This document shows positions 1 through 1,636 of a stretch of 1,636 nucleotides of DNA, one piece after another. The translations under genes were made by a program, and so were the position numbers. Below the pieces are notes generated by a model. It searched no databases, was not told where the DNA came from, and saw only the letters and a program-made list of their open reading frames with translations. The stretch comes from Naegleria gruberi (Eukaryota). Numbering within the stretch: the stretch's first letter is position 1; every line of letters starts with the position of its first letter. The DNA lies in assembly GCA_000004985.1 (NCBI GenBank), contig GG739362.1; one strand, given 5' to 3'.

Positions 1-1035
1 GACTTGATTCAAGAAATAAAGAATGTTGAATTTATTGACAGAATGCCAAAACCAGATTCAATATTTCTGGTTACTACTAATCAAAAGGATGATGAAGGAA
101 AACCAAGTATAATTTCTGACCTTGCTTTTGGCACACATCCATCCTCTTGGAAAACATTCGTACCACGAGTTGTCAAAGGTTACTCCTTTGGTACTCACAA
201 AACTTTAGAGTGTCGTGGTGTTTCCTATTGTACAACATGTAACAAAGGTGCTGAAGATGGTGAAGTTTACACTAAGAAATTCACCTTTTGTAGGAAGATG
301 GAGCCCATTACAGGCAAAGTGTGTAATACCAAGCTAGTGAAGTTGGGTGAGAAGTGTATGCATAGGGTAAGATGGTACAAAACAGCACCAGACGAAGGTG
401 GAAACATGATGAATCTGGTCATGTTTGAAAAGGCACATGCTCACAATACTGTTATTACAGGTAAATTCACCAAGAAGGCGGAACAACTAATTGAAGAACA
501 TGTGAAGAAGAACCCCAGAGTGAAAGCTTCACAATTAAAGAAAAGACGTTCTACAAATCTAGTTGCGAAAGATTGCTCTGCACTATTGAACAATGATGCG
601 GTAGCATCATTGGTAAGGAAGAAGAAGGATAAGCATTACGGGCAGAACAGGTTCAAGGATATGCCAGACCTTGCTAACGCCCTAACCGAGTCGTACCAAA
701 AAGAGCACAAAGATGATAAAAGAACCGTGCTTGGTACCATTACAAGGGAATTGGGGGTCTCAATTTATTTGAGAAAGTTTGGCAGTGTGAAAACATTTTT
801 GAAATGGTGGAAAGCAAGAATTGATATTCTAATCAATCCAAACGTGCGTGTAACTACTAATAACATCGCAGAATCGAACAATGCGCTGATTAGAATAGTG
901 ATAGAAGATGCTAATTTGTCAATTGAATTCAAAAACAGTTTTGAAGTTGATGTTTTAACCTTCGATTTGTTACTTTCTAAACAAGCGGGGTACTTCTTGG
1001 AGACTCAGCAACAAACAAGCGTTGTTAAACCGTAA
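1..1035 (+). CDS. 5'-partial ORF, probably the C-terminal part of a Mutator-like (MULE)/IS256-superfamily transposase-derived protein. It has a putative FAR1/WRKY-type zinc finger and a catalytic-E signature. The frame is open to the left window edge; the first in-frame ATG is at 43.
   Basis: There is an uninterrupted frame +1 of 345 codons with no stop from nt 1; the track lists it from the TTG at 4. Codon usage is yeast-like. A Cys/His pattern C96-x10-C107-x37-H145-x-H147 (nt 289-444) sits in a 'F.C...GkvC..klv....RWyk....f...HaHN' context that resembles the FAR1/WRKY-GCM1 zinc finger. The motif T-T-N-N-I-A-E-S-N-N-A-L-I-R (nt 853-894) fits the Mutator/IS256 consensus TxNxAESxNxxI[KR] around the catalytic glutamate. 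The ORF ends at TAA 1033-1035. Confidence 0.55.
   Translation, partial: DLIQEIKNVEFIDRMPKPDSIFLVTTNQKDDEGKPSIISDLAFGTHPSSWKTFVPRVVKGYSFGTHKTLECRGVSYCTTCNKGAEDGEVYTKKFTFCRKMEPITGKVCNTKLVKLGEKCMHRVRWYKTAPDEGGNMMNLVMFEKAHAHNTVITGKFTKKAEQLIEEHVKKNPRVKASQLKKRRSTNLVAKDCSALLNNDAVASLVRKKKDKHYGQNRFKDMPDLANALTESYQKEHKDDKRTVLGTITRELGVSIYLRKFGSVKTFLKWWKARIDILINPNVRVTTNNIAESNNALIRIVIEDANLSIEFKNSFEVDVLTFDLLLSKQAGYFLETQQQTSVVKP
289..444 (+). other. Putative FAR1/WRKY-GCM1-type C2H2-like zinc-finger DNA-binding module inside the frame +1 ORF
   Basis: Translation reads YTKKFTFC(96)RKMEPITGKVC(107)NTKLVKLGEKCMHRVRWYK...NLVMFEKAH(145)AH(147)N. It has a C-x10-C spacing followed by HxH, with a conserved-looking Trp/aromatic between the two ligand pairs. 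Confidence 0.35.
853..894 (+). other. Mutator/IS256-superfamily transposase signature around the putative catalytic glutamate (TTNNIAESNNALIR)
   Basis: The sequence act act aat aac atc gca gaa tcg aac aat gcg ctg att aga translates to TTNNIAESNNALIR. It is compared by eye to the TxNxAESxNxxI[KR] / 'TTNxIESxNxxIRR' motifs of MURA-like and IS256-like transposases. Confidence 0.4.
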
Positions 1036-1507
1036 AAAGTGGGCATACAACAATGACGGAGTGCCAAACTTAAACCAGGTGGATGAAGTTGGTGGTGAAA
1101 GTGTGGAAATTAATAATGATGAGGATTATTGTGAAAATAATAATGCTGTGGATGAGGATGAAGTGGATGATGAAGTGGATGATGAAGTAGATGAAGTAGA
1201 TGAAGAAGTGGATAATAATAGTGAGAATGATGATGAAGAGGAGGAAGGTGAGGAAGATGGGGATTATGTTGAAGAAGAGGAGGAAGAAAGAAGAAAGAAG
1301 AAAACAAAAGTTACTAAAAAGAAATGGAAGAATGTAACAAGAAGAAAGCAGGAGAAGAAAAATGAAGAAGAGGAAGGTGAAAGTAAAAATGAGAAGACAA
1401 AAATAAGTCATTTTAGAAGATGGAATGAAGATGTGAAGAGTTTAGGGAGTAAAAGAAAGAGGAATGTAGTAGATTATAAAAAGACTAATGGTGATGATAG
1501 TGAATAA
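1022..1507 (+). CDS. Frame +2 ORF with no ATG at all. It encodes an acidic (DEV)n/poly-Glu tract followed by a Lys/Arg-rich NLS-like tail. It is most likely the downstream, post-frameshift part of the preceding gene (a frameshift at the CCG-TAA-A stop would make effective coding start at 1034).
   Basis: Frame +2 is open from 959 to TGA 1505-1507. The translation contains no Met; the track's 'M' is a TTG. It overlaps the frame +1 ORF by 14 nt as listed, or 77 nt of mutually open frame. Composition is strongly biased: D/E 1151-1290, K/R 1289-1470. An AATAAA overlaps the stop and AT-rich 3' signals follow, which suggests a genuine gene 3' end. Confidence 0.45.
   Translation: MLNRKKWAYNNDGVPNLNQVDEVGGESVEINNDEDYCENNNAVDEDEVDDEVDDEVDEVDEEVDNNSENDDEEEEGEEDGDYVEEEEEERRKKKTKVTKKKWKNVTRRKQEKKNEEEEGESKNEKTKISHFRRWNEDVKSLGSKRKRNVVDYKKTNGDDSE
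1151..1213 (+). repeat. Imperfect in-frame tandem repeat (GAT GAR GTR)n, about 7 units of 9 nt. It encodes DEDEVDDEVDDEVDEVDEEVD.
   Basis: The unit is seen directly: gatgaggat gaagtggat gatgaagtggat gatgaagtagat gaagtagat gaagaagtggat. Confidence 0.65.
1225..1400 (+). repeat. Long polypurine (GAA/GAG/AAG-rich) low-complexity tract on the + strand. It encodes poly-Glu then a Lys/Arg-rich stretch, and includes a (GAA)n-like microsatellite at about 1266-1300.
   Basis: The + strand is almost purely purine across this span. The complementary pyrimidine strand produces the spurious F/L/I/P/H-rich minus-strand ORFs (1070-1411 and 1110-1307). Confidence 0.55.
1289..1330 (+). other. NLS-like basic cluster RRKKKTKVTKKKWK; a second basic patch KRKR lies near 1450-1470
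   Basis: This is the direct translation of frame +2. Clusters of at least 4 K/R in a row are typical of classical monopartite or bipartite nuclear localisation signals. Confidence 0.35.
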
Positions 1508-1600
1508 AGGGAAATATTATTTAATGGTTTCATCAGTTCTTGTTTAATACAACAAGAATAATAAAATGCTACAATTAAAGTATAAAAAATTTGTAAAAAT
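1503..1600 (+). promoter_or_regulatory. Putative yeast-type mRNA 3'-end formation region. AATAAA overlaps the TGA stop, followed by an A/T-rich tract with TATAAAAAA and AATAATAAAA elements.
   Basis: tgAATAAAg lies at 1503-1509, aataataaaa at about 1557-1566 and tataaaaaa at about 1581-1589. These match the efficiency/positioning-element style of budding-yeast 3' UTRs. This is a sequence-based guess only. Confidence 0.3.
1537..1558. other. Perfect 8-bp inverted repeat (ttcttgtt / aacaagaa) with a 6-nt loop (taatac). It is a potential stem-loop in the 3' UTR.
   Basis: Seen directly: 1537-1544 ttcttgtt, loop 1545-1550, and 1551-1558 aacaagaa is the exact reverse complement. Confidence 0.45.
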
Positions 1601-1636
1601 GCTAAAACTTCTCCAAGAATCGAACACGCGCTGTTG

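What the first reader, a model, noticed from the sequence alone, without database searches (positions are those of the whole stretch)
959..1040. Two-frame gene junction: candidate +1 programmed frameshift at CCG-UAA-A, or a pseudogenising indel
The downstream frame +2 ORF (to 1507) has no ATG anywhere, so it cannot start on its own. It overlaps the end of the transposase-like frame +1 ORF. Frame +1 reads naturally (…LLLSKQAGYFLETQQQTSVVKP*) right up to the stop, and frame +2 reads naturally (KKWAYNNDG…) from immediately after it. This places the shift within a few nucleotides of 1030-1036. The local heptamer is CCG UAA A. With peptidyl-tRNA-Pro on a rare CCG codon in the P site and a stop codon in the A site, this is the configuration used by known yeast +1 frameshift sites (Ty3 GCG-AGU-U; antizyme OAZ1 GCG-UGA-C). 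From memory, CCG has been reported among frameshift-prone P-site codons in S. cerevisiae; this should be verified. A +1 shift would yield a fusion of at least 500 aa. It would add an acidic/basic NLS-bearing tail to the transposase-like body. The arrangement is reminiscent of the K. lactis Kat1 domesticated transposase, whose expression needs a programmed frameshift. There are counter-arguments. UAA-A is normally an efficient termination context in yeast. A simple 1-nt indel, real or a sequencing error, in the A5 run at 1034-1038 or the G4/G5 run at 985-990 would explain the same picture.
Basis: partly seen in the sequence, partly recalled or inferred. Interest (0 to 1): 0.8.

Follow-up and report, generated by a model that had tools for sequence, protein, structure and literature searches.

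The report
Frame-broken, core-deleted transposase gene relic
The two-frame junction is real, but it most likely marks a one-base break in a decayed Mutator-like transposon gene that has also lost its catalytic centre, rather than a programmed ribosomal frameshift, so it is ordinary.

Summary
Frame 1 is open from nt 1 to TAA 1033-1035. Frame 2 is open from 959 to 1507 and contains no ATG. CCG-TAA-A sits at 1030-1036. The frame-2 ORF is far longer than chance gives (0 of 5000 shuffles reach it).

Only one relative was found in any collection: a 2-kb metagenome contig, L001, about 29% identical. L001 reads through the equivalent junction in a single frame and has no heptamer there. The two window frames were therefore once one gene.

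L001 also carries about 207 residues that the window lacks. These hold the first two acidic residues and the CxxH motif of a Mutator/IS256-like DDE core. The window keeps only the Cys/His-rich N-terminal domain, the WW...TNNIAES motif and an acidic/basic tail. It cannot encode an active transposase.

L001 has its own frame break, at a different position and in the opposite direction.

Homology cannot place the window's shift at the heptamer. Deleting any single base at 957-1033 restores the frame, and the product expected from a programmed shift aligns worst of the three candidate positions compared directly. UAA-A is a strong stop context, and no RNA structure follows it.

Best reading: a one-base indel, or possibly a sequencing error, in a young, internally deleted transposon relic. 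A programmed +1 frameshift is not excluded; I put it at about 5%.

The parts
1..1035 (+). Frame-1 ORF of 344 codons plus TAA. Its N-terminus is cut by the window edge, with roughly 13 or more residues missing judged from L001. This is the body of a Mutator-like transposase relic.
   Evidence: BLASTP to L001 gives E=2e-12 for the N-terminal domain, and E=5e-5 and 4e-13 for the middle and C-terminal segments.
211..444 (+). Cys/His-rich putative zinc-finger DNA-binding domain (C71, C77, C80, C97, C108, C119, W125, H146, H148).
   Evidence: All of these residues are invariant between the window and P0002/L001. Pfam FAR1 DNA-binding domain gives only E=0.18 on P0002. The fold was not confirmed, because the AF2 model had pLDDT 34.6.
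778..783 (+). In-frame internal deletion junction (F260|G261). About 207 residues present in L001 are missing here (L001 ORF2 residues 74-280, which hold FNID, SVDF and CHFH).
   Evidence: The BLASTP segments end at query 260 / subject 73 and resume at query 262 / subject 281. The MAFFT alignment agrees.
802..900 (+). Retained C-terminal transposase motif KWWKARIDILINPNVRVTTNNIAESNNALIRI. It contains the conserved W and the third acidic residue (E) of the DDE signature.
   Evidence: 38% identity to L001 ORF2 residues 281-351, E=4e-13. The matching part of L001 hits NCBIfam IS256 transposase NF033543 at profile positions 208-318 of 338, E=0.0011. The motif layout fits the MULE description in PMC5225508.
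957..1033 (+). Zone in which the frame break must lie. Both frames are open here (frame 2 from 959), and deleting any one base restores a single ORF.
   Evidence: Single-base deletion scan.
987..990 (+). G4 homopolymer, one viable site for a one-base insertion or a read error. Removing one G gives ...KQAGTSWRLSNKQALLNRKKWAYNNDG, where TSWRL matches L001 TSCRL.
   Evidence: global alignment score 64, against 56 for the frameshift-site product.
1030..1036 (+). CCG TAA A, the heptamer proposed as a +1 frameshift site. It includes the frame-1 stop codon at 1033-1035.
   Evidence: It is absent at the equivalent place in L001. No downstream RNA structure (z = -0.09).
1031..1072 (+). Frame-2 motif RKKWAYNNDGVPNL, homologous to L001 RKRNEYVNDGIPDI, which in L001 is in frame with the transposase body.
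   Evidence: 7 of 14 identical and 11 of 14 positive, E=0.053 alone, and collinear with the upstream matches. Restoring the frame raises the local alignment score from 95 to 112-125.
1037..1507 (+). Frame-2 tail: an acidic stretch (DEVD-type repeats), then basic K/R clusters (RRKKKTKVTKKKWK, SKRKRN), ending at TAA 1505-1507.
   Evidence: The nuclear-localisation function is inferred from the sequence only.

Best explanation
The window holds a nearly complete but disabled copy of a gene from a rare Mutator-like (MULE/IS256-superfamily-like) DNA-transposon lineage. The host is an AT-rich, probably eukaryotic genome.

Two lesions separate the copy from the ancestral gene.
1. An in-frame internal deletion removed about 207 residues. 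These held the first two catalytic acidic residues and the CxxH motif.
2. A one-base gain (equivalently a two-base loss) somewhere in 957-1033 moved the C-terminal YxNDGxP motif and the acidic/basic tail into frame 2.

Ribosomes are expected to stop at TAA 1033-1035. The frame-2 tail is then a recently orphaned remnant, and the CCG-TAA-A heptamer is incidental.

What is shown:
- The homology to L001.
- The missing core.
- The single-frame state of the homologue across this junction.
- The impossibility of localising the shift to the heptamer.

What is inferred:
- That the break is a real mutation rather than a read error.
- That the copy has no function.
- That it is young, because neither frame has yet acquired a stop.
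For: - The only detectable relative among about 15 billion proteins is P0002 on contig L001.
- L001 reads ...NGYTTSCRLNPVDYLEQRRKRRKRNEYVNDGIPDI... in one frame across the region where the window changes frame.
- The window lacks L001 ORF2 residues 74-280, which hold FNID, SVDF and CHFH. It therefore cannot encode a DDE enzyme.
- L001 carries its own single frame break at 793-841. That is a different position and the opposite direction (-1), and the window is single-frame there. Breaks look sporadic in this lineage, not positionally conserved.
- Any one-base deletion at 957-1033 restores the ORF. The frameshift-site product aligns no better than the alternatives and slightly worse.
- UAA is the least leaky stop, and +4 C rather than A weakens termination in yeast (PMC4748822). 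Known stop-dependent sites are GCG/CCG_UGA_C (PMC5009743).
- No structured RNA lies downstream.
- Frameshift- and deletion-disabled copies are the norm for DNA transposons. Examples are Rover/Roamer relics in yeasts (PMC4316626) and Muta elements that need manual frameshift correction (PMC5225508).
- Core-less MULE-like ORFs and pseudogene fragments are already described in Saccharomycetaceae (PMC4629796).
Against: - Apart from the one frame break there is no other disabling lesion. 344 + 157 codons are free of stops, and the tail's open run is far beyond chance. The lesions are therefore very recent, or the break is a sequencing artefact, or the tail is still translated.
- The internal deletion is in frame, which would also suit a domesticated DNA-binding protein.
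- CCG is a documented +1 P-site codon in one yeast lineage.
- A single-frame homologue at 29% identity does not exclude a lineage-specific recoding site. In YFS1, 52 of 81 species have the site and 29 do not (PMC12719033).
- No close paralogue or orthologue and no reads could be examined.
Confidence: 0.62

Rival explanations
1. Sequencing or assembly artefact. The true sequence is single-frame, for example G3 instead of G4 at 987-990. The locus would then encode one continuous core-less protein of about 515 aa.
For: - There is exactly one frame break and no nonsense codon in about 500 codons.
- A homopolymer lies in the permissive zone, and removing one G gives a product that aligns well with L001, TSWRL against TSCRL.
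Against: - G4 is a short homopolymer.
- No read data or platform information is available.
- The alignment score is equally good for deletions at non-homopolymer positions.
Confidence: 0.15
2. A domesticated, core-less DNA-binding protein that now ends at TAA 1033-1035. The frame-1 product (zinc-finger domain plus helical C-terminal remnant) would be functional, and the frame-2 tail a recently detached, decaying remnant.
For: - The deletion of the core is in frame and the 344-codon ORF is intact.
- The Cys/His ligand pattern is fully conserved with L001.
- There is a precedent: T. phaffii TPHA0G02110, an annotated 270-residue MULE-like ORF without the transposase domain (PMC4629796).
Against: - No orthologue was found, so there is no evidence of purifying selection.
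- No identical or similar annotated protein exists in the protein collections.
- The stop-free tail argues that the break is too recent for a settled new gene structure.
Confidence: 0.12
3. Programmed +1 ribosomal frameshift at CCG-UAA-A. Peptidyl-tRNA-Pro sits on CCG in the P site, the ribosome pauses at the stop, and Lys-tRNA reads AAA in the +1 frame. The product is a fusion ...VVKP-KKWAY... carrying the acidic/basic tail. If the unknown host were a euplotid ciliate, where +1 shifts at internal stop codons are routine (my own knowledge, not checked here), this would be the default reading.
For: - Both frames are intact, and the frame-2 ORF has no ATG.
- The tail is homologous to the in-frame C-terminus of L001.
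- CCG_UGA_C is the antizyme +1 site in K. waltii (PMC5009743).
- Eleven P-site codons support +1 shifting in S. cerevisiae (PMC12719033).
- Another yeast domesticated transposase, KAT1, does need a programmed frameshift.
Against: - The heptamer and the two-frame layout are absent in the only homologue.
- Homology does not place the shift at the stop, and that product aligns worst of the three positions compared.
- UAA followed by A is a strong termination context, whereas known sites use UGA-C.
- No downstream structure.
- The protein lacks the catalytic core, so there is no nuclease dosage to control.
- KAT1 is hAT and shifts -1.
- For the euplotid idea: the codon before the stop is CCG rather than the usual AAA, there is no in-frame TGA (which encodes Cys there) among 501 codons, and L001's break needs -1/+2.
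Confidence: 0.05
4. A very short spliceosomal intron joins the frames. Only GT...AG segments of 16 nt (1024-1039) or 19 nt (1021-1039) have the right phase.
For: Removing either segment would join frame 1 to TGG GCA TAC (W-A-Y) in frame 2 (sequence).
Against: - 16-19 nt is below the intron size of yeasts and most eukaryotes.
- The 5' site would be GTT, and there is no branch-point consensus.
- L001 has no gap or intron at this position.
Confidence: 0.01

Closest known systems
Disabled or non-autonomous copies of eukaryotic DNA transposons (Rover/Roamer relics in Saccharomycetaceae, PMC4316626; Aedes Muta elements that need frameshift correction, PMC5225508)
   Same: A transposase ORF interrupted by a small indel and shortened by an internal deletion, while the rest of the reading frame is still recognisable.
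   Different: - The ends of the element (inverted repeats, target duplications) lie outside the window, so mobility cannot be judged.
- The lineage is nearly unsampled, with one distant relative in the public collections.
[quoted passage not shown]
   Same: A Mutator-like origin, loss of the conserved transposase domain, and an AT-rich yeast-like sequence context.
   Different: - No sequence similarity to any annotated protein reached significance in my searches, so kinship with alpha3/TBLA0D02000 is untested.
- Their sequences could not be fetched with these tools.
K. lactis KAT1 (domesticated Roamer/hAT transposase expressed through a programmed -1 frameshift)
   Same: A transposase-derived gene in a yeast, split over two reading frames.
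   Different: - KAT1 is hAT, keeps its catalytic domain and shifts -1 (PMC8673824, PMC4316626).
- The window is Mutator-like, lacks the catalytic core and would need +1.
Yeast antizyme (OAZ1) +1 frameshift sites, GCG_UGA_C in S. cerevisiae and CCG_UGA_C in K. waltii (PMC5009743)
   Same: A CCG P-site codon followed directly by a stop codon, with the downstream ORF in the +1 frame.
   Different: - The stop here is UAA with +4 A (efficient termination) instead of UGA with +4 C.
- There is no conservation and no stimulatory context.
- The host's tRNA-Pro complement is unknown.

Membership tests
Programmed +1 ribosomal frameshift site (yeast Ty/OAZ1/ABP140/EST3/YFS1 type) | A shift-prone P-site codon read by a near-cognate or weakly pairing tRNA | tested here: inconclusive
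   CCG is present at 1030-1032 and is the P-site codon of K. waltii antizyme (PMC5009743). The host and its tRNA set are unknown.
Programmed +1 ribosomal frameshift site (yeast Ty/OAZ1/ABP140/EST3/YFS1 type) | A slowly decoded A site: a rare sense codon or a poorly terminated stop (UGA, +4 C) | tested here: not met
   The A site is UAA with +4 A. UAA is the least leaky stop, and only +4 C weakens termination (PMC4748822).
Programmed +1 ribosomal frameshift site (yeast Ty/OAZ1/ABP140/EST3/YFS1 type) | The two-frame layout and shift heptamer are conserved among homologues | tested here: not met
   The only homologue, L001, is single-frame here and has no heptamer. Caveat: it is only about 29% identical, and no close relatives were found.
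Programmed +1 ribosomal frameshift site (yeast Ty/OAZ1/ABP140/EST3/YFS1 type) | The shift position is pinned to the heptamer by protein conservation in both frames | tested here: not met
   The ORF is restored by any deletion at 957-1033. The local score is flat at 112-125 over 982-1033, and the frameshift-site product scores lowest of the three aligned globally.
Programmed +1 ribosomal frameshift site (yeast Ty/OAZ1/ABP140/EST3/YFS1 type) | Measured frameshifting (reporter, footprints or junction peptide) | not testable with these tools
   This needs an experiment or ribosome-profiling data from the unknown host.
Mutator-like (MULE) / IS256-superfamily transposase | A DDE catalytic domain recognised by a family profile | tested here: not met
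   The window has no Pfam or NCBIfam transposase hit and lacks the stretch that holds the first two acidic residues. Its relative L001 ORF2 hits NCBIfam IS256 NF033543 only weakly (E=0.0011, 18 bits against a cut-off of 150, collinear) and has no Pfam hit. The window is therefore at most a derivative, not a member encoding the enzyme.
Mutator-like (MULE) / IS256-superfamily transposase | A CxxH motif and a conserved W between the second D and the E, with the E in a TNNxxES-like motif | tested here: inconclusive
   L001 ORF2 has D106 (FNID), D182 (SVDF), C220-H223 (CHFH), W288-W289 and E311 (NNIAES), read by eye from motif positions. This fits the description in PMC5225508. The window keeps only WW (aa 269-270) and TNNIAES (aa 286-292).
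Mutator-like (MULE) / IS256-superfamily transposase | [quoted passage not shown] | tested here: inconclusive
   Six Cys and two His are invariant between the window and L001. Pfam FAR1 gives only E=0.18. The AF2 model was unusable, pLDDT 34.6.
Mutator-like (MULE) / IS256-superfamily transposase | Long terminal inverted repeats and 8-10 bp target-site duplications | not testable with these tools
   The window starts inside the ORF and ends 129 nt after the frame-2 stop, so no element ends are available.
KAT1 / Roamer (hAT) domesticated transposase with programmed frameshift | A hAT-family transposase body with a -1 programmed shift | tested here: not met
   No hAT profile hit. The motifs point to Mutator/IS256. 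The window would need +1, whereas KAT1 uses -1 (PMC8673824).

The most novel reading that the evidence does not exclude
The locus encodes a domesticated, core-less Mutator-derived DNA-binding protein. Its acidic/basic, NLS-like tail would be added only when ribosomes shift +1 at CCG-UAA-A. That would be a lineage-specific recoding site using a stop codon in a strong termination context, and a new example of frameshift-controlled expression of a transposon-derived gene besides KAT1.
Probability: 0.05. Interest if true: 0.65.

Novelty: new member of a known kind. Interest (0 to 1): 0.2.

Why it matters
If the ordinary reading is right, the junction needs no new biology. It should be annotated as a disrupted transposon-derived pseudogene, not as a recoding site.

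The modest point of interest lies elsewhere. The gene belongs to a Mutator-like lineage so sparsely sampled that only one distant relative turned up among about 15 billion predicted proteins, and standard Pfam models miss it. Full-length relatives such as L001 could help improve transposase profiles.

If the minority reading were true, it would add a second frameshift-regulated, transposon-derived gene to the yeast repertoire. It would also extend the known +1 sites to a UAA-A context.

Tried and rejected
Searches that found no relatives:
- Word-indexed protein searches with the frame-1 protein, with L001 ORF2 and with their alignment gave no hits. The last was probably swamped by low-complexity acidic words.
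- The exhaustive phmmer search gave one real hit, P0002, and one spurious repetitive hit, P0001.
- A degenerate motif scan (WW...TNNIAES) and peptide-pattern scans of JGI metagenomes, GTDB genomes and IMG/VR returned only chance matches, confirmed by tblastn.
- blastn and tblastn against plasmids and phages found nothing.
- Exact-product look-ups gave no record. I tried the frame-2 ORF with TTG and GTG starts, the cut frame-1 product and a spurious minus-strand ORF. The source contig could not be identified.
- The accession PRJEB11402 appears in no held paper.

Other checks that led nowhere:
- The AF2 model of the frame-1 protein had pLDDT 34.6, so no fold search was run.
- No tRNA was found and no Rfam match reached its gathering score; the only match up to E=1 was RAGATH-9 at 22 bits against a threshold of 75. 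An apparent T-loop-like AATCGAA near the 3' end does not form a tRNA arm.
- The bacterial promoter and terminator scans were uninformative.

Ideas considered and rejected:
- Intron: only 16- or 19-nt GT..AG segments fit the phase.
- Transcriptional slippage in the A5 run: it lies after the stop.
- The CUU-UGA-C string at L001 836-842 looks like the RF2 +1 site, but L001 needs a -1/+2 change, so it is coincidental.
- My initial recollection that 'Rover' is a MULE was wrong; it is hAT.
Full report
**1. The observation**

The window is AT-rich: GC is 35-43% over the body and 25-39% over the tail.
- Frame 1 is open from the first base to TAA 1033-1035.
- Frame 2 is open from 959, after TAA 956-958, to TAA 1505-1507. 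It contains no ATG.
- Frame 3 and the frame-1 continuation are full of stops.
- CCG TAA A is at 1030-1036, an A5 run at 1034-1038 and a G4 run at 987-990.

The frame-2 ORF is not a by-product of purine-rich composition. None of 5000 dinucleotide-preserving shuffles of 1036-1507 or 959-1507 reaches the observed open run; the longest was 98 codons. The tail also shows strong codon periodicity. The described anatomy is real.

**2. What the gene is**

Standard searches found almost nothing.
- Pfam, NCBIfam and PDB sequence searches give no significant hit for the window protein.
- Three word-indexed searches of 5.8 billion protein clusters found nothing.
- An exhaustive phmmer search of 1.84 billion representatives found one genuine relative, P0002, a singleton from an ENA metagenome. 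It is 184 aa and 26% identical over the Cys/His-rich N-terminal domain, with pairwise E=2e-12.

P0002's contig, L001 (2016 nt), continues with a second ORF of 393 codons that is cut by the contig end. That ORF matches the window's frame 1 in two blocks:
- window aa 191-260 with L001 ORF2 5-73 (E=5e-5);
- window aa 262-331 with ORF2 281-351 (E=4e-13).

Between these blocks L001 has about 207 residues that the window lacks entirely.

The extra stretch contains FNID, SVDF and CHFH. Together with WW...TNNIAES downstream, L001 has the layout D-(76)-D-(41 to His)-CxxH...W-(22)-E (positions). This fits the published description of MULE transposases: an N-terminal zinc finger, a DDE domain related to IS256, and a CxxH motif and a W between the second D and the E (PMC5225508).

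Profile support is weak but collinear. NCBIfam IS256 transposase matches with E=0.0011 at profile positions 208-318 of 338. There is no Pfam MULE hit, and the FAR1 DNA-binding domain scores E=0.18.

I therefore call the lineage Mutator/IS256-like. The window copy is a derivative that keeps the DNA-binding domain, the W and the E motif, but has lost the first two catalytic acidic residues and CxxH. It cannot be an active transposase or nuclease.

**3. The junction**

In L001 the sequence after the shared ...NGY reads TTSCRLNPVDYLEQRRKRRKRNEYVNDGIPDI in the same frame as the transposase body.

The window's frame 2 has RKKWAYNNDGVPNL at the collinear place: 7 of 14 identical, 11 of 14 positive, E=0.053 on its own. 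Restoring the frame raises the local alignment score from 95 to 112-125.

The two frames were therefore one gene ancestrally, and the frame-2 tail is (or was) coding.

Where the frame changes cannot be resolved.
- Every single-base deletion at 957-1033 restores a continuous ORF.
- The similarity score is flat from 982 to 1033.
- In global alignments, removing one G of the G4 run gives KQAGTSWRLSN..., with TSWRL against L001 TSCRL, and scores 64.
- A deletion at 1007 scores 69.
- Skipping T1033, which gives the frameshift product VVKPKKWAY, scores 56.

The G-run indel is viable.

**4. Programmed frameshift or lesion?**

For a programmed shift:
- Both frames are intact.
- CCG is a genuine +1 P-site codon in K. 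waltii antizyme, CCG_UGA_C (PMC5009743).
- Eleven P-site codons support +1 shifting in S. cerevisiae (PMC12719033).
- Single-frame homologues in other lineages do not by themselves exclude a lineage-specific site, as YFS1 shows.

Against it:
- The stop is UAA with +4 A. UAA is the least leaky stop, and only +4 C impairs eRF1 (PMC4748822).
- There is no structured RNA downstream (z = -0.09).
- The only homologue has neither the heptamer nor a frame change here.
- The protein has lost its catalytic core, so the KAT1-type rationale of limiting a dangerous nuclease does not apply.
- KAT1 is a hAT gene with a -1 shift (PMC8673824; PMC4316626).
- L001 has its own single frame break at 793-841, in the -1 direction, where the window is single-frame. 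Breaks in this lineage are therefore sporadic.

Disrupted and internally deleted copies are the usual state of DNA transposons. Core-less MULE-like ORFs and pseudogene fragments have been reported in Tetrapisispora and Naumovozyma (PMC4629796).

**5. Other mechanisms**

- An intron would have to be 16 or 19 nt long with a GTT 5' site. I rejected this.
- Transcriptional slippage in the A5 run cannot help, because the stop precedes it.
- If the host were a euplotid ciliate, +1 shifting at internal stops would be routine (my own knowledge, not checked here). Against this, the codon before the stop is CCG rather than AAA, there is no TGA-Cys codon among 501 codons, and L001's break has the wrong direction.

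**6. Caveat that keeps the minority readings alive**

There is exactly one disabling lesion in each of the two known members and no nonsense codon in either. The breaks are thus very recent, or artefacts, or tolerated. With no reads, no close paralogues and an unidentified host, I cannot separate a real mutation from a sequencing error, nor formally exclude recoding.

**7. Verdict**

| Reading | Probability |
|---|---|
| Real indel in a young, internally deleted Mutator-like relic | about 0.62 |
| Sequencing artefact | about 0.15 |
| Truncated domesticated protein with an orphaned tail | about 0.12 |
| Programmed +1 frameshift | about 0.05 |
| Short intron | about 0.01 |

The finding is ordinary. 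The mildly interesting by-product is an almost unsampled Mutator-like lineage that current Pfam models do not recognise.

Noticed in passing
window 778-783 (F260|G261): There is an in-frame internal deletion relative to the only homologue. About 207 residues holding the first two catalytic acidic residues and the CxxH motif are missing, so the window copy is core-less.
   Followed up: yes
L001 793-841: The only homologue has its own frame break, from frame 2 to frame 1 (a -1 type change), in an A-rich stretch (ccaaagaagaaaatctttgacaa). The window is single-frame there. The string CTT TGA C at 836-842 mimics the bacterial RF2 +1 site but has the wrong direction for the required shift.
   Followed up: partly
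window 211-444: This is a Cys/His-rich domain (C71, C77, C80, C97, C108, C119, W125, H146, H148), fully conserved with L001 and resembling WRKY/FAR1-type transposase zinc fingers. Pfam FAR1 gives only E=0.18, and the AF2 model was too poor to test the fold.
   Followed up: partly
window 1148-1213: There are tandem 12-nt (and 9/21/33-nt) repeats, GATGAAGTGGAT, encoding DEVD-type acidic repeats in frame 2. The imperfect copies suggest replication-slippage expansion within the tail.
   Followed up: partly
window 1537-1558: A perfect 8-bp inverted repeat, TTCTTGTT/AACAAGAA, with a 6-nt loop lies 30 nt after the frame-2 stop in the AT-rich 3' region. Nearby are direct repeats AAAATGCTAMAA at 1563 and 1596. 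Their significance is unknown.
   Followed up: no
L001 85-175: Upstream of the L001 ORF is a cluster of direct and inverted copies of AAAAGTCGAG(TC). These are possibly subterminal transposase-binding repeats of the element. The contig is too short to find the matching end.
   Followed up: no
P0001 (protein): The top phmmer hit is a 683-aa protein made of about 10 tandem copies of a 51-aa unit. It matches only a 30-residue stretch of the query, and I judged it a spurious, repeat-inflated score.
   Followed up: partly
window 1-42: Frame 1 runs off the left edge. By alignment to L001, only about 13 or more N-terminal residues are missing. The first in-window ATG is at nt 43-45 (M15), so the true start codon could not be determined.
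   Followed up: no

What the first reader, a model, noticed from the sequence alone, without database searches (positions are those of the whole stretch)
1..1035. Mutator-like (MULE/IS256-superfamily) transposase-derived gene in a yeast-like genome
Two family hallmarks co-occur in the correct N-to-C order. The first is a FAR1/WRKY-GCM1-style zinc finger (C96-x10-C107-x37-H145-x-H147 within FTFCRKMEP…GKVCNTKLVKL…RWYK…FEKAHAHN). The second is the C-terminal catalytic-glutamate signature TTNNIAESNNALIR, which fits TxNxAESxNxxI[KR]. MULEs are rare in budding yeasts. Where they do occur they are often domesticated, for example the K. lactis alpha3 mating-type-switch gene. A hit here could therefore represent either an active element or a co-opted gene. 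The ORF is open to the window edge, so the DDE aspartates may lie upstream.
Basis: partly seen in the sequence, partly recalled or inferred. Interest (0 to 1): 0.7.

Follow-up and report, generated by a model that had tools for sequence, protein, structure and literature searches.

The report
Core-deleted Mutator-like transposase gene copy
The window holds a damaged copy of a Mutator-type "jumping gene" enzyme that keeps its DNA-binding zinc finger and one catalytic motif but has lost the roughly 200 amino acids carrying the rest of the active site, so it is an ordinary transposon relic from a very divergent lineage, or less likely a co-opted DNA-binding gene.

Summary
Frame 1 is open from base 1 to the TAA at 1033-1035. 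The Cys/His cluster and TTNNIAESNNALIR are present in the stated order and are far beyond chance.

The Mutator reading is supported, but only indirectly. The window ORF hits no Pfam, NCBIfam or PDB model. It has a single real relative among 1.84 billion representative proteins, on a 2-kb metagenome contig (L001).

L001 carries 207 extra residues exactly between the two blocks it shares with the window. Those residues hold two candidate catalytic Asp and a CxxH motif. Its best NCBIfam match is the IS256 transposase model (E 0.0011, far below the curated cut-off), aligned from CxxH to the E motif.

So the window copy has an in-frame deletion of the catalytic core at nt 781-783. L001's start codon aligns only 13 residues before the window edge.

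There is also a +1 frame change at a G-run (nt 987-990). Behind it, a 171-codon acidic/basic tail stays open in frame 2.

Best reading: a defective, non-autonomous copy of a divergent MULE. A domesticated DNA-binding protein is the main rival. The host organism, terminal repeats and copy number could not be checked. Interest is modest.

The parts
1..1035 (+). Frame-1 ORF of 344 codons, cut at its 5' end by the window edge, ending in a premature TAA at 1033-1035
   Evidence: 0 of 5000 shuffles are stop-free. L001's start codon aligns 13 residues before window residue 1.
100..780 (+). N-terminal homology block: Zn-binding DNA-binding region plus linker, shared with L001 residues 42-256
   Evidence: tblastn E 4e-21. 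BLASTP against P0002 gives 2e-12.
211..444 (+). Cys/His cluster C71, C77, C80, C97, C108, C119, H146, H148. The FAR1/WRKY-GCM1-like core runs from C97 (nt 289) to H148 (nt 444), with W125 conserved in RVRWYK.
   Evidence: All eight ligands are invariant against P0002. P0002 gives a weak, in-register Pfam FAR1 hit (E 0.18, profile positions 33-86 of 90). The family description comes from PMC1702500.
781..783 (+). Deletion junction. One codon (G261) stands where L001 has 207 residues holding the candidate D1 (FNIDSAYD), D2 (FSVDFS) and CxxH (GCHFHYFQN).
   Evidence: The two tblastn HSPs abut at nt 780 and 784, while the L001 composite jumps from residue 256 to 464.
784..993 (+). C-terminal transposase remnant: the conserved W pair (W269/W270, nt 805-810) and the E-motif helix TTNNIAESNNALIR (nt 853-894; E291 at nt 871-873)
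   Evidence: tblastn E 3e-14, 38% identity. Motif chance is 3 in 200000. The same DNA pattern finds bona fide MULE and IS256 genes in metagenomes.
985..994 (+). Site of the +1 frame change (GCGGGGTACT, with the G-run at 987-990)
   Evidence: Frame-1 homology ends at nt 993 and collinear frame-2 homology follows. Removing one G gives a continuous 501-codon ORF.
992..1507 (+). Frame-2 continuation of 171 codons plus TAA. It has a short collinear match to the L001 C-terminus (nt 1013-1072), an acidic D/E tract (about 1079-1287) and a basic K/R tract with KRKR (about 1288-1480).
   Evidence: 0 stops in frame 2 against 10 and 42 in the other two frames, and 0 of 20000 shuffles are stop-free. The frame +2 HSP has E 0.09. 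Low-complexity direct repeats were found.
1508..1636 (.). AT-rich 3' flank (GC about 25%) with no recognisable feature

Best explanation
The window carries a defective copy of a transposase gene from a very divergent Mutator-like (MULE/IS256-superfamily) lineage. Shown: it is collinear with the only known relative, L001, except for a clean in-frame loss of 207 residues at nt 781-783 and a +1 frame change at the G-run at nt 987-990. Shown: it keeps the N-terminal Cys/His DNA-binding region, the conserved W pair and the E-motif helix. Inferred: the missing stretch held the two catalytic aspartates and the CxxH motif of an RNase-H-like DDE domain. The product therefore cannot cut or join DNA and could move only with a transposase supplied by an intact copy. 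Inferred: the deletion is young relative to the family's divergence, because the now useless E motif is still perfect and both reading frames are free of stops. This looks like the internally deleted derivatives that cut-and-paste elements produce. If it is translated, the product would be a zinc-finger DNA-binding protein without catalytic activity.
For: Window to L001 homology falls in two blocks with the gap between them (E 4e-21 and 3e-14). L001 ORF2 has D106, D182 (76 residues on), C220-x2-H (38 residues after D2), W288/W289 and E311. This matches the published MULE definition: (C/D)xxH 15-45 aa after the second D, and a W upstream of the E. Muta1 has D214, D283, W401 and E419 (PMC5499845). 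The top NCBIfam hit of L001 ORF2 is transpos_IS256 (E 0.0011), covering the stretch from CxxH to E. An IS256 HMM built here aligns the same stretch collinearly. With the E motif masked, the Smith-Waterman score against an IS256 transposase is still reached by only 13 of 1000 shuffles. 56 of 120 metagenome matches to the TNNIAE[ST]xN DNA pattern are Pfam-verified plant-type MULEs, and one is an IS256 transposase. P0002 gives a weak, in-register FAR1 hit.
Against: Neither the window ORF nor L001 ORF2 gives a Pfam MULE, Transposase_mut or FAR1 hit at E<=10. The IS256 hit is 18 bits against a curated cut-off of 150. hhalign against plant-MULE and IS256 profiles aligns only single motifs, at probability 3-6%. 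D1 and D2 of L001 are assigned by pattern and spacing, not by alignment. The family has only two members, and both carry a frame change. AlphaFold models were unusable (pLDDT 35 and 37). No element ends, target-site duplications or copy number could be examined. A 500-codon ORF broken by only one frame change is also what a selected host gene carrying a sequencing error would look like.
Confidence: 0.6

Rival explanations
1. Domesticated gene. [quoted passage not shown] It would resemble the MULE-derived fungal factors Aft1/Rcs1 and Rbf1, or the truncated yeast homologue TPHA0G02110. The frame change at the G-run would then be a sequencing error, a strain-specific lesion or a programmed +1 shift.
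For: The deletion is in frame. Frames 1 and 2 together give 501 stop-free codons once one G is removed. All eight Zn ligands are conserved. The tail has an acidic-then-basic architecture. Precedents exist: stand-alone WRKY-GCM1 proteins derived from fungal MULEs (PMC1702500), and truncated MULE homologues lacking the transposase domain in Saccharomycetaceae (PMC4629796).
Against: As sequenced, the frame is broken and the tail is not joined to the DNA-binding domain. The E motif is perfectly retained, which is unexpected after long evolution without catalysis. No orthologue exists to show purifying selection. There is no detectable similarity to the solved Aft2 DNA-binding domain or to any PDB chain.
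Confidence: 0.25
2. The family is not Mutator-derived. It would be an unrelated zinc-finger protein family, or a transposase of another superfamily such as hAT, which shares CxxH and the W. The E-motif match would then be convergent or due to chance.
For: No Pfam hit at all. Profile-profile probabilities are below 10%. Only one homologue was found among 1.84 billion representatives.
Against: The E-motif chance is about 1e-5 and the motif is conserved in the homologue. The best NCBIfam model of 18950 is IS256, aligned collinearly over 110 residues. The order and spacing of all five landmarks fit the MULE definition. N-x2-E-S-x-N-x2-[IL]-[KR] is typical of Mutator/IS256 and not of hAT (own knowledge).
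Confidence: 0.1
3. The copy is intact, and the deletion or frame change is an artefact of assembly or of reading an unspliced or mis-assembled sequence.
For: The frame change sits in a 4-G homopolymer. The provenance of the window is unknown.
Against: The 207-residue gap leaves a continuous ORF with homology abutting on both sides. No intron-like sequence is present to hide a core. A 620-bp collapse is not a typical assembly error in non-repetitive coding DNA (one search finds no repeats there).
Confidence: 0.05

Closest known systems
Eukaryotic MULE transposases (MuDR MURA, Muta1, Hop, Mutyl) and bacterial IS256-family transposases
   Same: The domain order is the same: an N-terminal WRKY/FLYWCH/FAR1-type zinc finger followed by the DDE region. 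The window has the W pair about 21 residues before the E, and the E-helix motif T-x-N-x2-E-S-x-N-x2-I-[KR]. The intact relative L001 also has D, D and CxxH at MULE-like spacing, and IS256 is its best NCBIfam hit.
   Different: The window copy lacks D1, D2 and CxxH. No Pfam MULE or Transposase_mut model detects either family member. No SWIM finger follows the E motif; instead there is an acidic/basic low-complexity tail. Terminal repeats and target duplications were not seen, because the window is too short.
Truncated MULE-like genes and pseudogenes of Saccharomycetaceae (TPHA0G02110 of T. phaffii; fragments in N. castellii and N. dairenensis), relatives of T. blattae TBLA0D02000 and K. lactis alpha3
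   Same: These are yeast MULE-derived ORFs that lack the conserved transposase domain, sit outside complete elements, and some are decayed (PMC4629796).
   Different: A full HMMER search of 1.84 billion representatives with the window ORF returned no such protein, so this may be a separate lineage. The host of the window is unknown.
MULE-derived WRKY-GCM1 transcription factors (S. cerevisiae Aft1/Rcs1 and Aft2, C. albicans Rbf1)
   Same: An insert-containing C..C..HxH DNA-binding domain of transposase origin, without catalytic residues (PMC1702500).
   Different: The window still carries part of the transposase domain (W and the E helix) and has a broken frame. It shows no detectable sequence similarity to solved Aft2. 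Function was not tested.
Internally deleted non-autonomous derivatives of cut-and-paste elements (for example Ds from Ac, deleted MuDR copies)
   Same: Internal loss of the catalytic part of the transposase gene, with the remaining coding sequence still closely matching the family's motifs.
   Different: No parent element, ends or sister copies are available, so the origin by deletion is inferred from a distant relative (about 30% identity).

Membership tests
Mutator/MULE (IS256-like) transposase superfamily | N-terminal zinc-finger DNA-binding domain of WRKY-GCM1/FLYWCH/FAR1 type (C..C..HxH on a four-strand fold) | tested here: inconclusive
   The C97/C108/C119...H146-x-H148 pattern is present and invariant in the homologue, with chance 89 in 20000. 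The Pfam FAR1 hit reaches only E 0.18, for P0002, and the window gives none. The fold is not testable because AlphaFold gave pLDDT 35-37.
Mutator/MULE (IS256-like) transposase superfamily | First and second catalytic Asp of the DDE triad | tested here: not met
   Absent from the window: the 207 residues that hold the candidate D106 and D182 in L001 ORF2 are replaced by one codon at nt 781-783. In L001 they are assigned by pattern only.
Mutator/MULE (IS256-like) transposase superfamily | (C/D)xxH motif 15-45 residues after the second Asp | tested here: not met
   Deleted in the window. It is present in L001 (GCHFHYFQN, 38 residues after D182) and aligns with IS256 wqrCqfHlqqN. The definition comes from PMC5499845.
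Mutator/MULE (IS256-like) transposase superfamily | Conserved W upstream of the catalytic Glu, and Glu within N-x2-E-S-x-N-x2-[IL]-[KR] | tested here: met
   W269/W270 and E291 lie within TTNNIAESNNALIR. Chance is 3 in 200000. The residues are conserved in L001. The same peptide pattern marks Pfam-verified MULE and IS256 proteins.
Mutator/MULE (IS256-like) transposase superfamily | Significant profile-HMM match to PF10551, PF00872 or an IS256 model | tested here: inconclusive
   The window ORF gives none. L001 ORF2 gives no Pfam hit, but NF033543 transpos_IS256 is its top NCBIfam hit at E 0.0011 and 18 bits, against a cut-off of 150. hhalign probabilities are 3-6%.
Mutator/MULE (IS256-like) transposase superfamily | Terminal inverted repeats and 8-10 bp target-site duplications; multiple genomic copies | not testable with these tools
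   The window is 1636 bp and holds no inverted repeats. The source contig was not found. No further loci were found in any collection.
K. lactis alpha3 / TBLA0D02000 group of yeast MULE-like genes | Sequence similarity to alpha3 or TBLA0D02000; for alpha3, location at the MAT-alpha locus | not tested
   The sequences were not obtainable here. They are known only from PMC4629796. The search returned no such hit, which argues weakly against close kinship.
MULE-derived WRKY-GCM1 transcription factors (Aft1/Aft2/Rbf1) | Stand-alone DNA-binding domain conserved as a single-copy host gene | not testable with these tools
   No orthologues or genomic context are available. There is no sequence match to solved Aft2 or any other PDB chain.

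The most novel reading that the evidence does not exclude
The locus is a functional host gene. A MULE transposase would have lost its catalytic core and become a zinc-finger DNA-binding regulator with an acidic activation tract and a nuclear-localisation tail. It might be expressed through a +1 ribosomal frameshift at the G-run. This would be a new, independent transposase-to-regulator domestication, from a MULE lineage that standard models do not detect.
Probability: 0.2. Interest if true: 0.55.

Novelty: new member of a known kind. Interest (0 to 1): 0.33.

Why it matters
Class II transposons are scarce in budding yeasts. According to PMC4629796, Mutyl is the only complete, active MULE described in Saccharomycotina. 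If the host is a yeast, a copy with a fresh-looking core deletion, a perfect E motif and stop-free frames predicts that intact, recently active elements of an undescribed MULE lineage exist in that genome. The lineage is divergent enough to escape the Pfam models, so automatic annotation would miss it. Beyond that, it is an ordinary defective transposon copy.

Tried and rejected
- Pfam, NCBIfam, PHROGs and PDB sequence searches with the window ORF found nothing relevant.
- Three word-indexed searches of 5.8 billion proteins found nothing: the window ORF, L001 ORF2, and their alignment at E<=10.
- The full HMMER search of 1.84 billion representatives gave one real hit (P0002) and one spurious repeat protein (P0001).
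- The search for related loci with the alignment found no relative in metagenome, genome or viral collections. The tool chose uninformative lysine-rich patterns.
- The viral scan with the E-motif DNA pattern gave chance hits only.
- tblastn of both composite proteins against the 120 metagenome pattern hits gave no relative of this family.
- hhalign against plant-MULE and IS256 profiles aligned only isolated motifs.
- The profile search of PDB gave chance hits.
- Two AlphaFold jobs were unusable, so no fold search was run.
- Exact look-ups of three window-encoded products found no source contig.
- tblastn of the L001 core against plasmids gave no transposase hit.
- blastn of the window against phages gave nothing.
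- Rfam and tRNA scans found nothing real.
- The sample accession of L001 was not found in the literature.
- Rejected idea: that the aspartates lie upstream of the window.
- Rejected idea: that the tail ORF is a separate gene. It has no ATG and continues the L001 C-terminus collinearly.

Full report
**Observation**

The window's frame 1 is open from nt 1 to the TAA at 1033-1035, giving 344 codons with the 5' end cut by the window edge. No base shuffle of this stretch is stop-free (0 of 5000).

TTNNIAESNNALIR is at residues 285-298, nt 853-894. The pattern T.N..ES.N..[ILV][KR] appears in 3 of 200000 residue shuffles, and a WRKY-like C..C..HxH pattern in 89 of 20000.

**Direct family tests on the window ORF**

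hmmscan against Pfam at E<=10 reports no MULE, FAR1, Transposase_mut or SWIM hit. NCBIfam, PHROGs and PDB sequence searches also give nothing relevant. The word-indexed search of 5.8 billion proteins finds nothing.

A full HMMER pass over 1.84 billion representatives finds one real relative, P0002 (184 aa, E 1e-4). The pairwise BLASTP E-value is 2e-12. The only other hit is a spurious repeat protein.

The relative changes that.

**The relative, L001**

P0002 lies on a 2016-bp metagenome contig, L001 (36% GC), at nt 287-841. It is followed in another frame by an ORF that runs off the contig end, at nt 838-2016 (393 aa).

P0002 shares all eight Cys/His of the window: C71, C77, C80, C97, C108, C119, H146 and H148. 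Its only transposon-related Pfam signal is a weak, in-register FAR1 hit (E 0.18, profile positions 33-86 of 90).

The layout is FxFC, then a 21-22 residue insert, then C-x-x-[VI]-x-W-[YF]-K, then HxH. This fits the insert-containing WRKY-GCM1 family that Babu et al. describe for fungal MULE transposases (PMC1702500). That fit is a resemblance, not a significant match.

The downstream L001 ORF carries these landmarks (ORF2 numbering):

| Landmark | Sequence | Position |
|---|---|---|
| Candidate first Asp | FNIDSAYD | D106 |
| Candidate second Asp | GFSVDFS | D182, 76 residues after D106 |
| CxxH motif | IQGCHFHYFQN | C220, 38 residues after D182 |
| W pair | SWW | W288/W289 |
| E motif | LTNNIAESMNNQLRR | E311 |

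This is the published MULE layout: a zinc finger plus a DDE domain, (C/D)xxH 15-45 residues after the second D, and a W upstream of the E. Muta1 has D214, D283, W401 and E419 (PMC5499845).

**Statistical support that L001 is Mutator/IS256-like**

- Pfam still reports nothing for L001 ORF2.
- NCBIfam's best model out of 18950 is NF033543, IS256 family transposase. E is 0.0011 at 18 bits, far below the 150-bit equivalog cut-off. It aligns ORF2 residues 214-325 with profile positions 208-318 of 338, which is the stretch from CxxH to E.
- I built an IS256 HMM from 9 stop-free family members (L108 plus eight of the 15 loci fetched from bacterial genomes). It aligns the same stretch collinearly: wqrCqfHlqqN with IQGCHFHYFQN, and tsNvlErlnkeikRr with TNNIAESMNNQLRR. 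It does not reach the two aspartates.
- With the E motif masked, the Smith-Waterman score of the L001 core against an IS256 transposase is reached by 13 of 1000 shuffles.
- A degenerate DNA pattern for TNNIAE[ST]xN returned 120 metagenome contigs. Of these, 56 are plant-type MULEs (several were verified with Pfam MULE, DBD_Tnp_Mut and SWIM), and one is an IS256 transposase with Transposase_mut at 5e-106. The peptide is therefore an empirical Mutator signature.
- hhalign against these MULE and IS256 profiles aligns only single motifs, at 3-6% probability.

I take Mutator origin as well supported but not proven. I put it at about 0.85.

**What the window copy is**

tblastn of the L001 composite protein against the window gives three collinear matches:

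| L001 residues | Window nt | Frame | E-value |
|---|---|---|---|
| 42-256 | 100-780 | +1 | 4e-21 |
| 464-534 | 784-993 | +1 | 3e-14 |
| 547-566 | 1013-1072 | +2 | 0.09 |

Three conclusions follow.

1. The 207 residues of L001 that hold D1, D2 and CxxH correspond to a single codon in the window, at nt 781-783. The IS256 profile alignment runs across this boundary in L001. The segment is therefore ancestral, and the window has an in-frame deletion of the catalytic core.
2. L001's start codon aligns 13 residues before the window's first residue.
3. The reading frame shifts by +1 at GCGGGGTACT (nt 985-994). Frame 2 from nt 992 to the TAA at 1505-1507 has no stop in 171 codons, against 10 and 42 stops in the other two frames, and no shuffle out of 20000 is stop-free. 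Removing one G of the run at 987-990 gives a continuous 501-codon ORF.

The tail is acidic (about nt 1079-1287) and then basic, with a KRKR cluster (about nt 1288-1480). This composition produces the low-complexity direct repeats.

**Mechanism**

The product cannot carry out DDE chemistry. The most likely reading is a defective, non-autonomous copy that arose by internal deletion from an intact element. The deletion looks recent relative to the family's divergence: the now useless E motif is still perfect (38% identity in this block against 26% in the N-terminal block), and no stop has accumulated in either frame. This predicts that intact copies exist, or existed until recently, in the same genome.

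The main rival is domestication as a DNA-binding protein made of a zinc finger, an acidic tract and a nuclear-localisation tract. The frame change would then be a homopolymer sequencing error or a programmed shift. Precedents are Aft1/Aft2 and Rbf1 and the truncated Saccharomycetaceae homologues lacking the transposase domain, such as TPHA0G02110 and fragments in Naumovozyma (PMC4629796).

I could not choose between these readings. No source contig, orthologue, element end or second copy was reachable, and both AlphaFold models were unusable (pLDDT 35 and 37).

**Comparison and novelty**

The locus works like a truncated MULE transposase. For membership, the window itself meets the W/E-helix criterion and fails the D, D and CxxH criteria because they are deleted. 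The profile and zinc-finger criteria are inconclusive, and the terminal-repeat, target-duplication and copy-number criteria are untestable here.

It is therefore best filed as a derivative of a divergent MULE, not as a MULE transposase. Truncated MULE-like ORFs in yeasts are already described, so this is a new member of a known kind. The unusual points are the divergence (undetected by Pfam, with one relative among 1.84 billion proteins) and the apparently young state of the copy.

The assumption that the host is a yeast is plausible. The sequence is 37% GC with no sign of introns, has acidic/basic low-complexity tracts and an AT-rich 3' flank, and the one conserved CTG codon reads as Leu. It remains unverified.

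Noticed in passing
L001 nt 809-841: The only relative also has a broken frame. The zinc-finger ORF (frame 2, stop at 839-841) and the DDE ORF (frame 1) overlap in an A-rich stretch (CCAAAGAAGAAAATC) and need a -1 shift to be joined. This could be decay, or a programmed shift like that reported for K. lactis Kat1. It is undecided.
   Followed up: partly
L071 1816-2241, L098 673-1284, L101 1812-2321, L012 1280-1453: Four metagenome ORFs carry TNNIAES-x-N in a transposase-like context. L098 also has D...FP..(x)C-x2-H...KN upstream of the motif. The two scanned against Pfam (L098, L071) gave no hit; L101 and L012 were not scanned. They may be further MULE-like lineages that current models miss.
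   Followed up: no
window 1079-1480: A long acidic tract (DEDEVDDEVDDEVDEVDEEVD...EEEEEE) is followed by K/R-rich clusters (RRKKKTK, KRKRN) in frame 2. It resembles an activation domain plus a nuclear-localisation signal. It gives only weak low-complexity Pfam matches (Nop53, YL1), all below cut-off.
   Followed up: partly
window 1617-1625 (minus strand): The reverse complement reads GTTCGATTC, like a tRNA T-loop, 12 nt from the window edge. The flanking bases do not form a T-stem, and neither ARAGORN nor Rfam finds a tRNA. It is probably chance.
   Followed up: partly
window 483-672: A weak Rfam match to RAGATH-9 (22 bits against a gathering score of 75, E 0.44) lies inside the coding region. 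It is taken as chance.
   Followed up: no
L001 1-286: An ORF runs in from the contig edge and ends 64 bp before the ATG of the zinc-finger ORF. It has no family match. If it is a real gene, there is little room for a terminal repeat upstream of the L001 transposase gene.
   Followed up: partly

What the first reader, a model, noticed from the sequence alone, without database searches (positions are those of the whole stretch)
445..852. Unusually short, atypical segment between the zinc finger and the catalytic-E motif, suggesting an eroded or reorganised catalytic core
Canonical Mutator/IS256 cores place the second Asp roughly 100 or more residues before the E motif. The first Asp is roughly 60-70 residues before that, each at the end of a hydrophobic beta-strand. 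Here only about 135 aa separate the HxH of the zinc finger from the TTNN motif. That stretch is highly charged (KKRR, RKKKDKH, KEHKDDKR) and has no obvious hydrophobic-strand-Asp motifs. This points to a domesticated or inactivated transposase, or a novel architecture, rather than a standard autonomous element.
Basis: inference. Interest (0 to 1): 0.5.

Follow-up and report, generated by a model that had tools for sequence, protein, structure and literature searches.

The report
Internally deleted Mutator-like transposase gene copy
The short stretch exists because this copy of a Mutator-like "jumping gene" enzyme has lost about 206 amino acids, including two of its three catalytic residues, so it is an ordinary broken transposon copy and not a new kind of enzyme.

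Summary
Only 136 residues (nt 445-852) separate the zinc-finger HxH from the TTNNIAES motif. The stretch is basic (K+R 22.8%) and has no conserved strand-Asp motif.

The cause is a single clean gap. The window's only detectable relative is metagenome contig L001, about 30% identical. It is collinear with the window on both sides of nt 780|784 but carries 206 extra residues there. Those residues hold LFNID, FSVDF and GCHFHY. With WW and TNNIAES they give D-76-D-129-E, close to the validated Muta1 triad (D214/D283/E419).

With the E motif excluded, this extra segment is homologous to a Pfam-validated MULE domain (BLASTP E 2e-6; z=8.2 against shuffles). No trace of it remains in any frame of the window.

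The window also has a frameshift near nt 993. After it, homology continues only in frame +2.

Best reading: a recent internal-deletion, frameshifted copy of a divergent, probably eukaryotic, Mutator-like transposase gene. It keeps the DNA-binding domain, the linker and the C-terminal end of the catalytic domain, and it cannot catalyse transposition.

"Inactivated" is supported. "Domesticated" and "novel or reorganised architecture" are not. Pfam does not recognise either family member, so superfamily membership rests on a chain of homology plus motifs. Interest is low.

The parts
1..1035 (+). Frame +1 ORF of 344 codons, cut by the window's 5' edge, ending at TAA 1033-1035. By alignment, its start lies about 13 residues after the relative's Met.
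   Evidence: P(344 open codons) is about 1e-13.
211..444 (+). Cys/His cluster conserved with the relative: C71, C77, C80, C97, C108, C119, W125, H146, H148. The last part, C-x10-C-x26-HxH, has the pattern of a WRKY-GCM1/FLYWCH/FAR1-type DNA-binding zinc finger.
   Evidence: The invariant columns are, and the alignment with P0002 is (E 2e-12). Pfam FAR1 hits the equivalent region of the relative only weakly (E 0.03-0.18, below cutoff). The class is described for MULE transposases in PMC1702500.
445..780 (+). Linker between the zinc finger and the catalytic domain (aa 149-260), homologous to L001 fused aa 149-256. Shared patches are I-T..T, E..VK.NP, K.K.YG.N...P, VLG and YLR.F. It holds the basic patches KKRR and RKKKDKH, which may be nuclear localisation signals (inference).
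   Evidence: tblastn matches L001f aa 42-256 to window nt 100-780 at E 3e-17.
781..783 (+). Deletion junction (codon GGC, Gly261). The relative has 206 residues here (L001 fused aa 257-462). These are the MULE-type core with D289, D365 and C403xxH406.
   Evidence: No remnant of the core is found in any of the six frames of the window (best E 0.92).
784..993 (+). Retained C-terminal end of the catalytic domain. It holds WW (nt 805-810, the counterpart of the conserved Trp upstream of the catalytic Glu), TTNNIAESNN (nt 853-882) with the presumed catalytic Glu291 (nt 871-873), and the segment that follows.
   Evidence: tblastn matches L001f aa 464-534 to window nt 784-993 at E 2e-11, 38% identity. 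The roles of Muta1 W401 and E419 are given in PMC5225508.
992..994 (+). Frameshift. Homology to the relative passes from frame +1 (..AGY) to frame +2 (TSWRL..). This is consistent with a 2-nt loss in TAC[AC]TTCT (inference) or a sequencing error.
   Evidence: For L001's tail against frame +2, SW z=6.15 with 0/2000 shuffles. Frames +1 and +3 give z below 1. See also the alignment.
992..1507 (+). Frame +2 continuation of the protein. It has the conserved Y-N-NDGVPN (YVNDGIPD in the relative), then an acidic and a basic low-complexity tail with a 12-nt tandem repeat (1157-1213). The stop is TAA 1505-1507.
   Evidence: P(165 open codons) is about 6e-8.
1508..1636 (+). AT-rich 3' non-coding stretch (AATAAA at 1560-1565). 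No terminal inverted repeat is recognisable inside the window.

Best explanation
The window holds a defective copy of a transposase gene from a divergent, probably eukaryotic, Mutator-like (MULE) transposon.

The ancestral protein had four parts: an N-terminal Cys/His DNA-binding finger, a linker, a DDE catalytic domain with CxxH and a conserved Trp, and a charged C-terminal tail.

In this copy one in-frame internal deletion of about 620 nt, at nt 780|784, removed the whole first two-thirds of the catalytic domain. That segment carried both Asp and the CxxH. The last ~30 residues before the catalytic Glu and everything downstream were kept. A second small lesion near nt 993 shifts the frame.

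Any product could still bind DNA but could not cut or join it. The copy could move only if it retains its ends and a full-length relative supplies transposase in trans.

Shown here: the collinearity, the position and content of the gap, the frameshift, and homology of the missing block to a MULE domain.

Inferred: the direction of the event (loss rather than gain), the eukaryotic host, the origin by abortive gap repair after excision (as known for Ac/Ds, P and MuDR deletion derivatives), and any residual DNA-binding or repressor activity.
For: The only real relative among 1.84 billion representatives is P0002. Its contig L001 carries the finger ORF followed by a 393-codon ORF.

The window is collinear with this fused protein. 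L001f aa 42-256 matches nt 100-780 (E 3e-17) and aa 464-534 matches nt 784-993 (E 2e-11). A single 206-residue gap lies between them.

The gap in L001 holds LFNID, FSVDF and GCHFHY. With WW and TNNIAES this gives D289-76-D365-129-E494. The mutagenesis-validated Muta1 residues are D214/D283/E419, H307 and W401 (PMC5225508).

The 206-residue block, with the E motif excluded, matches L047:1510-1797 at BLASTP E 2e-6. The SW score is 66 against shuffles of 27.8±4.6 (z 8.2, 0/1000), with D2 and CxxH in register.

That L047 piece passes Pfam MULE PF10551 (33 bits against a cutoff of 27.6).

No remnant of the block is found in any frame of the window.

The frameshift is supported by z 6.15 in frame +2 only.

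Both reading-frame segments are far longer than chance allows (1e-13 and 6e-8), so the damage is recent.
Against: There is only one relative, at about 30% identity. No near-identical full-length sibling was available, so the deletion is inferred across a large evolutionary distance. Its exact breakpoints and any microhomology cannot be seen.

Pfam MULE and Transposase_mut do not hit the window or L001, even as sub-sequences. An HMM of grass MULEs scores L001's core no better than shuffles. hhalign finds only the E motif, which was used to select the references. Automatic multiple alignment does not place D1 and D2 in the reference columns.

L001 itself has a frame break at nt 838-841.

The deletion is in frame and both ORF pieces are intact, which also fits a product that is still used.

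Terminal repeats, target-site duplications and copy number could not be examined. The source organism is unknown.
Confidence: 0.75

Rival explanations
1. The short protein is functional. It could be a domesticated DNA-binding factor. It could also be a transposon-encoded truncated regulator, analogous to the P-element KP repressor, that binds the element's ends and damps transposition.
For: The deletion is in frame. The finger's Cys/His ligands are all intact. 344 plus 165 codons remain open. The linker is unusually basic compared with the relative.
Against: The frameshift near nt 993 separates the body from its conserved C-terminal tail. No protein with this short architecture was found in 1.84 billion representatives or in the 5.8-billion word search. 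Known domesticated MULE genes (FAR1/FHY3, MUSTANG) retain the core domain (prior knowledge). Long ORFs are equally expected for a young dead copy.
Confidence: 0.1
2. The gap is not a genomic deletion. Either the window is a spliced transcript or cDNA in which the DD-coding block was removed as an intron or skipped exon, or it is an assembly chimera that joins two copies.
For: The window starts about 13 residues after where the relative's start codon aligns and ends after an AATAAA, which resembles a transcript. The junction is exactly in frame. The 206-residue block in L001 begins with GTAATT.
Against: In L001 the block is uninterrupted coding sequence. No AG lies near its 3' boundary at nt 1650-1685, so it is not a canonical intron there. 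There is no poly(A) tail in the window. The additional frameshift is not explained by splicing. Read-level data cannot be checked with these tools.
Confidence: 0.1
3. The short form is the original architecture, and L001 gained its 206 residues by insertion. On this view the window shows a new finger-plus-E-motif protein family with no DDE fold.
For: With only two sequences, the direction of an indel is formally undetermined.
Against: The extra block is homologous to a Pfam-validated MULE domain, independently of the E motif. Together with the retained WW and TNNIAES it completes a DDE/CxxH/W signature at canonical spacing (PMC5225508). An E-motif helix without the rest of the RNase-H-like fold has no known function.
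Confidence: 0.03

Closest known systems
Mutator-like element (MULE) transposases, e.g. Muta1 of Aedes aegypti, MURA of maize MuDR and Hop of Fusarium, and their bacterial cousins of the IS256 family
   Same: The order of parts matches: an N-terminal Cys/His finger ending in HxH, then a DDE domain with CxxH after the second Asp, a conserved Trp about 20 residues before the Glu, and a T-N-N-x-x-E-S-x-N Glu motif. The full-length relative's spacing (76 and 129) is close to Muta1's (69 and 136) (PMC5225508). The relative's core is homologous to a Pfam-validated MULE domain.
   Different: The window itself lacks D1, D2 and CxxH. Neither the window nor its relative reaches any Pfam MULE or Transposase_mut score. 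There is no SWIM finger. The finger has four additional conserved Cys upstream. The tail is acidic then basic and low-complexity. Only one relative exists in the databases searched.
Internal-deletion (non-autonomous) derivatives of cut-and-paste transposons: Ds from Ac, dSpm, deleted MuDR copies, and KP and other deleted P elements
   Same: A single internal block of the transposase gene is missing while both flanks stay collinear with the full-length form. The reading frame is otherwise nearly intact, as in young derivatives.
   Different: The parent copy, terminal inverted repeats, target-site duplication and copy number are not available here. The comparison is to a 30%-identical relative, not to the autonomous sibling.
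Domesticated MULE-derived genes (FAR1/FHY3, MUSTANG)
   Same: They share a WRKY-GCM1/FAR1-type finger at the N terminus. A weak Pfam FAR1 signal is seen in the relative's finger (E 0.03).
   Different: Those genes keep the whole MULE core and a SWIM finger, and they are conserved single-copy genes. Here the core is deleted, the frame is broken, and no orthologues of the short form were found.

Membership tests
Mutator/MULE transposase superfamily | A complete D-D-E triad: D1 and D2 about 60-80 residues apart, and D2 and E about 100-140 apart | tested here: not met
   The window has only the Glu motif (E291). D1 and D2 are absent and no remnant is found in any frame. In the relative L001 the candidate triad is D289/D365/E494 (76 and 129), against Muta1 D214/D283/E419 (PMC5225508). 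D2 is supported by pairwise alignment. D1 is supported by motif only.
Mutator/MULE transposase superfamily | A CxxH motif between D2 and E | tested here: not met
   It is absent from the window. In L001 it is present (C403xxH406) and aligned to the CxxH of L047, of grass MULEs and of an IS256-type protein.
Mutator/MULE transposase superfamily | A conserved Trp about 20 residues upstream of the catalytic Glu, and the T-N-N-x-x-E-S-x-N motif | tested here: met
   The window has W269/W270 and TTNNIAESNN. L001 has W471/W472 and TNNIAESMN. The same motif occurs in Pfam-confirmed grass MULEs and IS256. Muta1 W401 lies 18 residues before E419 (PMC5225508).
Mutator/MULE transposase superfamily | A match to the curated profiles PF10551 (MULE) or PF00872 (Transposase_mut) | tested here: not met
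   There is no hit for the window, for L001's 393-aa ORF or for sub-sequences, at E up to 10. The control references hit strongly.
Mutator/MULE transposase superfamily | Significant homology of the catalytic core to a bona fide MULE domain | tested here: met
   This was met for the relative, not for the window. The L001 block that the window lacks matches L047:1510-1797 at BLASTP E 2e-6, with z 8.2 and 0/1000 shuffles. L047 passes PF10551. Against the IS256-type L065, z is 3.8 (4/1000). The HMM of grass MULEs and hhalign gave no support.
Mutator/MULE transposase superfamily | An N-terminal WRKY-GCM1 / FLYWCH / FAR1-type zinc finger | tested here: inconclusive
   The C-x10-C-x26-HxH pattern is conserved with the relative. 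Pfam FAR1 is sub-threshold (E 0.03-0.18). Both AlphaFold runs were too poor to test the fold (pLDDT 31 and 37).
Mutator/MULE transposase superfamily | Long terminal inverted repeats and 8-11 bp target-site duplications | not testable with these tools
   The window does not reach the element's ends, and the source genome was not found.
Non-autonomous internal-deletion derivative | Collinear with a full-length element on both sides of one gap | tested here: met
   The comparison is with a 30%-identical relative, not with the true parent.
Non-autonomous internal-deletion derivative | Retains functional ends and coexists with autonomous copies in the same genome | not testable with these tools
   No flanks and no source genome are available.
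Domesticated MULE-derived gene (FAR1/FHY3/MUSTANG type) | An intact ORF with the MULE core retained, conserved orthologues and purifying selection | tested here: not met
   The core is deleted and the frame is broken. No orthologue of the short form was found. dN/dS cannot be computed with a single 30%-identical relative.

The most novel reading that the evidence does not exclude
The finger-plus-linker-plus-E-motif protein is still made and is selected for. It would be a catalytically dead DNA-binding derivative, either a repressor of its own transposon family or a newly co-opted factor. It would come from a deep MULE lineage that current profile libraries do not recognise.
Probability: 0.1. 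Interest if true: 0.4.

Novelty: new member of a known kind. Interest (0 to 1): 0.15.

Why it matters
It matters little beyond annotation. The case shows that an apparently "reorganised" transposase core is a plain deletion once a full-length relative is found.

It also flags a very sparsely sampled Mutator-like lineage: one relative among 1.84 billion representative proteins, and invisible to Pfam MULE and Transposase_mut. That lineage could be added to transposon libraries.

If the source genome is known, this copy and its siblings would be routine material for dating a transposon burst.

Tried and rejected
Profile libraries and solved structures
- Pfam, PHROGs and NCBIfam on the window protein gave nothing meaningful.
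- PDB sequence searches with the window and with L001's ORF gave nothing.

Protein and DNA database searches
- Three word-indexed searches of 5.8 billion proteins were run, with the window, P0002 and alignment A1. They returned no new relatives.
- phmmer against 1.84 billion representatives gave one real hit (P0002) and one spurious tandem-repeat protein, P0001.
- tblastn against the phage collection gave no match.
- Viral contig scans gave only chance matches in phage structural proteins.
- The first metagenome scan chose poor patterns and found nothing.
- My own E-motif pattern pulled 120 loci. None is a close relative, but they supplied Pfam-confirmed MULE and IS256 references.
- Genome scans found no exact match to the window. 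A degenerate pattern gave three chance hits in Chitinophaga.
- Four exact-product look-ups for the window's possible gene calls all failed.

Structure prediction
- AlphaFold on the 344-aa product gave pLDDT 31. On the finger region with a 2-row alignment it gave pLDDT 37. Neither is usable, so no fold search was run.

Remote-homology tests
- hhalign of A1 against a MULE/IS256 alignment matched only the E motif.
- An HMM of grass MULEs scored L001's core no better than shuffles.
- An automatic multiple alignment aligned only the CxxH.

Other checks
- DNA alignment at the frameshift was too diverged to define the indel.
- Rfam gave only a sub-threshold chance hit.
- The project accession of L001 was not found in the paper library.

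Full report
**What is in the window.** Frame +1 is open from nt 1 to a TAA at 1033-1035 (344 codons). Frame +2 is open from about nt 1010 to a TAA at 1505-1507. The DNA is 37% G+C and purine-rich on this strand.

HAH is aa 146-148 (nt 436-444) and TTNNIAES is aa 285-292 (nt 853-876). So nt 445-852 encodes 136 residues, with KKRR, RKKKDKH and KEHKDDKR present.

K+R is 22.8% in this stretch, against 15.5% upstream. The eight Asp residues mostly follow polar or charged residues. Two (D191, D238) are matched in the relative, but they lie in the linker, not in a catalytic position.

**No library recognises the protein.** Pfam, PHROGs, NCBIfam and the PDB sequences give nothing meaningful. The Mutator assignment was therefore an untested assumption.

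The word-indexed search of 5.8 billion proteins found nothing. phmmer against 1.84 billion representatives found two proteins. P0001 is a 51-residue tandem-repeat protein and is spurious. P0002 (184 aa) aligns to window aa 34-172, which is the Cys/His region and the helix after it (E 2e-12).

**The relative.** P0002 lies on a 2016-bp ENA metagenome contig, L001. There it starts at an ATG after AT-rich DNA. After a frame break at nt 838-841 it is followed by a 393-codon ORF that runs off the contig.

This second ORF reads, in order:
- LFNIDSAYD
- GFSVDFSIAQ
- QGCHFHYFQN
- TSWWRNRLVILI
- LTNNIAESMNNQLRR
- YVNDGIPD near its end

In the fused protein the candidate catalytic residues are D289, D365, C403xxH406, W471/W472 and E494, giving D-76-D-129-E. 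In Muta1, the MULE in which these residues were tested by mutagenesis, they are D214, D283, H307, W401 and E419 (PMC5225508).

**The gap.** The window aligns to the fused L001 protein in two collinear blocks. L001 aa 42-256 matches nt 100-780 (E 3e-17). L001 aa 464-534 matches nt 784-993 (E 2e-11, 38% identity). One codon lies between the blocks in the window. In L001 there are 206 residues.

The finding's interval therefore has three parts:
- the normal finger-to-core linker (nt 445-780)
- a junction (nt 781-783)
- the last ~23 residues before the Glu motif (nt 784-852), which include the conserved WW

Searching the 206-residue block against all six frames of the window finds nothing (best E 0.92). 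The core is absent. It is not frameshifted or scrambled.

**Is the missing block a Mutator-type core?** Several direct tests failed:
- Pfam does not hit L001's ORF or sub-sequences of it.
- hhalign of the two-sequence family against a reference alignment matches only the E motif.
- An HMM of grass MULEs scores the block no better than shuffles.
- An automatic multiple alignment lines up only the CxxH.

The references came from a metagenome scan with a pattern built on the family's own E motif. They were mostly grass MuDR-like transposases, plus one IS256-type protein (L065) and one decayed animal-type element (L047). Pfam confirms them as MULE, Transposase_mut and SWIM. Because they were selected through the E motif, that motif was excluded from the next test.

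The 206-residue block alone matches L047:1510-1797 with BLASTP E 2e-6. The Smith-Waterman score is 66 against 27.8±4.6 for 1000 shuffles (z 8.2, none reaching it). VDF aligns with CDF at the second Asp, and QGCHFHY aligns with QGCLWHY. That L047 segment passes the Pfam MULE gathering score (33 against 27.6 bits). Against the IS256-type protein the block gives z 3.8 (4/1000), with the CxxH in register.

The link is therefore a chain: window to L001, L001 core to L047, and L047 to Pfam MULE. The motif and spacing signature adds to it. D2, CxxH, W and E are supported by alignment. D1 is supported by motif only.

**The finger.** Nine positions are invariant between the two proteins: C71, C77, C80, C97, C108, C119, W125, H146 and H148. 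The C-terminal part (C-x10-C-x26-HxH) has the pattern of the WRKY-GCM1/FLYWCH/FAR1 fingers. Babu et al. describe these as the DNA-binding domains of MULE transposases (PMC1702500).

Pfam FAR1 matches the equivalent region of the relative only below threshold (E 0.03-0.18). Both structure predictions were too poor to test the fold. The finger class remains inconclusive.

**A second lesion.** After nt ~993 the similarity to L001's tail (TTSCRL...YVNDGIPD) continues only in frame +2 (TSWRL...YNNDGVPN). Frame +2 gives z 6.15 with 0/2000 shuffles. Frames +1 and +3 give z below 1.

The local sequence GGG TAC TTC TTG would read GYTSWRL if two bases were restored after TAC. That is an inference, and a sequencing error is equally possible. 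Frame +2 then stays open through an acidic and a basic low-complexity tail.

**Age and direction.** 344 and 165 open codons have probabilities of about 1e-13 and 6e-8 at this composition. The copy was coding until recently, or it still is.

The extra block in L001 is homologous to a MULE domain, and it completes a canonical DDE/CxxH/W signature with segments the window still has. Loss in the window is therefore far more parsimonious than gain in L001.

**Mechanism.** The copy most likely arose as deletion derivatives of cut-and-paste elements usually do, by interrupted repair of the gap left after excision. This is established for Ac/Ds, P and MuDR. It is inferred here and cannot be tested without the parent copy.

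The product lacks both Asp and the CxxH and cannot catalyse strand cleavage or transfer. It keeps the DNA-binding finger and basic patches that may serve as nuclear localisation signals. It could in principle compete for the element's ends. That is speculation, and the frameshift argues against a maintained function.

**Rivals.** Three alternatives were considered:
- A functional truncated protein (domesticated factor or repressor) is not excluded. However, no orthologue of the short form exists in the databases searched, and known domesticated MULE genes keep the core.
- A splicing or assembly artefact cannot be tested without reads. In L001 the block is continuous coding sequence without an AG at its 3' boundary.
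- An ancestral short architecture is contradicted by the homology of the block.

**Limits.** There is only one relative, at about 30% identity, and it has its own frame break. The source genome is unknown. No flanks, terminal repeats, target-site duplications or copy number could be examined. The window's sequence was not found in the genome or viral collections or in the gene-position index.

**Verdict.** This is an ordinary internally deleted, frameshifted copy from a rarely sampled Mutator-like lineage: a new member of a known kind, of low interest.

Noticed in passing
window 992-994 and 1033-1035: There is a frameshift relative to the homologue. Similarity passes from frame +1 to frame +2 at about nt 993, and frame +1 then ends at a TAA 13 codons later. 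The sequence is compatible with a 2-nt loss in TAC[AC]TTCT or with a sequencing error.
   Followed up: yes
window 1100-1500: The frame +2 tail is acidic and then basic low-complexity sequence. It includes a 12-nt tandem repeat GATGAAGTGGAT (about 5 copies, nt 1157-1213) and a very strong G-over-C skew. It stays open for 165 codons. Whether the full-length family shares this tail is unknown, because L001 ends at its contig edge.
   Followed up: partly
L001 838-841: The only relative also has a frame break (…AAT CTT TGA / TTG ACA…) between the finger ORF and the catalytic ORF, at a different place from the window's frameshift. It could be decay, a sequencing error in a T run, or programmed frameshifting. 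These were not distinguished.
   Followed up: partly
L001 105-175: Upstream of the start codon there are direct and inverted copies of AAAAGTCGAG / CTCGACTTTT. These are possible subterminal transposase-binding repeats of the element.
   Followed up: no
The homologous linker of the relative has 10% K+R and is net acidic. Only the K.K.YG.N patch is shared.
   Followed up: partly
window 825-835 and 887-897: A perfect 11-nt inverted repeat (TATTCTAATCA / TGATTAGAATA) brackets the TTNNIAES-coding segment. It is probably chance in AT-rich DNA.
   Followed up: no
L047 634-2244: This metagenome contig carries a decayed MULE with a FLYWCH-like finger, a DGT-type first Asp in another frame, in-frame stops, a Pfam MULE hit and TNNIAES. 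It is the closest recognisable MULE to the window's family among the loci fetched.
   Followed up: partly
window 1503-1508 and 1560-1565: AATAAA hexamers lie over and downstream of the frame +2 stop codon. This is consistent with a eukaryotic polyadenylation signal, but such hexamers are expected by chance in DNA this AT-rich.
   Followed up: no

What the first reader, a model, noticed from the sequence alone, without database searches (positions are those of the whole stretch)
1034..1507. C-terminal extension is an intrinsically disordered acidic-then-basic module with NLS-like clusters
If the two frames are joined, the transposase-like body acquires an acidic patch of about 60 residues ((DEV)n, poly-E) followed by RRKKKTKVTKKKWK and KRKR basic clusters. 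Acidic tracts with NLSs are typical of chromatin- or nucleolus-associated proteins and histone-binding tails. For a DNA-acting transposase derivative this would provide nuclear import and possibly chromatin or histone interaction. Making such a tail conditional on frameshifting would be a neat way to regulate nuclear entry. The tail has no Cys/His or SWIM finger, which differs from plant MULE and FAR1 C-termini.
Basis: inference. Interest (0 to 1): 0.5.

Follow-up and report, generated by a model that had tools for sequence, protein, structure and literature searches.

The report
Charged tail of a broken transposase gene
The acidic-then-basic tail is real, and its first part is homologous to the original C-terminus of a very divergent Mutator-like transposase, but this copy has lost its catalytic core and carries a frame-breaking indel about 40 bases upstream of the stop codon, so it looks like an ordinary defective transposon copy and not a frameshift-regulated nuclear-import switch.

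Summary
Frame +2 (992-1504) encodes 171 aa. A 69-aa block (1082-1288) has 41 D/E and no K/R. The next 72 aa have 27 K/R, including RRKKKTKVTKKKWK and KRKR. The tail has no Met, one Cys and one His, and no predicted globular fold. A 182-codon open frame was never reached in 5000 shuffles.

The one relative found (L001, a 2-kb metagenome contig) reads the equivalent junction in a single frame. Its ...TNNIAES...ENGYTTSCRL...EYVNDGIPD matches window frame +1 up to QAGY (993) and frame +2 from TSWRL (992). The frame break therefore lies at about 987-994 (GCGGGGTACT), not at the TAA at 1033. L001 has its own break elsewhere, in the opposite direction. No RNA structure accompanies either candidate site.

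The window also lacks about 207 aa that in L001 carry both candidate catalytic Asp residues and the CxxH motif. It keeps the WRKY/FAR1-like zinc finger, the WW motif and the TNNIAES (Glu) motif.

The likeliest reading is an internally deleted, frame-broken (or mis-sequenced) copy of a highly divergent MULE/IS256-like transposon. The basic clusters are plausible NLSs, which is inferred. The acidic tract is an in-frame repeat expansion. Programmed frameshifting and histone binding are untested and unsupported.

The parts
1..993 (+). Frame +1 body, with its 5' end cut by the window. It is a zinc-finger plus C-terminal remnant of a MULE-like transposase ORF, and homology to L001 ends at QAGY (982-993).
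   Evidence: The ORF is open from 1 to 1032. tblastn of the L001 fused protein hits window 100-780 (E 2e-19) and 784-993 (E 1e-12), both in frame +1.
211..444 (+). Cys/His-rich putative DNA-binding region. It has a cluster C71-x5-C77-x2-C80...C97 followed by C108-x10-C119-x26-H146-x-H148, which is the WRKY-GCM1/FAR1-type spacing.
   Evidence: All of these Cys and His residues are conserved with P0002. The FAR1 Pfam model hits the equivalent part of P0002 only below threshold, at E 0.035-0.18.
778..786 (+). In-frame internal deletion junction (F260-G261-S262). About 207 aa present in L001 (fused aa 257-463, with D289, D365 and C403-x2-H406) are missing here.
802..882 (+). Retained C-terminal catalytic-domain motifs: KWW (802-810) and TTNNIAESNN (853-882), which holds the candidate DDE glutamate.
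   Evidence: These align with L001 W471/W472 and T489-N497. hhalign places them on the IS256 invariant residues T337, N338, E341 and N344.
985..994 (+). The frame break, GCGGGGTACT. Homology to L001 passes from frame +1 to frame +2 here. This fits a 1-nt insertion in the GGGG run (987-990) or a 2-nt loss (TACACT to TACT).
   Evidence: The frame +1 HSP ends at 993 and the frame +2 HSP starts at 992. Junction models scored against L001 give 78 and 86 for a shift here and 70 for a shift at the TAA.
992..1081 (+). Conserved start of the frame +2 tail: TSWRL...NRKKWAYNNDGVPN. L001 has RRKRRKR where the window has NRKK.
   Evidence: tblastn with the last 50 aa of L001 gives window 992-1072 in frame +2 as the best of all six frames, at E 0.004. 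The frame +2 reading of 992-1039 scores 24 (reached by 76 of 5000 shuffles), and the frame +1 reading of 991-1032 scores 14 (reached by 1301 of 5000).
1033..1035 (+). TAA stop of frame +1.
1082..1288 (+). Acidic low-complexity block of 69 aa with 41 D/E and 0 K/R. It is built from degenerate in-frame tandem repeats such as GATGAAGTGGAT, which encodes DEVD.
   Evidence: One search gives the composition. Searches give the repeats, with periods of 9, 12, 21, 27 and 33 and spacings that are all multiples of 3. predicts coil with pLDDT 44-60.
1289..1360 (+). Main basic cluster, RRKKKTKVTKKKWKNVTRRKQEKK. It fits the mono- and bipartite classical NLS patterns.
   Evidence: Pattern matches are and coordinates. 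The function is inferred and was not tested.
1451..1462 (+). Second basic cluster, KRKR, near the C-terminus.
1505..1507 (+). TAA stop of frame +2, which is the end of the ancestral ORF.
1560..1565 (+). AATAAA hexamer 53 nt after the stop, a possible poly(A) signal. Such hexamers are common by chance in AT-rich DNA.

Best explanation
The window holds the 3' two-thirds of a defective copy of a very divergent Mutator-like (MULE/IS256-type) DNA transposon gene from an AT-rich genome. That genome is probably eukaryotic and uses the standard genetic code.

The ancestral gene was one continuous ORF, in this order:
1. an N-terminal WRKY/FAR1-like zinc finger;
2. a DDE catalytic core;
3. a short conserved segment (TSxRL...YxNDG[IV]P);
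4. a non-globular tail.

In this copy the catalytic core (about 207 aa, holding both Asp residues and CxxH) has been deleted in frame at nt 780-784. A small indel at 987-994, in or next to a GGGG run, moves the tail into frame +2. That indel is either a real mutation or a homopolymer sequencing error.

The acidic tract is a product of in-frame slippage and expansion of GAT/GAA/GTN repeats. The basic clusters (RRKKKTKVTKKKWK, RRKQEKK, KRKR) are the likely nuclear localisation signals that a eukaryotic transposase needs.

What is shown: the composition, the openness of the frame, colinear homology across the frame break, the loss of the core, and the absence of a frameshift-stimulating structure. 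What is inferred: NLS function, the repeat-expansion origin, that the element is a transposon, and that the host is a eukaryote.
For: - Tail composition and coordinates.
- The open frame is beyond chance, with 0 of 5000 shuffles reaching it.
- All repeat periods are multiples of 3.
- There is no fold in the AF2 model.
- The only relative found among 1.84 billion representative proteins is P0002, on contig L001.
- L001 carries TNNIAES...ENGYTTSCRL...EYVNDGIPD in one frame.
- tblastn shows window frame +1 up to 993 and then frame +2 from 992.
- The junction model at 987-994 scores 78-86 against 70 for a shift at the TAA.
- L001 has a different break, in the -1 direction, at about 802-805.
- The window lacks L001 aa 257-463, which hold D289, D365 and C403xxH406.
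[quoted passage not shown] Muta1 has D214, D283, H307, W401 and E419 (paper PMC5225508).
- hhalign of the L001/window profile against 10 annotated IS256 transposases gives P 9e-4 and score 35.4, against a maximum of 23.4 in 50 column shuffles. It aligns QxCxxH..N and TN.IE..N colinearly.
- There is no RNA structure signal at either junction, with z of about 0, and no Rfam family.
- Frame +2 has no ATG, so the tail cannot be an independent gene.
Against: - Everything comparative rests on one distant relative (26-38% identity) whose contig ends just where the acidic tract would begin. Conservation of the acidic and basic parts is therefore unknown.
- The frame +2 homology upstream of the TAA is short: 31 aa at E 0.004, and 76 of 5000 shuffles match the 16-aa core.
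- No Pfam, NCBIfam or PHROG model reaches threshold for either sequence.
- The strict Mutator signature is absent from L001, and hhalign probability is only 22%. Superfamily assignment is therefore suggestive, not proven.
- Apart from one break, both reading frames are free of stops, and the large deletion is in frame. That could instead point to selection on a shortened protein.
- No TIRs, TSDs or additional copies could be examined.
Confidence: 0.68

Rival explanations
1. Programmed +1 ribosomal frameshifting joins the two frames, so the NLS-bearing tail is made only on a fraction of ribosomes. The shift could occur at the stop codon (CCG_TAA_A, 1030-1036, Euplotes-like). It could also occur at GCG_G.GG_T (985-991), which has the same P-site codon as the yeast Ty3 (GCG_A.GU_U) and OAZ1 (GCG_U.GA_C) sites.
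For: - Exactly one +1 step is needed, and both frames are otherwise free of stops.
- Frame +2 has no ATG.
- GCG is a documented non-slipping +1 P-site codon in yeast (PMC12661321).
- GGG is an infrequent Gly codon here (3 of 17 in the body) and GGT is the commonest (9 of 17).
Against: - The only relative reads straight through the equivalent position in one frame, and it has a break of the opposite sign at another place. The shift is therefore not conserved.
- Homology favours frame +2 already from 992, which argues against a shift at the TAA.
- GCG_G.GG_T is not one of the four heptamers listed for yeast in that paper.
- No structure stands out.
- The copy has lost its catalytic core, so there is little reason to expect a maintained recoding signal.
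Confidence: 0.07
2. The gene is continuous in reality, and the extra G in the GGGG run is a sequencing or assembly error. It encodes a shortened protein that lacks the catalytic core but keeps the zinc finger, the conserved C-terminal segment and the charged tail. Such a protein could be maintained either as a repressor made by an internally deleted element or as a domesticated DNA-binding factor.
For: - The 207-aa deletion is in frame.
- Removing one G gives 501 consecutive sense codons.
- The DNA-binding region and the basic clusters are retained.
- The break sits in a homopolymer run.
Against: - No orthologue or paralogue with the same architecture exists in 5.8 billion and 1.84 billion protein sets, or in the viral, metagenome and genome contig collections. 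There is therefore no sign of conservation.
- In-frame deletion has a 1 in 3 prior by chance.
- No reads are available to test for an error.
Confidence: 0.15
3. The acidic and basic part (1082-1504) is not coding at all. On this reading it is a purine-rich minisatellite in the 3' region of the element that happens to be open in one frame.
For: - The region is extremely purine-rich, with GC skew up to 0.97 and AT skew up to 0.6.
- It is made of tandem repeats.
- A 113-aa ORF also appears on the opposite strand.
- Homology to L001 can be followed only to about 1072.
- Some MULE-related groups carry minisatellites near one end (Rehavkus, PMC6446971).
Against: - A 182-codon open frame was never reached in 5000 dinucleotide shuffles, where the maximum was 139.
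- All repeat periods are multiples of 3.
- The frame is continuous with the conserved segment 992-1072.
- Synonymous codon choices match the body: GAA>GAG, GAT>GAC, AGA for Arg, GGT for Gly.
- The non-repetitive last 70 codons are also open.
Confidence: 0.07

Closest known systems
Eukaryotic Mutator-like element (MULE) transposases, such as Muta1, MURA and TvMULEs
   Same: - The domain order is the same: an N-terminal WRKY/FAR1-type zinc finger followed by a DDE domain.
[quoted passage not shown] Muta1 has D214, D283, H307, W401 and E419 (PMC5225508).
- The [ST]TN.IE..N glutamate motif is retained in the window at 853-882.
- Frame-breaking indels and internal deletions are usual in MULE copies. 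For Muta elements, frameshifts were manually corrected.
   Different: - No Pfam MULE, Transposase_mut or FAR1 model reaches threshold.
- The strict Mutator signature fails in L001, with about 17 extra residues between D365 and QxCxxH.
- There is no C-terminal SWIM or CCHC finger. Instead there is a long acidic and basic low-complexity tail.
- The window copy lacks the two Asp residues altogether.
- TIRs and TSDs were not observable.
Bacterial IS256-family transposases
   Same: The profile-profile alignment is colinear over the CxxH-to-Glu segment. Eight of nine invariant IS256 residues there (Q252, C254, H257, N261, T337, N338, E341, N344) are matched in L001, and the last four are also matched in the window.
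   Different: - hhalign probability is only 22% with P 9e-4.
- The match does not extend to the two Asp motifs.
- IS256 has no zinc finger and no charged tail.
C-terminal NLS regions of eukaryotic transposases, such as the piggyBac bipartite NLS in its last 94 residues
   Same: Clusters of K/R near the C-terminus fit the mono- and bipartite patterns. For piggyBac, negatively charged residues near the NLS were also reported to matter (PMC2532691).
   Different: Nothing was tested for function here. piggyBac belongs to another superfamily, and its NLS overlaps a zinc finger, which this tail lacks.
Acidic and basic tails of nucleolar or chromatin proteins (Nop53, YL1)
   Same: The alternating acidic and basic low-complexity composition is similar.
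   Different: The only hits are sub-threshold and compositional: Nop53 at 17.6 bits against a cut-off of 24.9, and YL1 at 14.5 against 29.2. There is no PDB relative; the best E-value is 0.43.
Programmed +1 frameshift sites of yeast Ty3/OAZ1 and of Euplotes genes
   Same: A +1 step is required. GCG precedes the break, as in Ty3 and OAZ1. A stop codon followed by A lies downstream, as in Euplotes sites.
   Different: - The heptamer differs from all listed sites.
- The shift is not conserved in the relative.
- Homology places the break before the stop.
- There is no stimulatory element.

Membership tests
Mutator/MULE-IS256 transposase superfamily | A significant match to the family HMMs (Pfam MULE PF10551, Transposase_mut PF00872) | tested here: not met
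   Neither model appears for the window ORFs, L001 ORF2 or the isolated L001 core, even at E up to 10.
Mutator/MULE-IS256 transposase superfamily | [quoted passage not shown] | tested here: inconclusive
   Candidate residues D289, D365, C403xxH406, W471 and E494 are present in relative L001, with spacing of 76 and 129 against 69 and 136 in Muta1. In the window only W269/W270 and the Glu in TTNNIAES remain, because both Asp residues and CxxH are deleted. The residue assignment rests on motif reading, not on structure.
Mutator/MULE-IS256 transposase superfamily | The 25-aa signature D-x3-G-[LIVMF]-x6-[STAV]-[LIVMFYW]-[PT]-x-[STAV]-x2-[QR]-x-C-x2-H (quoted in PMC2725143) | tested here: not met
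   The regular expression finds no match in L001, and the region is deleted in the window. The same expression matches only 5 of 10 annotated IS256 transposases, so it discriminates weakly.
Mutator/MULE-IS256 transposase superfamily | Profile-level homology to bona fide members | tested here: inconclusive
   hhalign of A2 against A3 (10 IS256 transposases) gives score 35.4, P 9e-4 and probability 22%. It covers the CxxH-to-Glu segment only. None of 50 column shuffles reached that score, and their maximum was 23.4.
Mutator/MULE-IS256 transposase superfamily | Long terminal inverted repeats and 8-11 bp target site duplications | not testable with these tools
   The window (1636 nt) and L001 (2016 nt) do not contain both element ends. 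No convincing terminal repeats were seen.
WRKY-GCM1/FAR1-type zinc finger | C-x(4-10)-C-x(22-26)-H-x-H on a beta-sheet unit, and a match to the FAR1 or WRKY models | tested here: inconclusive
   The spacing is present: C108-x10-C119-x26-H146-x-H148 in the window and C-x8-C-x22-H-x-H in P0002. The FAR1 model reaches only E 0.035-0.18, below its cut-off. The AF2 model of the body was unusable, with mean pLDDT 34.6.
Programmed +1 ribosomal frameshift site | A known shift-prone heptamer at the frame junction | tested here: not met
   The junction reads GCG_G.GG_T. The yeast sites listed are CUU_A.GG_C, CUU_A.GU_U, GCG_A.GU_U and GCG_U.GA_C, so only the P-site codon is shared.
Programmed +1 ribosomal frameshift site | Conservation of the two-frame arrangement in relatives | tested here: not met
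   L001 is in one frame across the equivalent site, and it breaks frame elsewhere in the -1 direction.
Programmed +1 ribosomal frameshift site | A trans-frame protein product made at a measurable efficiency | not testable with these tools
   This needs reporter assays, ribosome profiling or mass spectrometry.
Classical importin-alpha dependent NLS | The sequence pattern K-K/R-x-K/R, or two basic clusters 10-12 residues apart | tested here: met
   Patterns are found at tail residues 100-123 and 154-157, which are nt 1289-1360 and 1451-1462.
Classical importin-alpha dependent NLS | Sufficiency and necessity for nuclear import | not testable with these tools
   This needs GFP-fusion localisation or importin binding experiments.

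The most novel reading that the evidence does not exclude
The internally deleted copy is not junk. It would express, by a low-efficiency Ty3-like +1 shift at GCG_G.GG_T (985-991), a catalytically dead protein made of the zinc finger and the NLS-bearing charged tail. That protein would enter the nucleus and compete with the full-length transposase at the element ends, acting as a repressor produced by a deletion derivative. The frame +1-only product would lack the NLS. This would be a new recoding site in a previously undescribed, very divergent MULE-like lineage.
Probability: 0.04. Interest if true: 0.6.

Novelty: new member of a known kind. Interest (0 to 1): 0.2.

Why it matters
As it stands, this finding mainly shows that a frame change next to a stop codon should not be read as recoding before relatives are checked. 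Here a single distant homologue moves the break 40 nt upstream and shows that the copy is defective.

The modest positive result concerns the family. Only one relative was found among 1.84 billion representative proteins, and no Pfam model recognises the family, yet it has the motif order of Mutator/IS256 transposases. It may therefore mark an unsampled branch of that superfamily in an AT-rich, probably eukaryotic genome.

If other copies showed that the charged tail is conserved, it would be a testable case of a transposase C-terminal NLS joined to an acidic tract.

Tried and rejected
**Searches that found nothing**
- Pfam, PHROGs, NCBIfam and PDB sequence searches of both ORFs gave nothing above threshold.
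- Of the three word-indexed protein searches, the frame +1 ORF and alignment A2 returned nothing. Alignment A1 returned only P0002, which was itself part of the query.
- The exhaustive phmmer search gave two hits. P0001 is a repeat-protein artefact with 10 short stretches. P0002 is the only real one.
- The search for related loci in the viral, metagenome and genome contig collections gave no confirmed relative, with either the single protein or alignment A2.
- Exact look-ups of three possible gene-caller products of the window found nothing on record.
- blastn against phages gave no match. tblastn of L001 ORF2 against plasmids gave only E 0.5 noise.
- The profile search of PDB with A2 gave noise only.
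- The sample behind L001 (PRJEB11402, ERR1078381) could not be traced in the literature.

**Structure and RNA checks**
- The AlphaFold2 model of the frame +1 body, from a 2-sequence alignment, had mean pLDDT 34.6. It was too poor for a fold search, so none was run.
- ARAGORN found no tRNA, and Rfam gave only one sub-threshold chance-level match (RAGATH-9, E 0.44).
- RNA folds around both candidate shift sites had z-scores of about 0.

**Ideas considered and dropped**
- A spliceosomal intron bridging the frames. The best donor is GTAAAA at 1032, and its acceptor at 1077-1078 gives a 47-nt intron that lands in frame +3. A 13-nt GT...AG interval at 990-1002 would remove the conserved TSWR.
- Ciliate codes with TAA/TAG read as Gln. 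Reading through the TAA meets a TGA at 1054.
- My early guess that this was the Kluyveromyces lactis alpha3 or Kat1 domesticated transposase.
Full report
**1. What is in the window**

The 1636-nt window is AT-rich, with GC of 0.25-0.43.
- Frame +1 is open from the first base to a TAA at 1033-1035.
- Frame +2 is open from 959 to a TAA at 1505-1507.
- Frame +2 has no ATG at all, so it cannot be an independent gene.
- ARAGORN found no tRNA, and Rfam gave only one sub-threshold chance-level match.

**2.

Read in frame +2 from 992, the tail is 171 aa.
- A 69-aa block (1082-1288) has 41 D/E and no K/R. It includes DEVDDEVDDEVDEVDEEVD and EEEEEE.
- The remaining 72 aa have 27 K/R, including RRKKKTKVTKKKWK (1289-1330), RRKQEKK (1340-1360) and KRKR (1451-1462).
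- There is one Cys and one His, so no zinc finger.

The tail lies on the disordered side of the charge-hydropathy boundary, with H 0.288 against a boundary of 0.462. A single-sequence AlphaFold2 model has pTM 0.28. Its acidic part is coil at pLDDT 44-60, and its basic part is a single long helix with no tertiary contacts.

The open frame is not a by-product of purine richness alone. In 5000 dinucleotide shuffles of 959-1507 the longest open forward frame was 139 codons, against 182 observed. The tract consists of degenerate tandem repeats whose periods (9, 12, 21, 27, 33) and copy spacings are all multiples of three. Synonymous codon choices match those of the frame +1 body. The Pfam hits of the tail (Nop53, YL1) are below threshold and compositional. 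PDB sequences give nothing.

**3. Relatives**

The body is nearly an orphan.
- It has no family or structure hit.
- It has no hit among 5.8 billion clustered proteins.
- An exhaustive phmmer run over 1.84 billion representatives gave only two hits. One is a repeat artefact. The other, P0002 (184 aa), aligns over the Cys/His-rich region at 26% identity with pairwise E 2e-12.
- P0002 sits on one 2016-nt ENA metagenome contig, L001.
- No further relatives turned up in any contig collection, or in phages or plasmids.

**4. What L001 shows**

L001 has two overlapping ORFs in different frames. Joined at about nt 802-805, they give a 576-aa protein that is colinear with the window.

The tblastn result is decisive. 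L001 aa 42-256 match window nt 100-780 in frame +1 (E 2e-19), and aa 464-534 match nt 784-993 in frame +1 (E 1e-12). The last 50 aa then match nt 992-1072 in frame +2, the best hit of all six frames (E 0.004). In L001 the string TNNIAESMNNQLRR...KENGYTTSCRLNPVDYLEQRRKRRKRNEYVNDGIPD lies in one frame. In the window it is split into ...TTNNIAESNNALIR...SKQAGY (frame +1) and TSWRLSNKQALLNRKKWAYNNDGVPN (frame +2). Three conclusions follow.

(a) At least the start of the tail belongs to the same ancestral protein as the body.

(b) The frame break is at about 987-994 (GCGGGGTACT), not at the TAA at 1033.
- Conceptual joins at 987-994 score 78 or 86 against L001, and a join at the TAA scores 70.
- The frame +2 reading of 992-1039 scores 24, reached by 76 of 5000 shuffles. 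The frame +1 reading of the same DNA scores 14, reached by 1301 of 5000.
- This evidence is moderate because the segment is short.

(c) The window lacks L001 aa 257-463, an in-frame loss between nt 780 and 784.

L001's own frame break is at a different place and in the opposite (-1) direction, with no slippery heptamer. The two-frame arrangement is therefore not a conserved feature of the family.

**5. What the body is**

In L001 the part missing from the window contains NIDSAYD (D289), SVDFS (D365) and QGCHFH (C403-x2-H406). WW (471/472) and TNNIAES (E494) follow.
[quoted passage not shown] This resembles the experimentally defined Muta1 residues D214, D283, H307, W401 and E419 (PMC5225508).
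- The N-terminal C-x10-C-x26-H-x-H unit fits the WRKY/FAR1-type fingers usual in MULEs.
- I fetched ten annotated IS256-family transposases from plasmids and aligned them.
- hhalign against the L001/window profile gave score 35.4, P 9e-4 and probability 22%. It aligned QxCxxH..N and TN.IE..N colinearly. Fifty column-shuffled controls reached at most 23.4.

Against membership:
- No Pfam model reaches threshold. FAR1 gives E 0.035-0.18 and rve_3 gives E 0.17 at the Glu motif.
- The strict Mutator signature fails, although it also fails in 5 of 10 true IS256 proteins.
- The AF2 model of the body was too poor to use, with pLDDT 34.6.

I therefore call the family MULE/IS256-like by architecture. 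Formal membership remains open.

**6. How it most likely works**

The ancestral protein was a eukaryote-type transposase. Its C-terminus carried a conserved short segment and a non-globular charged tail.
- The basic clusters fit classical NLS patterns. L001 also has RRKRRKR next to the conserved NDGIP motif.
- C-terminal NLSs are documented in other transposases such as piggyBac (PMC2532691). NLS function here is inferred.
- The acidic tract is best explained as in-frame repeat expansion. Any role in histone binding or NLS masking is speculation.

In this copy the catalytic core is gone and the tail is out of frame. As written, the locus can give only a truncated frame +1 product without the tail. 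Internal deletions and frame-breaking indels are the normal fate of DNA transposon copies. For Muta elements such frameshifts were corrected by hand.

**7. Rivals**

- **Programmed +1 frameshifting** is not excluded. GCG is the P-site codon of the Ty3 and OAZ1 sites (PMC12661321), and GGG/GGT would be a plausible slow/fast codon pair. However, the heptamer is not a known one, the shift is not conserved, and there is no structure.
- **A sequencing error in the GGGG run, with a maintained shortened protein,** is possible and cannot be tested without reads.
- **A non-coding minisatellite** is unlikely, given the shuffle test and the triplet periodicity.

**8. Verdict**

The recoding and nuclear-entry-switch interpretation is not supported. 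The object is an ordinary defective copy, and the family it belongs to is unusually divergent and poorly sampled.

Noticed in passing
window 778-786: This copy has an in-frame internal deletion of about 207 aa relative to L001. The lost part (fused aa 257-463) holds both candidate catalytic Asp residues and the CxxH motif.
   Followed up: yes
L001 793-841 (break near 802-805): The only relative has its own frame break, from frame 2 to frame 1 (-1), after the zinc-finger region. It lies in an A-rich stretch with no X_XXY_YYZ heptamer, and the gene caller split the gene into two ORFs.
   Followed up: partly
L001 105-175: A direct repeat AAAAGTCGAGTC (105 and 157) and a 14-nt inverted repeat (129-142 / 156-169, 93% complementary) lie about 120-180 nt upstream of the ORF. 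They could be subterminal transposase-binding repeats.
   Followed up: no
window 1560-1607: An AATAAA hexamer lies at 1560, and the direct repeat AAAATGCTA[C/A]AA occurs at 1563 and 1596, in the 3' flank after the frame +2 stop.
   Followed up: no
window 1608-1636: GAATCGAACACGCGC at the window's end resembles the complement of a tRNA T-arm (GTTCGATTC). ARAGORN and Rfam report nothing, but any such gene would run off the window.
   Followed up: partly
window 211-300: An extra conserved Cys cluster (C71-x5-C77-x2-C80...C97) lies upstream of the C-x10-C-x26-H-x-H unit and is shared with P0002. It may be a second zinc site.
   Followed up: no
window 1070-1411, minus strand: A 113-aa ATG-started ORF runs opposite the acidic tract. 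It is hydrophobic and Phe/Ile/Leu-rich, which is what the complement of a purine-rich repeat gives. It is not on record as a called gene.
   Followed up: partly
window 985-991: The frame break coincides with GCG_G.GG_T. Its P-site codon GCG is the one used by the yeast Ty3 and OAZ1 +1 frameshift sites.
   Followed up: partly
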